A stretch of 64,000 nucleotides of DNA. Source: an uncultured delta proteobacterium (GTDB lineage: Bacteria; Myxococcota; Myxococcia; Myxococcales; Myxococcaceae). This document shows positions 1 to 64,000 of the stretch, one piece after another (within the stretch, counting starts at the first letter, position 1; each line of letters starts with the position of its first letter). The stretch is taken from assembly GCA_963776345.1 (NCBI GenBank), contig CAVZMH010000012.1, positions 64,001-128,000 of the forward strand, in the 5' to 3' direction. Under the pieces are notes generated by a model. It did not search any database. It had not been told where the DNA came from and worked only from the letters and a program-made list of their open reading frames with translations. The translations under genes were made by a program, and so were the position numbers.

Positions 1-767
1 CAGACGTCCGAGCGCGCATCCGCCGGCTCCCCGCGCGCCTGCTCCGGGGGCATGTACGCCGGGGTCCCCAGCGTTCCGCCCGCCACTGTCAGACCCGCGG
101 AGTCGCCGGAGGTGCCAGACACCTCGTGACCGGACACGGCGTCGGCGGCACCAGGCCGTCGCTCGGCCGGGTCCGAGATCTCCTTCGCCAGCCCCCAGTC
201 GGCGACCAGCGTCTCGTCGAACTCGCCCAGCAGCACGTTGGACGGCTTGAGGTCCCGGTGGATGACGCCCGAGGCGTGCGCGTACGCCACCGCGTTGCAT
301 GCGGCGAGCACGCCGGGCAGGAGCGCGAGCCGCGCCTCGAGGCCGGTCGCCGCGGCGATGGCCCGGTCGAGCGGCAGCCCGGTGCTGCGCTTCATCGCCA
401 GGAAAGGCTCGCCGGTGCTCAGCCGCCCCATCTCGTGTAGGGGCACGATCGCCGGATGCTGCAGGCGCGCCGTGATGCGCCCCTCGCGGAGGAACCGCTC
501 GATGGCCACCGGCTCGGTGCGCTGGAGGATCTTCAGCGCCACCTCGCGCCCGAGCCGCCGGTCGCGCGCCAGGAACACGCGGCTGCTGCCGCCGGAGCCC
601 AGCTCGGGGCCGAGCTCGTAGGTGTCCTCGGGCACCAGCACCAGATCCGAGGCGTCGGCGGGGACCAGCACCTGCCCGGGCGCCTCGGTCACCGCGCTCA
701 CGGTGGGTGCCGCGACGGGCTCGACGCGATCCGCGCTCGGCGCTCGGGGTGTGCGCGCTTGGGGCAC
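1..767 (-). CDS. Eukaryote-like Ser/Thr protein kinase (3' end runs off the window)
   Basis: Manual minus-strand translation (absent from the ORF track): ELGSGGSSRVFLARDRRLGREVALKI, VIHRDLKPSNV, VADWG, GTLGTPAYMAPEQARGEPADARSDV. In-frame GTG at 767; upstream in-frame stop at 819-821. Confidence 0.9.
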   Translation of the reverse strand, partial: MPQARTPRAPSADRVEPVAAPTVSAVTEAPGQVLVPADASDLVLVPEDTYELGPELGSGGSSRVFLARDRRLGREVALKILQRTEPVAIERFLREGRITARLQHPAIVPLHEMGRLSTGEPFLAMKRSTGLPLDRAIAAATGLEARLALLPGVLAACNAVAYAHASGVIHRDLKPSNVLLGEFDETLVADWGLAKEISDPAERRPGAADAVSGHEVSGTSGDSAGLTVAGGTLGTPAYMPPEQARGEPADARSDV

Positions 768-806
768 CTGGGGCCTCGGGACGACCCCCGATGATACGCT
801 CGGCCG

Positions 807-2183
807 GTGGTGGGCAAGTCAAAGAGGGCCTCCGGGGGCCGCTCCACCGCCCCGGAGCTCGCCTCGCAGGAAGAGCGCCGCCCGTTCCGTGTGCAGCAAC
901 TGGTCCCGGTGTTCGGTCCGGACGGGCGCCATCCTCCACGGGTCACGCTCCGCCACACCGCGCTGGTGCTCGGACGCGAGCCCGAGGGGGACGGCGTCGC
1001 GCTCGACGACGCCGAGGCATCCCGTCGCCACGCGGTGGTGGAACCGTCCTCGGACGGCTGGACGGTCCGCGACCTCGGGAGCCACAATGGGACGTACGTC
1101 GACGGGCTGCGATGCGAGACCGGCGCGCTCCACCACGGCTCGGTGCTACGGCTCGGACGCTCCCTGGTGCTCTTCCTGGACCAGTGGGTCCTGCCCGGCG
1201 AGCTCCGCGTCCCTGAGACGTCGCTCAGGGGGATGAGCCTCCCGATGCAGCGGGTCCGCCGGGAGATCGCGCAGGTCGCGCCCACCACGGTCCCGGTCCT
1301 GGTGCTCGGCGAGACCGGGGTGGGGAAGGAGCTGGTCGCCCGGGAGATTCACCGGCTGAGCCAGCGCACCGGTGAGCTGGTGGCGGTGAACTGCGCGGCC
1401 ATTCCTGCCTCGCTCGCCGAGGCCGAGCTCTTCGGACATCTGAGCGGTGCGTTCACCGGGGCGACGCAGAGCCGCGACGGGCTGATGGCAGCGGCGAACC
1501 GGGGCACGCTCTTCCTCGACGAGATCGGCGAGCTCCCGCCCGAGGTGCAGCCCAAGCTGCTCCGGGCGCTGGCCGAGGGCGAGGTCCGTCCGGTCGGCGG
1601 GACCGCCGTGCGGCGCGTCGACGCGCGGATCGTCTCGGCGACGCGCCGGCCGCTGGTGGAGGACGCGCGGAGCGAGGCCTTCCGCGCCGACCTCTATGCC
1701 CGGCTCGCGGGCTGGCGCCTGGAGATCCCCCCGCTGCGGGAGAGGAGGGAGGACATCCTCCCGCTGGCGACGCACTTCCTCGCCGCCGCCGGCTCCCGCC
1801 TCGGGCTCTCCACGCACGCCGCGGAGGCGCTCTTGCTCCACGGCTACCCCTTCAACGTCCGCGAGCTGGAGCAGGCGATGGCCGCATCGGCGGTCCGGGC
1901 CCAGGGCGAGCCGATGCTGCGCCGGAGCCACCTCCCGGCGGAGATCGCCACCGTTCTCGCCCCGCGCCCGGCGGCCAGCGACCCGGAGCCGAAGCGCCCG
2001 ACCCCCCTCGTGCCCGAGGCGCTGGTGCCGGCCACCGAGACACCGGACCGCGCCGCCCTGGTGCAGATCCTCGAGCACTTCCAGGGGAACGTGGAGCGGA
2101 CGGCGAGCTACTTCGGGAAGAACCGCAAGCAGATCTACCGCTGGCTCGAGGCGGAGGGCCTCGACCCGACGGACTTCCGCTGA
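807..2183 (+). CDS. FHA-domain sigma54-dependent enhancer-binding protein (FHA-AAA+-HTH)
   Basis: FHA motifs LGR, SRRHA, DLGSHNGTYVDG; Walker A GETGVGKE; GAFTGA loop; LFLDEIGE; C-terminal Fis-type HTH. Start uncertain. Confidence 0.92.
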   Translation: MVGKSKRASGGRSTAPELASQEERRPFRVQQLVPVFGPDGRHPPRVTLRHTALVLGREPEGDGVALDDAEASRRHAVVEPSSDGWTVRDLGSHNGTYVDGLRCETGALHHGSVLRLGRSLVLFLDQWVLPGELRVPETSLRGMSLPMQRVRREIAQVAPTTVPVLVLGETGVGKELVAREIHRLSQRTGELVAVNCAAIPASLAEAELFGHLSGAFTGATQSRDGLMAAANRGTLFLDEIGELPPEVQPKLLRALAEGEVRPVGGTAVRRVDARIVSATRRPLVEDARSEAFRADLYARLAGWRLEIPPLRERREDILPLATHFLAAAGSRLGLSTHAAEALLLHGYPFNVRELEQAMAASAVRAQGEPMLRRSHLPAEIATVLAPRPAASDPEPKRPTPLVPEALVPATETPDRAALVQILEHFQGNVERTASYFGKNRKQIYRWLEAEGLDPTDFR

Positions 2184-2186
2184 GCC

Positions 2187-2984
2187 GTGCGCATCGTCGA
2201 CGCTCACACCCACCTGCTTCCGGACCGGCTGGGCCGCGCCATCCGCGCCTACTTCACCCAGGCGATCCCCCCCGAGTCGTTCCCCTACGCGCCCGAGCCG
2301 GTCTCCGCGCGGGCCGCGCTGGCCGAGGCCGGAGTCGCCCGCTGCTGGTCACTGGCCTACGTCCGCCGCCCGGGGTCCGCCCAGGCGCTGAACCGCTGGA
2401 TGGCCGAGACGTGGGGGACGGACCCCCTGGTCGAGCCCGCCGGCACGGTGCACCCCGGCGACGACGTGGCCGCGGTGGTGGACGAGGCGCTCGGGCTCGA
2501 CCTCCGACTGTTCAAGCTTCACTGCGCGGTGGGCGGCTTCTCGCTCGACGACGAGCGGCTCGCTCCGCTCTGGGCACGGGTGTCGGACCGCGGCCTCCCG
2601 GTGGTGGTGCACCTCGGCCACTCGCCGGCCGGGCCCACCGAGGCGGACGAGCTGGAGACCCTCGACCGGGTGGCGACCGCCTGGCCCGAGGCGCGCATCG
2701 TCCTCGCCCACCTCGCCGCGCCCTCCGTCCACGAGGCGCTCGCCGTGCTCCGTCGACACCGCTCGCTCCACGCCGATCTGACCCCGGTGGTGTTCCATCC
2801 GGTCCCGGTGGGCCCGGGCGACCTCGCCGGGGTGACGGATAAGATCCTCTTTGGCTCGGACCTCCCGAGCCTGGGGATTCCTTTCGCCGCGGTGGTGGCC
2901 CACGTGCGCGGGCTCGGGCTCGGGCCCGACGAGGAGCAAGCGGTCTTCTCGGGAAACGCGGACCGCCTGGTCCCTCCCAGGTGA
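2187..2984 (+). CDS. Amidohydrolase family protein (Amidohydro_2-like)
   Basis: DAHTH, KLH, VVHLGH, LAHL, FGSD metal-binding pattern. Confidence 0.85.
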   Translation: MRIVDAHTHLLPDRLGRAIRAYFTQAIPPESFPYAPEPVSARAALAEAGVARCWSLAYVRRPGSAQALNRWMAETWGTDPLVEPAGTVHPGDDVAAVVDEALGLDLRLFKLHCAVGGFSLDDERLAPLWARVSDRGLPVVVHLGHSPAGPTEADELETLDRVATAWPEARIVLAHLAAPSVHEALAVLRRHRSLHADLTPVVFHPVPVGPGDLAGVTDKILFGSDLPSLGIPFAAVVAHVRGLGLGPDEEQAVFSGNADRLVPPR

Positions 2985-3116
2985 GCGCACGGACGCGCGG
3001 TGTGACCCGTCCGCTCGATGAAGGACGTGCGCGCTGGGCTCCTCCCGGCGAGGCCAACCTCAACCCCGGCTTCAGGCGCCGATGACGGCAAACGAGGGAT
3101 CACCGCGACTTAGACA

Positions 3117-3145
3117 TTGAAGGTTGCGCCTCGGTTCCGTAAAAC
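3117..3145 (+). promoter_or_regulatory. Candidate sigma70-type promoter of the act-cox operon
   Basis: TTGAAG-N17-TAAAAC in a relatively AT-rich patch about 50 nt upstream of the actA ATG. Confidence 0.4.
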
Positions 3146-3193
3146 GCGCGCGCAAAGTCTGCGTCACCCCCCCCCCGATTGCCAGGCAACGAG

Positions 3194-3847
3194 ATGCCCC
3201 TCTTCCCACGCTGGACGAATACGGTCTCACGCCTCAGCGGCGTCATCCTGCTGGCGCTCCCCGCGGTCGCCATTGCCGGGCTGATGATCGTGGTCCGGTC
3301 GACCTGGGGGACCAAGCAGGACCGCGAGGTCGTCCAGCCCATCGAGTTCGACCACCGGCACCACGTGGGTGACGAGGGCATCGACTGCCGGTACTGCCAC
3401 TACACGGTGGAGAAGAGCCCGTACCCCGGCATGCCCTCGACCACCATCTGCATGAGCTGCCACGCGCAGGTGTGGAACAAGAGCCCGCTCCTGTCGCTGG
3501 TGCGGGAGCACTACTTCAAGGACCGGCCCATCCCCTGGAACTCGGTCCACAACCTCCCCGACTACGTCTACTTCAACCACGCGATCCACGTGAACAAGGG
3601 CGTGGGCTGCGTGACCTGCCACGGCCGGGTGGATCAGATGGCGCTGGTCAACCAGGCGGCGCCGCTCTCCATGGGCTGGTGCGTCGACTGCCACCGCAAC
3701 CCCGAGCCGCAGCTCCGTCCGGTGGAGTTCATCACCAGCATGACCTGGACACCGGATCCGTCGGTCGACCGGCAGCGCCTCGGGGCGCAGCTGGCCCAGC
3801 AGTACAACGTCCACACGCGGATCTCCTGCGACACATGCCACCGATGA
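3194..3847 (+). CDS. actA: Alternative complex III pentaheme cytochrome c subunit ActA
   Basis: N-terminal TM helix and five CxxCH motifs (CRYCH, CMSCH, CVTCH, CVDCH, CDTCH); first gene of the operon. Confidence 0.92.
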   Translation: MPLFPRWTNTVSRLSGVILLALPAVAIAGLMIVVRSTWGTKQDREVVQPIEFDHRHHVGDEGIDCRYCHYTVEKSPYPGMPSTTICMSCHAQVWNKSPLLSLVREHYFKDRPIPWNSVHNLPDYVYFNHAIHVNKGVGCVTCHGRVDQMALVNQAAPLSMGWCVDCHRNPEPQLRPVEFITSMTWTPDPSVDRQRLGAQLAQQYNVHTRISCDTCHR

Positions 3848-6800
3848 CCACTCCCCGGTTCCCGCTGCCCGTGCTCGGCACCAGCGTCCGGCCCGAGCCC
3901 ACGGCCGTCGAGCTCCCGGACGAGGCGAGCCTCGCCCCGGGACGCGAGCCCGGCTCCGAGCACGGCTATGGACGCACCTACTGGCGGAGCGTGGAGGAGG
4001 AGCTCCACGGCGAGGCCGCGCTGCCCCACCGCGACCAGGAGTTCCCGCCCGGCGCCTTCGACGCCCCGAAGGGCTTCGCCCGGCGCGACTTCCTCCAGCT
4101 GATGGGCGCCTCGGTGGCGCTGGCGGGGCTCACCGCCTGCACCGAGAAGCCGGTGGAGAAGATCCTCGCCTACACCAAGGCCCCGGACGGGATGGTCCCC
4201 GGCAACCCGCTGCACTACGCCACCGCGCTGATGCACGACGGGCTGGCGGCGGGCATCCTGGCCACGAGCTGGGAGGGCCGGCCGGTGAAGGTGGAGGGCA
4301 ACCCCACCCACCCGGTGTCCCGCGGCGCCACCGGTCCGCACGCCCAGGCCGAGCTGGCCACGCTCTACGATCCGTTCCGTGCCCGGGTGCTGAAGGAGCG
4401 CGGCGCCGGCCGGAGCTGGCGCGGGTTCCGCGAGGCGATGCGCCAGCGGTCGGCGGCCTGGGAGAAGGACGGCGGCGCGGGACTGCGGTTCCTCCTGGCC
4501 CCGAGCAGCTCGCTGCTCACGGCCTCGCTCCGGGACGCCGTCACCCAGCGCTTCCCCAAGGCGAGGTTCCACGCCTGGAGCGCCACCCCGCGGGACTCGG
4601 TCTACGAGGGGACGACGCTCGCCTTCGGCAAGGCGCTCGAGCCGCACCACGTCCTGGAGAAGGCCGACGTCATCCTCTCGCTGGACGCCGACTTCCTCGA
4701 GGCCCGGGCCGACACCGTCGACCAGAACCTCGGCTTCGCCAACCGCCGCGACCCCCAGCACCCGCAGGGCATGAACCGCCTCTACGTGGTCGAGCCCCGG
4801 TTCAGCATCACCGGCGGCATGGCCGACCACCGGCTGCGGCTCCGGAGCGCGGACATCGAGGGCTTCGCCCTCGCCCTGGCCGCCGAGCTGGGCAAGACGG
4901 TTCCCGCGCTCGCGGGCTACCGGAGCCCGGCCGGCATCAGCGGCGAGCGGGCGAAGTTCATCTCCGCCGTGGCGAAGGACCTGGCCGGGAGGCGCGGCAC
5001 CTCGCTGGTCATCGCCGGCGAGCGCCAGACCGCGGTCACCCATGCGGTCGCCCACGCCATCAACGCGGGCCTGGGGAACCTGGGCGCCACCGTCACCTTC
5101 ACCGAGCCGGCGGTGCTGGACACCGCCACCGGCCGCGCCGGCTGGCAGCCGCTGGTCGAGGAGCTCCGGGCGGGCAAGGTGGACACGCTGGTCATCACCG
5201 CCTGGAACCCGGTGTTCACCGCGCCGGGGGACGTGGACCTGGCGGGCTTCCTCAAGAAGGTCCCCAACGCCATCTACCTCGGCCTCCACGACGACGAGAC
5301 CTCCCGCGCCGTCAACTGGTTCCTCCCGGCCGCGCACCCCTTCGAGAGCTGGGGCGACGCGCGGAGCCGCGAGGGGACGCTGTCCATCGTCCAGCCGCTC
5401 ATCCAGCCGCTGTTCGGGGGAGTCTCCGAGGCCGAGCTGCTCGGCGCGTTCCTCACCGACGAGACCAAGCCGTACGACCGGCTCAAGGCGCTGCACGCCT
5501 CGCGGGCCAAGGGCGACTTCGACAGCGAGTGGGAGACCTGGCTGGCCAGCGGCGTGGTGCCCGGCACCGCCAGCGCCGCGGTCACGCCCACCCTCCAGGC
5601 CGACAAGGTGCGCGCGGCCATCGCGCAGTTCCGTCCGGCTCCGGGCGGCCTCGCGCTGGAGCTGGTGCACGACTACAAGATCCTCGACGGCCGCTATGCC
5701 CTGAACAGCTGGCTCCAGGAGCTGCCGGACCCGATCACCAAGATGACCTGGGACAACGTCGCCCAGGTCGGGCCGGGGCTGGCGAAGGCGATGGGCATCG
5801 AGAACGGAGATCTCTTGCTGCTCACCCTCTCCGGCCGCTCGGTGCAGGTGCCGGCGTGGGTGCAGCCCGGCCACTCCGACGAGGCGGTCACCGTCTCCAT
5901 CGGCTACGGCCGGAAGCAGCAGACCCTCGGGGTGAAGGACGCCGACGAGCCGGTGGTGGTGGGCCACGACGTCTACCCGCTGCGGAGCGCGGCCCGCCCC
6001 TGGTTCGCCACCGGTCTGGAGGTGAAGAAGGTCGGCCGGAGCTACCCGCTGAGCCACACCCAGGTGCACAACAGCACCGAGGGCCGGCCCATCGCGCTGA
6101 TGCAGAGCATCGAGGAGTTCGAGAAGCACCCCGAGGCCCCCGAGCTCCGGCCCCCGGTGAAGCTCGCCGGCGGGAAGGAGCTGGAGGGAAGCACCCTCGC
6201 CTCGGTGCAGGTGGCGGTCGACTACTCCAAGCAGCAGTACAAGTGGGCCATGGCGGTGGACATGAGCCGCTGCACCGGGTGCAGCGCCTGCGTCGTCGCC
6301 TGCCAGGCCGAGAACAACATCCCAGTCGTGGGCAAGGTCCAGGTCGGCCGGGGCCGCGAGATGCACTGGATCCGCATGGACCGGTACTACTCGGGGCCGG
6401 CGGAGTCACCGGAGATGGTGAGCCAGCCCATGTTCTGCCAGCACTGCGAGACCGCGCCCTGCGAGTACGTGTGCCCGGTGAACGCCACCGTCCACTCGGA
6501 CGAGGGTCTGAACGACATGGTCTACAACCGGTGCATCGGCACCCGGTACTGCTCGAACAACTGCCCCTACAAGGTCCGGCACTTCAACTATCTGCACTGG
6601 ACGCAGGACAAGAGCCAGGTGGAGAAGATGCTGATGAACCCGGACGTCACGGTCCGGGCCCGCGGGGTGATGGAGAAGTGCACCTACTGCGTGCAGCGGA
6701 TCGAGCGGACCCGCATCGCCTCCCGGATCGAGAACCGGGCCATCGGTGACGGCGAGCTGAGGACCGCCTGTCAGCAAGTGTGCCCGACCAACGCGCTGAC

Positions 6801-6945
6801 CTTCGGCTCGCTGCACGATCCGAAGAGCAAGGTCAGCCAGCGCCACGCCGACCCGCGCCGCTTCGACGTGCTCCACGAGCTGAATACCCGGCCTCGAACC
6901 GTGTACCTGACCAAGATCAAGAACCCCAACCCGGAGCTGGGCTGA
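3844..6945 (+). CDS. actB: Alternative complex III subunit ActB (molybdopterin-oxidoreductase-like domain fused to Fe-S domain)
   Basis: ATG overlaps the actA stop; YWRS...FARRDFLQLMGASVALAGLTAC extended Tat/lipoprotein signal; C-terminal CTGCSACVVAC, CQHCETAPC, CIGTRYCSNNCPY, KCTYC...CQQVCP. Confidence 0.93.
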   Translation: MTTPRFPLPVLGTSVRPEPTAVELPDEASLAPGREPGSEHGYGRTYWRSVEEELHGEAALPHRDQEFPPGAFDAPKGFARRDFLQLMGASVALAGLTACTEKPVEKILAYTKAPDGMVPGNPLHYATALMHDGLAAGILATSWEGRPVKVEGNPTHPVSRGATGPHAQAELATLYDPFRARVLKERGAGRSWRGFREAMRQRSAAWEKDGGAGLRFLLAPSSSLLTASLRDAVTQRFPKARFHAWSATPRDSVYEGTTLAFGKALEPHHVLEKADVILSLDADFLEARADTVDQNLGFANRRDPQHPQGMNRLYVVEPRFSITGGMADHRLRLRSADIEGFALALAAELGKTVPALAGYRSPAGISGERAKFISAVAKDLAGRRGTSLVIAGERQTAVTHAVAHAINAGLGNLGATVTFTEPAVLDTATGRAGWQPLVEELRAGKVDTLVITAWNPVFTAPGDVDLAGFLKKVPNAIYLGLHDDETSRAVNWFLPAAHPFESWGDARSREGTLSIVQPLIQPLFGGVSEAELLGAFLTDETKPYDRLKALHASRAKGDFDSEWETWLASGVVPGTASAAVTPTLQADKVRAAIAQFRPAPGGLALELVHDYKILDGRYALNSWLQELPDPITKMTWDNVAQVGPGLAKAMGIENGDLLLLTLSGRSVQVPAWVQPGHSDEAVTVSIGYGRKQQTLGVKDADEPVVVGHDVYPLRSAARPWFATGLEVKKVGRSYPLSHTQVHNSTEGRPIALMQSIEEFEKHPEAPELRPPVKLAGGKELEGSTLASVQVAVDYSKQQYKWAMAVDMSRCTGCSACVVACQAENNIPVVGKVQVGRGREMHWIRMDRYYSGPAESPEMVSQPMFCQHCETAPCEYVCPVNATVHSDEGLNDMVYNRCIGTRYCSNNCPYKVRHFNYLHWTQDKSQVEKMLMNPDVTVRARGVMEKCTYCVQRIERTRIASRIENRAIGDGELRTACQQVCPTNALTFGSLHDPKSKVSQRHADPRRFDVLHELNTRPRTVYLTKIKNPNPELG

Positions 6946-8354
6946 TGGCCGCCGAACACGCCGCCGCGGCCGACGCCGCCGACTCGCTCGACACCGCGCC
7001 CCTGCTGCTGGGGAAGCAGGACAACACCACCCTCACCGGCAACCTCCTGGCGCACGTCTGGGCACGCCCGGACAAGGGCTGGCTGCTCGCCTTCCTCATC
7101 GCGCTCTCCGGGAGCGGGGCGCTGGCGCTGGCGATCACCGTCACCCTGGTGGAGGGCATCGGCGCCTGGGGGAACAACATCCCCGTCGGCTGGGCCTTCG
7201 ACATCACCAACTTCGTCTGGTGGATCGGCATCGGCCACGCCGGGACGCTGATCAGCGCGATCCTCTTCCTCTTCCAGCAGAGGTGGCGGACGGCCATCAA
7301 CCGCTTCAGCGAGGCGATGACCATCTTCGCCGTGATGTGCGCGGGCCTCTTCCCTTTATTGCATACGGGCCGGCCCTGGTTCGCCTACTTCATGTTCCCG
7401 TACCCGAGCACGCTGCAGATGTGGCCGCAGTTCAAGAGCCCGCTCATCTGGGACGTGTTCGCGGTGTCGACCTACTTCACCGTGTCGCTGCTCTTCTGGT
7501 ACCTGGGGCTCATCCCGGACCTGGCCTCGCTGCGCGACGCGAGCAAGAGCACCCTCCAGCGGAAGGTCTACGGCCTCTTCGCCCTCGGCTGGCGGGGCTC
7601 GGGACGCCACTGGCACAACTACAAGGTCGGGTATCTCCTGCTGGCCGGGCTCTCCACCCCGCTGGTGGTGAGCGTGCACACCATCGTGTCCTTCGACTTC
7701 GCGGTGTCGCTCATCCCGGGCTGGCACACCACCATCTTCCCGCCCTACTTCGTGGCCGGCGCGGTGTTCTCCGGCTTCGCCATGGTGATGTCCTGGATGG
7801 TGCCGGCCCGGCACTTCCTGGGCCTGAAGCACGTCATCACCATGAGGCACCTGGAAAACATGAACAAGATCATCCTCGCGACGGGGATGCTCGTGTCCTA
7901 CGGGTACCTGATGGAGCACTTCATCGCCTGGTACTCGGGGAACCAGTTCGAGTGGTTCGTGTTCTTCAACCGCGCCACCGGCCCGTACCGCGGCGTGTAT
8001 TACTTGATGCTGTTCTGCAACGTGCTCACCCCGCAGATCTTCTGGTTCAAGTGGGCCCGCACGTCGATCCCGGTGATGTTCATCGCCAGCATCCTGGTGA
8101 ACGTCGGGATGTGGTGCGAGCGGTTCGTGATCATCGTCACCTCGCTCCACCGCGACTTCCTGCCCGCCTCCTGGGACATGTACTACCCGACCTGGGTGGA
8201 CATCACCCTCCTCCTGGGGACCATCGGCTTCTTCAGCACGCTGTTCCTCCTCTTCCTCAAGTTCATCCCTGCCGTCGCGGTGAGCGAGGTGAAGGAGCTC
8301 AACGAGGAGCTCCAGCACCGCCCCGCGCCGATCACGGTGGTCACCGGAGCCTGA
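6945..8354 (+). CDS. actC: Alternative complex III subunit ActC (NrfD/PsrC family quinol-binding membrane subunit)
   Basis: WAFDITNFVWWIGIGHAGTLISA, HTGRPW, SPLIWD; polytopic; ATG overlaps the actB stop. Confidence 0.93.
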   Translation: MAAEHAAAADAADSLDTAPLLLGKQDNTTLTGNLLAHVWARPDKGWLLAFLIALSGSGALALAITVTLVEGIGAWGNNIPVGWAFDITNFVWWIGIGHAGTLISAILFLFQQRWRTAINRFSEAMTIFAVMCAGLFPLLHTGRPWFAYFMFPYPSTLQMWPQFKSPLIWDVFAVSTYFTVSLLFWYLGLIPDLASLRDASKSTLQRKVYGLFALGWRGSGRHWHNYKVGYLLLAGLSTPLVVSVHTIVSFDFAVSLIPGWHTTIFPPYFVAGAVFSGFAMVMSWMVPARHFLGLKHVITMRHLENMNKIILATGMLVSYGYLMEHFIAWYSGNQFEWFVFFNRATGPYRGVYYLMLFCNVLTPQIFWFKWARTSIPVMFIASILVNVGMWCERFVIIVTSLHRDFLPASWDMYYPTWVDITLLLGTIGFFSTLFLLFLKFIPAVAVSEVKELNEELQHRPAPITVVTGA

Positions 8355-8357
8355 TCG

Positions 8358-8921
8358 ATGGAACACGCCGCGGAACACGCTGCACCGGTCGGCAAGACCT
8401 TCGTCCTCGGACGCTTCCCCACCGGCGAGGCGCTGGTGGACGCCTGCTACAAGGTCCGGGAGAAGGGCTTCGACGGGATCGACACCCACTCGCCGTACCC
8501 GCTGCACGGCGGTGACGAGGCGCTGGGGCTCGGCCAGAGCCGGGTTCCCCGCATCGCGCTCACCGGCGGGCTCACCGGGATGTTCGGCGGGTATCTGATG
8601 ATGGTCTACATGAACAGCATCAACTGGCCGCTCAACGTGGCCGGCCGCCCGGCGCACGCTCCACCCTCGTTCATCCCCATCACCTTCGAGACCACGGTGC
8701 TGCTCGCCTCGCTGAGCATCTTCTTCGGGCTGCTGGCCTTGATGCGGCTGCCCCAGCCGTACCACGCGGTCTTCGAGCACGAGGAGTTCCGCAGCGCGGT
8801 GAACGACGGCTTCTGGCTCAGCGTGGCGTTGCCCCCGGGCAGCGACGGCAAGGACGCCAGCGCGCTCCTCCAGCAGCTGGGGGCCAAGGAGATCAGCACC
8901 GTGCAGGAGTCGATGGAATGA
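8358..8921 (+). CDS. actD: Alternative complex III subunit ActD (DUF3341-like)
   Basis: DTHSPYPLHG, WPLNVAGRP, FIPITFE, two TM helices; operon position. Confidence 0.88.
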   Translation: MEHAAEHAAPVGKTFVLGRFPTGEALVDACYKVREKGFDGIDTHSPYPLHGGDEALGLGQSRVPRIALTGGLTGMFGGYLMMVYMNSINWPLNVAGRPAHAPPSFIPITFETTVLLASLSIFFGLLALMRLPQPYHAVFEHEEFRSAVNDGFWLSVALPPGSDGKDASALLQQLGAKEISTVQESME

Positions 8922-9520
8922 GACCGGTCCTCTTCCTCCTCGGTCTGGGCGTGCTCTCCGGCTGCAGCTGTGCCGGGACGCGGGCCAGCGACGTGCTCCA
9001 GCGCATGGAGAGCCAGGACAAGATCCTGCCCTACAGCGCCAACGAGCTCTTCGCCGACGGGCGCGGGATGCGCACCCCGCCCGAGGGCACCATCTCCCGC
9101 GAGGCGGTGGTGGGCGCCCCGGGCATCAGCACCGGCATGGTGAACGGCCAGCTGGTCACGCAGATCCCCATCCCGGTCACCGCCGAGCTCCTGGCCCGCG
9201 GCCGCCACCGCTACGAGATCGTCTGCTCCAACTGCCACGGCCTGGTGGGCAACGGGGACAGCATGGTGGCGGACAACATGGCCACCCGGCTCCCACCCTC
9301 GCTGGTGGCGCTCGCTTTCCGCCCGGCGGGCTTCTTCTACCAGGCCATCACCCAGGGCTACGGGCTGATGCCCTCGTTCTCTGGGGAGATTCCCACCGAC
9401 GAGCGCTGGGCGGTGGTGGCCTACGTGCAGGCGCTGCAGCTCAGCCAGAACGCGCCGGTCAACACGCTGCCCGCAGACGTGCAGCGCCGGCTCCGGGAGG
9501 GGCAGACATGGTCGAGGTAG
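8918..9520 (+). CDS. actE: Alternative complex III monoheme cytochrome c lipoprotein ActE
   Basis: Lipobox LSGC, single CSNCH, distal GLMP, ERWAVVAYVQALQ. Confidence 0.88.
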   Translation: MRPVLFLLGLGVLSGCSCAGTRASDVLQRMESQDKILPYSANELFADGRGMRTPPEGTISREAVVGAPGISTGMVNGQLVTQIPIPVTAELLARGRHRYEIVCSNCHGLVGNGDSMVADNMATRLPPSLVALAFRPAGFFYQAITQGYGLMPSFSGEIPTDERWAVVAYVQALQLSQNAPVNTLPADVQRRLREGQTWSR

Positions 9521-10725
9521 GGCCCACCACCATCACCCAGGACCGGCTGAAGGCCGGCGGGCGGACCTTCACCCTCGCCGCCGGGCTCGGTGTCGCGGGC
9601 CTGGTCGCCACCGCCATCGGCTACGCGGTGGGCGGCGCCGAGCGTCCGGTCATCCTCGCCGGCTACCTGGTGGCCTTCGCCTACTGGCTGGGCATCGCCA
9701 TCGCGGCGAGCATCTGGAACGCCATCTTCCATGCCTCGGCCGCGCGGTGGATGACCGTCTTCCGGCGGGTCTTCGAGTCGATGGGCGCGGCGATCCCGGT
9801 CTTCGTCGTCCTCTTCCTGCCCATCGCCCTGGGGATGCCGGTGCTGTTCCCCTGGGTGAATCCGTCGAACAAGATGAGCCACGAGCAGCTGGAGCTGCTC
9901 ACCCACAAGGCGGCCTGGCTGAACGTGCCCGGGTTCCTGGTGCGGGCGGTCATCTACTTCGCCATCTGGGTGGTGGTGAACCAGCTGCTCCGTGGCTGGT
10001 CGCTGCGCCAGGATGCCGAGGGCGGCCTCGAGCCGACCAAGCGCATGCGCCGCTACGGCTCGGGCGCGCTGCCGTTCCTCGGGCTGTCGATCACCTTCGC
10101 CGGGTTCGACTGGCTGATGTCGGTGGACCCGTTCTGGTTCTCCACCATCTTCGGCGCGTACTACTTCGCGGGCAGCTTCCTCTCCTGCATCGCGCTCCTG
10201 ACGGTCATCGCCGTCCGGACCCGGAACGAGCAGCGGCAGTTCGGCGGGCTGGTCACCCGGCACCACACCCACAACCTGGGCAAGCTGATGCTGGCCTTCA
10301 CCGCCTTCTGGACCTACATCGCCTTCAGCCAGTTCATGCTCATCTGGATCGCCAACCTCCCCGAGGAGGCGGCCTGGTACGTGGTGCGGATGCGGGGCGG
10401 CTGGCAGGGCGTGGGCATCTTCCTGATCGTCACCCACTTCATCATCCCCTTCTTCACGCTCCTCTCCCGGGGCCTGAAGTTCAACCCCCGGGGCCTGGCC
10501 TTCGTGGCGGTGTGGATCCTGGTGGTCCACTGGGTCGACCTCACCTGGCTGGTGATGCCCGCGCTCCACCCCGAGGGCTTCTACGTCCACTGGACGGCCA
10601 TCCCCGCGATGATCGGCGTCGGGGGCGTGGCGATCGCCTTCGCCCGGTGGCGCGCCGCGGGCCACTTCACCCTCCCGGTCAAGGACCCGTACCTGACCGA
10701 CTCGCTGAGGTATTCGCAGGCATGA
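9508..10725 (+). CDS. actF: Alternative complex III membrane subunit ActF
   Basis: Polytopic; DWLMSVDPFWFSTIFG, HNLGKL, FSQFMLIWIANLPEE. Confidence 0.88.
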   Translation: MVEVGPTTITQDRLKAGGRTFTLAAGLGVAGLVATAIGYAVGGAERPVILAGYLVAFAYWLGIAIAASIWNAIFHASAARWMTVFRRVFESMGAAIPVFVVLFLPIALGMPVLFPWVNPSNKMSHEQLELLTHKAAWLNVPGFLVRAVIYFAIWVVVNQLLRGWSLRQDAEGGLEPTKRMRRYGSGALPFLGLSITFAGFDWLMSVDPFWFSTIFGAYYFAGSFLSCIALLTVIAVRTRNEQRQFGGLVTRHHTHNLGKLMLAFTAFWTYIAFSQFMLIWIANLPEEAAWYVVRMRGGWQGVGIFLIVTHFIIPFFTLLSRGLKFNPRGLAFVAVWILVVHWVDLTWLVMPALHPEGFYVHWTAIPAMIGVGGVAIAFARWRAAGHFTLPVKDPYLTDSLRYSQA

Positions 10726-11120
10726 GCACCACCGCACACAGCCAGCATCCACCGGGGGCGCACGACTCCTCCGAGCAGATGAACTGGGGCTGGATCATCG
10801 GCGTCGGCGCCGGGTCGATGATCATCTTCGCCCTGGCCACCGTCTGGTCGACGCACATCCTCAACTCCACCCGGGCCGAGCTCCAGCCGGGCGGCCCGCC
10901 CCCCTTGCCCAAGCAGGTGGACCAGTACGAGGTGGGCATCGTGAACCAGCGGGTGTTCTCGCTGGACCAGCGGGCGGCGCAGAAGCGGCTCCAGCAGATG
11001 GAGCGGCTCCGCAGCTATGGCTGGGTGGATCGCGAGACCGGCGTGGCGCACATCCCCGTCGACGAGGCGATGAAGATGTACCTCGCCGACCAGGCGAAGA
11101 AGGGCGGCCAGCAGAAGTGA
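10722..11120 (+). CDS. Small single-TM protein, ActG-like / ACIII-associated
   Basis: ATG overlaps the actF stop; one TM helix; YGWVD...AHIPVDEAM motif; lies between actF and sco. Confidence 0.7.
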   Translation: MSTTAHSQHPPGAHDSSEQMNWGWIIGVGAGSMIIFALATVWSTHILNSTRAELQPGGPPPLPKQVDQYEVGIVNQRVFSLDQRAAQKRLQQMERLRSYGWVDRETGVAHIPVDEAMKMYLADQAKKGGQQK

Positions 11121-11938
11121 GACGGTCGCAGCACCACCTGGTCGCGCTCCTGTCCGCGCTCCTCCCGTTCGCGGCCGGGGCCCAGGTGAACGTGCCTGCC
11201 CCGATGCAGGGTGTGGACGTGATCGAGCAGCTCGGAGACCGGGTGCCCGAGGACGGGCGGCTCATCGACTCGGAGGGGCAGCCCTTCCGGCTCGCGGACG
11301 AGCTGCACCAGGGAAAGCCCGTGGTGCTGGCGCTGGTCTACTACCGCTGCCCGCAGCTCTGCAGCCTGACGCTCTCCAGCCTGACCCGCACGCTCCGCGA
11401 CTCGGGGATGAAGCTGGGCCGCGACTACCGGGCGGTGGTGGTGAGCATCGACCCCGCCGAGACGTCGCGGGACTCTGCCGAGTCGAAGCGTGGCCACATG
11501 CAGGCGCTGGGCGTCTCGCCCACCACGCCGGACTGGCGGTTCGCCACCGCCGCCGAGCCCGAGATCCGGGCGCTGGCGAAGGCCACCGGCTTCCTCTACA
11601 AGTACGACCCCCCGACGAAGCAGTTCGCGCACCCGTCGGTCGCCTTCGTCCTCTCCGAGGACGGGCGCCTCTCGCGCTACCTGTACGGGATCGAGTACCC
11701 GGCGCGCGACATGAAGCTGGCCCTGGTCGAGGCCGGCAAGGGCAAGGTCGGCACCGCGTTCGATCGCGTGCTGCTCACCTGCTTCAAGTACGACCCGGCG
11801 AAGCGCAGTTATGGCCCATACGTGCTGGCCTTCATCCGCATCGGGGCCCTCCTGGTCTTCGCCGCGCTGGTGGCCTTACTGACGGTGCTCTGGAGGCATG
11901 ACTTGAAGCTGAAGAAGCGGCGGGGTGCGACGGCATGA
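11117..11938 (+). CDS. SCO1/SenC family copper chaperone
   Basis: Signal peptide, YYRCPQLC (CxxxC), FAHPS His, C-terminal TM anchor. Confidence 0.9.
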   Translation: MRRSQHHLVALLSALLPFAAGAQVNVPAPMQGVDVIEQLGDRVPEDGRLIDSEGQPFRLADELHQGKPVVLALVYYRCPQLCSLTLSSLTRTLRDSGMKLGRDYRAVVVSIDPAETSRDSAESKRGHMQALGVSPTTPDWRFATAAEPEIRALAKATGFLYKYDPPTKQFAHPSVAFVLSEDGRLSRYLYGIEYPARDMKLALVEAGKGKVGTAFDRVLLTCFKYDPAKRSYGPYVLAFIRIGALLVFAALVALLTVLWRHDLKLKKRRGATA

Positions 11939-12969
11939 ACGAGATCATGAGGCGCTTGCTGTTCCTCCCCGAGCAAGCCTCGACCTTCGCCCTGGACGTC
12001 GACCACCTGCACTACTTCGTGATCATCGTGACGATGGTCTCGAGCCTCGGCGTCGGGCTGGTCGCCCTGGCGTTCTTCTGGAAGTACCGCCGCCAGCCGG
12101 AGAACGAGTACCAGTCCACGCCCGACATCCAGCCCACCGCGATGTTCGAGGTGGTGGCGATCAGCGTGCCGCTGGCGTTCTTCCTGGTGTGGTTCGCGAT
12201 CGGCTTCCGGGACTTCGTGAAGCTCTCCTCGCCGCCGCCGGACGCGATGGACGTCTACGTGATGGGCAAGCAGTGGATGTGGAAGTTCGCGTACCCCGAG
12301 GGCCCGAACTCCATCGGCGTGCTCCACGTGCCGGCCAACCGTCCGGTGCGGCTGCTGATCACCTCGCGGGACGTCATCCACTCGGTGTTCATCCCCGCCT
12401 TCCGGGTAAAGATGGACGCCCAGCCCGGCCGGTACACCGAGACCTGGTTCATCGCCACCAAGCCGGGGCGGTACCAGCTGCTCTGCACCGAGTACTGCGG
12501 CGCCCAGCACAGCAAGATGTGGGGCGAGGTCGTGGTGATGGCCCCCGAGGCCTTCGACGAGTGGATCAAGGAGCAGCAGCGCGGCCTGGTGTCCCGCCAG
12601 GACGTGCTGGCCGACGAGAGCCAGGTCAGCCAGCAGGGCAGCCTCGCCCAGTGGGGCAAGCAGGTGGCCATCTACCAGGGCTGCCTCCGCTGCCACAACG
12701 TGAGCGGCCCCGAGCCCGCCACCGGCCCGAGCTGGGTGGACCTCTACCAGCAGCCCACCAAGCTGGCGGACGGGCGGGAGATCATCGCCGACGAGGCGTA
12801 CCTCACCGAGTCGATGATGGAGCCCACGGCGAAGATCGTCGCCGGCTACCAGCCACTGATGCCGAACTACCAGGGGAAGCTGAGCGGCCCCGAGGCGGCG
12901 GCCATCGTGGAGTACATCAAGAGCCTCCGGTCCGACCGCACCGTGCAGGCCACCGGAGGTGAGGAATGA
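11935..12969 (+). CDS. coxB: Cytochrome c oxidase subunit II with fused cytochrome c (caa3 type)
   Basis: Two TM helices, KQWMW, DVIHS, CTEYCGAQHSKM CuA motif, C-terminal CLRCH...MP. Confidence 0.95.
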   Translation: MNEIMRRLLFLPEQASTFALDVDHLHYFVIIVTMVSSLGVGLVALAFFWKYRRQPENEYQSTPDIQPTAMFEVVAISVPLAFFLVWFAIGFRDFVKLSSPPPDAMDVYVMGKQWMWKFAYPEGPNSIGVLHVPANRPVRLLITSRDVIHSVFIPAFRVKMDAQPGRYTETWFIATKPGRYQLLCTEYCGAQHSKMWGEVVVMAPEAFDEWIKEQQRGLVSRQDVLADESQVSQQGSLAQWGKQVAIYQGCLRCHNVSGPEPATGPSWVDLYQQPTKLADGREIIADEAYLTESMMEPTAKIVAGYQPLMPNYQGKLSGPEAAAIVEYIKSLRSDRTVQATGGEE

Positions 12970-14627
12970 CCGCGCCGATCTCCACCGCCGCCGTCCCGCC
13001 CGCGGGCGCGGTGTTCCCCAAGAAGCACTACCTGAACGACGGCACCACCATCCGCTCGTGGCTCCTCACCGTGGACCACAAGCGGATCGCCATCATGTAC
13101 CTGGTGGGGGTGCTCATCGCCCTGCTCCTGGGCGGCATCTTCGCCATGGTCCTCCGGCTGGAGCTGCTCACCCCGGGGCCGACCATCATCGAGGCGCTGA
13201 CCTACAACCGGATGTTCACCCTGCACGGCCTGGTCATGATCTTCATGTTCATGATCCCGGCCATCCCGGGCGTGTTCGGGAACTTCTTCCTCCCGATCAT
13301 GCTGGGGGCGAAGGACGTGGCGTTCCCCAAGTGGAACCTGACCTCGTACTACGTCTACCTGGCCGGCTCGACGCTGATGCTCTGGGGGCTGATCACCGGC
13401 GGCGCGGACACCGGCTGGACCTTCTACGCGCCGTACAGCACCACCACCACCACCAACATCGCGCCGGTGATGCTGGGGGTGTTCGTCATCGGGTTCAGCT
13501 CCATCCTCACCGGGCTGAACTTCATCGTCACCATCCACACCCTCCGCGCGCCGGGCGTGACCTGGTTCAAGATGCCCCTGTTCGTCTGGGCGGTCTACGC
13601 CACCAGCGTCATCCAGGTGCTGGCCACTCCGGTGCTGGGGCTCACCACGCTGCTGGTCGCCGCCGAGCACACCTTCGGCTTCGGCTTCTTCGATCCGGCG
13701 CGGGGCGGTGACCCGATCCTCTTCCAGCACCTGTTCTGGTTCTACAGCCACCCGGCGGTGTACATCATGGTGCTGCCGGCGATGGGCGTGATCAGCGAGT
13801 GCATCTGCGCCTACGCCCGGAAGAACATCTTCGGCTACAAGATGATCGCCATGAGCTCACTGGGCATCGCCTTCGTGGGCTTCTTCGCCTGGGGACACCA
13901 CCTCTTCACCTCGGGCCAGAGCGCCTTCGACGCCGGGGCCTTCGGGGCGATCTCCATGCTGGTGGGCGTGTTCACCGCGATCAAGGTCTTCAACTGGGTG
14001 GCCACGCTCTACAAGGGCTCGATCGCCTTCACCGCGCCCTTCGTCTACATCTGCGGCTTCCTCTTCTTCCTGGTGTTCGGCGGGATGACCGGCGTGGCGC
14101 TGGCCACCGTGTCGCTCGACGTGCACTGGCAGGACACCTACTTCGTGGTGGCCCACTTCCACTTCATCATGGTGGGGGCGGTGATCATGGGCTTCCTCGC
14201 CGCGCTCCATTACTGGTTCCCGAAGATGTTCGGCCGGAAGTACCCGGAGAACTGGGCGCTCCTGGCGGCGGGGCTCATCGTCCTCGGCTTCAACGCCACC
14301 TTCATCCCCCAGTTCCTCCTGGGGAACGCGGGCATGCCCCGGCGCTACTACGAGTACCCGGAGCGCTTCGCCGCGCTGAACGTGGCCTCCACCGCCGGCG
14401 CCTCGCTGCTCGCCTTCGGGTTCATCATCATCGCCATCTACCTGGCCATCGCCCTGAAGTACGGCCAGGTGGCGGGCCGGAACCCCTGGGGCAGCCGCGG
14501 CTACGAGTGGGACGTGCCCTCGCCGCCGCCCACCGAGAACTTCGACCACGTCCCCGACCACACCCGGGGGCCGCACGAGTACCAGGACTTCGCGGAGGAG
14601 TTCGCCAAGGTGGGCCATGCAAGCTAG
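12966..14627 (+). CDS. coxA: Cytochrome c oxidase subunit I, type A2
   Basis: TLHG, GWTFY, WFYSHPAVY (YS motif of the A2 subfamily), WGHH, HFH, MPRRY. Confidence 0.96.
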   Translation: MTAPISTAAVPPAGAVFPKKHYLNDGTTIRSWLLTVDHKRIAIMYLVGVLIALLLGGIFAMVLRLELLTPGPTIIEALTYNRMFTLHGLVMIFMFMIPAIPGVFGNFFLPIMLGAKDVAFPKWNLTSYYVYLAGSTLMLWGLITGGADTGWTFYAPYSTTTTTNIAPVMLGVFVIGFSSILTGLNFIVTIHTLRAPGVTWFKMPLFVWAVYATSVIQVLATPVLGLTTLLVAAEHTFGFGFFDPARGGDPILFQHLFWFYSHPAVYIMVLPAMGVISECICAYARKNIFGYKMIAMSSLGIAFVGFFAWGHHLFTSGQSAFDAGAFGAISMLVGVFTAIKVFNWVATLYKGSIAFTAPFVYICGFLFFLVFGGMTGVALATVSLDVHWQDTYFVVAHFHFIMVGAVIMGFLAALHYWFPKMFGRKYPENWALLAAGLIVLGFNATFIPQFLLGNAGMPRRYYEYPERFAALNVASTAGASLLAFGFIIIAIYLAIALKYGQVAGRNPWGSRGYEWDVPSPPPTENFDHVPDHTRGPHEYQDFAEEFAKVGHAS

Positions 14628-15291
14628 CGCCACGGCGCGGAAGATGACGGCGGAGGGCTGGCTGGAGCCGCCTCCGGTCCCGCATCACTACGAGAGCCTC
14701 GAGAACCACCACAGCGCCGTCCGCTTCGGCATGTGGCTGTTCCTCGGGACCGAGGTGCTGCTCTTCGCCGGCATCTTCGTGGGCTACTTCGTCTTCCGGA
14801 CCTACTTCCCGGAGTCGTTCGAGCAGGCAGGGCGGCACCTCAGCCTGTTCCTGGGGACGCTGAACACGTTCCTGCTGCTCACCTCGAGCCTCACCGTGGC
14901 CCTGGCGCACCACAACGCCGAGCACGGGAAGAACCGGAACGCCTTCTGGCTCCTGATGACCTCGGTGGCCATGGGCGCCGGGTTCCTCTGCATCAAGGCC
15001 ATCGAGTACCACACGAAGTTCGTGGAGGGCGCCCTGCCCGGGAGGTTCTTCCGCTTCTCCGAGGTCAACGCTCCGGGCGGGCCGATCTTCTACGTGGTCT
15101 ACTTCTTCTCCACCGGGCTGCACGCGATGCACGTCATCGTGGGGATGAGCCTGCTCACCTGGGTGGCCATCCGCTGCTGGCGCAAGGAGTTCTCGCCGAC
15201 GTACTACGCCCCGGTGGAGAACGCCGGGCTCTACTGGCACCTGGTCGATCTCGTCTGGATCTTCCTCTACCCTCTGCTCTACCTGGTCTGA
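14617..15291 (+). CDS. coxC: Cytochrome c oxidase subunit III
   Basis: GMWLFLGTEVLLF, TGLHAMHV, GLYWHLVDLVWIFLYPLLY. Confidence 0.93.
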   Translation: MQASATARKMTAEGWLEPPPVPHHYESLENHHSAVRFGMWLFLGTEVLLFAGIFVGYFVFRTYFPESFEQAGRHLSLFLGTLNTFLLLTSSLTVALAHHNAEHGKNRNAFWLLMTSVAMGAGFLCIKAIEYHTKFVEGALPGRFFRFSEVNAPGGPIFYVVYFFSTGLHAMHVIVGMSLLTWVAIRCWRKEFSPTYYAPVENAGLYWHLVDLVWIFLYPLLYLV

Positions 15292-15294
15292 CCC

Positions 15295-15732
15295 ATGGCC
15301 TCGACCACCACCACCGCCGGCGCGCCGGCGCACGCGAACAAGGAATTCGGACCCGGGAAGCTGATCCTCAACTGGCTCGTGCTGTGCGGGTTGACCGCCG
15401 CGACCTTCGGGGTGTCTCAGCTCCAGATGAGCATCAACTCCCACCTGGCGGCGGCCCTCTGCATCGCCACGGTGAAGGTGACGCTGGTGGTGCTGTTCTT
15501 CATGCACCTCTGGCACGGCGAGGGCAGCAACCGCATCGTCTTCGTCGTCTCCTTCGTCTTCCTCCTGGTGCTGATGTTCTTCGTGATGGCGGACGTGTCC
15601 ACCCGCTTCACGCTCGCCAACTCCCGCATCCCGCCGATGCCCAGGGTGGACCAGAAGCTGATGCCCACCGGGATCCCGCCCGGGATGAGCCACGGACCGC
15701 AGCGCACCCCGGGCGAGGCCGGACACCAGTGA
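15295..15732 (+). CDS. Cytochrome c oxidase subunit IV (prokaryotic COX4)
   Basis: Three TM helices; IATVKVTLVVLFFMHL. Confidence 0.88.
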   Translation: MASTTTTAGAPAHANKEFGPGKLILNWLVLCGLTAATFGVSQLQMSINSHLAAALCIATVKVTLVVLFFMHLWHGEGSNRIVFVVSFVFLLVLMFFVMADVSTRFTLANSRIPPMPRVDQKLMPTGIPPGMSHGPQRTPGEAGHQ

Positions 15733-17129
15733 GCGTCCGGCGCCGGGCCCTCTCCACCTCGGCGCTGTTCCGCACCGCCCTCGTCGTCCTCGTCCTGGCG
15801 CTCGCCGGCTGCGTGCACGGCGCCGGCGCGGGGGGCGATCCGGGCAGCGGCATCCGTTTCCTCTCCGACGACTTCTCGGGCGCGCTCGCCCGGGCGCGGG
15901 CCGAGGGGAAGCCGCTCTTCGTCGACGCCTGGGCCCCGTGGTGCCACAGCTGCGTGAGCATGAAGTCGTACGTCTTCCCGGACGGGGTGCTCTCCTCCGT
16001 GGCCGACCGGTACGTCTGGCTCGAGATGGACACCGAGAAGGCCGCCAACCGGGCCTTCGTGGAACAGTTCCCGGCCGAGGCCTTGCCCACGCTCCTGGTC
16101 ATCGACCCGCGGACCGGGCAGGCGGTCCGCCGGTGGATGGGAAGCGCCACCGCCGTCGAGCTCGCCGCGCGCCTCCGCTCCACCGCGCTGGCGCTCACCC
16201 CGGGAGCGCCCGGGACGCCCGGACAGGCGGCGCTGGCCCGGGCGAGCGCGGCCGACGCCCGGGGAGACCACGCCGGCGCGACCGAGGCCCTGCAGGCGGC
16301 GCTCGCCGCGACGCAGCCACGCTCGCTGGACCATGGGCAGGCGGTGGAGGGGCTGGTGCTGCGGCTGGCGCAGGATGGCGACCCGGCGGCCTGCGTGCAG
16401 CTCGCCCGCGAGGAGCTGGGCCACGTCGCGCCGGGGACCGCGCTCGCCACCCTCGTCTCCACCGGACTGTCCTGCGCGCTCGAGCTCCCGGAGGAAGACC
16501 CAGGGCGGAGAGCCGCGCTCGGCGCGCTCGAGGGCCGGGTGGCGTCCCTGGCCCGGGATCCCTCCGTGGTCCTGATGTCGGACGACCGCTCGAGCCTGTT
16601 CGAGACCGAGGAGGGCGCCCGGCGGGCCCGGGGCGACCTGGCCGGGGCGCGGGAGACGGCGCTCCGCTGGACGGCCTTCCTCGAGGGCGAGGCCGCGCGG
16701 GCCACCACGCCCGAGGCCCGCGCGGTGTTCGACTCGCACCGGCTCTCGGCCTACCTGGCGCTCGGGGAGCCGGAGCGGGCCATCCCGATGCTCGAGCAGA
16801 GCGCCCGGGACTTCCCGAAGGACTACAACCCGCCGGCCCGGCTCGCGGTGGCGTACCTGGCGATGCGGGACCCATGGCACGCGCTCGACGAGGCGCGCCG
16901 GGCGGCGTCGCTGGTCTACGGCCCGCGCACGCTCCGGGTGCTGCTGGTCAAGGCCGAGGCCGAGGCGCGGGTCGGGGATTCCCATGCCGCCCGGGTGACG
17001 CTGGCCCGGGCCGAGAAGCTGGTCAACGAGCTGGCACCGGCCCAGCGGAGCGCCTCGATGCACACCGCCATCGCCGCGAGGCGGAAGGCGCTGTTCGAGC
17101 CGCCCACCGCGTCGCGCACGGTGCCCTGA
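15729..17129 (+). CDS. Thioredoxin-fold lipoprotein with helical (TPR-like) C-terminal region
   Basis: GTG overlaps the subunit IV stop (GTGA); lipobox LALAGC; DAWAPWCHSC; cis-Pro-like ALPT; Ala/Leu/Arg-rich helical repeats. Confidence 0.75.
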   Translation: MSVRRRALSTSALFRTALVVLVLALAGCVHGAGAGGDPGSGIRFLSDDFSGALARARAEGKPLFVDAWAPWCHSCVSMKSYVFPDGVLSSVADRYVWLEMDTEKAANRAFVEQFPAEALPTLLVIDPRTGQAVRRWMGSATAVELAARLRSTALALTPGAPGTPGQAALARASAADARGDHAGATEALQAALAATQPRSLDHGQAVEGLVLRLAQDGDPAACVQLAREELGHVAPGTALATLVSTGLSCALELPEEDPGRRAALGALEGRVASLARDPSVVLMSDDRSSLFETEEGARRARGDLAGARETALRWTAFLEGEAARATTPEARAVFDSHRLSAYLALGEPERAIPMLEQSARDFPKDYNPPARLAVAYLAMRDPWHALDEARRAASLVYGPRTLRVLLVKAEAEARVGDSHAARVTLARAEKLVNELAPAQRSASMHTAIAARRKALFEPPTASRTVP

Positions 17130-17196
17130 GCGGACCCGGCGCCCCGGCGCGCGCGAGCCTCGATGAGGGTCACTCCCCCTCGAGCTCTCTGGCACG

Positions 17197-19131
17197 ATGC
17201 GCGGCCCGACCATGACCGCCGCCCCCCTCCTCCTGCTCCTCGTCTCCGCGACCCCGACCGAGCCCCAGAAGCCCGTCTCGCCGCTCTCGGAGATGCCGGG
17301 AACGTTCACTCCCTCCGGCATCGACCTCGACCACCAGCGCCGCGAGGTGATGATCCCCATGCGGGACGGAGTGAAGCTCTTCACGGTCATCCTCGTCCCG
17401 AAGGGCGCGCAGAAGGCGCCGATGCTCCTGACCCGGACGCCCTACGACGCGGACAAGCTCACCCGTCACACGCCGTCGGTCCATCTCGGCCCGCTGCTCC
17501 AGGGCTACGACAACGCGACCGACGTCATCGTCGAGGGCGGATACATCCGGGTGGTCCAGGACGTGCGCGGCAAGCACGCCTCCGAGGGTGACTACGTGAT
17601 GAACCGCCCGCTGAAGGGCCGGTGGAACCCCACCGAGGTGGACCACGCCACCGACACCTACGACACCATCGAGTGGCTGGTGAAGAACGTCCCCGAGTCC
17701 AACGGCCGCGTGGGCATCCTCGGCATCTCCTACGACGGCTTCACGCCGCTGATGGCGCTGGTCGACCCCCACCCGGCGCTCAAGGTGGCTGTGCCGATGA
17801 ACCCGATGGTGGACGGCTGGACCGGCGACGACTGGTTCCACCACGGCGCCTTCCGGCTCGCGCCCACCCTCCCGTACGTCTACGAGCAGGAGGCCGACCG
17901 GAAGTCCGAGGTGAAGTGGCCCTCGTCACACCACGACGACTACCAGGCCTACCTCGGCGGCTCGGCCGGAGAGATCGGCCGGCGGCGCGGGATGGAGCAG
18001 CTCGGGTTCTGGCGCAAGCTGCTCGAGCACCCGGCGTACGACGCCTTCTGGCAGGACCAGGCGATGGACCGGGTGCTGGCCGCACGGAAGCTCCAGGTCC
18101 CGGTGATGGTGGTCCACGGGCTCTGGGACCAGGAGGACATCTACGGCGCGACCGCGGTGTACCGGGCGCTGGAGAAGCAGGACCCGGGCAACGACCGCGT
18201 GTTCCTGGTCATCGGCCCCTGGTACCACGGGCAGCAGATCCACGACGGCTCGGCGCTCGGTCCCATCCGCTTCGGGGCAGACACCGCCCGCCAGTTCCGG
18301 CAGGAGGTGCTCCGCCCCTTCCTCGACCACTACCTGAAGGATGGCGCTCCGCCGGCGAACCTGGCGCCGGTCACCGCCTTCGAGAGCGGCACCAACGTCT
18401 GGCGGCGACTCCCTGCCTGGCCCGCCGGCTGCGAGCGAGGCTGCAAGGTGGAGCCGACGCCGCTCTACCTCTCCGCCGGGCATCGCGTCGCCTTCACCCC
18501 GCCGCGGGCCTCGGACGCGGCGTGGGACGAGTGGGTCTCGGACCCGGAGAAGCCCGTCCCGTACCGCGCCCGGCCGGTGCTGAGCGACGAGGCCCACTGG
18601 AAGCCCTGGCTGGTCGGCGACCAGCGCGAGGCCTCGGGACGCACCGACGTGGTGACCTTCGTCTCCGAGCCGCTCCGCGAGCCGCTCAAGGTCGCCGGCT
18701 TTCCGGTGGCGAACCTGGTCGCCTCGACCAGCGGGACGGACTCGGACTGGGTGGTGAAGCTGATCGACGTGTACCCCGACGAGGTGGCCGACCAGCCCGA
18801 GCTCGGCGGCTACCAGCTCATGGTCTCGGCCGACATCCTCCGCGGGCGCTACCGCGAGCGGGCCGACCGTCCAGCCGCCATCCCCGCAGGGAAGGCGCTC
18901 ACCTACCGCTGGGAGCTGCCAACGGTGAACCACGTCTTCCTGCCCGGGCACCGGCTGATGGTCCAGGTCCAGTCGAGCTGGTTCCCGCTCTACGACCGCA
19001 ATCCGCAGACCTTCGTGGAGAGCATCTTCTGGGCGAGGCCCGCGGACTACCGGAAGGCGACCCAGCGCGTGTACCGCGCGCCCGGCCAGGCGAGCTTCGT
19101 GGAGCTGCCGGTCGTGAAGCCCGTTCCCTGA
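17197..19131 (+). CDS. CocE/NonD family hydrolase (alpha-amino acid ester hydrolase-like), secreted
   Basis: Signal peptide, IPMRDGVKL, RTPY, QDVRGK, GISYDG nucleophile motif, DQED, GPWYH, QSSWFPLYDRNPQ. Confidence 0.9.
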   Translation: MRGPTMTAAPLLLLLVSATPTEPQKPVSPLSEMPGTFTPSGIDLDHQRREVMIPMRDGVKLFTVILVPKGAQKAPMLLTRTPYDADKLTRHTPSVHLGPLLQGYDNATDVIVEGGYIRVVQDVRGKHASEGDYVMNRPLKGRWNPTEVDHATDTYDTIEWLVKNVPESNGRVGILGISYDGFTPLMALVDPHPALKVAVPMNPMVDGWTGDDWFHHGAFRLAPTLPYVYEQEADRKSEVKWPSSHHDDYQAYLGGSAGEIGRRRGMEQLGFWRKLLEHPAYDAFWQDQAMDRVLAARKLQVPVMVVHGLWDQEDIYGATAVYRALEKQDPGNDRVFLVIGPWYHGQQIHDGSALGPIRFGADTARQFRQEVLRPFLDHYLKDGAPPANLAPVTAFESGTNVWRRLPAWPAGCERGCKVEPTPLYLSAGHRVAFTPPRASDAAWDEWVSDPEKPVPYRARPVLSDEAHWKPWLVGDQREASGRTDVVTFVSEPLREPLKVAGFPVANLVASTSGTDSDWVVKLIDVYPDEVADQPELGGYQLMVSADILRGRYRERADRPAAIPAGKALTYRWELPTVNHVFLPGHRLMVQVQSSWFPLYDRNPQTFVESIFWARPADYRKATQRVYRAPGQASFVELPVVKPVP

Positions 19132-19165
19132 GCCGGGAACATCGGCGCGGGCGCCATTCTCGCCC

Positions 19166-23863
<4,698 letters not shown>

Positions 23864-23899
23864 GGGAGCCGAACAGTGTAACGGCCTGGCGGCGCTTCC

Positions 23900-24565
23900 T
23901 CAGGCCGGCGGTGGATCCGCGAGACAGCCCTGCCCCTCGTGGTCGGCCGAGTTCACGTACGTCGAGACCGGCCGCCCCACCCAGGGCGGATGCACCCCGG
24001 CGAGCGCGTCTGCCCACCCCTCGAGCGGCACGCGCTCCCCGGACAGCCAGCGCGGGTACAGCCCGAGCGGCAGCACCACCGGCATCCGGTCGTGCACCGC
24101 CGCCGGCGCGCCGGCGGCGCGGGTGGTGAGGATGACGCAGCTCCGCACCACCGCGCCGTCGGGTCCGGTCCACTCGTCCCAGAGCCCCGCGAACCCGAAG
24201 GGCCGGTGGTCCGAGAGCTCGAAGAACCACGGCAGCTTCCGCCCGCCCTGGCGCAGCCACTCGTAGAACCCGTCCGCGAGCACCACGCACCGCCGCGTCT
24301 CCCCGGCCTGGAATGCCGGGCGGCGCGCGAGGTCCTCGAGCCGTGCGTTCACCAGCCGATCGCCCATGCGCGCATCCTTCGCCCAGGAGGGGACGAGCCC
24401 CCAGCGGAGCGCGGTCAGCCGCCGGGGCCGGTCGCTGCCGATGACCGGAACCTGGGCCCGCGGCGCGATGTTGAAGCGGGCCGGCAGCTCCTCGTCCGCG
24501 CCCTCGAGGCCGAACGCCTCGACCAGCTGGGACGCGTCGAGCCGGTCGGTGAAGCGGCCGCACAT
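23900..24565 (-). CDS. SRAP family abasic-site processing protein (YedK/HMCES-like)
   Basis: MCGRF N-terminus, RFNIAP, RWGLVPSW, NAR, GFYEW, HDRMP. Confidence 0.93.
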   Translation of the reverse strand: MCGRFTDRLDASQLVEAFGLEGADEELPARFNIAPRAQVPVIGSDRPRRLTALRWGLVPSWAKDARMGDRLVNARLEDLARRPAFQAGETRRCVVLADGFYEWLRQGGRKLPWFFELSDHRPFGFAGLWDEWTGPDGAVVRSCVILTTRAAGAPAAVHDRMPVVLPLGLYPRWLSGERVPLEGWADALAGVHPPWVGRPVSTYVNSADHEGQGCLADPPPA

Positions 24566-24603
24566 GGCGCCGCACTAACCCCGCGCGAACCCACGCGCAC
24601 GGC

Positions 24604-24619
24604 TGGCGCGGCGTGTGCA
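24604..24619 (+). promoter_or_regulatory. Candidate sigma54 (-24/-12) promoter
   Basis: TGGCGCGGCGTGTGCA: GG-N10-GC spacing correct, 2 mismatches to TGGCACG-N4-TTGC; about 115 nt upstream of the beta-barrel gene. Confidence 0.4.
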
Positions 24620-24735
24620 CAACGTTTCGTAGCCGCCCGTCGGTTGCCCGAAGGGCCAACGATGCTTTCTCTTGCGCGTCAGAGGGGCCTACGCCAGACC
24701 GGGGCTCCGGGCCGGAACCACCCCAAGGGGGTCTC

Positions 24736-25332
24736 ATGAACACGAAGGTCCTTTCCCTCGCCGCCGCGCTCGCGCTGGGCGGAGTGCTGCTCACCCCGTC
24801 CACCTCCACGGCGCAGACCGCCGACGAGCACAACAAGTACGTCGCCGTGAAGTTCGGCCCGTACTTCCCGACCGAGACCAACCCCTTCAGCGCGATCAGC
24901 GGGTCGGTCCAGAACTGGCCGACGAAGTGGGAGCTCGACGCCGCGTTCGGCGCGTACTGGGGCCTCTTCGGGCTGCAGCTCAGCGCCGGCTACCTGACCA
25001 CGGGGACGAGCGACGCCGATTTCAAGGCCTTTCCGATCCTGGCCATCGCCCGGATCCGGCTCCCCCTCGGCTTCATCGCCCCCTACGGCGAGGGCGGCGC
25101 GGGCGTCGCCATCAGCACCCTGAGCGGCGTCGGCGGCGCGAGCAGCACCGTGGCGGCGTTCGAGGGCATCGCCGGCGCAGGCGTGGACTTCTACCTCGGG
25201 CAGCTCCTGCTCGGCGCCGAGTTCAAGTACCTCTGGCTCAACCCGAGCTTCACCTTCACCGGGCAGCAGGCGGGAACCAGCTTCAAGTTCAACGGCATCA
25301 CCGTCCAGGCCTACGTCGGATACATGTTCTGA
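24736..25332 (+). CDS. Small outer-membrane beta-barrel protein (OmpA/OmpW-like)
   Basis: Signal peptide, alternating amphipathic strands (PYGEGGAG, GAGVDFYLG, LGAEFKY), C-terminal YVGYMF; RBS AAGGGGG. Confidence 0.8.
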   Translation: MNTKVLSLAAALALGGVLLTPSTSTAQTADEHNKYVAVKFGPYFPTETNPFSAISGSVQNWPTKWELDAAFGAYWGLFGLQLSAGYLTTGTSDADFKAFPILAIARIRLPLGFIAPYGEGGAGVAISTLSGVGGASSTVAAFEGIAGAGVDFYLGQLLLGAEFKYLWLNPSFTFTGQQAGTSFKFNGITVQAYVGYMF

Positions 25333-25393
25333 CGGGCTTGACCCGGCTGTTGCCCATGGTGATGACAGAGGTGTCCCTCTGGAGGTGACGCCC

Positions 25394-25815
25394 ATGTCGA
25401 CGGGTCAGGGAACCACCTGGGTGCTGGTCGCTGATGCGCGCCAGGCCCGAGTGCTGGAGGTGGAGGACGCGGGGCTGCCCCCACGGCTGCGGAGCACGGT
25501 GAACGCTCCGCCGCCCGAGGGGCTGTACCACCCGCCCGAGCACGGCTGGACGAACCGTCCGACCCGGGGCCCGGGGAGGACGAGCGGCGCCTGGCGCATG
25601 CCCTGGTGCAGACGCTGGAGCGCGGAGTGGCGGACAACCAGTTCCGGCACCTGGTCATGGTGGCCCCGCCGCATCTGCTGGGCGTGCTCCGCGAGTCGCT
25701 GCCCCGCGGGCTGGCGGACAAGCTCCGGGCGAGCACCGCAAAGGACTGGGGCCACGTGCCGGACGCCGAGCTGGCCGGTCACGTACGCCCGCTGGTGGAG
25801 ATCTGGCCCCGGTGA
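25394..25815 (+). CDS. Host-attachment family (baeRF-like) protein, frameshifted near 25575
   Basis: TWVLVADARQARVL in one frame; EDERRLAHAL...LVMVAPPHLLGVLRE...AKDW continues in the -1 frame after CCGGGGAG. Confidence 0.75.
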
Positions 25816-25841
25816 GCCGGGCCATGGGCTCCTAGACGCTC

Positions 25842-26600
25842 CTAGACGTCGTCGGCGGGCTTGACCGGCTGCGGCTTCGGCTCGACCAGGCGCTCGACGC
25901 GCCGGAGCTGATCGACGGCCTCGGTCACGGCGCTCACCCGCTCCAGCGCCTCGGCCCGGGCTCCTGGCTCGAGCAGCTCGCAGCGCGCGCTCAGCGCGGC
26001 CACCAGGCCGTGGATGGCCCGGAACGCGTCGCGGAGCACCTCCACGCCCGTGGGCGGCGTCAGGGCGGGCGTGGGACCCGTCTTGACGATCGCCGTCTCG
26101 CCGGGAACCAGCCGCGCCGCGCGCGACAGCACCCGGTCCATCTCGCTCCAGCGCTGGACGAGCACGTGAGCGAGCTCACGGACCTCCACGCCGTCGAAGG
26201 GACGCTTGAGGACCACCACCTGGTCCCGGTGGCCGAGCGCGTCGGCCGCGAGGTCCCAGACCTCGTCGGCGTTCGGGGCGACGAGGACCACCTGAAGCCG
26301 TGGGTCGTCCACCAGCAGCCGCCCGGCGATCTCCAGGGCGTCCTCGGGCTCGTCCGCGAGGTCGAACATCACGATGGCAGGGTAGGCGCCGATGCGGCGG
26401 AGCCGGCGGATCTCGTCCAGCCCGTCCGTCCCGCGGTAGGCGAACCAGATCTCGAACGGCGCGGCCTCGGGGGGCGGAGGCGGCCGGCCCTGCTCCTCGG
26501 CCTCGAGGACCGCGTCCCGGGCCCCGCCCGGTACCAGCATCTCCAGGAGCTGGAGGAAGAAGTCCTGTTCGGTCCCGAGGAGGACGATCCGGCTGTTCAC
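25842..26600 (-). CDS. Degenerate receiver-domain protein with C-terminal helical tail
   Basis: FEIWFAYRGTDGL, IVMFDL, DPRLQVVLV, VLKRPFD resemble a REC domain; the N-terminal acidic pair is not conserved. Confidence 0.6.
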   Translation of the reverse strand: MNSRIVLLGTEQDFFLQLLEMLVPGGARDAVLEAEEQGRPPPPPEAAPFEIWFAYRGTDGLDEIRRLRRIGAYPAIVMFDLADEPEDALEIAGRLLVDDPRLQVVLVAPNADEVWDLAADALGHRDQVVVLKRPFDGVEVRELAHVLVQRWSEMDRVLSRAARLVPGETAIVKTGPTPALTPPTGVEVLRDAFRAIHGLVAALSARCELLEPGARAEALERVSAVTEAVDQLRRVERLVEPKPQPVKPADDV

Positions 26601-26723
26601 GGCCCCTGGACTCTGCAACCGCCGATCCGCCTGGAACTGCCCTCGACACGGGGGGTTGCGAGTCCACAGGGGGGGTCAGCTGGGCCCAGCGGCGCAACAG
26701 ACAGGTCGCTCGTCACCCGGGGC

Positions 26724-27578
26724 TCACCGTGGCTCGTCGACCACCGGGTTCCGGAGCACGCCGACGCCGGAGATCTCCACCTCGAACACGTCGCCCGGCT
26801 TGAGCCACACCGGCGGCGCACGCTTGCTGCCGACACCCCCGGGCGTCCCGGTGGAGATGACGTCCCCCGGAACCAGCTCGGTGAAGGTGGTGATGTACGC
26901 GAGGAGCGCGGGGATGTCGAAGATGAGGAGGTCGGTGGTGGCGCGCTGCATCTCCACCTTGTTCAACCGGCCCACCAGAGTCAGGCGCGAGGGATCGGGG
27001 ATCTCGTCGGTGGTGACAATCCAGGGCCCGAAGCCGCCGGTGGCGAGGAAGTTCTTCCCCGGCGTGAACTGGCTGGTGTGCCGCTGCCAGTCGCGCAAGG
27101 TCGCGTCCTGGTAGCAGGAGTAGCCGGCCACGACCCCGAGCGCGTCCTCCCGGCTGACGTGGTGGGCGGGCTTGCCGATGACCACCGCCAGTTCGGCCTC
27201 GTAGTCGAATTCGGTCGACACCCGCGGGCGCACCAGCGGCTGCTCGTGCCCCACCTGGGTGTTGGCGAAGCGGGTGAAGAGCGTGGGGAACTCGCTCTCC
27301 TTACGCCCGGTCTCCTCCCGGTGGGCGACGTAGTTGACCCCGACGCAGAGGATCTTCTCCGGATGGGGAATGGGCGGGAGCCACGTCACGTCGGCGAGCC
27401 CGTGGTCGGCGGAGGCGCCCTCGGTGGCCCTCCGGACCTCGGCCAGCGCGCCCGCGGCCAGCGCCGCCCTCAGGGTGGGGTAGCGCCCGTCCAGGCGGGG
27501 CACCGCGTCCACCACCCCGCCCTCCACCACCTGTCCGAAGCCTTCCCGTCCCCGATGGATCCAGCTCGCGAGCCGCAT
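26724..27578 (-). CDS. Fumarylacetoacetate hydrolase family protein
   Basis: KILCVGVNY, DYEAEL, RDWQ, GKNF, PGDVISTGTPGGVG. Confidence 0.92.
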   Translation of the reverse strand: MRLASWIHRGREGFGQVVEGGVVDAVPRLDGRYPTLRAALAAGALAEVRRATEGASADHGLADVTWLPPIPHPEKILCVGVNYVAHREETGRKESEFPTLFTRFANTQVGHEQPLVRPRVSTEFDYEAELAVVIGKPAHHVSREDALGVVAGYSCYQDATLRDWQRHTSQFTPGKNFLATGGFGPWIVTTDEIPDPSRLTLVGRLNKVEMQRATTDLLIFDIPALLAYITTFTELVPGDVISTGTPGGVGSKRAPPVWLKPGDVFEVEISGVGVLRNPVVDEPR

Positions 27579-27645
27579 GGGCGGTTCCAGACCCCGTCCA
27601 GGACCGCTCGTCAAGCTCCACGTGGGCGGTTAGAAGCCTTCGGCT

Positions 27646-28164
27646 GTGGACAAGGACGCCTTCCTCTCCCTGGCACGCACCTGGGCGGCGACGGTCACCG
27701 TGGTGACCGCGCGCCGGCGCCCGACGGCCGTGACTCCCGAGGCGCCGGAGGTGGACGGCTTCACCGCCACGGCGTTCATGATGCTCTCGCTCGAGCCACC
27801 GCTCCTGGCGATCGGCGTGGCGCGCGACTCGGGCGCCGACGTGCTCATCGACGACGCCGACCACCTCGCGGTGAATCTGCTCTCCGAGGGCCAGTCCGAC
27901 GTGAGCCACGCCTTCGCCCGCCACCACCGCGACCGGGGCGACGCCTGGGAGCACTTCCCCTGGACCCTGGACGCGCAGGGGACGCCGCTCCTGGCCGGCA
28001 CCACCGGCGCCTTCAGCGCCCGCATCCTCGAGCGCCAGGGCCGGGGAGATCACCTCCTGGTGCTCGCCGAGGTGACCGCCATCCACCGGGGTGACACTTC
28101 CCGGACCCTGGTGTACCAGAACCGCGCCTACGCCCGGCTGACCCCGCTGATGCCGCACCGATGA
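27646..28164 (+). CDS. Flavin reductase-like protein (HpaC/DIM6/NTAB family)
   Basis: TVTVVT, GFTATAF, LSLEPPLL, AVNLL, GDHLLVLAEV, LVY. Confidence 0.85.
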   Translation: MDKDAFLSLARTWAATVTVVTARRRPTAVTPEAPEVDGFTATAFMMLSLEPPLLAIGVARDSGADVLIDDADHLAVNLLSEGQSDVSHAFARHHRDRGDAWEHFPWTLDAQGTPLLAGTTGAFSARILERQGRGDHLLVLAEVTAIHRGDTSRTLVYQNRAYARLTPLMPHR

Positions 28165-28213
28165 ATCGTCGTCGCTCCGCAGTCCAACGGAGAGACCGTT
28201 GCACGGAGAGACG

Positions 28214-29640
28214 ATGGACGCCGCACCGACACCGCTCGCTGTCTCCAGCCCCACCGGGGCCTCGCTCTGGTCCGAGCTCCGCGATGCGCTGCGCGGCACG
28301 CACCGCGACCTGACCGAGGCGCCGCTGGGGCGCGCCATCTTCGTCCTCGCCGTCCCCATGGTGCTGGAGATGGCCATGGAGTCGGTGTTCGCGGTGACCG
28401 ACGTGTTCTTCGTCGGCCGGCTCGGTGCGGATGCCGTCGCCACCGTCGGGCTCACCGAGACGATGGAGACGATGGTCTACGCGCTCGCCTTCGGGCTCTC
28501 CATCGGGGCCACGTCCCTGGTGGCGCGCCGGATGGGCGAGAAGGACGAGGAGGCCGCGGCACGCACCGCGGTGCAGGCCATCGGGCTCGGGCTGTTCTTC
28601 GGCGTCCCGCTCTCGGCTGCCGGGGCCCTGCTCGCGCCGACTCTGCTCCGGGCGATGGGCGGCTCGCCCTGGGTGCTGGAGCACGGCGTCCACTTCACCC
28701 GGGTGATGCTGGGGGCCAACGTCTCGGTCTGCTTGCTGTTCCTGATCAACGCCATCTTCCGCGGCGCGGGCGACGCCGCCACGGCGATGCGCGTGCTCTG
28801 GCTCGCCAACGGCATCAACATCGTGCTCGGGCCGTGCCTGGTGTTCGGGCTCGGGCCCTTCCCCCGGATGGGCGTGGTGGGCGCCGCGCTGGCCACCTCC
28901 ATCGGGCGGAGCACCGGGGTGCTCTACCAGCTGTATCGCCTGACCCGGGGCGACGGGCGGCTCACCGTCCGGATGCGGCACGTGCGGCTCGAGGCAGGGA
29001 CGATGCTCTCCGTCCTCCGGCTCTCGGGGGCGGGCACGCTCCAGACCGTGGTGGGGATGACCAGCTGGATCTTCCTGGTGCGGATCATCTCTCGCTTCGG
29101 GAGCCAGGCGGTGGCCGGCTACACCATCGCCATCCGGCTGGTGATCTTCGCCCTGCTCCCCTCGTTCGGCCTGGCCAACGCCGCGGCCACCTGGTGGGCC
29201 AGAACCTGGGGGCCAAGAAGCCGGACCGGGCCGAGCGTGCGGCCTGGAAGGCCGGCCACGTGGGCGCGGTCTTTCTGGGCACGGTCGGTCTGGTGTTCCT
29301 GGTCGCCGCCCCGCCCATCGTCGGCCTCTTCACCCGGGACCCGATGGTGCTGGAGCACGGCGTCCACGGGCTGCGGATCATCTCCGCCGGGTTCGCCTTC
29401 TATGCCTACGGCATGACCTTCACCCAGGCGCTCAACGGCGCCGGGGCGACCTGGGCGCCCACCTGGCTGAACGGCCTCTGCTTCTGGGCCTTCGAGCTGC
29501 CCCTGGCCTGGGTGCTCGCGGTCCGTGTCCACCTCGGGACCACCGGGGCGTACGTCGCCTGCCTCGCGGCCTGGACCCTGCTGGCCGTGGCCAGCGGCGC
29601 GGTCTTCCGGCGCGGCGCCTGGAAGCGGGTCGCGGTCTAG
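28214..29640 (+). CDS. MATE family efflux transporter, frameshifted near 29190
   Basis: LAVPMVLEM, D.FFVGRLG, FRGAGDA; GCC ACC TGG TGG restores to AATLVGQNLGA if one C is added; the C-terminal half lies in the 28834-29640 frame. Confidence 0.88.
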
Positions 29641-29654
29641 GCACCAGCGGCGGG

Positions 29655-29717
29655 GAAGAAAGAACCCGCCTCCCCGGTGGCCAGACACTGCGCCTCCAGC
29701 CACCAGGGGGCGGGCTT
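29655..29717 (-). terminator. Intrinsic terminator-like hairpin (minus strand)
   Basis: GCCCGCC-CCCTGGTGGCTGGA / TCTGGCCACCGGGG-A-GGCGGGT stem followed by TCTTTCTT; the G-U pairs form only on the minus strand. Confidence 0.7.
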
Positions 29718-29759
29718 GAAACCTGTGCGCCGCTCTCGTGCGCGCGGCCCTGCTTGGTC

Positions 29760-29804
29760 CTACGCCGCGCCCAGAGAGGCGACGCCTTGATTATGCTCGG
29801 TCAA
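29760..29804 (-). CDS. Putative 14-aa small ORF MTEHNQGVASLGAA
   Basis: AAAAGGAGGTGAT extended SD, 7 nt from AGGAGG to a TTG start, TAG stop. Confidence 0.4.
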   Translation of the reverse strand: MTEHNQGVASLGAA

Positions 29805-30029
29805 GGCATCACCTCCTTTTCGCCCCGCAGGGCGAAGCCGATCCTGTCGTCCCCCCGGCGGCGGCGCAACGTTTCTTGTGAGTGAGCATGGACGCGCGGC
29901 GCCGGTGCGCCGCTCCGCGGGCCTCCCCCCGGTGCGGGGGATTGCGCCCGGACCGCCGGAGCGGCAGAAGCGTCGAGCGCCTGCCCACCCCCCGGGGGAC
30001 GGGAGGAGGGCAGCGCCGAGGAGGAGCCG

Positions 30030-30437
30030 ATGGACCGCTGGACCACCGAGGTCACCCTGGAGGTGGCCTGGGGCGAGATGGACGCGCTCGGGCACGTGAA
30101 CAACGTCCGCTACATCGCCTGGGCCGAGACGGCGCGCATCGCCTTCTTCGAGAAGCTCGGGATGTCGACCCGCCCCACCGACCCCGTGGGGCCGATCCTC
30201 GCGCGCATCGAGTGCGACTACCTGGAGCCGGTGGAGTACCCGGCGCGAGTCACGGTGGGCATCCGGGCCGAGCGGGTGGGGAACACCAGCCTCTCGCTGG
30301 TGCACGAGGTGTGGCTCACCGGCGAGCCCCGCCGGGTGGTCGCCCGGGGACGGGCGGTGGTGGTCCTCATCAACTACGCCACGCAGGAGAAGGTCCGGGT
30401 CCCGGACTCCCTCCGCGCAGCGCTCGGCGCGAGCTGA
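30030..30437 (+). CDS. Acyl-CoA thioesterase (4HBT/YbgC hotdog fold)
   Basis: WGEMDALGHVNNVRY...ETAR; RBS GAGGAG. Confidence 0.9.
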   Translation: MDRWTTEVTLEVAWGEMDALGHVNNVRYIAWAETARIAFFEKLGMSTRPTDPVGPILARIECDYLEPVEYPARVTVGIRAERVGNTSLSLVHEVWLTGEPRRVVARGRAVVVLINYATQEKVRVPDSLRAALGAS

Positions 30438-30473
30438 GCCGGTCCCCGGCCGCGGCCGGCTCGGCGCCGACGC

Positions 30474-31529
30474 TCAGGGCTCCACGCGGGCCAGCGCCCG
30501 GATCGCCTCGGTGATGTCCCCGAGCTGCGGAACGCTCGCCATCTCCAGCGGATCCGCCAGGCCGATGCCCGGGACGAACTTCCCGGCCAGGAGCCGCGGC
30601 GGAGCGAGCAGCTGGTAGAAGAGCTCCTCCACCGTCCTGCGCACCAGGTGCTCACCGAAGTTGGTCACCTCGGTGTCCTCGTTGACGAAGAGCACCCGGC
30701 CGGTCTTCTTCACCGACTGGGCGATCATCTCCCAGTCGTAGGGCCACAGCGAGCGCAGGTCGATGACCTCGGCGGAGATGCCCTCGGACTCGAGCGCCTG
30801 GGCGGCCTTGACCGACAGCGGCAGCGTGCGCCCGTAGCTCACCACCGTGAGGTCCGTTCCCTCGCGCACCCGCTTCGCCTTGCCGATGGGCACGGTGTAC
30901 GGCTGCAGATCGGGCCACTGGGGCTTCCACTGCGAGCGGTCGCCGAGCGGCGCGTCGATCATCTTCGACAGCACCCGGTCGTCGCCGGGCTCGCCGGGGA
31001 TGGGCTCCTCGCCCTTCATCCGGAGCAGCGCCTTCGGCTCCAGCACCATCACCGGATTCTGGTCCTGGCAGGCCGAGAGCAGGAGCCCGTAGGCGTCGAG
31101 CGGCGTGGAGGGCATGACGATCTTCCACCCCGGGATGTGGGTCATCGTCGCGTCGAAGCTGTGCGAGTGGTAAATGCTGCCGCGGATCCCGGAGCCCACC
31201 GGCGTCCGCACCACCATCGGCACGTTCCAGTCGCCGTTGCTCGACCAGCAGGTGTTCCCGGCGAGCTTCAGCAGGTCGATGGTGTTGTAGACGTAGTCGC
31301 AGAACTGGATCTCCGCGACCGGCCGCTGCCCGGCGAGCGCCAGGCCGATGGCGCAGCCGATGATGCCCCGCTCGTCGAGCGGGCTGTTCCAGGCCGTCTT
31401 CAGCCCCTGCGTCGCGGTGAACACCCCTCCCAGGGGCGGCCCCACGTCCTCGCCGAAGACGTCGGTCACCCCGAGGTGCTCCTCGGCGTAGTGCAGCGCC
31501 AGCCGGATCGCCTGCGCCATGCTGGCCAT
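30474..31529 (-). CDS. 2-oxoacid (probably branched-chain) dehydrogenase E1 beta subunit
   Basis: FGEDVG, GGVFTATQGL, SPLDERGIIG, EIQFCDY, YHSHS, EVIDLRSL; ATG overlaps the alpha stop. Confidence 0.9.
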   Translation of the reverse strand: MASMAQAIRLALHYAEEHLGVTDVFGEDVGPPLGGVFTATQGLKTAWNSPLDERGIIGCAIGLALAGQRPVAEIQFCDYVYNTIDLLKLAGNTCWSSNGDWNVPMVVRTPVGSGIRGSIYHSHSFDATMTHIPGWKIVMPSTPLDAYGLLLSACQDQNPVMVLEPKALLRMKGEEPIPGEPGDDRVLSKMIDAPLGDRSQWKPQWPDLQPYTVPIGKAKRVREGTDLTVVSYGRTLPLSVKAAQALESEGISAEVIDLRSLWPYDWEMIAQSVKKTGRVLFVNEDTEVTNFGEHLVRRTVEELFYQLLAPPRLLAGKFVPGIGLADPLEMASVPQLGDITEAIRALARVEP

Positions 31530-32548
31530 CAGCGATCCTCCGCGTAGACGTGCTTCCAGATGCTGGCCGGCTCCGGCAGCGGCTCGTCGCGGACCGCACG
31601 GGCCTTGGCGGCGATCTCCTCGGTCCAGCGGGCGCGGACCTGATCCATCTCGGCGCGGGTGAGGATGCCGTGGGCCTCGAGCCGGGTCTCGAAGCCCGCG
31701 ATGCAGTCGCTCTCCCCGGTGACGGGGTTCGCGCCGGAGGCGCTGGAGTGGCCGTACAGCCGCGAGACCTTGGCCTCCATCAGGAACGGCTTCCGCTCCT
31801 GGCGCACGTACGCCATCGCCTTCTGCAGCTCGAGGTAGCTGACGATGGGGTCGTTCCCGTCGATGGTCCTGGCCTGCATGCCGAACGCCCTCCCGCGGTC
31901 GGCGATGGTCTTGCACCCCTGCTGGGTCGCGGCGGCGGTCGAGATGCCCCACTGGTTGTGGGTGACGACGATGAGGATCGGGAGCTCGTTTCCGGGCCGG
32001 GTGCTCCACACCAGGCAGCTGGCGAAGTCACCCTCGGCGGTGCCGGCGTCCCCGCCGGTGACGATGGTGATGCCGTCGCCCCCGTGGCGCTTCTGGGCCA
32101 GCGCCGTGCCCGGGGCCATCGCGTACTGCACCTCGATGGGGCTCGAGACCGGGACCACGTTCCATTCCCGCTTGCTGAAGTGGCCGGCGAAGTTCCGGCC
32201 CCCCGAGTAGGGGTCGCTCGCGGTGCTCTTCATCTGCCGGAGCGCGCCGATGGGGTCCTCGCCCAGCGCCATCAGCGTCGCGCTCTGGCGGTAGTGGGCG
32301 TGGAGGTAGTCGTACGCCGGGCCCTGGCCCTTCTTCATCAGGAGCCCGAGGGCGACGTTGAACGCCTCCTCCCCGGGGCCGCCGATCCAGAAGTAGCCGT
32401 GGCCCTGGCGGTACATCTGGATGAGCCGCTCCTCGAGCACCCGCGACTCGACCATCAGGTCGTGCATGCGGACGAGGAGCTGCCGCTCCAGCGGGAGGGG
32501 TTCCTTGACCAGCGTGGGGCGCCCGCGCCTGGAAGCCGGTTCGGTCAT
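31529..32548 (-). CDS. 2-oxoacid dehydrogenase E1 alpha subunit (TPP-dependent)
   Basis: GPGEEA, HYR, GGDAGTAEG...HNQWGIS TPP motif, IDGND, RLYGHSS. Confidence 0.9.
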   Translation of the reverse strand: MTEPASRRGRPTLVKEPLPLERQLLVRMHDLMVESRVLEERLIQMYRQGHGYFWIGGPGEEAFNVALGLLMKKGQGPAYDYLHAHYRQSATLMALGEDPIGALRQMKSTASDPYSGGRNFAGHFSKREWNVVPVSSPIEVQYAMAPGTALAQKRHGGDGITIVTGGDAGTAEGDFASCLVWSTRPGNELPILIVVTHNQWGISTAAATQQGCKTIADRGRAFGMQARTIDGNDPIVSYLELQKAMAYVRQERKPFLMEAKVSRLYGHSSASGANPVTGESDCIAGFETRLEAHGILTRAEMDQVRARWTEEIAAKARAVRDEPLPEPASIWKHVYAEDR

Positions 32549-32571
32549 GGCGCGGCCTATACCATCCCGGC

Positions 32572-32587
32572 GGCAGCATATGCTGCC
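32572..32587. promoter_or_regulatory. Perfect 16-bp palindrome in the divergent E1alpha/apt intergenic region
   Basis: GGCAGCATATGCTGCC is its own reverse complement and contains TATGCT on both strands. Confidence 0.6.
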
Positions 32588-32596
32588 CGCGAGGTC

Positions 32597-33136
32597 ATGA
32601 CCCCTCCCCTGCTCGAGGCCGTCGCTGCCCGCGTCCGGGACGTCCCGGACTTCCCCCGGCCCGGCGTCGTGTTCAAGGACCTGACCCCGGTGATGGCCGA
32701 CCCGCTGCTGTTCCACGGCATCGTCTCCGCGCTCGCCGCCCGGGTGGCGACGCTGGAGATCACCGAGGTGGTGGGCATCGAGGCCCGGGGCTTCATCCTC
32801 GGGGGCGCCCTGGCCGCCACGCTGCGTCGTGGATTCGTCCCGGTCCGCAAGCCGGGCAAGCTCCCCCGGAAGGCGCACCGGGAAGCCTACGGGCTCGAGT
32901 ACGGGCAGGACGCGCTCGAGCTGCACACCGACGCCCTGGTCCGGAACGCCCGGGTCCTGGTGGTGGATGACCTCCTCGCCACCGGGGGCACCGCCCTGGC
33001 CACCGAGAAGCTCATCCGCCGGGCCGGGGGGACGGTGGTGGGGTTCACCTTCCTGGTCGAGCTCGTATACCTGGGCGGGGCGGAACGGCTGGGCTCGGAC
33101 CGCGTCGTCTCCCTGCTCCAGTACGACCAGCCCTGA
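32597..33136 (+). CDS. apt: Adenine phosphoribosyltransferase
   Basis: VPDFPRPGVVFKDLTP, GIEARGF, RKPGKLP, YGLEYG, VDDLLATGGT. Confidence 0.95.
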   Translation: MTPPLLEAVAARVRDVPDFPRPGVVFKDLTPVMADPLLFHGIVSALAARVATLEITEVVGIEARGFILGGALAATLRRGFVPVRKPGKLPRKAHREAYGLEYGQDALELHTDALVRNARVLVVDDLLATGGTALATEKLIRRAGGTVVGFTFLVELVYLGGAERLGSDRVVSLLQYDQP

Positions 33137-33207
33137 ACGGCCCGGGCGCCGGGGTGATGTGTGAAGCACTCGACAGTGTGGGGGCGGGCCTGCTTTGTTG
33201 CAGGCCC

Positions 33208-34158
33208 GTGGAGTCTCCGCTCTCCCTCCAGGTGGGTCCCCAGGGCCTCCTCCGCTTTGCCGCCGATCGCCGGACCTTGGGCGTCCTGACCGCCCACGCG
33301 GCGCTCACGGTCGCAGCCTGGGTCGTCGCCCCCACGGGCGTGACGCAGCTCGTCGCGATGGCCGTCCTGGGCTACACGGCCTGGCTCACGGCCGTGGTGG
33401 CCCACAACACGGTCCACTGTCCGCTCTTCCGGCGCCGGTGGATGAACTCCGCCTTCCAGGTCTGGGTGAGCCTCTCCTACGGGTTCCCCATCAGCGAGTA
33501 CATCCCGGGCCACAACCTCTCGCATCACCGGTTCCTCCAGGCGCGCGAGGACGTGATGCGCACCTCGAAGGTGCGCTTCCGCTGGAATCTCCTCAACCTC
33601 CTGGCGTTCCCGTTCGCCGTCACCCCGGCCATCCTCCGCGGGAACCGGCGCTACGCCTCGCTCAAGGGGAGCCAGGGCTGGCGGCGGCAGCTGCGGCTCG
33701 AGGCGGTCATCGTCTGGGGCGTGAAGCTCGGGCTGTTCGCGCTCGACTGGCGCAAGGCGCTCTGCTTCGTGCTGCTCCCGCAGCTCGTCGCCAACCTGGG
33801 CATCGTGGGCATCAACTTCTTCTGGCATGACGGCTGCGACCCCGACCACCCGGTGAACCACTCCCGGAACTTCGTCGGACCGCTGCTCAACTTCCTGACC
33901 CTCAACAACGGCTACCACGGCGTTCATCACCTCGAGCCGGGGCTGCACTGGAGCCTCCTGCCCGAGGCGCACGCCAAGCGGATCCGCCCCGGGCTGCACC
34001 CGGCGCTCGAGCAACGCTCGCTGCTCGCCTATGCGTGGCGGACGTTCGTGTACCCGGGCCGCCGGGAGACCTTCGACGGACGCCCGGTGACCTTCCCCGA
34101 GCTGGACACCGACCTCGACTGGGTCACGCCCGAGCGCGGGGAAGCCCAGGCCGCATAG
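33208..34158 (+). CDS. Membrane fatty acid desaturase family protein
   Basis: His boxes HNTVH, HNLSHH, YHGVHH and TM segments; start could be 33154. Confidence 0.85.
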   Translation: MESPLSLQVGPQGLLRFAADRRTLGVLTAHAALTVAAWVVAPTGVTQLVAMAVLGYTAWLTAVVAHNTVHCPLFRRRWMNSAFQVWVSLSYGFPISEYIPGHNLSHHRFLQAREDVMRTSKVRFRWNLLNLLAFPFAVTPAILRGNRRYASLKGSQGWRRQLRLEAVIVWGVKLGLFALDWRKALCFVLLPQLVANLGIVGINFFWHDGCDPDHPVNHSRNFVGPLLNFLTLNNGYHGVHHLEPGLHWSLLPEAHAKRIRPGLHPALEQRSLLAYAWRTFVYPGRRETFDGRPVTFPELDTDLDWVTPERGEAQAA

Positions 34159-34223
34159 CCGCGCGGGGGCCCGCGGGTCCTGGCTGGAGTTTCGTCCCGG
34201 CCGGCGCGATGGTCGCGGGTCCC

Positions 34224-35216
34224 ATGGCAGACACCTTCACCGCGCTGGTTGCCGAGCAGGCCGATGGGCGCACGCAGGTCAAGCGGACCACGCTCGAGGA
34301 GGCGGCGCTCCCTCCCGGCGAGATCACCATCGACATCGCCTACAGCTCGCTCAACTACAAGGACGGGCTCGCGCTCACCGGTCGCGGGAAGGTCATTCGC
34401 AAGTGGCCGATGGTGCCGGGCATCGACCTCGCCGGGCGGGTGCGCTCGAGCGCCAGCCCGCGCTTCAAGCCCGGCGACCCGGTGCTGATCACCGGCAACG
34501 GGCTGGGGGTGAGCTGGTGGGGCGGCTTCGCGCAGCGGGCCCGGGTCAAGGAGTCGATGGTGCTGCCCATCCCCCCGGGGATGGACGCGCGCACGTCGAT
34601 GGCCATCGGGACGGCGGGCTTCACCGCCGCGCTCTGCGTGCTGGCGCTCCAGGACCACGGGACGCTGAAGACGGACCGCGAGCTGGTGGTCACCGGCGCG
34701 GCCGGCGGCGTGGGCTCCATCGCCGTGGGGCTGCTGGCCGCGCTCGGCAAGAAGGTGGTCGCCTCGACCGGACGCACGTCCGAGGCGGACTACCTCAAGA
34801 AGCTCGGCGCCGTGGACATCATCGGTCGCGACGTGCTCGCGCAGAAGGGGCCGCCGCTGGCCTCCGAGCGGTGGGGCGGCGGCGTGGACACCGTGGGCGG
34901 GCAGACCCTGGTCACCCTGTGCAGCCAGACCGCGTACCGCGGCGCGGTGGCCGCATGCGGGCTCGCCGGGGGCTCGGACTTCCCCGGCACCGTGTTCCCC
35001 TTCATCCTCCGCAACGTCGCCCTGCTCGGCTGCGACTCGGACCTGACCCCGCCCGAGGAGCGCATCCGGGCCTGGAAGCTCCTGGGGGACCAGCTGGGCA
35101 AGCTGCACCTGGGCGAGGTGACCCAGGAGGTCCCGCTGTCCCAGCTGGTGGAGTTCGCCCCCCGCATCGTGGACGGCCAGGTGCGCGGGCGCGTGGTCGT
35201 GAACGTGAATGCCTGA
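34224..35216 (+). CDS. acuI: YhdH/AcuI family medium-chain reductase (acryloyl-CoA reductase-like)
   Basis: YSSLNYKDGLA, PGIDLAG, AIGTAGFTA, TGAAGGVGS, VFPFILRNV. Confidence 0.85.
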   Translation: MADTFTALVAEQADGRTQVKRTTLEEAALPPGEITIDIAYSSLNYKDGLALTGRGKVIRKWPMVPGIDLAGRVRSSASPRFKPGDPVLITGNGLGVSWWGGFAQRARVKESMVLPIPPGMDARTSMAIGTAGFTAALCVLALQDHGTLKTDRELVVTGAAGGVGSIAVGLLAALGKKVVASTGRTSEADYLKKLGAVDIIGRDVLAQKGPPLASERWGGGVDTVGGQTLVTLCSQTAYRGAVAACGLAGGSDFPGTVFPFILRNVALLGCDSDLTPPEERIRAWKLLGDQLGKLHLGEVTQEVPLSQLVEFAPRIVDGQVRGRVVVNVNA

Positions 35217-36171
35217 GCACGCGGTCCTCTTCACCCGGGCGTTGCCGGAGGCGGTCGAGCGCCGCGCGGCACGCGACTACCGGCTCGTCGCCAACCCCGA
35301 GGACCGCCCGCTGTCGGCCGACGAGCTGGTGGCGCGGAGCCAGGACGTGGACGCGGTGGTGTGCACCGTGGCCGACCGGATGAGCGCCGGCGTCCTCTCC
35401 CGGCTCCCGGCGCGGGTCCGCATCGTGGCCAGCTTCGGGGTGGGCACCGACCACCTCGACCTCGCGGCGGCGAAGGCCCGGGGCCTGGTGGTGTCGAACA
35501 CCCCCGAGGTGCTGACCGACGCCACGGCCGAGGTTGCGCTGCTCCTCCTCCTCGGCGCCGCCCGCCGCGCGACCGAGGGTCAGGAGCTGCTCCGCGCGGG
35601 CAAGTGGACCGGCTGGGCGCCCACGCAGCTCATGGGCCGGCAGCTGAGCGGCAAGCGCCTCGGCATCGTGGGGATGGGGCGCATCGGCCAGGCCATGGCC
35701 CGGCGGGCCCGGGGCTTCGGCGTCGAGATCCACTACACCGATCAGCGGCGCCTTCCCCCCGAGCGCGAGGAGGGCGCCACCTTCCACCCGAGCGTGGAGG
35801 AGCTGCTCCCGCTGAGCGAGCTGCTCTCGCTGCACGCGCCCTCCACGCCCGAGACGCGCCACCTGCTCGATGCGCGTCGGCTGGCGCTGCTCCCGCGCGG
35901 CGCCATCGTGGTGAACAGCGCGCGGGGCGACCTGGTGGACGACGAGGCGCTCATCGCCGCCCTGCGCTCGGGGCAGGTGGGGGCCGCCGGCCTGGACGTG
36001 TTCCAGGGCGAGCCGGCCGTGCACCCCGGGTACCGGAGCCTGCCCAACACCTTCCTCCTGCCCCACATGGGCAGCGCGACCATCGAGACCCGCGAGGCGA
36101 TGGGGTTCCGGGCGCTGGACAACGTGGACGCGGTCCTCTCGGGCAGGCCCGCGCCGGACCGGGTGGCCTGA
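35209..36171 (+). CDS. D-2-hydroxyacid dehydrogenase (glyoxylate/hydroxypyruvate reductase-like)
   Basis: NTPEVLTDATAE, GIVGMGRIG, NSARG, GLDVF..EP, PHMGSAT. Confidence 0.9.
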   Translation: MPEHAVLFTRALPEAVERRAARDYRLVANPEDRPLSADELVARSQDVDAVVCTVADRMSAGVLSRLPARVRIVASFGVGTDHLDLAAAKARGLVVSNTPEVLTDATAEVALLLLLGAARRATEGQELLRAGKWTGWAPTQLMGRQLSGKRLGIVGMGRIGQAMARRARGFGVEIHYTDQRRLPPEREEGATFHPSVEELLPLSELLSLHAPSTPETRHLLDARRLALLPRGAIVVNSARGDLVDDEALIAALRSGQVGAAGLDVFQGEPAVHPGYRSLPNTFLLPHMGSATIETREAMGFRALDNVDAVLSGRPAPDRVA

Positions 36172-36199
36172 CCGCGCGCCGTCGATTAGGTGCGGGGCC

Positions 36200-37267
36200 G
36201 TGGCCCACCTGCTCGACCCGCTGACCCTGCGCTCCGTCACCCTCCCCAACCGGATCGGCGTCTCGCCCATGTGCGAGTACAGCTCCGAGGACGGCTTCGC
36301 CAACGACTGGCATCTGGTCCACCTCGGCTCGCGGGCCGTGGGCGGAGCGGGCCTGGTGCTCACCGAGGCCGCCGCCGTCGAGGCCCGGGGGCGCATCAGC
36401 CCGCGCGACCTGGGCCTGTGGAAGGACGCCCACGTCGACTTCCTGGGGCGCATCGTGCGCTTCGTCGAGGCGCGGGGGGCGGTGGCGGGGGTGCAGCTGG
36501 CGCACGCCGGGCGAAAGGGAAGCACCGCGGTGCCGTGGGAGGGCGGACAGGGCGTCGGTCCGGAGCAGGGCGGCTGGGAGCCCATCGCCCCCAGCGCGGT
36601 GGCCTTCTCCGAGCGGACGATCGCGCCCCGGGCCATGTCGCTCGAGGACATCCGCGAGGTGACCCGGGCCTTCGCCGGGGCGGCCCGGCGCGCCGAGGCG
36701 GCGGGATTCGGGGTGGTGGAGCTGCACTTCGCCCACGGGTACCTGGTGCACGAGTTCCTCTCGCCGCTCTCCAACCGGCGGGAGGACGGCTACGGCGGCG
36801 GGTTCGAGCAGCGGATCCGCCTGGCGCTGGAGATCGCCCGCGCCGTCCGGGCGGAGTGGCCGGAGCGGCTGCCGCTGCTCGCGCGCCTGTCGTGCACCGA
36901 CTGGGTCGAGGGCGGCTGGTCGGTGGACGAGAGCGTGGAGCTGGCGCGCCGGCTGGGCGCCGAGGGGGTGGACCTGGTGGATTGCAGCTCGGGTGGGCTG
37001 GTCCCCAACGCGCGGATCGACGCGGTCCCCGGGTACCAGGTGCCCTTCGCCCGCCGCATCCGCGCCGAGGCCGGCGTGGCCACCGCCGCGGTGGGCCTGA
37101 TCACCGAGCCGGCGCAGGCCGAGGCCATCGTCCACGGCGGCGAGGCGGAGATGGTGTTCCTCGCCCGGGCGATGCTCCGCGACCCGTACTGGCCGCTCCA
37201 CGCTGCGGCCGCGCTCGGACGCCCCGAGGCTCGACGCGTCCCGGCGCAGTACCTCCGGGCGTTCTAG
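36200..37267 (+). CDS. Old yellow enzyme, YqjM/NamA-like NADH:flavin oxidoreductase
   Basis: NRIGVSPMCEYS, QLAHAGRK, HFAHGYL, PGYQVPFA, RDPYWP. Confidence 0.92.
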   Translation: MAHLLDPLTLRSVTLPNRIGVSPMCEYSSEDGFANDWHLVHLGSRAVGGAGLVLTEAAAVEARGRISPRDLGLWKDAHVDFLGRIVRFVEARGAVAGVQLAHAGRKGSTAVPWEGGQGVGPEQGGWEPIAPSAVAFSERTIAPRAMSLEDIREVTRAFAGAARRAEAAGFGVVELHFAHGYLVHEFLSPLSNRREDGYGGGFEQRIRLALEIARAVRAEWPERLPLLARLSCTDWVEGGWSVDESVELARRLGAEGVDLVDCSSGGLVPNARIDAVPGYQVPFARRIRAEAGVATAAVGLITEPAQAEAIVHGGEAEMVFLARAMLRDPYWPLHAAAALGRPEARRVPAQYLRAF

Positions 37268-37432
37268 CGCCCGACTCGACCGGCCCCTGGGCCTCGAGCG
37301 CCGCGCCGCTCCCGCCCGCAGGCACGCCAGGCCACCGTCCGAGCCGCTTCTCGGCCAGGACCGGCGGACCCGTGCCCGGGCTCGCCGAGGGAGGCGGACG
37401 CTGGCAGGCTCGGGCGCATGCGCAGGCATCCG

Positions 37433-38269
37433 ATGCGCGCACCGCTCGTGACGCTGTGGCTTCTGGCCTCGCCCGCTCTGGCGCAGGAGGGCAGCGGCGC
37501 GCCCGGACCCTCGCCTCCGTCTCCGGCCCGGCCTGCCCCCGAGTCCGAGATCGGCGAGGCACCGCCCCCGGCGCCGGCGCCGCCCTCCGCGCCGCCACCG
37601 TCGAGCGGCCAGACGAGACCGGTCATCGAGCCCCCGCTCGACGCGCCACCGTTCCCGGTGGCGGCGCCGCCACCGAGCGTGCCGCCACCGAGCCTGCCGC
37701 CATCGAGCGTGCTGCCACCGCCCGTCCCGCTCTCGGTTCCCCCGGATCCGACACGGCACCGCCACCTCGGTCTCTATTTCCACGTCGATCTCGGCGGCGG
37801 GTTCCTGCGGTCGTCGCCCTCTCCGTCCGGAACGACACCCGCGTTCTCCGGCGGCGCCGTGTCGGTGTCGGTCGCCGGTGGATGGGCCTTCTCGGAGAAC
37901 TGGATCGCCGCGATGGATGTCTGGGCCTGTGCCGCGCCGGCCGGTCAGTTCGGTCCGGACGCGACGCTGGGGCTGACCGGCATCGGCGTGGGCATCACCC
38001 ACTACCTCATGCCGGCGAACGTCTTCGTGTCGCTCAGCCCGTCCGTCACCGTGCTGAGCATCAACGACCAGAACAGCAACGAGGTGGGCAGGACGGAGTA
38101 CGGATTCGGGGCGAAGCTCGCGGTCGGCAAGGAGTGGTGGATCGGTGACCACTGGGGCATCGGCCTCGCGGCCCAGCTCTTCTTCGGCATCAACAAGGAC
38201 CGGGGGACCGATCCGCCCACCTGGACGAGCTTCGGCGCCGGGCTCGTCTTCAGCGCCACCTACAACTGA
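37433..38269 (+). CDS. Secreted protein with Pro-rich linker and C-terminal outer-membrane beta-barrel-like domain
   Basis: Signal peptide ending ALA-Q, about 85 aa Pro-rich region, then amphipathic strands (GKEWWIGDHWGIG, FSATYN). Confidence 0.7.
   Translation: MRAPLVTLWLLASPALAQEGSGAPGPSPPSPARPAPESEIGEAPPPAPAPPSAPPPSSGQTRPVIEPPLDAPPFPVAAPPPSVPPPSLPPSSVLPPPVPLSVPPDPTRHRHLGLYFHVDLGGGFLRSSPSPSGTTPAFSGGAVSVSVAGGWAFSENWIAAMDVWACAAPAGQFGPDATLGLTGIGVGITHYLMPANVFVSLSPSVTVLSINDQNSNEVGRTEYGFGAKLAVGKEWWIGDHWGIGLAAQLFFGINKDRGTDPPTWTSFGAGLVFSATYN
37670..37714 (+). repeat. 3 x 15-bp imperfect coding tandem repeat (PPSVP/PPSLP/PSSVL)
   Basis: CCACCGAGCGTGCCG CCACCGAGCCTGCCG CCATCGAGCGTGCTG. Confidence 0.75.
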
Positions 38270-38442
38270 GTGCGGCCTTGACGCGCGGTGCGTGACGCAC
38301 CGTGACGCGATGTCTGATCCTTCGGTCAGCCTAGCCCCGGAGTGACGGATGGATGCGGCACGCGACAACCCAGTCCGCCCGAGAGAACGAAAACCTTTCC
38401 CGGGCGCCGGGCATTCGAGAGAGAGTTCCGGGAGTTGGGGCG

Positions 38443-39243
38443 ATGACCAGCGCAGATCCGACGCAGGCTCGGGCCGAGACCGACGCGCTCCTCGAGCACG
38501 CCGCGGAGCTTCCTCTGGCCATCATCCAGACCGATGGCGACGGAACCATCCAGCGCTGGGCCGGCGCTGCCGAGCGTCTCCTCGGCTGGTCGGCCGCCGA
38601 GGTCCTCGGCAAGCACATCGAGGCGCTGGAGCTGATCCACCAGGCGGACCTCCCGCTCGTCAACGTCGTGGTCGGTCGGCTGCGGTCGGGCCCCGAGACG
38701 CGGATGGTGCACCGGAATCGGACCCTGACCCGCTCCGGCGAGGTGCGGCACTGCGAGTGGACGCGGATCCGCCTCGCCGGGCCCGGCGGTGAGCTTCCCG
38801 CGATGCTCTCCTACGTGGCCGACGTCACCCCCCAGGTCGCCGCCGAGGCCGCGGCCGGCCGCGCGATGGCCGAGCTGGACCGCTGGCTCCACGCCTGCCC
38901 CGATGGCTTCCTCGGCCTCGACCGGGAATGGCGCATCACCCACTGGAATCCCTGCGCCGAGCGGATGCTGGAGAAGTCACGCTCCGAGGTGCTGGGTCGC
39001 AAGCTGTGGAGCGTCCTCCCCGAGCTGTGGGGGAGCACGTTTCACCGCGCCTTCACCGAAGCGCTCGGGGACGGGCACCTCCACATCCTCGAGGAGCGCT
39101 GGCCGGTGGGCCAGAACTGGTACGGGGTCACCGTCGCACGATCGCCGCGGGGGCTGTTCGTGTTCTTCCGCGACGTGACCGGCCGCCGCCAGCTCGAGGA
39201 GGATCTGCTCACCGCCTATGGCGAGATCCGCCTGACCGGCTAG
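38443..39243 (+). CDS. Tandem PAS-domain protein with no output domain
   Basis: PLAIIQTDGDGTIQRW..AAERLLGWSAAEVLGK and PDGFLGLDREWRITHWNPCAE...FFRDVTGRR; stop follows the second PAS. Confidence 0.82.
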   Translation: MTSADPTQARAETDALLEHAAELPLAIIQTDGDGTIQRWAGAAERLLGWSAAEVLGKHIEALELIHQADLPLVNVVVGRLRSGPETRMVHRNRTLTRSGEVRHCEWTRIRLAGPGGELPAMLSYVADVTPQVAAEAAAGRAMAELDRWLHACPDGFLGLDREWRITHWNPCAERMLEKSRSEVLGRKLWSVLPELWGSTFHRAFTEALGDGHLHILEERWPVGQNWYGVTVARSPRGLFVFFRDVTGRRQLEEDLLTAYGEIRLTG

Positions 39244-39626
39244 CGCGTCGGCGGGCGCTGCGGGAACCAGTGGCCGGCGAGCGTGGCGGTCACCAGGGTC
39301 AGCGCGTCCAGCAGCCCGAAGGCGAGCAGGTGGCGGAGCACCGTCGGCGCCGCAGGCAAGCCGGGTCCGAGCAGCAGCGCCAGCACCCCGTGGAGCGCGA
39401 CGGTCTGTCCCGGCGCGAGGAGCGCGGCCAGGGCCAGCGCCTCCGGGATCCGGTCCGCACGGAAGCGGGCGAGGAACGCCGCCACCGCGACCAGGGCCAC
39501 CGCGCCCCAGGCGACCATCGCCCAGGTGGAGGCCTCCGCCCGCGCCATCAGCACGAAGGCGCCGGCGAGGAGCGCCGTCCCCACCGTGGCCGAGGCCACC
39601 GCCAGCGCGCGGCCCCCGCGGGTCAC
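39240..39626 (-). CDS. Small hydrophobic membrane protein (about 4 TM), unknown function
   Basis: GTG overlaps the stop of the upstream decarboxylase; Ala/Leu-rich helices. Confidence 0.55.
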   Translation of the reverse strand: MTRGGRALAVASATVGTALLAGAFVLMARAEASTWAMVAWGAVALVAVAAFLARFRADRIPEALALAALLAPGQTVALHGVLALLLGPGLPAAPTVLRHLLAFGLLDALTLVTATLAGHWFPQRPPTR

Positions 39627-40393
39627 GGCTCGACCCGGACCGAGATGCTTCCCAGCCAGCCCGCGTCCAGCCTGACCTCCATCCCGGCGGCGAGCGGCTC
39701 GGCGACCGTGGCCGCGCCGGCGAGGACCACGCTCCCCGGCGGGAGCGACTGACCCCGCCCGGCGAGCAGCGCGCACAGCTGGACCACCGAGAGCACCGGA
39801 TCCCCGGAGATGGCCGCGCCGGTCGCGCGCTGCCGGGCGCTGCCGTCGATGGACATCACCAGCTCGACCCGGCAGAGGTCGCGGCCCTCCACCTCGAGCC
39901 AGCGCTCGGGCAACACCACGTGAGAGGACGAGGCGTTGTCCGCCACCACGTCCGGGAGGCTGAAGTACTTGAAGTCGCGGTACCGCGAATCGAGGATCTC
40001 CAGCGCCGGACCCACCGCGGTGCAGGCGGAGAGGACCGCCGCCCGGTCCGGCGTCCCGTCGAGGCCGCGGGCGAAGCGGAAGGCGATCTCCGGCTCGATC
40101 TTCGGATGCAGCGTGCCGCCGAGATGGAACGTCCCGCGGACGACCATCGCGTCGGTGAGCACGCCGTAGATGGGGGCTCCGAGCGACATCTGCCGTCGCT
40201 TGGCCTCCGAGGTGAGCCCCATCTTCATCCCGATGACCCGCTCGCCGCGGGCGACGCGCAGCGCAATGCCGGCGTCCATCACCCGGTACGCCTGGGGGAG
40301 GTCCAGGTCGGGAGCCTCGAGCGTCAGCCGCTCCACCTCCCGGCCGTGCCGCCGCGCGTCGTCCAGGTGACCCGCCAGGCGCTCGATGTCCAT
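39623..40393 (-). CDS. 4-oxalocrotonate decarboxylase / 2-oxopent-4-enoate hydratase family protein
   Basis: GMKMGLTSEAKR, PKIEPEIAF, LEILDSR, VADNASS; divergent from the aminomuconate genes. Confidence 0.88.
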   Translation of the reverse strand: MDIERLAGHLDDARRHGREVERLTLEAPDLDLPQAYRVMDAGIALRVARGERVIGMKMGLTSEAKRRQMSLGAPIYGVLTDAMVVRGTFHLGGTLHPKIEPEIAFRFARGLDGTPDRAAVLSACTAVGPALEILDSRYRDFKYFSLPDVVADNASSSHVVLPERWLEVEGRDLCRVELVMSIDGSARQRATGAAISGDPVLSVVQLCALLAGRGQSLPPGSVVLAGAATVAEPLAAGMEVRLDAGWLGSISVRVEP

Positions 40394-40469
40394 CCTCACG
40401 CTCCTCCGCGCACCACCCGTCCCCCCGGCGCCGGCCCGGGTGGCGCATACTAGGAGAGGCGGAGGGTTC

Positions 40470-41921
40470 ATGGACGGCGTCCTCAACGTCATCGACGGCC
40501 GGGAGGCCCCGGCGCGGTCCGGGGCGACGCTCCCCAACTGGGAGCCCGCCACCGGCGGCCCCCTGGGCACCCTGCCCGACTCGGACGCCGCCGACGTGGC
40601 CGACGCGGTCGACGCCGCCCGGCGCGCCTTCCCCGCCTGGAGCGCCACCCCCGCCCCGGTCCGGAGCCGCCTCCTGCGCAAGGTGGCCGACGCCCTGCGC
40701 CAGGCCCTGCCCGAGCTCGCCCGCGCCGAGTCGGTGGACACGGGCAAGCCCCTCTCGGTCGCCGCCGAGGTGGACATCCCGCGGGCCGTCCTGAACTTCG
40801 AGTTCTTCGCCGACGCCGCCACCCAGTTCGCGAGCGAGTGCCACCCCATGGACGGGCACGCGCTGAACGTCACCCTGCGGCACCCCCTGGGCGTGGTGGG
40901 GACCATCTCGCCCTGGAATTTCCCGCTCTACCTCCTGACCTGGAAGGTGGCGCCCGCCCTGGCCGTGGGCAACACGGTGGTCGCCAAGCCGTCGGAGGTG
41001 ACGCCGGTCACTGCGCACCGGCTCGGGCGCATCGCGCTGGAGGCGGGCCTGCCCCCGGGCGTGCTGAACATCGTGCACGGGCTCGGGCCCAAGGTGGGGC
41101 CTGCGCTCTGCAGCCACCCCGAGGTGAAGGCCATCTCCTTCACCGGGAGCACCCGCACCGGGGCGGAGATCGCCCGCACCGCCGCGCCGCTGTTCAAGAA
41201 GCTCTCCCTGGAGATGGGCGGGAAGAACCCGGTGGTCATCTTCGCCGACGCGGACCTGGACGCGGCGGTGGCCACCACCGTGCGCTCGTCGTTCGCCAAC
41301 CAGGGGCAGATCTGCCTCTGCTGCCCGCGCATCTTCGTGGAGCGGAGCGTCTACGCCCGGGTCCGCGACGCGCTGGTGGAGCGCACCCGGGCGCTGAAGC
41401 TCGGCGACCCGCTCCTGCCCGACACCGAGCAGGGCGCCCTGGTCAGCCGGGCCCACCTGGACAAGGTGCTCTCCTATCTCGCGCTGGCCCGCGAGGAGGG
41501 CGGGCGGTTCCTCACCGGCGGCAAGCGGGCCGAGGTGGGCGGGCGCTGCCGCGAGGGGTGGTTCGTCGAGCCGACCCTGGTCGAGGGCCTGGGCCCGCTG
41601 TGCCGCACCAACCAGGAGGAGATCTTCGGCCCGGTGGCGGCGCTGATGCCCTTCGACTCGGAGGACGAGGTCCTCCGCGCCTGCAACGGCGTCCGCTACG
41701 GCCTGGCCGCGTCGGTGTGGACGCGGGACCTGGTCCGGGCCCACCGCTTCAGCGCGGCGCTGGAGAGCGGCATCGTCTGGGTGAACACCTGGATGCTCCG
41801 CGACCTGCGCACCCCGTTCGGCGGGATGAAGGACTCGGGCGTGGGCCGCGAGGGCGGCCAGGAGGCGCTCCGCTTCTTCACCGAGCCCCAGAACGTCTGC
41901 ATCCACCTCGCAGGAGGTTGA
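40470..41921 (+). CDS. 2-aminomuconate/2-hydroxymuconate semialdehyde dehydrogenase
   Basis: VDIPRA..NF.FFA, SPWNFPLYLLTWKVAPALA, FTGS, LEMGGKNP, NQGQICLC, EEIFGP, RDLRTPFGG; gene context. Confidence 0.88.
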   Translation: MDGVLNVIDGREAPARSGATLPNWEPATGGPLGTLPDSDAADVADAVDAARRAFPAWSATPAPVRSRLLRKVADALRQALPELARAESVDTGKPLSVAAEVDIPRAVLNFEFFADAATQFASECHPMDGHALNVTLRHPLGVVGTISPWNFPLYLLTWKVAPALAVGNTVVAKPSEVTPVTAHRLGRIALEAGLPPGVLNIVHGLGPKVGPALCSHPEVKAISFTGSTRTGAEIARTAAPLFKKLSLEMGGKNPVVIFADADLDAAVATTVRSSFANQGQICLCCPRIFVERSVYARVRDALVERTRALKLGDPLLPDTEQGALVSRAHLDKVLSYLALAREEGGRFLTGGKRAEVGGRCREGWFVEPTLVEGLGPLCRTNQEEIFGPVAALMPFDSEDEVLRACNGVRYGLAASVWTRDLVRAHRFSAALESGIVWVNTWMLRDLRTPFGGMKDSGVGREGGQEALRFFTEPQNVCIHLAGG

Positions 41922-41927
41922 AGGCCC

Positions 41928-42347
41928 ATGCCGGACCGAGTGACCTCGCAGCGCGCCGCGCCCCCGGTGGGCGCCTTCCCGCATGCCCGCAGGGTGGGGA
42001 ACCTCCTCTTCCTCTCGGGCATCGGCCCGCGGGTCCGGGGAAGCAAGGACATCCCCGGGGTCACCCTGGACGCCCAGGGCAACGTGACCGACCACGACAT
42101 CGCCATCCAGTGCAAGAGCGTGTTCGAGAACGTGCGCGCCATCCTCGAGGACGCCGGCACCACCTGGGACCGCCTGGTGGACGTGACGGTGTTCCTCACC
42201 GACATGGAGAACGACTTCGCGGTCTACAACCGGCTCTGGGCGGAGCACTTCAAGGACGCCCAGCCGTGCCGGACCACGGTGGAGGTGACCCGGCTGCCCA
42301 CGCCCATCGCCATCGAGCTGAAGTGCATCGCCACGATGCCGGAGTGA
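41928..42347 (+). CDS. RidA family protein, probable 2-aminomuconate deaminase
   Basis: PVGAFPHARRVGNLLFLSG, PCRTTVEV, IAIELK; gene context. Confidence 0.85.
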   Translation: MPDRVTSQRAAPPVGAFPHARRVGNLLFLSGIGPRVRGSKDIPGVTLDAQGNVTDHDIAIQCKSVFENVRAILEDAGTTWDRLVDVTVFLTDMENDFAVYNRLWAEHFKDAQPCRTTVEVTRLPTPIAIELKCIATMPE

Positions 42348-42349
42348 CC

Positions 42350-42862
42350 ATGCCCAGGCTGCAGGCCCTCAACTTCAAGAAGTGGATCGACGAGCACCGG
42401 CATCTGCTCAAGCCGCCGGTGGGGAACCAGCAGATCTGGGCCGACCGCGAGTTCATGGTCACGGTGGTCGGCGGCCCGAACGCGCGGCGCGACTTCCACG
42501 TCAACGAGGGCGAGGAGTTCTTCTACCAGCTCGAGGGCGACATCGCGCTCCACGTCCTGGTGGACGGGAAGCGGGAGATGGTCCCCATCCGCGAGGGCGA
42601 GATCTTCCTCCTCCCGCCCAACGTGCCGCACTCGCCGCAGCGCCCGCCGAACACCATCGGCCTGGTGCTGGAGCGGCGGCGGCTGCCTCACGAGAAGGAC
42701 AGCTTCCTCTGGGTCTGCGAGAAGTGCGGACAGGAGCTGTACCGCGAGTCGATCCACCTGACCGACATCGTCCAGCAGCTGCCCCCGGTGTTCGACCACT
42801 TCTACGGCGACGAGAAGAACACCACCTGCCGGAAGTGCGGCACCCGCGCCGCCCGGGCCTGA
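42350..42862 (+). CDS. nbaC: 3-hydroxyanthranilate 3,4-dioxygenase
   Basis: LKPPVGN, VGGPNARRDFH.NEGEEFFYQ, PHSPQR, rubredoxin-like CEKC...CRKC. Confidence 0.95.
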   Translation: MPRLQALNFKKWIDEHRHLLKPPVGNQQIWADREFMVTVVGGPNARRDFHVNEGEEFFYQLEGDIALHVLVDGKREMVPIREGEIFLLPPNVPHSPQRPPNTIGLVLERRRLPHEKDSFLWVCEKCGQELYRESIHLTDIVQQLPPVFDHFYGDEKNTTCRKCGTRAARA

Positions 42863-42874
42863 GGCCGGAAACCG

Positions 42875-43876
42875 ATGCCGGTCGTCGACGTCCACACCCA
42901 CCTCCTCCCGCCCGAGCTGCCCCGCTGGAAGGAGCGGTTCGGTTACGGCGGCTTCCTCGGCCTCGAGCACACCGGCCCCTGCCGCGCCCGGATGGTGAAG
43001 GACGACGGGCAGGTGTTCCGCGAGGTGGAGGAGAACCTCTGGGCGCCGGCCGCCCGGCTGGCCGACTGTGACCGCTCCGGTGTCGAGATCCAGGTCCTGT
43101 CGACCGTCCCGGTGATGTTCTCCTACTGGGCGAAGGCCGGGGACGGCGCCGAGGTGGCGCGCTTCCTCAACGACCACCTCGCCGGCGTGGTGGCCGGCGC
43201 GCCCGGGCGCTTCGTGGGCCTGGGCACGCTCCCGATGCAGGCCCCGGCGCTGGCGGTGCGCGAGCTGGAGCGCTGCGTGCGCTCCCTCGGGCTCGCCGGG
43301 GTGCAGATCGGCAGCCACGTCAACGACTGGAACCTGAGCGACCCCGCCCTGTTCGAGGTCTTCGCCGCGGCGGCCGAGCTGGGCGCGGCGGTCTTCGTCC
43401 ACCCCTGGGACATGATGGGCGAGGGCCGGATGCGGAAGTACTGGCTGCCCTGGCTGGTGGGGATGCCCGCGGAGGTCTCGCTCGCCATCTGCTCGGTCAT
43501 CTTCGGGGGCGTGCTGGAGCGGCTGCCCACCCTGCGCATCGCCTTCGCCCACGGCGGCGGGTCGTTCCCGGGGACGCTGGGGCGCGTCCAGCACGGGTTC
43601 GAGTGCCGGCCGGACCTGGTCGCGGTGGACAACCCCGTGCCTCCGCGCGCGTACCTCGGGCGCTTCTGGGTGGACAGCCTGGTACACGATCCGGACATGC
43701 TGCGCCTGATCGTCAAGCTGTTCGGAGAGGACCGGGTGATGCTCGGGAGCGACTACCCCTTCCCGCTCGGCGAGGCCGAGCCGGGCGCGCTGATCCGCTC
43801 GGTGCCGGAGCTGGCGGCGGCGCGGGCGCGGCTGCTGGGGGAGAACGCGCTCCGCTGGCTGGGGCGCCCATGCTGA
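42875..43876 (+). CDS. 2-amino-3-carboxymuconate-6-semialdehyde decarboxylase (ACMSD)
   Basis: [46 protein letters not shown]. Confidence 0.92.
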
Positions 43877-45142
43877 GCGTCGAGGAAGGCCGGAGGCTGG
43901 CCGAGGACCACGACGCGCGCGACGCGCTCGGGCCGATGCGCGACTCCTTCCTGTTCCCGAGAGGACCGGACGGCGCGCCGGTGGTGTACCTCACCGGGAA
44001 CTCGCTCGGGCTCCAGCCGCGGACGGCGCGGGCCCGGGTGGAGGAGGTGCTGGACGACTGGGAGCGGCTCGCCGTCGAGGGCCACGTCGAGGGCAAGTCA
44101 CCGTGGCTCCCGTACCACCGCTTCCTCACCGCCCCCACCGCCCGCCTCGTCGGCGCGCAGCCGGACGAGGTGGTGGTGATGAACACCCTGACCGTCAACC
44201 TGCATCTGCTGATGGTCTCGTTCTACCGGCCCACCCCCGGGCGCCACCGCATCCTCTACGAGGGGAGCGCCTTCCCCTCGGACCGCTACGCCCTGGCGAG
44301 CCAGGTGCGCTTCCACGGGCTCGATCCGGCCGAGGCGCTGGTCCCGCTCCTCCCGCGCGCCGGGGAGGAGGTGCTCCGTCCCGACGACGTGCTCGAGGCC
44401 ATCGCCCGGGAGGGAGAGCGGCTCGCGCTGGTGCTGATCGGCAACGTGAACTACCTCACCGGCCAGGCCTTCGACGTGGCGGCCATCACCCGGGCCGGGC
44501 ACGGGGCCGGGGCGATGGTGGGGTTCGACCTCGCGCACGGGGCCGGAAACCTGGTCCTTCCACCTCCACGACGACGGGCCCGACTTCGCGGTGTGGTGCT
44601 CGTACAAGTACCTCAACGGAGGACCCGGCGCCCTGGGCGGGGTCTTCGTGCACGCCCGTCATCGCGAGGGCCGGGGACTCCAGCGCTTCGAGGGCTGGTG
44701 GGGACACGACGAGGCCAGCCGGTTCGAGATGGGGCCGCGCTTCCAGGGGATGCCCGGCGCCGAGGGGTGGCAGCTGTCCAACCCGCCCATCCTCCAGATG
44801 GCGGCGCTCCGGGCGTCGATGGAGCTCTTCGACGCGGTGGGGATGACCGCGCTGCGGCGGAAGTCCGAGCGCCTCACCGGGCTGATGGACCAGCTGGTCC
44901 GCGGCATGCCCGGGGTGGAGGTCATCACCCCGGAGGATCCGGCCCAGCGCGGGGCCCAGCTGTCGCTCCGAATCGCCCGGGACGCGCGCGGCCTGGTCCA
45001 GCGACTCGCCGCGGCGGGCGTGGTCTGCGACTTCCGCGCGCCGGACGTCGTCCGGGCGGCGCCCGCGCCCTTCTACACGCGCTTCGCCGACGTGGTGCGC
45101 TTCGCCGAGGTCCTCCGGAGCCATGTCCAGCAGGGGGGGTGA
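43870..45142 (+). CDS. kynU: Kynureninase, frameshifted near 44558
   Basis: [36 protein letters not shown], then +1 frame [21 protein letters not shown] (PLP Lys), GWWGH, WQLSNPP. Confidence 0.92.
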
Positions 45143-46493
45143 GCGAACCGTGTTCTCCGGCGCGGGCCTGGTGGGCTCGCTCCTGGCGCTCTTCCTCGCC
45201 CGGCGGGGCCGCGCGGTCGAGCTGTTCGAGCGGCGCCCGGACCTGCGCCGGGAGCAGATCTCCGCCGGGCGGAGCATCAATCTGGCGATCAGCGTGCGCG
45301 GGCTGCACGCGCTCGAGCAGGTGGGCCTGGAGCAGGACGCGCTCGCCCACGCCATCTCCATGCCCGGGCGGATGATCCACGGCCGCGACGGAGGGCTGAC
45401 CTTCCAGGCGTACGGGAAGGACGACAGCCAGTGCATCCACTCCATCTCACGGGGGCTCCTCAACCGGATGCTGCTCGACGCCGCGGAGCGGACGGGGCGG
45501 GTGCGCCTGTCGTTCCGGCGGCAGGTGACCGCGCTCGACCCCCTGCAGCGGGTGCTCACGGTGAAGACCGACGACGGACGCACCGAGCGCGTCGAGGGCG
45601 CGGTGGTCTACGGCACCGACGGCGCGGGCTCGGCGGTGCGGCGCGCGGTGGTGGAGGCACGCGGCGGCACCTCGCAGGAGATGCTCCTCGCCCACGGCTA
45701 CAAGGAGCTCACCCTCCCCGCGGCGCCGGACGGCGGCTGGCGTCTGGAGCGGCACGCGCTGCACATCTGGCCCCGCGGCGACTTCATGCTCATCGCCCTG
45801 CCCAACGAGGACGGGAGCTTCACCTGCACCCTCTTCCTCGCCTTCGAGGGCGCGCCGAGCTTCGCCACGCTCGAGGCGCCGGGGGCGGTGCGGGCGTTCT
45901 TCCGCGAGCACTTCTCCGACGTGGAGCCGATGCTGCCGGACCTCGAGGCGCAGTTCGCCGGGAACCCGACCGGCTCGATGGTGACGGTCAAGTGCTCGGC
46001 GTGGCACGCCGGGGACCGAGCGCTGCTGCTCGGCGACGCGGCCCACGCCATCGTCCCGTTCTTCGGGCAGGGCATGAACTGCGGCTTCGAGGACTGCGTG
46101 GTGCTGGACGGGCTCGAGGCGACGGGCGCCCCGCGCGAGGAGGTCTTCGCCCGCTTCGAGCAGCTGCGGAGGCCCAACGCCGACGCCATCGCCGACATGG
46201 CGGTGGAGAACTTCGTGGAGATGCGCGCCAGCACCGCCGACCCGCGCTTCCTCCTGGAGAAGGCCATCGAGAAGCGGCTCCTGGCCGAGCTCCCGGGCGA
46301 GTTCCTCTCGCGCTATGCGCTGGTGACCTTCAGCCGCGCGCCGTACCGGGTGGCCTACGACGCGGGGCGGATCGCCTCGGGCATCGTGTCCGAGCTGGCC
46401 GAGGGCGTGAGCTCGGCGGCGGAGGTCGACCTCGCCCGGGCGCGGGCGCTGGTGGCGGCCCGGCTGACTCCCTTCCTGCGCGAGAGGCTCTGA
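45123..46493 (+). CDS. kmo: Kynurenine 3-monooxygenase
   Basis: GAGLVG, GRSINLAISVRG, GYKEL, LHIWPR, MLIALPN, GDAAHAIVPFFGQGMNCGFED. Confidence 0.93.
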   Translation: MSSRGGERTVFSGAGLVGSLLALFLARRGRAVELFERRPDLRREQISAGRSINLAISVRGLHALEQVGLEQDALAHAISMPGRMIHGRDGGLTFQAYGKDDSQCIHSISRGLLNRMLLDAAERTGRVRLSFRRQVTALDPLQRVLTVKTDDGRTERVEGAVVYGTDGAGSAVRRAVVEARGGTSQEMLLAHGYKELTLPAAPDGGWRLERHALHIWPRGDFMLIALPNEDGSFTCTLFLAFEGAPSFATLEAPGAVRAFFREHFSDVEPMLPDLEAQFAGNPTGSMVTVKCSAWHAGDRALLLGDAAHAIVPFFGQGMNCGFEDCVVLDGLEATGAPREEVFARFEQLRRPNADAIADMAVENFVEMRASTADPRFLLEKAIEKRLLAELPGEFLSRYALVTFSRAPYRVAYDAGRIASGIVSELAEGVSSAAEVDLARARALVAARLTPFLRERL

Positions 46494-47230
46494 TGGACCT
46501 GGGACTGCGTGACCGGCGGGCGCTGGTGCTCGGAGGGTCGTCGGGCCTCGGGCGGGCGGTGGCCGCGGCCCTGGTGGCCGAGGGCGCGCGGGTGGCCATC
46601 TGCGGGAGGAAGAAGGCGCGGATCGAGGCGGCGGCGCGCGAGCTGGGCGCGCAGGCGGGCCTGCCCTGCGACCTGACCGTTCCGGGCGCGGCGACCACTC
46701 TGGTCGAGACGGCGACCCAGCGGCTCGGGGGCCTCGACATCCTGGTGACCAACACCGGCGGGCCGCCGAAGGGCCGCTTCGCGGACGTGACCGACGAGAT
46801 GTGGCAAGAGGGCTTCCAGTCGCTGTGGCTGAGCGCGGTGGACGCCATCCGCGCGGCGCTGCCCGGGATGCGGGAGCGGCGGTGGGGACGGATCCTCCTC
46901 ATCACCTCGACGGCGGCGAAGGAGCCAATCCCCGGCCTGACCGTCTCCAGCGGCCTGCGCGCCGGGCTCCTGGGCCTGATGAAGACGCTCGCCCCCGAGG
47001 TGGCCGAGGAGGGGGTGACGGTGAACGCGCTGCTCCCGGGCTACACGGCCACCGAGCGCATCGCCGAGCTCGGCATTCCCGAGGACACGCTGGCCGAGCA
47101 CATCCCGGCGCGGCGGCTCGGGCGCCCCGAGGAGCTGGGGGCGATGGCCGCGTTCCTCGCCTCGGAGCAGGCGGGGTACGTGACCGGCCAGGCCATCGCC
47201 GTGGACGGCGGATTCATCCGGGGGCTCTGA
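46493..47230 (+). CDS. Short-chain dehydrogenase/reductase, atypical active site
   Basis: GGSSGLG, NTGGP, SSGLR in place of YxxxK, PG, VDGG; ATG overlaps the kmo stop. Confidence 0.88.
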   Translation: MDLGLRDRRALVLGGSSGLGRAVAAALVAEGARVAICGRKKARIEAAARELGAQAGLPCDLTVPGAATTLVETATQRLGGLDILVTNTGGPPKGRFADVTDEMWQEGFQSLWLSAVDAIRAALPGMRERRWGRILLITSTAAKEPIPGLTVSSGLRAGLLGLMKTLAPEVAEEGVTVNALLPGYTATERIAELGIPEDTLAEHIPARRLGRPEELGAMAAFLASEQAGYVTGQAIAVDGGFIRGL

Positions 47231-47720
47231 GGCCGGACCCGTGCACCCCGGGGCGCGACGTCCCGTGCGTCGAGCAGCCGCCCCGCGTAGGTCCGGCTCG
47301 CCTCGACCTTGGCCCCGGTGCGAAGGAGCCGGTCGCCTCAGGGGGTGCGCGCGGGCCGAAGATGGACAGCAGGTGTCCATCCGGATCGCGGAAGTCCGCG
47401 GCGTGCTGGTCCCCGGCGACCAGGCGCGGCTCGCGGCGGAACTCCACGCCCCGGGCGCGGAGCGCCTCGTGCGCGGCCTCGATGTCCTCGACCGAGAAGA
47501 CGACCTCCACCCGCCGCTCGTCCTGGGCGGGCCCGAGGTCCTTGGTCTCGCGCAGGGCGAGGGTGATTCCACCCGCGTCGAGGAAGGCGAACTCTCCTCC
47601 GCTTCCACGCAGCGGGAGGCCGAGCTGGTCCCGATAGAAGGCGAGCGACCTCCCGAGATCGGTCACCCCGAGCATGAGCACGCTGATCCCGGACAGCGAG
47701 ACGCTGTGGCTCTCGGTCAT
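47214..47720 (-). CDS. VOC/glyoxalase family protein (true stop possibly at 47338)
   Basis: LGVTDLGRSLAFYRDQLG, VFSVEDIEA, FRDPDGH; RBS AAGGAG; the tail after a C5 run looks like read-through. Confidence 0.82.
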   Translation of the reverse strand: MTESHSVSLSGISVLMLGVTDLGRSLAFYRDQLGLPLRGSGGEFAFLDAGGITLALRETKDLGPAQDERRVEVVFSVEDIEAAHEALRARGVEFRREPRLVAGDQHAADFRDPDGHLLSIFGPRAPPEATGSFAPGPRSRRAGPTRGGCSTHGTSRPGVHGSGLRAPG

Positions 47721-47818
47721 GGCGGCGCTCCTTCGTACCGGGCGACGCGGCCTGCGTCGTCTCCGGTTCATTGAGGGTGCCCATTGTCAGACACCTCGTT
47801 CCGACACCTCGTCCCCGG

Positions 47819-48148
47819 TCAGTCCACGATGAACAGCGTCGCCCCGCTCGTCGTCGACGAGCGATGCCGTTCGGCCTGGTCCGCGACCTGGTAGCTCATG
47901 CCCTGGGTGAGCGTGAACCGCCGACCGTCCTCCAGCTCGGTGCTCAGCTCGCCCGCGATGCAGAGCAGGATGTGACCCTTCTCACACCAGTGGTCCGCGA
48001 CGTACCCGGGCGAGTACTCGACCATCCGGACCCGGATGTCACCGAAGTGCCGCGTCCTCCAGACCGCGAGGCCGACGTCGCCGCGGCGCTCGGTGCGCTC
48101 CACGGACGACCAGTCGGTGACTCCGAAGGGGATGTCGGTCATCCGCAT
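47819..48148 (-). CDS. DHCW-motif cupin fold protein
   Basis: IRVRMVEYSPGYVADHWCEKGH, GMSYQVAD, HRS, LFIVD. Confidence 0.9.
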   Translation of the reverse strand: MRMTDIPFGVTDWSSVERTERRGDVGLAVWRTRHFGDIRVRMVEYSPGYVADHWCEKGHILLCIAGELSTELEDGRRFTLTQGMSYQVADQAERHRSSTTSGATLFIVD

Positions 48149-48157
48149 GCGTGTTTC

Positions 48158-48952
48158 CTAGGTGCCGCTCCCGAGCGCCTCGATCACCTGCGCCCACGCC
48201 CTGGACTTCGGGTCGATGACGTCGAAGTGGTCGGCGTCCTCCGGCATCACCAGCCGGATGTCGTCGCCCGCCTTGCGCGCCCGGTCCACGAAGCTCCGGC
48301 TCATCGCCAGGGGGACCACGTTGTCCTTCGTGCCGTGGACGACCACCACCGGCACGCCGAGCGGGAGGTGCGCCGCCGGCGACCCCTCGGCGTAGCGCGC
48401 CGGCTGCTCCCGCGCGCTCCCTCCCAGCAGCTCGAGCGTCACGTGCTGGCTCAGCTCGAGCTTGTCCGCCTCGACCAGGTCCGCCACCGGCGCGAGCCCG
48501 ACGACCCGTCGCGGACGCCACGACGGCCGCCGCAGCGCACCCGGGGCCGACGAGCGCGTCACCGCCCACAGCGCCAGGTGCCCGCCCGCCGAGTGGCCCA
48601 TCCACACCGAGCGGGCGAGGTCGAGGCCATGCTTCGCCGCGAGCCCGGGCAGCGCGTCCAGCGCCGCGCTCGCGTCGGTCAGGGTCCCCGGCCAGGCCCC
48701 GCCCTCCTCGCCGATGCGCCGGTACTCGAGCGCCACCGTCGCCCACCCCCGCCGCGCCAGGTCGGCGCAGAGGTGCCCCACGTGGCCGGCGTCGTACGCC
48801 GCGCGCCAGTATCCGCCGTGGATCATCACCAGGGTCCGGAGCCGCTCGCTCCCCGGCGGCCGGCGGACCCAGAGGTGCTGCGACGGCGCCGGGCCGTACG
48901 CCTCACGGACGCCGGCCGGCGGGGGCTCGGTCAACACCCAAGGGTCGGACAT
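48158..48952 (-). CDS. Alpha/beta hydrolase (HGGYW / GHSAGG)
   Basis: IHGGYW oxyanion motif, EYRR, GHSAGG nucleophile elbow, HGTKDNVVP, DHF. Confidence 0.88.
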   Translation of the reverse strand: MSDPWVLTEPPPAGVREAYGPAPSQHLWVRRPPGSERLRTLVMIHGGYWRAAYDAGHVGHLCADLARRGWATVALEYRRIGEEGGAWPGTLTDASAALDALPGLAAKHGLDLARSVWMGHSAGGHLALWAVTRSSAPGALRRPSWRPRRVVGLAPVADLVEADKLELSQHVTLELLGGSAREQPARYAEGSPAAHLPLGVPVVVVHGTKDNVVPLAMSRSFVDRARKAGDDIRLVMPEDADHFDVIDPKSRAWAQVIEALGSGT

Positions 48953-49333
48953 TCAGGCGAGGTCCTCGTGGAGGCAGAGGATGTTGCCCTCGGGGTCACT
49001 GAACCAGGCGGCCTTCTCCGACCCGAGCACGCACACGTGCTGCACCGTCTTCAGGCCCGGCAGGTCGTAGTCGTGGAACACCACCCCGCGGGACTCGAGC
49101 TCCTTGATCGCCGCGTTGATGTCGCGCACCCCGAAGCTCACCGCGGTGTGGTCCGCCTTGGTCGGCGCACCGCGCTGGAAGAGCGCCAGGGCCCCGCTCC
49201 CCACCGGGTACTCGTACTTCCCGTCGGGCTTGGCCCGCCCGCGCTTCAGCCCCAGCTTCTGCTCGTAGAACGCGCGGGCGCGTGCCAGATCCACCACCGG
49301 GAGAATCGTGGTCATCGGAACGTCGGCGAGCAT
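48953..49333 (-). CDS. VOC/glyoxalase family protein
   Basis: LPVVDLARARAFYEQKLGL, AAWFSDPEGNIL. Confidence 0.88.
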   Translation of the reverse strand: MLADVPMTTILPVVDLARARAFYEQKLGLKRGRAKPDGKYEYPVGSGALALFQRGAPTKADHTAVSFGVRDINAAIKELESRGVVFHDYDLPGLKTVQHVCVLGSEKAAWFSDPEGNILCLHEDLA

Positions 49334-49408
49334 GGCGCCCTCCTCGGGTGAGGCGCGCCACTCGACGCCACCCCGCCCCGCCCGGTCAAGGCACAGCGTG
49401 CAGAAGCC

Positions 49409-50419
<1,011 letters not shown>

Positions 50420-50459
50420 GTCGGGGGCACAATGTCCCCCCCGGCATTCGCGTGCAGCG

Positions 50460-50507
50460 AAAAAATGGCGCGACCGGCCGCCCGAGATCTCCAGGGCGGC
50501 CGGTCGC
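50460..50507 (-). terminator. Intrinsic terminator-like hairpin upstream of the AKR gene
   Basis: Perfect 14-bp stem GCGACCGGCCGCCC / GGGCGGCCGGTCGC with a 10-nt loop; GCCATTTTTT follows on the minus strand. Confidence 0.6.
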
Positions 50508-50675
50508 CCCCCGGACGCTGCGCAGAGTCGCGGGACTGCGCGCGCCCTCCAGGGCCGCCGCCGATTGGAGCCAGCGGACGTCCCGGGCCGCCCGGTAGAC
50601 GACGGTCGGCGGCCGGACACCACAGCGGAACCGCACCGGTGGTCGCACGGGCCTCGCCGTCGTCTCCCGCGGGCA

Positions 50676-51201
50676 GTGACCGACCTCTCCGGACACGCCC
50701 CGCACGGGCAGCGGCGCGAGACCCCCACCCCCGGCTGGGAGAGCGGGGTCTGGGTCCGCATCCAGCGCCGGCGACGGGCGCGACGCCTCGGCGTCATGGC
50801 CCTCGCGGCGGTCGTCGCATCGACAGGACTGCTCGTCGCTCGGCGCCAGGCCACTCCGGCACCCGGGCCGGTGCGGGTCGACGCAGTCCTAGAGGGCCCG
50901 GCGCGGTCGGACGGAAGCGCGCCCGTCCCCGCGGTCTGGCGCCTTCACTTCGAGGGGGCCGAGCTCCGGGTGTACCGGAATGCGCTCGGCGTGGTGCACC
51001 GCTGTCCGGGCTCGGTGGGCTGCGCGCGCTCGGGCCGGGGCGGCACGCTCGCGCTGCCGGTCGACACCGCGGGCGAGTATCGCGCGCTGGTCTTCTCCGG
51101 GCCCGGCGCGGGAGACGGCGTGACGCTCCAGGGCGACCTCGCTAGCCTCCCGGGCCCGCGGTCACCGGGTGGAGATGTCTCCGGCGCTCGTCGCCTACTG
51201 A
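50676..51201 (+). CDS. Single-TM hypothetical protein (anti-sigma-like topology), apparent +1 frameshift near 51150
   Basis: [21 protein letters not shown] helix, extracellular beta-rich domain with a Cys pair; removing one C gives ...[23 protein letters not shown]. Confidence 0.55.
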
Positions 51202-51304
51202 GCGCGCTCGGTTCCGTCCGGCTCGACCTCGTGGAAGACGAGGGGACGGACCGGGCACGGTGGCCCCCCCCAGCGTACCCTGGCGCGGCCGCCGGTCCTG
51301 GCTT

Positions 51305-52372
51305 ATGCCTGGCCGACCTCCCGTGCTTGCTGCCGGCCCGCCACCCTCGAACGAGCCCCTCCGGGACGCCCTGGGCCGCCCGCTCAGGAGCCTGCGGCTG
51401 AGCGTCACCGACCGGTGCAATCTCCGCTGCGCGTACTGCATGCCCGAGCCGGACTACGTCTGGCTGCCGAAGAAGGAGCTCTTGACCTTCGAGGAGCTGG
51501 ACCGGCTCACCGGCATCTTCTGCAGCCTGGGCGTGGACAAGGTGCGGCTGACCGGCGGGGAACCGCTCCTCCGCTCGGAGATCACCACCCTGGTTCGCGC
51601 GCTCTCGGCCCGCCCGGAGGTGCGCGACCTGGCGATGACCACCAACGGGGTCCTCCTCACCGAGCGCGCGCGCGAGCTCCGGGACGCCGGCCTCCGGCGG
51701 CTCACCGTCAGCCTGGACACCCTGCGCCCGGAGCGCTTCCAGGCCCTGACCCGCGCCGACCTCCACGGCCGCGTGCTCGCGGGCATCGACGCCGCCCGGA
51801 CCCTGGGCTTCCCGCTCAAGCTGGACACGGTGGTGGTGCGGGGGACGAACGACGACGAGGTGCTCGATCTCCTGGCCTTCGCCCGCGGCATCGGCGCGGA
51901 GATCCGCTTCATCGAGTACATGGACGTGGGCGGCGCGACCCGGTGGACCCGCGAGCAGGTGGTGTCGCGGGCCGAGGTCCTCGCCCTTGTGGCCGGCGCG
52001 CACGGACCGGTCGAGCCGGCGGGCGCGCAGGGCTCCGACCCGGCCGAGCGCTTCCGGCTGGCGGACGGCACCGTGTTCGGCGTCATCGCCTCGACCACCA
52101 CGCCGTTCTGCCGGTCCTGCGATCGGAGCCGCCTCACCGCCGACGGCACCTGGTACACCTGCCTCTACGCCCGCTCCGGAGCAAACCTCCGCGCGGCGCT
52201 CCGCAGCACCGCGACCGACGCGGAGATCGCCTCCCTCCTTCGGGTGGGGTGGCGCGCCCGGAACGACCGCGGGGCCGAGCAGCGCCTCCAGCTCGAGCAG
52301 CGCGGCGCGCTGGCGGCGGCCCCCGAGCTCCGGCAGGACCCGCGGCTCGAGATGCACACCCGCGGGGGTTAG
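51305..52372 (+). CDS. moaA: GTP 3',8-cyclase MoaA
   Basis: LRLSVTDRCNLRCAYC, LTGGEPLLR, TTNG, RFIEYM, FCRSCDRSRLTADG...CL, C-terminal GG. Confidence 0.95.
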   Translation: MPGRPPVLAAGPPPSNEPLRDALGRPLRSLRLSVTDRCNLRCAYCMPEPDYVWLPKKELLTFEELDRLTGIFCSLGVDKVRLTGGEPLLRSEITTLVRALSARPEVRDLAMTTNGVLLTERARELRDAGLRRLTVSLDTLRPERFQALTRADLHGRVLAGIDAARTLGFPLKLDTVVVRGTNDDEVLDLLAFARGIGAEIRFIEYMDVGGATRWTREQVVSRAEVLALVAGAHGPVEPAGAQGSDPAERFRLADGTVFGVIASTTTPFCRSCDRSRLTADGTWYTCLYARSGANLRAALRSTATDAEIASLLRVGWRARNDRGAEQRLQLEQRGALAAAPELRQDPRLEMHTRGG

Positions 52373-52379
52373 GCGCCCC

Positions 52380-53606
52380 TTGCGCGCCCCCTCCCTGGTG
52401 GCCGAGGACGCCGACTCGGCCCTGGCGCTGCTGCTCTCCGCCGCCCGGGGCGCGCAGGCCTGCGGCTACGGCGCCGAGGACACCGAGCGGCTGGTGTGCG
52501 AGCTCGCCGCGCAGCTCGGGATGGCCGACGTCCAGATGTCGAGCCTCCCCACCCAGCTCCAGCTCGCCATCGGCATCCCCGGGCAGCAGCGGGTGGTGCT
52601 GCTCCGGGTGGAGCCGATGCCGGTGGACCTGGACCGCATCGTCCGGCTCGACGCGGTGGCCCGCGAGGTGAAGGCGGGGCGCATCGGCCCGCGCGAGGCG
52701 AGCGTCCGCATCGACGCCATCGGGCGCTCGCCGCCTCCGTACCGCGCGCCGATGCTCCTCTTCGCCTACTGCCTCGCCGCGGCCGGGGCGGTGCTGCTGT
52801 TCGGCGAGGACCTCCCCGAGGCGCTCACCGCCGCGCTCGCCGGGCTCGCGGTGGGGGCCATCGCCGTGGTCCGCAGCCGGGTGCGCGAGCTGGACCTCGC
52901 CGCCGAGCTGGTCTCCGCGGTGCTGGCCGGCTTCATCTGCCAGACCGCCTCGGCGCGCATCTGGCCCCTCGACCCCCGCGTGGCCACCCTGGGCGCGGTG
53001 GTGGTGCTGCTCCCGGGCTTCACCCTCACCCAGGCGGTGCGCGAGCTGCAGACGCGCAATCTGCTCTCCGGCCTGGCGGGCTTCGGCGCCGCGTCGGTCA
53101 GCTTCCTGGCCCTGGTCATCGGCGCGGTGCTCGGGGGCGCGCTGGGAGCGCGCCTGTTCGGGCCGGCGCGGGTGCCGCCCGTCGAGCTGCCGGACTGGAC
53201 CTTCCTCCTCGGCGCAGCGGCCCTGGGGCTGGCGGCGGTGGTGGTGCTCCGGGCGCCGCGGAGAGAGGCGCCCACGGTGGTGGCTGCGGCGCTGCTCTCG
53301 GCCGGGGTGAGCCACGCGGTCTCGCGAACGGTGGGCCCGGCGCTCGGCGCCTTCGTGGGGGCGGTGGTCATCGGGCTGGTGGCGCACCTCAACGGGCGGC
53401 TGCGGAGCCGTCCGGTGTGGCTGGTCACCATCCCCGGGGTGCTGGTCCTCGTTCCGGGGAGCATCGGTTACCGGAGCCTCCTCGACCTCGTGGACCGCGA
53501 CGTGGCGACCAGCATCGAGACGGCGTTCCAGATGATCCTCACCGCGGCAGGCATCGTCTTCGGGCTGCTGATGACCGACGCGGTCGGCGCGCGGTCTCGC
53601 CGGTAG
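52380..53606 (+). CDS. ThrE family threonine/serine exporter (fused two-domain)
   Basis: Soluble N-terminus with VDLDRI, about 10 TM helices, LLPGFTLT.AVREL, LVPGSIGY; start uncertain (TTG 52380 or GTG 52398). Confidence 0.82.
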   Translation: MRAPSLVAEDADSALALLLSAARGAQACGYGAEDTERLVCELAAQLGMADVQMSSLPTQLQLAIGIPGQQRVVLLRVEPMPVDLDRIVRLDAVAREVKAGRIGPREASVRIDAIGRSPPPYRAPMLLFAYCLAAAGAVLLFGEDLPEALTAALAGLAVGAIAVVRSRVRELDLAAELVSAVLAGFICQTASARIWPLDPRVATLGAVVVLLPGFTLTQAVRELQTRNLLSGLAGFGAASVSFLALVIGAVLGGALGARLFGPARVPPVELPDWTFLLGAAALGLAAVVVLRAPRREAPTVVAAALLSAGVSHAVSRTVGPALGAFVGAVVIGLVAHLNGRLRSRPVWLVTIPGVLVLVPGSIGYRSLLDLVDRDVATSIETAFQMILTAAGIVFGLLMTDAVGARSRR

Positions 53607-53618
53607 GGACGGCTCCGT

Positions 53619-54536
53619 TCAGCTGGACGGACGAGCCGACGGGCGGGCGAACAGCTCGGAGCGCGCGGTCTCGGTGATGGCGACCACGGCGGGGTGCCGC
53701 AGCTTCCGCTCGACGGTGAGAGCCCAGTAGCGCTCGCGCACCCCGTCCACCGTGCCCACTCGCTCGACCCCGTAGGCCGCGCGGACCTCGGACTCCACCG
53801 CCTCCGGCGCCGGGAAGACCCCGGCCCCGGCCTCGCCGAAGGACTCCATCAGCGCGCTGTCCTGGAACTCGCCGACCACGCGGGGGCGGATTCCCCGGGT
53901 ATCGAACCAGTGCGCCAGCGACCGCTGCAGTGCCGCGCCCTCCGCGGCGCCGAGCAGCGGGACGCCCTCCATCGACTTCGGGAACCCGGGCGCGAGCTTG
54001 CGGGCCAGCGCCGGACGGGCGAACAGCCCCACCCCGCACTCGCCGAGGAGGTGGCTGTAGGCCCGCACCGGCGACGGAGCCGGGGCGTCGGAGAGCACCA
54101 GGTCGAGGCTGTGGGCGGCGAGCTCCGCGACCAGCCTCTCCGGCCGGGCCTCCTGGACCACCAGCTGGACCGGCTCGTCGGACTCCAGGGCCGGGGCGAG
54201 CAGCCGGTGCGCCACGCGCTTCTCCAGCGAGTCGGAGACGCCGACCACCAGCCGCCGCGGGCGCGCCACCGGACGTCCGCGGAGCGTGTCCTGGAGCTCG
54301 CGGCCGAGGCTGAAGATCTCCTCGGCGTAGCGGAAGACGACCTGCCCCACGTCGGTCAGCACCAGCGAGCGGCCCTGGCGCTCGAGGAGCTTCTCGCCGA
54401 AGGCGTTCTCCAAGACCTTGATCTGCCCGCTGATCGTGGGCTGGGCGAGCCGGAGCACCTTGCTGGCCTTGGAGACGCCGCCCTCGCGGACCACGGTCCA
54501 GAAGTAGAAGAGGTGGTGATAATTGAGCCAGTCCAT
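53619..54536 (-). CDS. nhaR: NhaR-like LysR-type transcriptional activator
   Basis: LNYHHLFYFWTVVREG, QPTISGQIK.LE, LDLVLSD, GEFQDSALM..FG, ERKLRHPAV. Confidence 0.85.
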   Translation of the reverse strand: MDWLNYHHLFYFWTVVREGGVSKASKVLRLAQPTISGQIKVLENAFGEKLLERQGRSLVLTDVGQVVFRYAEEIFSLGRELQDTLRGRPVARPRRLVVGVSDSLEKRVAHRLLAPALESDEPVQLVVQEARPERLVAELAAHSLDLVLSDAPAPSPVRAYSHLLGECGVGLFARPALARKLAPGFPKSMEGVPLLGAAEGAALQRSLAHWFDTRGIRPRVVGEFQDSALMESFGEAGAGVFPAPEAVESEVRAAYGVERVGTVDGVRERYWALTVERKLRHPAVVAITETARSELFARPSARPSS

Positions 54537-54551
54537 GGCCGCCGGTCTCCT

Positions 54552-54591
54552 ATCGGGAAGAAGAATGGATTGCTGCGAGTTTATCGATTTG
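54552..54591 (+). promoter_or_regulatory. Putative LysR (NhaR-like) operator, copy 1, upstream of htpX
   Basis: ATCGGGAAGAAGAAT (T-N11-A) followed 14 nt later by TTATC-N3-TTG; same layout as 55790-55829. Confidence 0.6.
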
Positions 54592-54643
54592 CCGATGTGT
54601 TCGCTCCGTCTTAACGCTGGGGGGCACGGAGGTCACAACGACC

Positions 54644-55528
54644 ATGAACCAGCTCAAGACCGTTCTGCTCCTGGGCATCCTTTCGGCGATCCTGGTGGGC
54701 GTCGGCGGAGCGCTGGGACCCAACGCGCTCGGCCTCAGCATCGCGCTGGCGGTGGCGATGAACGTCGGCGCCTACTTCTTCAGCGACCGGATCGTCCTGG
54801 CGATGCACCGCGCCCAGGAGATCTCGCCGTCCGAGTCCCCGGAGCTCCACCGGATGGTGGAGGAGCTCTCGGCCCGGGCGGGCATCCCCAAGCCGCGGCT
54901 GTACCTCATCCCCGAGCTGCAGCCGAACGCCTTCGCCACCGGCCGGAACCCCGAGAACGCGGCGGTCGCCGTCACCTCGGGAACGCTACAGTTCTTGGAC
55001 CGGCGGGAGCTGCGGGGCGTGCTGGCGCACGAGCTGGGGCACGTGAAGAACCGCGACATCCTGGTCTCGAGCATCGCCGCCACGGTGGCCGCGGCCATCA
55101 CCTACGTGGCGCACGCGGTGGGCTTCTTCGGCGCCGCGAGCTCGGACGAGGACGGGCCCTCGCCGGTGCAGGCGCTGCTCCTGGCCCTGGTGGCGCCCGT
55201 CGCCGCGACGCTGATCCAGCTCGGCATCTCCCGCTCTCGCGAGTTCGGCGCGGACCGGACCGGCGCGGAGATCTCCGGCGACCCCGAGGCGCTCGCCCGG
55301 GCGCTGGAGAAGCTGGACCAGGCGGCGCACTCCGTCCCGGCCCCGATGCGGCCGGCCACGGCCAGCCTCTTCATCGTCAATCCCTTCTCGGCGACCGAGG
55401 GCGTCCTCAATCTCTTCTCGACCCACCCCCCGCCGCGAGAGCGCATCCGGCGCCTCCGCGCGATGCAGGTTCAGGCCGGCGGATGGCCGGTGGGAGCCCA
55501 TGAGGCGGCCCTCGACCCCGGCTGGTGA
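54644..55528 (+). CDS. htpX: Zinc metalloprotease HtpX (M48)
   Basis: YFFSDRIVL, QPNAFATGRNP, AHELGH, ISRSREFGAD, FSTHPP. Confidence 0.93.
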   Translation: MNQLKTVLLLGILSAILVGVGGALGPNALGLSIALAVAMNVGAYFFSDRIVLAMHRAQEISPSESPELHRMVEELSARAGIPKPRLYLIPELQPNAFATGRNPENAAVAVTSGTLQFLDRRELRGVLAHELGHVKNRDILVSSIAATVAAAITYVAHAVGFFGAASSDEDGPSPVQALLLALVAPVAATLIQLGISRSREFGADRTGAEISGDPEALARALEKLDQAAHSVPAPMRPATASLFIVNPFSATEGVLNLFSTHPPPRERIRRLRAMQVQAGGWPVGAHEAALDPGW

Positions 55529-55817
55529 CCACCCCCGCGCCCGTCTCCGGCGCCTGGGCAACCTGGTCGGGGGCTGGGCGCTGGTGGTGGTGGGCGCCAT
55601 CCTGATTCCCCTGCCCGGCCCCGGGTGGCTGGTGGTGGGCATCGGGCTCCTCGTGCTCGGCCGGGAGGTGCGGTGGGCGCGGGGAGCCCTCATCCGCCTG
55701 GAGCGCTTCATGCGCCGGCACGGGATGAGGACCTCGCTCCGCCGGCTCCTCGACCGCAGCCGCCGGGAGAGGATGCGGCATCCACATCCATCGGTTAAAC
55801 CGATAAATCCAGCCTGA
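55500..55817 (+). CDS. Small PGPGW-motif membrane protein
   Basis: GWALVVVGAILIPLPGPGWLVVGIGLLVLGREVRWA. Confidence 0.78.
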   Translation: MRRPSTPAGDHPRARLRRLGNLVGGWALVVVGAILIPLPGPGWLVVGIGLLVLGREVRWARGALIRLERFMRRHGMRTSLRRLLDRSRRERMRHPHPSVKPINPA

Positions 55818-55829
55818 ATTATCTGGTTG
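55790..55829 (+). promoter_or_regulatory. Putative LysR (NhaR-like) operator, copy 2, upstream of terC
   Basis: ATCGGTTAAACCGAT dyad (ATCGG-N5-CCGAT, T-N11-A) followed 14 nt later by TTATC-N3-TTG; AT-rich patch. Confidence 0.6.
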
Positions 55830-55911
55830 TACGAAGGCTCTCGCCGCCGCACATCCAGTGCCTGAGCGGCCCCCGAGCAGCTGCCCCGGGCCGCCCCGAG
55901 GAGCCCGTCCG

Positions 55912-56871
55912 ATGCTGTCCGTCGTCTCGCTGGGAAGCTGGCCCTTGTGGGTGGGCTTCCTGACCTTCGTGGGGATGATGCTCGCCCTCGACCTGGGCGT
56001 GTTCCACCGGAAGGCCCACGCGGTGTCCTTGCGCGAGGCGGCGGTGTGGAGCTCGGTGTGGATCGCGCTGGCCAGCGTGTTCGCCCTGGGGGTCTTCCAC
56101 TTCTACGGCGCGCAGCGAGGGCTGGAGTTCACCACCGGCTACCTGATCGAGAAGGCGCTCAGCGTCGACAACATCTTCGTCATGGTCATCGTCTTCGGGG
56201 CCTTCGGCGTCCCGGCACACCAGCAGCACCGGGTGCTGTTCTGGGGCATCCTCGGCGCGCTGGCGATGCGGGCGGTGTTCATCCTGGCCGGGACGGCGCT
56301 GATCGCACGCTTCCATTGGACCGTCTACGTCTTCGGCCTGTTCCTGGTGCTCACCGGGGTGAAGATGCTCCTCGCGCGGGGGGAGGAGGGGCACCCGGAG
56401 AACAACGTGCTGGTCCGTCTGGCTCGGAAGGTGCTACCGGTCGCCCCCGGTCAGGACACCGAGCACTTCTTCACCCGGATCGACGGAAGACGGATGGTCA
56501 CCCCGCTGTTCCTGGCGCTGCTGGCGGTGGAGTTCACCGACCTCATCTTCGCCGTGGATTCGATCCCCGCCGTCCTGGCGGTGAGCCGGGACCCGTTCAT
56601 CGTCTTCACCTCGAACATCTTTGCCATCCTGGGACTAAGGTCCCTCTACTTCCTCCTGGCTGGCGTGGTGCAGAAGTTCCGTTATTTGAAGGTGGGGCTG
56701 GCCCTGGTGCTGGTCTTCGTCGGGGTGAAGATGACCATCGTGGACGTCTTCAAGATCCCCGTGGGCGTGTCGCTGGCGGTGGTGGCACTGCTGATTGCCG
56801 GGGCGATCCTCTCGTCCCTGCTGGTGGACGGGCGGCGGAGGGCGTTGGAGGAAAGGACGGCAGCCTCGTGA
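55912..56871 (+). CDS. TerC/Alx family membrane protein
   Basis: LALDLGVFH, GYLIEKALSVDNIFV, QHRVLFWGILGA, EFTDLIFAVDSIPA, FTSNIFAILGLRSLYF. Confidence 0.93.
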   Translation: MLSVVSLGSWPLWVGFLTFVGMMLALDLGVFHRKAHAVSLREAAVWSSVWIALASVFALGVFHFYGAQRGLEFTTGYLIEKALSVDNIFVMVIVFGAFGVPAHQQHRVLFWGILGALAMRAVFILAGTALIARFHWTVYVFGLFLVLTGVKMLLARGEEGHPENNVLVRLARKVLPVAPGQDTEHFFTRIDGRRMVTPLFLALLAVEFTDLIFAVDSIPAVLAVSRDPFIVFTSNIFAILGLRSLYFLLAGVVQKFRYLKVGLALVLVFVGVKMTIVDVFKIPVGVSLAVVALLIAGAILSSLLVDGRRRALEERTAAS

Positions 56872-58718
56872 ACAAGACGCGGTTCAACATCGCCTACGTG
56901 GTGGTCGCAGTGATGGCGGTGCTCTTCATCCAGGACTGGGTGCGGACCAGCCAGGCCGTGGCGGTCATCCCCTACAGCCAGTTCCAGAAGCTGCTCGACG
57001 AGAAGAAGGTCACCGAGGTCACCGTCGGGGAGGACCGCATCCGCGGCACGCTGAAGGAGCCCATCGAGGGCGGGAAGACGCACTTCTCCACCTTCAAGGT
57101 GGACAAGGACATCGCGGCCGCCCTGGACAAGGCGGGCGTCAAGTTCGCCGGCCAGGAGGAGAACACCTGGTTCACCGCGCTGCTCGGGCTGGTCGCGCCC
57201 ACGCTGATCTTCTTCGCCATCTGGGCGGTGCTGATGCGGCGCATGGCCAAAGGGATGGGCGGGGGAGGCGGGGGCCTGCTGGCCATCGGGAAGAGCAAGG
57301 CCAAGGTCTTCGTCGAGACCGACATCAAGACCCGCTTCTCGGACGTCGCCGGCGTGGACGAGGCCAAGGCCGAGCTGGCCGAGGTGGTGGAGTTCCTCAA
57401 GAGCCCGGAGGAGCACTCGAGGCTGGGCGGCCGGATGCCCAAGGGCGTGCTGCTGGTGGGCCCTCCTGGCACCGGGAAGACGCTGCTCGCCCGCGCAGTG
57501 GCCGGCGAGGCGGCCGTGCCGTTCTTCTCCATCAGCGGCAGCGAGTTCGTGGAGATGTTCGTCGGGGTGGGGGCGGCGCGGGTGCGCGACCTGTTCGAGC
57601 AGGCCCGCGGGAAGGCGCCGTGCATCATCTTCATCGACGAGCTGGACGCGCTGGGGCGCGCCCGCGCGGCCTCGGGCCTGGTGGGCGGGCACGACGAGAA
57701 GGAGCAGACCTTGAACCAGCTCCTGGTCGAGCTGGACGGGTTCGACCAGAGCGCAGGCATCGTGCTGATCGGCGCGACCAACCGGCCGGAGATCCTCGAC
57801 CCGGCGCTGCTCCGCGCCGGCCGCTTCGACCGCCAGGTGCTGCTGGACCGGCCTGACCGGGTGGGCCGGGTGGCCATCCTCAAGGTCCACATGGCGAAGG
57901 TGAAGGTGGCGACCACCGTGGACGCCGACCAGATCGCCGCCCTGACCCCGGGCTTCACCGGGGCGGACCTGGCGAACCTGGTCAACGAGGCCGCGCTCTC
58001 GGCCACCCGGCGCAAGGCCGAGGCGGTGGAGCGACAGGACTTCGACTCGGCGATCGAGCGGATCATCGCCGGCCTGGAGAAGAAGAACCGGCTCCTGAAC
58101 CCGCGCGAGCGGGAGATCGTCGCCTTCCACGAGATGGGGCACGCCCTGGCCGCCGCGGCGACGACCGGCGTGGACCCGGTGCACAAGGTGAGCATCATCC
58201 CCCGTGGCATCGGCGCGCTGGGCTACACGCTCCAGCGGCCCATCGAGGACCGCTACCTCATGACCCGGGAGGAGCTGGAGGGAAAGCTGGTGGTGCTGCT
58301 CGGCGGACGCACTGCGGAGGGCCTGGTCTTCGAGCACACCTCGACCGGCGCGGCGGACGACCTGTCCAAGGCCACCGACATCGCCCGGAGCATGGCGACC
58401 CGGTACGCGATGGTGCCGGCGCTGGGCCCGGTGACCTACGACGAGGAGAATCATAGCTACCTGGGGCTGCCGACGATGAGCCGGCGGACGTTCAGCGAGG
58501 AGACCGCGCGGGAGATCGACCTGGCGGTGCGGGAGATCGTCCAGAACGCCTCGGAGCGGTGCCGCACGCTGCTCGCCCAGCGCCGGCAGACGCTGGAGAA
58601 GGCCGCGCGGCTCCTGCTGGAGAAGGAGACGCTGATCGACGTGGAGCTGAAGCCGCTGTTCGACGAGGCGCGGGCCGAGGCGGCGCAGGCGGTGCCACGG
58701 GTCGTCTCGCGGTCCTGA
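56868..58718 (+). CDS. ftsH: ATP-dependent zinc metalloprotease FtsH
   Basis: GTG overlaps the terC stop; two TM helices; [39 protein letters not shown]. Confidence 0.95.
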
Positions 58719-58767
58719 GCGTCCGGGGCTGGTCGAGTCGGACGCCGGCGGGCGGAGGTGACACGGG

Positions 58768-59214
58768 ATGGGTGAGCTGGCGAGTCAGGAGCCGCGGGCC
58801 GTGGTGGTGGTCGGACCGACCACGGGCTTCCGGACCGAGGTCGACGTCGGCGGTCACCACCTGGTGGTCGACGAGCCGACCGCAGTGGGCGGGACCGACG
58901 CCGGTCCCTCTCCCTACGAGATGCTCCTCGCCGGGCTCGGGGCGTGCACGGCGATGACGCTCCGGCTCTACGCCGACCGGCGTGGGTGGCCGCTGGAGCG
59001 AGTGCGGGTGAGCCTGCAGCACCGGAAGGTGCACGCGCAGGATTGCGTCGACTGCGAGAAGAAGACGGCGAAGATGGACGTGGTGGACCGGGTGGTGTTC
59101 CTGGACGGCGCGCTGGACGACACCCAGCGGGCGAAGCTCCTGGAGATCGCCGAGCGCTGTCCGGTGCAACAGACCCTGCAGAGCAAGATCCAGGTGAACA
59201 CCCGGGTGGGGTAG
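58768..59214 (+). CDS. OsmC/Ohr-like family protein (YhfA type)
   Basis: DEP..VGG.DAGPSPYEMLLAGLGACT, ERCPV; extra CVDC; RBS GGAGGTG. Confidence 0.9.
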   Translation: MGELASQEPRAVVVVGPTTGFRTEVDVGGHHLVVDEPTAVGGTDAGPSPYEMLLAGLGACTAMTLRLYADRRGWPLERVRVSLQHRKVHAQDCVDCEKKTAKMDVVDRVVFLDGALDDTQRAKLLEIAERCPVQQTLQSKIQVNTRVG

Positions 59215-59270
59215 CTCCGGACCGGAGGGCTGCCGTTGCGCCCGAGTCCCTCGCTCCGACGGATGACCGC

Positions 59271-59486
59271 CTAGAAGTGCGGCGGCCGCTCGGGGATGGT
59301 CGCGTCCACCAGCCCGGGCTCGATGGCGGCGACCTTCTGCCCCATGGCGCCCAGCTCGTGCTCCAGCCGTTCCAGGGCCCGCCCCTGGGCGTAGACCACG
59401 TCACTCAGCTCCTGGAGCAGCCGCTGCTGCTCGGTGAACCGCAGCTCGAGCTCGACGATGCGCTCCTCCTTGACCGTCCCCTTCAT
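59271..59486 (-). CDS. slyX: SlyX family protein
   Basis: EERIVELELRFTEQQRLLQELSDVV.AQ...ERPPHF. Confidence 0.85.
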   Translation of the reverse strand: MKGTVKEERIVELELRFTEQQRLLQELSDVVYAQGRALERLEHELGAMGQKVAAIEPGLVDATIPERPPHF

Positions 59487-59499
59487 GACCGTCCCCTTC
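59471..59499. repeat. 14-bp direct repeat (15-nt period) spanning the slyX start
   Basis: TGACCGTCCCCTTC at 59471-59484 and 59486-59499. Confidence 0.8.
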
Positions 59500-59578
59500 C
59501 TGGACGGGCGCCCCGTCGATTCGGGACGCCCCCCGCGCAGGTCCATCGCTCCAGCCGATGGACGATCCAGCTGCTTTC

Positions 59579-59615
59579 ACTCTCACGTCGACGCGGGGAG
59601 GTGTCAAACACCTCC
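59579..59615 (-). promoter_or_regulatory. Candidate slyX promoter with a palindrome over the -35
   Basis: Minus strand TTGACA-N17-GAGAGT; the -35 lies inside the dyad GGAGGTGT-CAA-ACACCTCC. Confidence 0.5.
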
Positions 59616-59671
59616 GATGGGGTGAAGGCGTAGGACCTGGGTCCAACTCGACGAGTAACCCCCCGCGTCCG

Positions 59672-60697
59672 TCACGCCAGCTCGAACCGCAGCTCGCCGA
59701 GCTTCTCGACGCTGCACTGGATCCGGTCGCCCGCCTTCAGCCAGACCTGCTGCGCCTCGGGCTTGCCGACGATGACGCCCTCGGGCGTGCCGGTGGAGAT
59801 GAGATCCCCGGGGACAAGCGTGAACAGCGACGAGGCGTAGGCGATGATCTGCGCGCAGGTGAAGATCATGTCGCTGGTGTTCGAGGACTGGCGCTGCTCG
59901 CCGTTCACCCGGGTCTCGAGCTTGAGGCTCTGCGGATCCCCCACCAGATCCGCGCCCACCAGCCAGGGCCCGATGGGCATGAAGCCGTCCGAGGTCTTGC
60001 CGATCATGAACTGCGTGGCCTTGCCGTCGCGGAACTGGAGGTCGCGGGCGGAGAAGTCGTTCCCGGTGGCGTAGCCGAACACGTGGCCGAGCGCGTCGGC
60101 CTCGGAGACGTCCTTGGCGGTCTTGCCGATGATGACCTGGAGCTCCACCTCGTAGTCGAACTTCTTCGCCACCTTGGTGGGCAGGTGGATGACGCCCTCG
60201 TGACCGCAGAGCGCGTTGTTGTACTTGTTGAAGAGCACCGGGGCCTTGGGGATCGGCGTGCCGGTCTCCTGGGCGTGCCGCCGGTAGTTGAAGCCCAGCA
60301 TGATGATCTTCTGCGGCCGGGTGATGCACGGCCCGAAGCGCGCCTCCTCGATGGGAACCAGCGCCGTCTTGACCGCCGATGCGGACGCGGCGAGCACCTT
60401 CTGCAGCCCCGCCGCATTCTTGCCCTCGATCACCTCGTCGGTGCTCGTGGGAACCGCGACCCGGAGCGCCTTGCCGGCCTTCGCCACGTCGAGGATCTTG
60501 TTCTCGCGCCGGATTCCCAGGGTGTCCCCCTGCTGGGTCCGGAGGGTGCAGTAAGCCAGCGAGCGGATCGCCGGGGTGGCCGTTCCCGGGCTCGACGGCG
60601 TCGGGGCACCCGCGCCCCGGGCGGCGGACTGGAAGATCACCGAGCCTGCGGCGGCGACCCCGGCGTTCCTCAGCAAGGTCCTGCGGGTGGTTTCCAT
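59672..60697 (-). CDS. Fumarylacetoacetate hydrolase family protein with twin-arginine signal peptide
   Basis: METTRRTLLRNAGVAAAGSVIFQSAARG; KIIMLGFNY, DYEVEL, NDFSARDLQ, GK, PGDLISTGTPEG; RBS GAGGAG. Confidence 0.88.
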   Translation of the reverse strand: METTRRTLLRNAGVAAAGSVIFQSAARGAGAPTPSSPGTATPAIRSLAYCTLRTQQGDTLGIRRENKILDVAKAGKALRVAVPTSTDEVIEGKNAAGLQKVLAASASAVKTALVPIEEARFGPCITRPQKIIMLGFNYRRHAQETGTPIPKAPVLFNKYNNALCGHEGVIHLPTKVAKKFDYEVELQVIIGKTAKDVSEADALGHVFGYATGNDFSARDLQFRDGKATQFMIGKTSDGFMPIGPWLVGADLVGDPQSLKLETRVNGEQRQSSNTSDMIFTCAQIIAYASSLFTLVPGDLISTGTPEGVIVGKPEAQQVWLKAGDRIQCSVEKLGELRFELA

Positions 60698-60835
60698 GGG
60701 AACTCCTCCTCGGAGGGAGCGAGAGGTTGCATGCGGCGGGGCGGGAGCGCCAGCGCCACGAGCCTGACGCCGCGCGCCAGTTGCCACTGGACGGCGGTGG
60801 CCGGCCCCCGTCCAACCGTGTAGAGAGCACGCACC

Positions 60836-62027
60836 GTGGACGCCAACTTCCTCACCGACCTGGCCGCCCGGACGCGCGAGCTCCGTGAGCAGGGCCTCTA
60901 CAAGAACGAGCGGATCCTCGTCTCTCCCCAGAACGCGTCCATCCGCGTGGAGGGGGGTGCGCGAGGTCCTCAACTTCTGCGCCAACAACTACCTCGGCCT
61001 CGCCGACCACCCGAAGGTGGTGGAGACGGCCCGCAGCGCGCTGGAGAAGTACGGCTTCGGCATGGCCTCGGTGCGCTTCATCTGCGGCACCCAGGACCTC
61101 CACAAGACCCTCGAGGCACGGCTGAGCCGCTTCCTCGGGACCGAGGACACCATCCTCTACTCGAGCTGCTTCGACGCCAACGGCGGCCTGTTCGAGACGC
61201 TGCTCGGCGAGGAGGACGCGGTCATCACCGACGCGCTGAACCACGCCTCGATCATCGACGGCATCCGGCTGTGCAAGGCGAAGCGGCTCCGGTACGCGAA
61301 CAACGACATGGGCGAGCTGGAGGCCCGGCTCAAGGAGGCCTCGAGCGCCCGGTACCGGCTCATCGCCACCGACGGCGTGTTCTCGATGGACGGGATCATC
61401 GCCAATCTCCGGGCCATCTGCGACCTGGCGGACCGGCATCGCGCGCTGGTGATGGTGGACGACTCGCACGCGGTCGGCTTCGTGGGCGCCCGGGGCCGCG
61501 GGACGCCCGAGTTCTGCGAGGTGATGGGCCGGGTGGACATCATCACCGGCACGCTGGGTAAGGCGCTGGGTGGCGCGTCGGGCGGCTACACCGCGGCGCG
61601 GAAAGAAGTCGTCGCCTGGCTGCGGCAGCGGAGCCGGCCGTACCTGTTCTCCAACTCGCTGATGCCGGCCATCTGCGCGGCCACGCTCACCGTCCTCGAC
61701 CTGCTCGAGGGCGGCGACGAGCTGAGGAAGCAGCTCCGGGCCAACGCCGAACACTTCCGGAGCGAGATGACCAGGCTGGGCTTCAAGCTGGCCGGCGCGA
61801 ACCACCCCATCATCCCGGTGATGCTCGGGGACGCGAAGCTCGCCTCGACCTTCGCCGAGCAGATGCTGGCCGAGGGCGTGTACGTCGTCGGCTTCAGCTA
61901 CCCGGTGGTGCCGCAGGGCCAGGCGCGGATCCGGACGCAGATGTCCGCGGCGCACACCCGCGAGCAGCTCGACCGGGCGATCGCCGCCTTCGCCAAGGTG
62001 GGCCGCGCCCTGGGGGTGATCCGGTGA
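60836..62027 (+). CDS. kbl: 2-amino-3-ketobutyrate CoA ligase (glycine C-acetyltransferase), frameshifted in a G6 run near 60955
   Basis: [13 protein letters not shown] in one frame; [50 protein letters not shown] in the next. Confidence 0.93.
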
Positions 62028-63052
62028 GAGCGCTGGTGAAGGCCAAGGCCGAGCCCGGCATCTGGATGCAGGACGTGCCGGTGCCGGAGATCGGCCCGAA
62101 CGACGTGCTGATCAAGGTCCGCAAGGCGAGCATCTGCGGCACGGACATCCACATCTGGAACTGGGACCCGTGGTCGCAGAAGACCATCAAGGTCCCGATG
62201 GTCATCGGCCACGAGTTCATGGGCGAGGTGGCGAAGCTCGGGGCCGAGGTCACCGGGTTCCAGGTGGGGGACCGGGTGAGCGGCGAGGGGCACATCACCT
62301 GTGGCCACTGCCGGAACTGCCGCGCCGGCAAGCGGCACCTCTGCCGCAACACGCTGGGGCTGGGCGTGAACCGGCCGGGCTGCTTCGCCGAGTACCTGTC
62401 GCTGCCGGCGTTCAACGTCTTCCGGGTGCCCAAGGAGATCCCCGACGAGATCGCGTCGTTCTTCGATCCGCTGGGGAACGCGGTGCACACCGCGCTGTCG
62501 TTCGACCTGGTGGGCGAGGACGTGCTGATCACCGGCGCCGGGCCCATCGGGGTGATGGCGGCGGCAATCTCCCGGCACGTCGGCGCGCGGCACGTGGTGG
62601 TGACCGACGTGAACCCCTTCCGGCTGGAGCTGGCGCAGAAGATGGGCGCCACCCGCGCGGTGGACGTGCGGACCCAGACGCTCGGCGACGTGATGCGCGG
62701 GCTGGGGATGACCGAGGGCTTCGACGTCGGGATGGAGATGTCGGGGAACGGCCAGGCCTTCCGCGATCTCCTGGGGGTGATGAACCACGGCGGCCGGGTG
62801 GCGATCCTCGGCATTCCTCCCTCGGAGGTCTCGATCGACTGGAACCAGGTCATCTTCAAGGGCCTGATGCTGAAGGGCGTGTACGGCCGGGAGATGTTCG
62901 AGACCTGGTACAAGATGGTGGCGATGCTCCAGAGCGGCCTGGACGTCGCTCCGGTGGTGACTCACCGCTTTCCCGCGGTCCGGTACGCCGAGGCATTCGA
63001 GGCGATGCGCTCGGGCCAGAGCGGCAAGGTCGTCCTCGACTGGGCCGGTTGA
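62024..63052 (+). CDS. tdh: L-threonine 3-dehydrogenase
   Basis: [24 protein letters not shown]...[29 protein letters not shown]. Confidence 0.96.
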
Positions 63053-63987
63053 TGGCCGTGGGCGAGCGGGCGGCGCGACCGAGGCTGATCTTCTCCACCG
63101 CGGCGGATGCGGTGCTCGCCGGGCAGCTCTGCGCGCTGGGTGCGGGCACACCCGGGCAGATCGACCGGGAGACGTTCCCCGACGGCGAGCGGGGGCTCAG
63201 GCTGGCGAGCGCGGTGGCGGATGCGGACGCCATCCTGGTCGGTGGCACGGGATCGGACTCCGAGACGCTCGAGCTGTACGACCTGGCCTGCGCCCTGGTG
63301 GAGTGCGGCCTGCACGCGCTGACGCTGGTCGTGCCCTACTTCGGGTACTCGACGCAGGAGCGGCCGAGCAAGGACGGGGAGAGCGTCACCGCCAAGACGC
63401 GCGCCCGGCTCCTCTCGTCGATCCCGCTGCCGTCGGGGGGCATCCGGGTTCTGCTGGTGGACCTGCACACCGCCGGGCTGCCGTTCTACTTCGAGGGTGG
63501 GGCGCGGCCGGTGCACGTGAGTGCGCGGCCGCTCTTTGTCGAGGCGATCCGCGCCCACGCTCCGGGCGGCTGCGTGGTGGCGAGCACCGACGCCGGCCGG
63601 GCGAAGTACGTGGAGGCGCTGGCCAACGACCTCCGGGTTGACGCGAGCTTCGTGTTCAAGCGGCGGGACGGCGGAAACACGCGGGTCCTGGCGGTGAGCG
63701 CCCGGGTGGCCGGGCATCACGTGATGCTCTACGACGACATGGTCCGCACCGGCGGGTCGCTGATCGCCGCGGCGGAGGCGTACCGCGAGGCGGGGGCGAG
63801 CAAGATCACCGCGCTCGCCACGCACGGCGTGCTCCCGGGGGACGCCGTGGCCCGGCTCGAGGCGAGCGGGCTGTTCACCCGGCTCATCGTGACCGACACC
63901 CACCCCCGGGCCCGCCAGCTCGCGGGCGGCTTCGTCGAGGTCCGCTCGGTGGTGCCGCTGCTGGCTGCGGCCCTCCAGGCCAAGTGA
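63052..63987 (+). CDS. prs: Ribose-phosphate pyrophosphokinase family protein
   Basis: FPDGE, VPYFGYSTQER, VDLH, DAG, FKRR, YDDMVRTGGSL, ATHGVL, TDT; ATG overlaps the tdh stop. Confidence 0.85.
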   Translation: MAVGERAARPRLIFSTAADAVLAGQLCALGAGTPGQIDRETFPDGERGLRLASAVADADAILVGGTGSDSETLELYDLACALVECGLHALTLVVPYFGYSTQERPSKDGESVTAKTRARLLSSIPLPSGGIRVLLVDLHTAGLPFYFEGGARPVHVSARPLFVEAIRAHAPGGCVVASTDAGRAKYVEALANDLRVDASFVFKRRDGGNTRVLAVSARVAGHHVMLYDDMVRTGGSLIAAAEAYREAGASKITALATHGVLPGDAVARLEASGLFTRLIVTDTHPRARQLAGGFVEVRSVVPLLAAALQAK

Positions 63988-64000
63988 CCTCGCGCTTGCA

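Follow-up and report, generated by a model that had tools for sequence, protein, structure and literature searches.

The window analysed here, a 64,000-nucleotide stretch of genomic DNA, carries on its minus strand at 29834–29656 what is, judging by conservation and predicted folding, a real and conserved gene for a ribosome-directed mini-mRNA, lying between the convergent gene of a MATE transporter (end 29640) and a divergent thioesterase gene (start 30030). The reading we favour, to which we give a probability of roughly one half, is that the element is an rre-like mini-mRNA that engages the ribosome and changes fold, rather than one that supplies a functional peptide. Ribosome engagement is likely to be its job because the predicted fold hides the Shine-Dalgarno sequence (SD) until a ribosome opens it, and then latches the site open. 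All features of the element given below are on the minus strand.

Predicted promoter, transcript and terminator

In the alignment of the genus a −35 block is kept, followed by a variable 17-nt spacer, a kept −10 and a few variable bases, after which the sequence is near-invariant up to a U tail, a pattern that outlines a promoter and an RNA of about 180 nt. The predicted sigma70-type −35 hexamer TTGCGC (29864–29869) lies in a block kept in 13 of 13 genus copies, and the predicted −10 hexamer CAGGAT (29841–29846) is likewise called from conservation within the genus; the two stand 17 nt apart in 12/12 distinct copies, and transcription would start near 29834. The predicted stand-alone mini-mRNA (29656–29834) has at its 5′ end a hairpin (29836–29819) with the core GCCC-UGCG-GGGC and a UNCG-type loop, and at its 3′ end a predicted intrinsic terminator (29656–29714), with an interrupted stem of about 22 bp (29714–29665) and a U-rich tail. 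Both had been picked out in a preliminary description of this DNA and both are borne out by the sequence. Among the 88 distinct copies compared (see below) the terminator hairpin and its U-rich tail are present in 82, and a 5′ hairpin with the loop TGCG, TTCG or TACG is found in 37 and absent in 51. The promoter and terminator calls rest on conservation and folding, a simple consensus scan of 29400–30300 having called neither. The minus strand folds with a z-score of −5.2 (0 of 200 shuffles were as good), compared with −2.8 for the plus strand; this predicted fold and the conservation support the earlier proposal of a stand-alone structured transcript with a ribosome-directed 5′ part.

RNA-seq, taken from a relative only (locus L081, then the better-matching L082), gives modest support for transcription of the element. 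Depth in the raw run X22 rises in the usual-sense orientation from 28–37 upstream to 68–92 over the element, with 15–25 in the opposite orientation; it stays high through the next gene, and this run has no pile of read starts or ends at the element. An isolated 191-nt contig of X14 runs from the promoter region to the terminator, and a 368-nt contig of X13 ends at the terminator, with a depth of 92 compared with 11 in the body of the upstream gene. The raw runs X20 and X21 are near-flat on both strands and uninformative, X6, X7 and X11 gave contigs that cover the locus but do not resolve it, and the relative's runs do not indicate a high abundance of the RNA.

Two features of the surroundings may be recorded in their own right. 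Immediately upstream of the promoter, at 29880–29945 of the window, lies a GC-rich palindromic REP-like repeat with 38 blastn matches in the genome (E ≤ 1e-3), some of them in tandem, and with copies in most of the genus relatives. The MATE transporter gene (28199–29640, plus strand) is one base short near 29190 when compared with five of five relatives and is split across two frames there, which reflects either a true frameshift or an assembly error.

Distribution and sampling of the element

The element has the homologues to which the preliminary description had looked as a check: blastn finds it in 12 of 12 genus relatives, and its SD-start motif occurs exactly in 83 of 95 family genomes (one being a chance match in coding DNA) and with at most one mismatch in 130 of 140, mostly as a single copy, where both tallies include the unpublished genome G190 and the matches were inspected in part. 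The motif and the ORF also stand together in records named as Cystobacter fuscus, Archangium and Myxococcaceae, which suggests that the family in question is the Myxococcaceae. When the 5.1-Mb genome of the window was searched by blastn, a second copy of the element was absent among the matches listed, the additional matches being to the repeat upstream of the promoter. A covariance model, with the best 75 candidates per genome scored, found the element in 2 of 9 further, mostly motif-negative family genomes and in 0 of 37 genomes outside the family; as these include several sister families, the element is not universal. A looser motif gave no rre-like genes among 17 matches in five genomes of families f7 and f3, and none of 18 motif matches in viral contigs belongs to this myxobacterial RNA family. 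In 7 of these 18 (L263, L265, L268, L270, L271, L273 and L274) a strong SD and a GTG-started 3-codon ORF directly precede the same phage gene.

The copies compared in the following come from 108 motif matches in the loci examined, 100 of which have a short ORF and reduce to 88 distinct copies. The eight dropped for having no stop within the stretch read (L023–L027, L060, L061 and L120) include all four matches of family f8 and one of the 83 exact-motif family genomes. The 88 copies are related and have only 15 distinct arms, so that counts among them overstate independence.

An extended Shine-Dalgarno and a frame without a conserved peptide

The extended SD, AAAGGAGGTGAT (29819–29808), is complementary over 12 contiguous nucleotides to the 3′ tail of the host 16S rRNA, as had been noted from the sequence, and the predicted duplex has an energy of −22 kcal/mol. 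This 12-mer occurs twice in the 5.1-Mb genome among the matches listed, once in the element and once at the 16S 3′ end itself. The complement spans 9–15 nt in the 88 copies, all measured against the 16S tail of the window genome, and the predicted duplexes range from −22 to −27 kcal/mol in the family. The TTG at 29804 opens 14 codons that run to a TAG at 29760 (MTEHNQGVASLGAA, 29760–29804), again as first described. Across the 88 copies the ORF has 14 (37 copies), 15 (24), 16 (26) or 19 codons (1); it starts with TTG in 82, GTG in 5 and ATG in 1, and is thus non-ATG in 87; and it ends in TGA (48), TAG (26) or TAA (14). A conserved core of the segment that pairs with the SD (the anti-SD core) lies 21, 24, 27 or 30 nt from the start and 18 or 21 nt from the stop, a multiple of three in 87 of the 87 copies with the core. 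In frame +2 the position of the stop is not fixed, and 35 of 88 copies have no stop in the stretch read. Because all three stops are used and the spacing of the core is always a multiple of three, this comparison points to probable selection for a ribosome that reads this frame as far as its stop.

While the frame is conserved, the peptide is not. Changes number 12 synonymous and 54 non-synonymous, a pN/pS of 1.5 from small, consensus-based counts, by which the peptide from the 14–19-codon ORF is under no purifying selection. This bears on the possibility that the RNA matters for its peptide, with the structure serving only to make synthesis of the peptide low or conditional. The strict keeping of frame and stop would fit such a role, as would the RreB and RreR peptides, which are reported to be conserved within their own clades (PMC5711450, main text). 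A loose T/A/I-S-A core also recurs among the peptides of the family, but it is the anti-SD that encodes these residues, and the C-termini comprise 26 different dipeptides; together with the pN/pS this leads us to regard a functional peptide as unlikely. The AA at the end of the window's peptide, which had been compared with ssrA/ClpXP degrons, closes only 13 of the 88 peptides, and with a sequence evolving in this way the comparison does not hold.

Two predicted alternative folds

Three strands of the RNA are central to its predicted folding. Strand A (29801–29816) consists of the SD, the spacer and the TTG; strand B (29775–29790), within the ORF, is complementary to the SD and the start; and strand C (29727–29748) lies past the stop. 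In the locked state A (29816–29801) pairs with B (29790–29775) in a predicted helix of 16 bp, including three G-U pairs, that buries GGAGGUG (probability of being unpaired below 0.1) and leaves only the two A's ahead of these bases mostly free. The SD had been described as exposed, in an unpaired AAGGAGGT, which the folding contradicts: the locked helix comes out of the predictions as the ground state for all 88 copies when the RNA is cut at the stop, and still for 85 of them with the next 45 nt included. For the window copy the predictions never put the open state lowest in energy, and only 3 of the 88 copies favour it. The pairs of a 10-bp hairpin said to bury the TTG are indeed predicted, but form only the inner part of the 16-bp helix, which buries GGAGGUG as well. 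A long hairpin said to hold the stop also exists, but its full form needs 29790–29775 and is thus an alternative to the SD helix; since both use this same strand, what had been described were parts of two alternative folds.

In an alignment of 43 copies the SD helix is paired in 300 of 301 cells (99.7%), compared with 45–66% when it is slid, and the changes in this alignment are of the G-C/G-U type only. The outer seven pairs are without a two-sided change; the inner part, which occurs in two registers, has one.

Opening of this helix is predicted to be met by strand C, the proximal half of which pairs with the end of the ORF in both states while the distal half can catch B. With the ribosome footprint held open, every one of the 88 copies is predicted to re-pair at least seven bases of the arm with its post-stop segment, and in 86 of 87 the arm pairs better with this segment of its own copy than with the segments of divergent clades (−16.1 vs −11.9 kcal/mol). 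Pairing of the arm alone is stronger than the mean of the shuffles for 85 of the 87 copies (median z −1.5, against +0.2 for a control promoter region), and reaches p ≤ 0.05 in just 28 of them; for the window copy p = 0.08. The computed median cost of opening is 10.3 kcal/mol, compared with 18.9 when the catch strand is shuffled and 19.3 when the RNA is cut at the stop, where the shuffle measures the size of the effect and not its significance, since the strand is chosen by its pairing. The window copy itself is predicted to open for 9.7 kcal/mol with the catch strand and 18.4 without, to be set against the −22 kcal/mol of the SD-16S duplex. Strands B and C also co-vary across clades.

A proposed mechanism and its alternatives

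A sigma70-type promoter would probably yield an RNA of about 180 nt that ends at its own terminator, as conservation and, weakly, the relative's RNA-seq suggest. As the RNA emerges, the SD and TTG would pair with the anti-SD inside the ORF, leaving by computation 2–5 free purines as a toehold. A 30S subunit may then nucleate at this toehold and, judging from the energies and from experiments on rreB, form a duplex of 12–14 bp with the 16S tail that displaces the anti-SD strand. The freed strand would be caught by the post-stop segment, which in our calculations halves the opening cost and would latch the site open, consistent with the co-variation of the two strands. The over-long SD and the TTG would be likely to slow initiation, after which the ribosome would read the 14 codons to the conserved stop, as the conservation of the frame indicates. 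By analogy with rreB, ribosome engagement would probably set the fold and lifetime of the RNA, so that it would gauge free 30S subunits or tether them.

A more specific version of this mechanism is possible, though we hold it only tentatively. The capture of one 30S could flip the latch into a long-lived open form that records or buffers the availability of free ribosomes, and this two-state design might run through rreB and the rre-like genes of many phyla. If it does, these genes would constitute a widespread but overlooked class of RNAs that sense translation, open to test in a myxobacterium amenable to genetics.

Binding of the ribosome could also be an end in itself, with the RNA serving to store or protect 30S as a decoy, or as a guard of the 16S 3′ end, for example in starvation. 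Such a role would agree with the SD-type complement, the longest in the genome among the matches listed, with the weak start codon, with the reported co-sedimentation of rreB and 30S (PMC5711450, main text) and with the predicted latch, which would prolong binding. However, there is mostly one gene copy per genome, the depth of the RNA in the relative is on the order of that of neighbouring mRNAs, and a 20-fold overproduction of rreB left growth unchanged, its authors arguing against simple sequestration (PMC5711450, main text); a decoy or guard thus seems improbable to us. We think still less of an action in trans, in which translation would unfold the RNA and free its anti-SD strand or 3′ part to pair, as in an sRNA, with target mRNAs. 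Pairing sRNAs of M. xanthus are reported to act near SD sites without Hfq (10.1101/2025.09.11.675593, available part), and no part of the ORF is better conserved than the anti-SD core, but both predicted states have strand B paired, and the sequence of the 3′ part is not kept from clade to clade.

The alternative pairing of A with B or of B with C is an attenuator-like arrangement, and the RNA might be a leader-peptide attenuator of the next gene. In the largest clade the flanks are an ABC transporter gene and a small gene followed by pyrG, the latter two next on the same strand, and the reads of the relative run on into them. In the genus of the window, however, the next gene downstream is convergent, and more generally the neighbours differ by clade, being the MATE and thioesterase genes in this genus and other genes elsewhere; moreover, strand C and the terminator stem do not overlap and a run of control codons is absent, all of which makes attenuation very unlikely. 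As a separate observation, the element and pyrG of the largest clade are separated by a small Cys-rich ORF that has no match in Pfam (L081:3859–4239, minus strand). SD sequestration relieved by refolding is also typical of type I toxin mRNAs, and co-transcriptional locking of the SD would fit one, but we give this reading very little credence, for the peptide is a short polar one that is not conserved, nearly all genomes of the family have the gene, mostly in one copy, and the relative's RNA-seq has no antisense depth step.

Comparison with known RNAs

Rfam has no gathering-level match in the window, and only chance-level ones in 29500–30100. Pxr sRNA (RF01812) resembles the element in its small size and structured nature and comes from the same bacterial order; it was rejected as a candidate, its covariance model having no match at the locus. 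A Pxr-like RNA is found elsewhere in the genome of the window (G000:C21:14849–14958, minus strand; L021), at 48 bits and below the cut-off of 80, as a diverged Pxr in an uncultured genus with a 5.1-Mb genome. A decoy for a GGA-binding protein, one of the functions first suggested, was likewise abandoned: the GGA motifs lie in stems or in a single internal loop, where an sRNA that sequesters CsrA/RsmA would be expected to show several of them in the loops of hairpins, and the 98%-complete genome has no match to the CsrA family (PF02599). We found no description of this myxobacterial RNA in the literature, where the survey of M. xanthus non-coding RNAs by Whitworth and Swain (2020) may list an orthologue.

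The element had been put forward as undescribed, but its layout is that of the mini-mRNAs rreB (Bradyrhizobiaceae) and rreR (Rhodobacterales), which are described by Hahn et al. (PMC5711450), and whose function these authors call elusive in the main text. According to the same text, rreB is an RNA of 165 nt with a 17-nt complement to 16S rRNA, a GTG start and 14 codons; its SD lies in a hairpin with a free seed of 5 nt, and it binds 30S and is weakly translated. Changing its start codon to a stop lengthens the half-life from 10 to 37 min, showing decay via the start codon. As far as this text describes them, the rre genes share with the element an extended complement to the 16S tail, 7 nt from AGGAGG to a non-ATG start and a 14-codon ORF, as well as a hairpin that holds the SD and start and leaves a few purines free as a toehold, which for the element is a prediction. 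They are stand-alone RNAs with an RpoD-like promoter and a terminator, to which the conserved motifs of the element and its predicted transcript would correspond (165–180 nt in all).

The differences are equally clear. Whereas rre genes in general are given as having at least 16 nt of perfect 16S complement (16–17 nt in rreB and rreR), a 14–18-codon ORF after a 7-nt spacer, and a GTG start (ATG in Azospirillum), the element has 12 nt (9–15 in its family) and TTG in 82 of 88 copies, with the spacer TGATGCC in place of TGATCCA; its ORF follows the extended SD after the same 7-nt spacer and has 14 codons in the window copy and 14–16 in 87 of 88. Its peptide is unrelated to RreB and RreR and is not clade-conserved, the similarity among the copies being confined to the paired strand, and the element belongs to another phylum. 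With only 12 nt of 16S complement and a TTG start it is, on these sequence features, better called a variant of the rre kind than a member, and its covariance model, which scores rreB-like loci only at E 0.16–0.62, does not show common descent with rreB.

A motif covering both types is held by an estimated 4,900 or so GTDB stretches (from 2 of 64 parts), and 116 of 120 sampled loci have an ORF of 11–29 codons; they come from Alphaproteobacteria, Planctomycetota, Acidobacteria, Burkholderiales, Gemmatimonadota and Myxococcaceae. Folding predicts the strand swap for 11 of 12 rreB-like, 21 of 53 CC2171-like and 13 of 29 rreR-like loci, the SD of rreR-like loci being predicted to pair mainly with the 3′ region instead. 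When 20 motif loci were compared with Rfam, two from Alphaproteobacteria exceeded the cut-off of CC2171 (RF01867) and three that of Ms_IGR-5 (RF02471), families listed as "sRNA"; rreB-like loci match these two below cut-off only. Since the rre SD-start motif is present together with a short ORF at loci L094, L123, L111, L122 and L208, CC2171 and Ms_IGR-5 themselves appear to be mini-mRNAs of the rreB class. CC2171 has been confirmed by Northern blot, with no function given in the available part of the report (10.1101/2022.01.24.477521). The element of the window has no match to either family at E ≤ 10, nor do the Myxococcaceae copies L095 and L116 at E ≤ 0.1. Further families of the phylum have other rre-type genes (L234, L235, L239, L240 and L241), with either a GTG start, 12–13 codons and a 16S-type spacer, or an ATG start, 19 codons and a terminator.

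Set beside these systems, the ribosome-engaging mini-mRNA that we propose overturns nothing known. It adds to the rre genes a near-universal and mostly single-copy version in the Myxococcaceae, home of a genetic model with a starvation-driven life cycle, and population-level evidence that the frame and the fold, not the peptide, are selected. It also points to a second, competing helix, which is absent from the main text of the rreB paper (PMC5711450) and which gives a precise mutational test.
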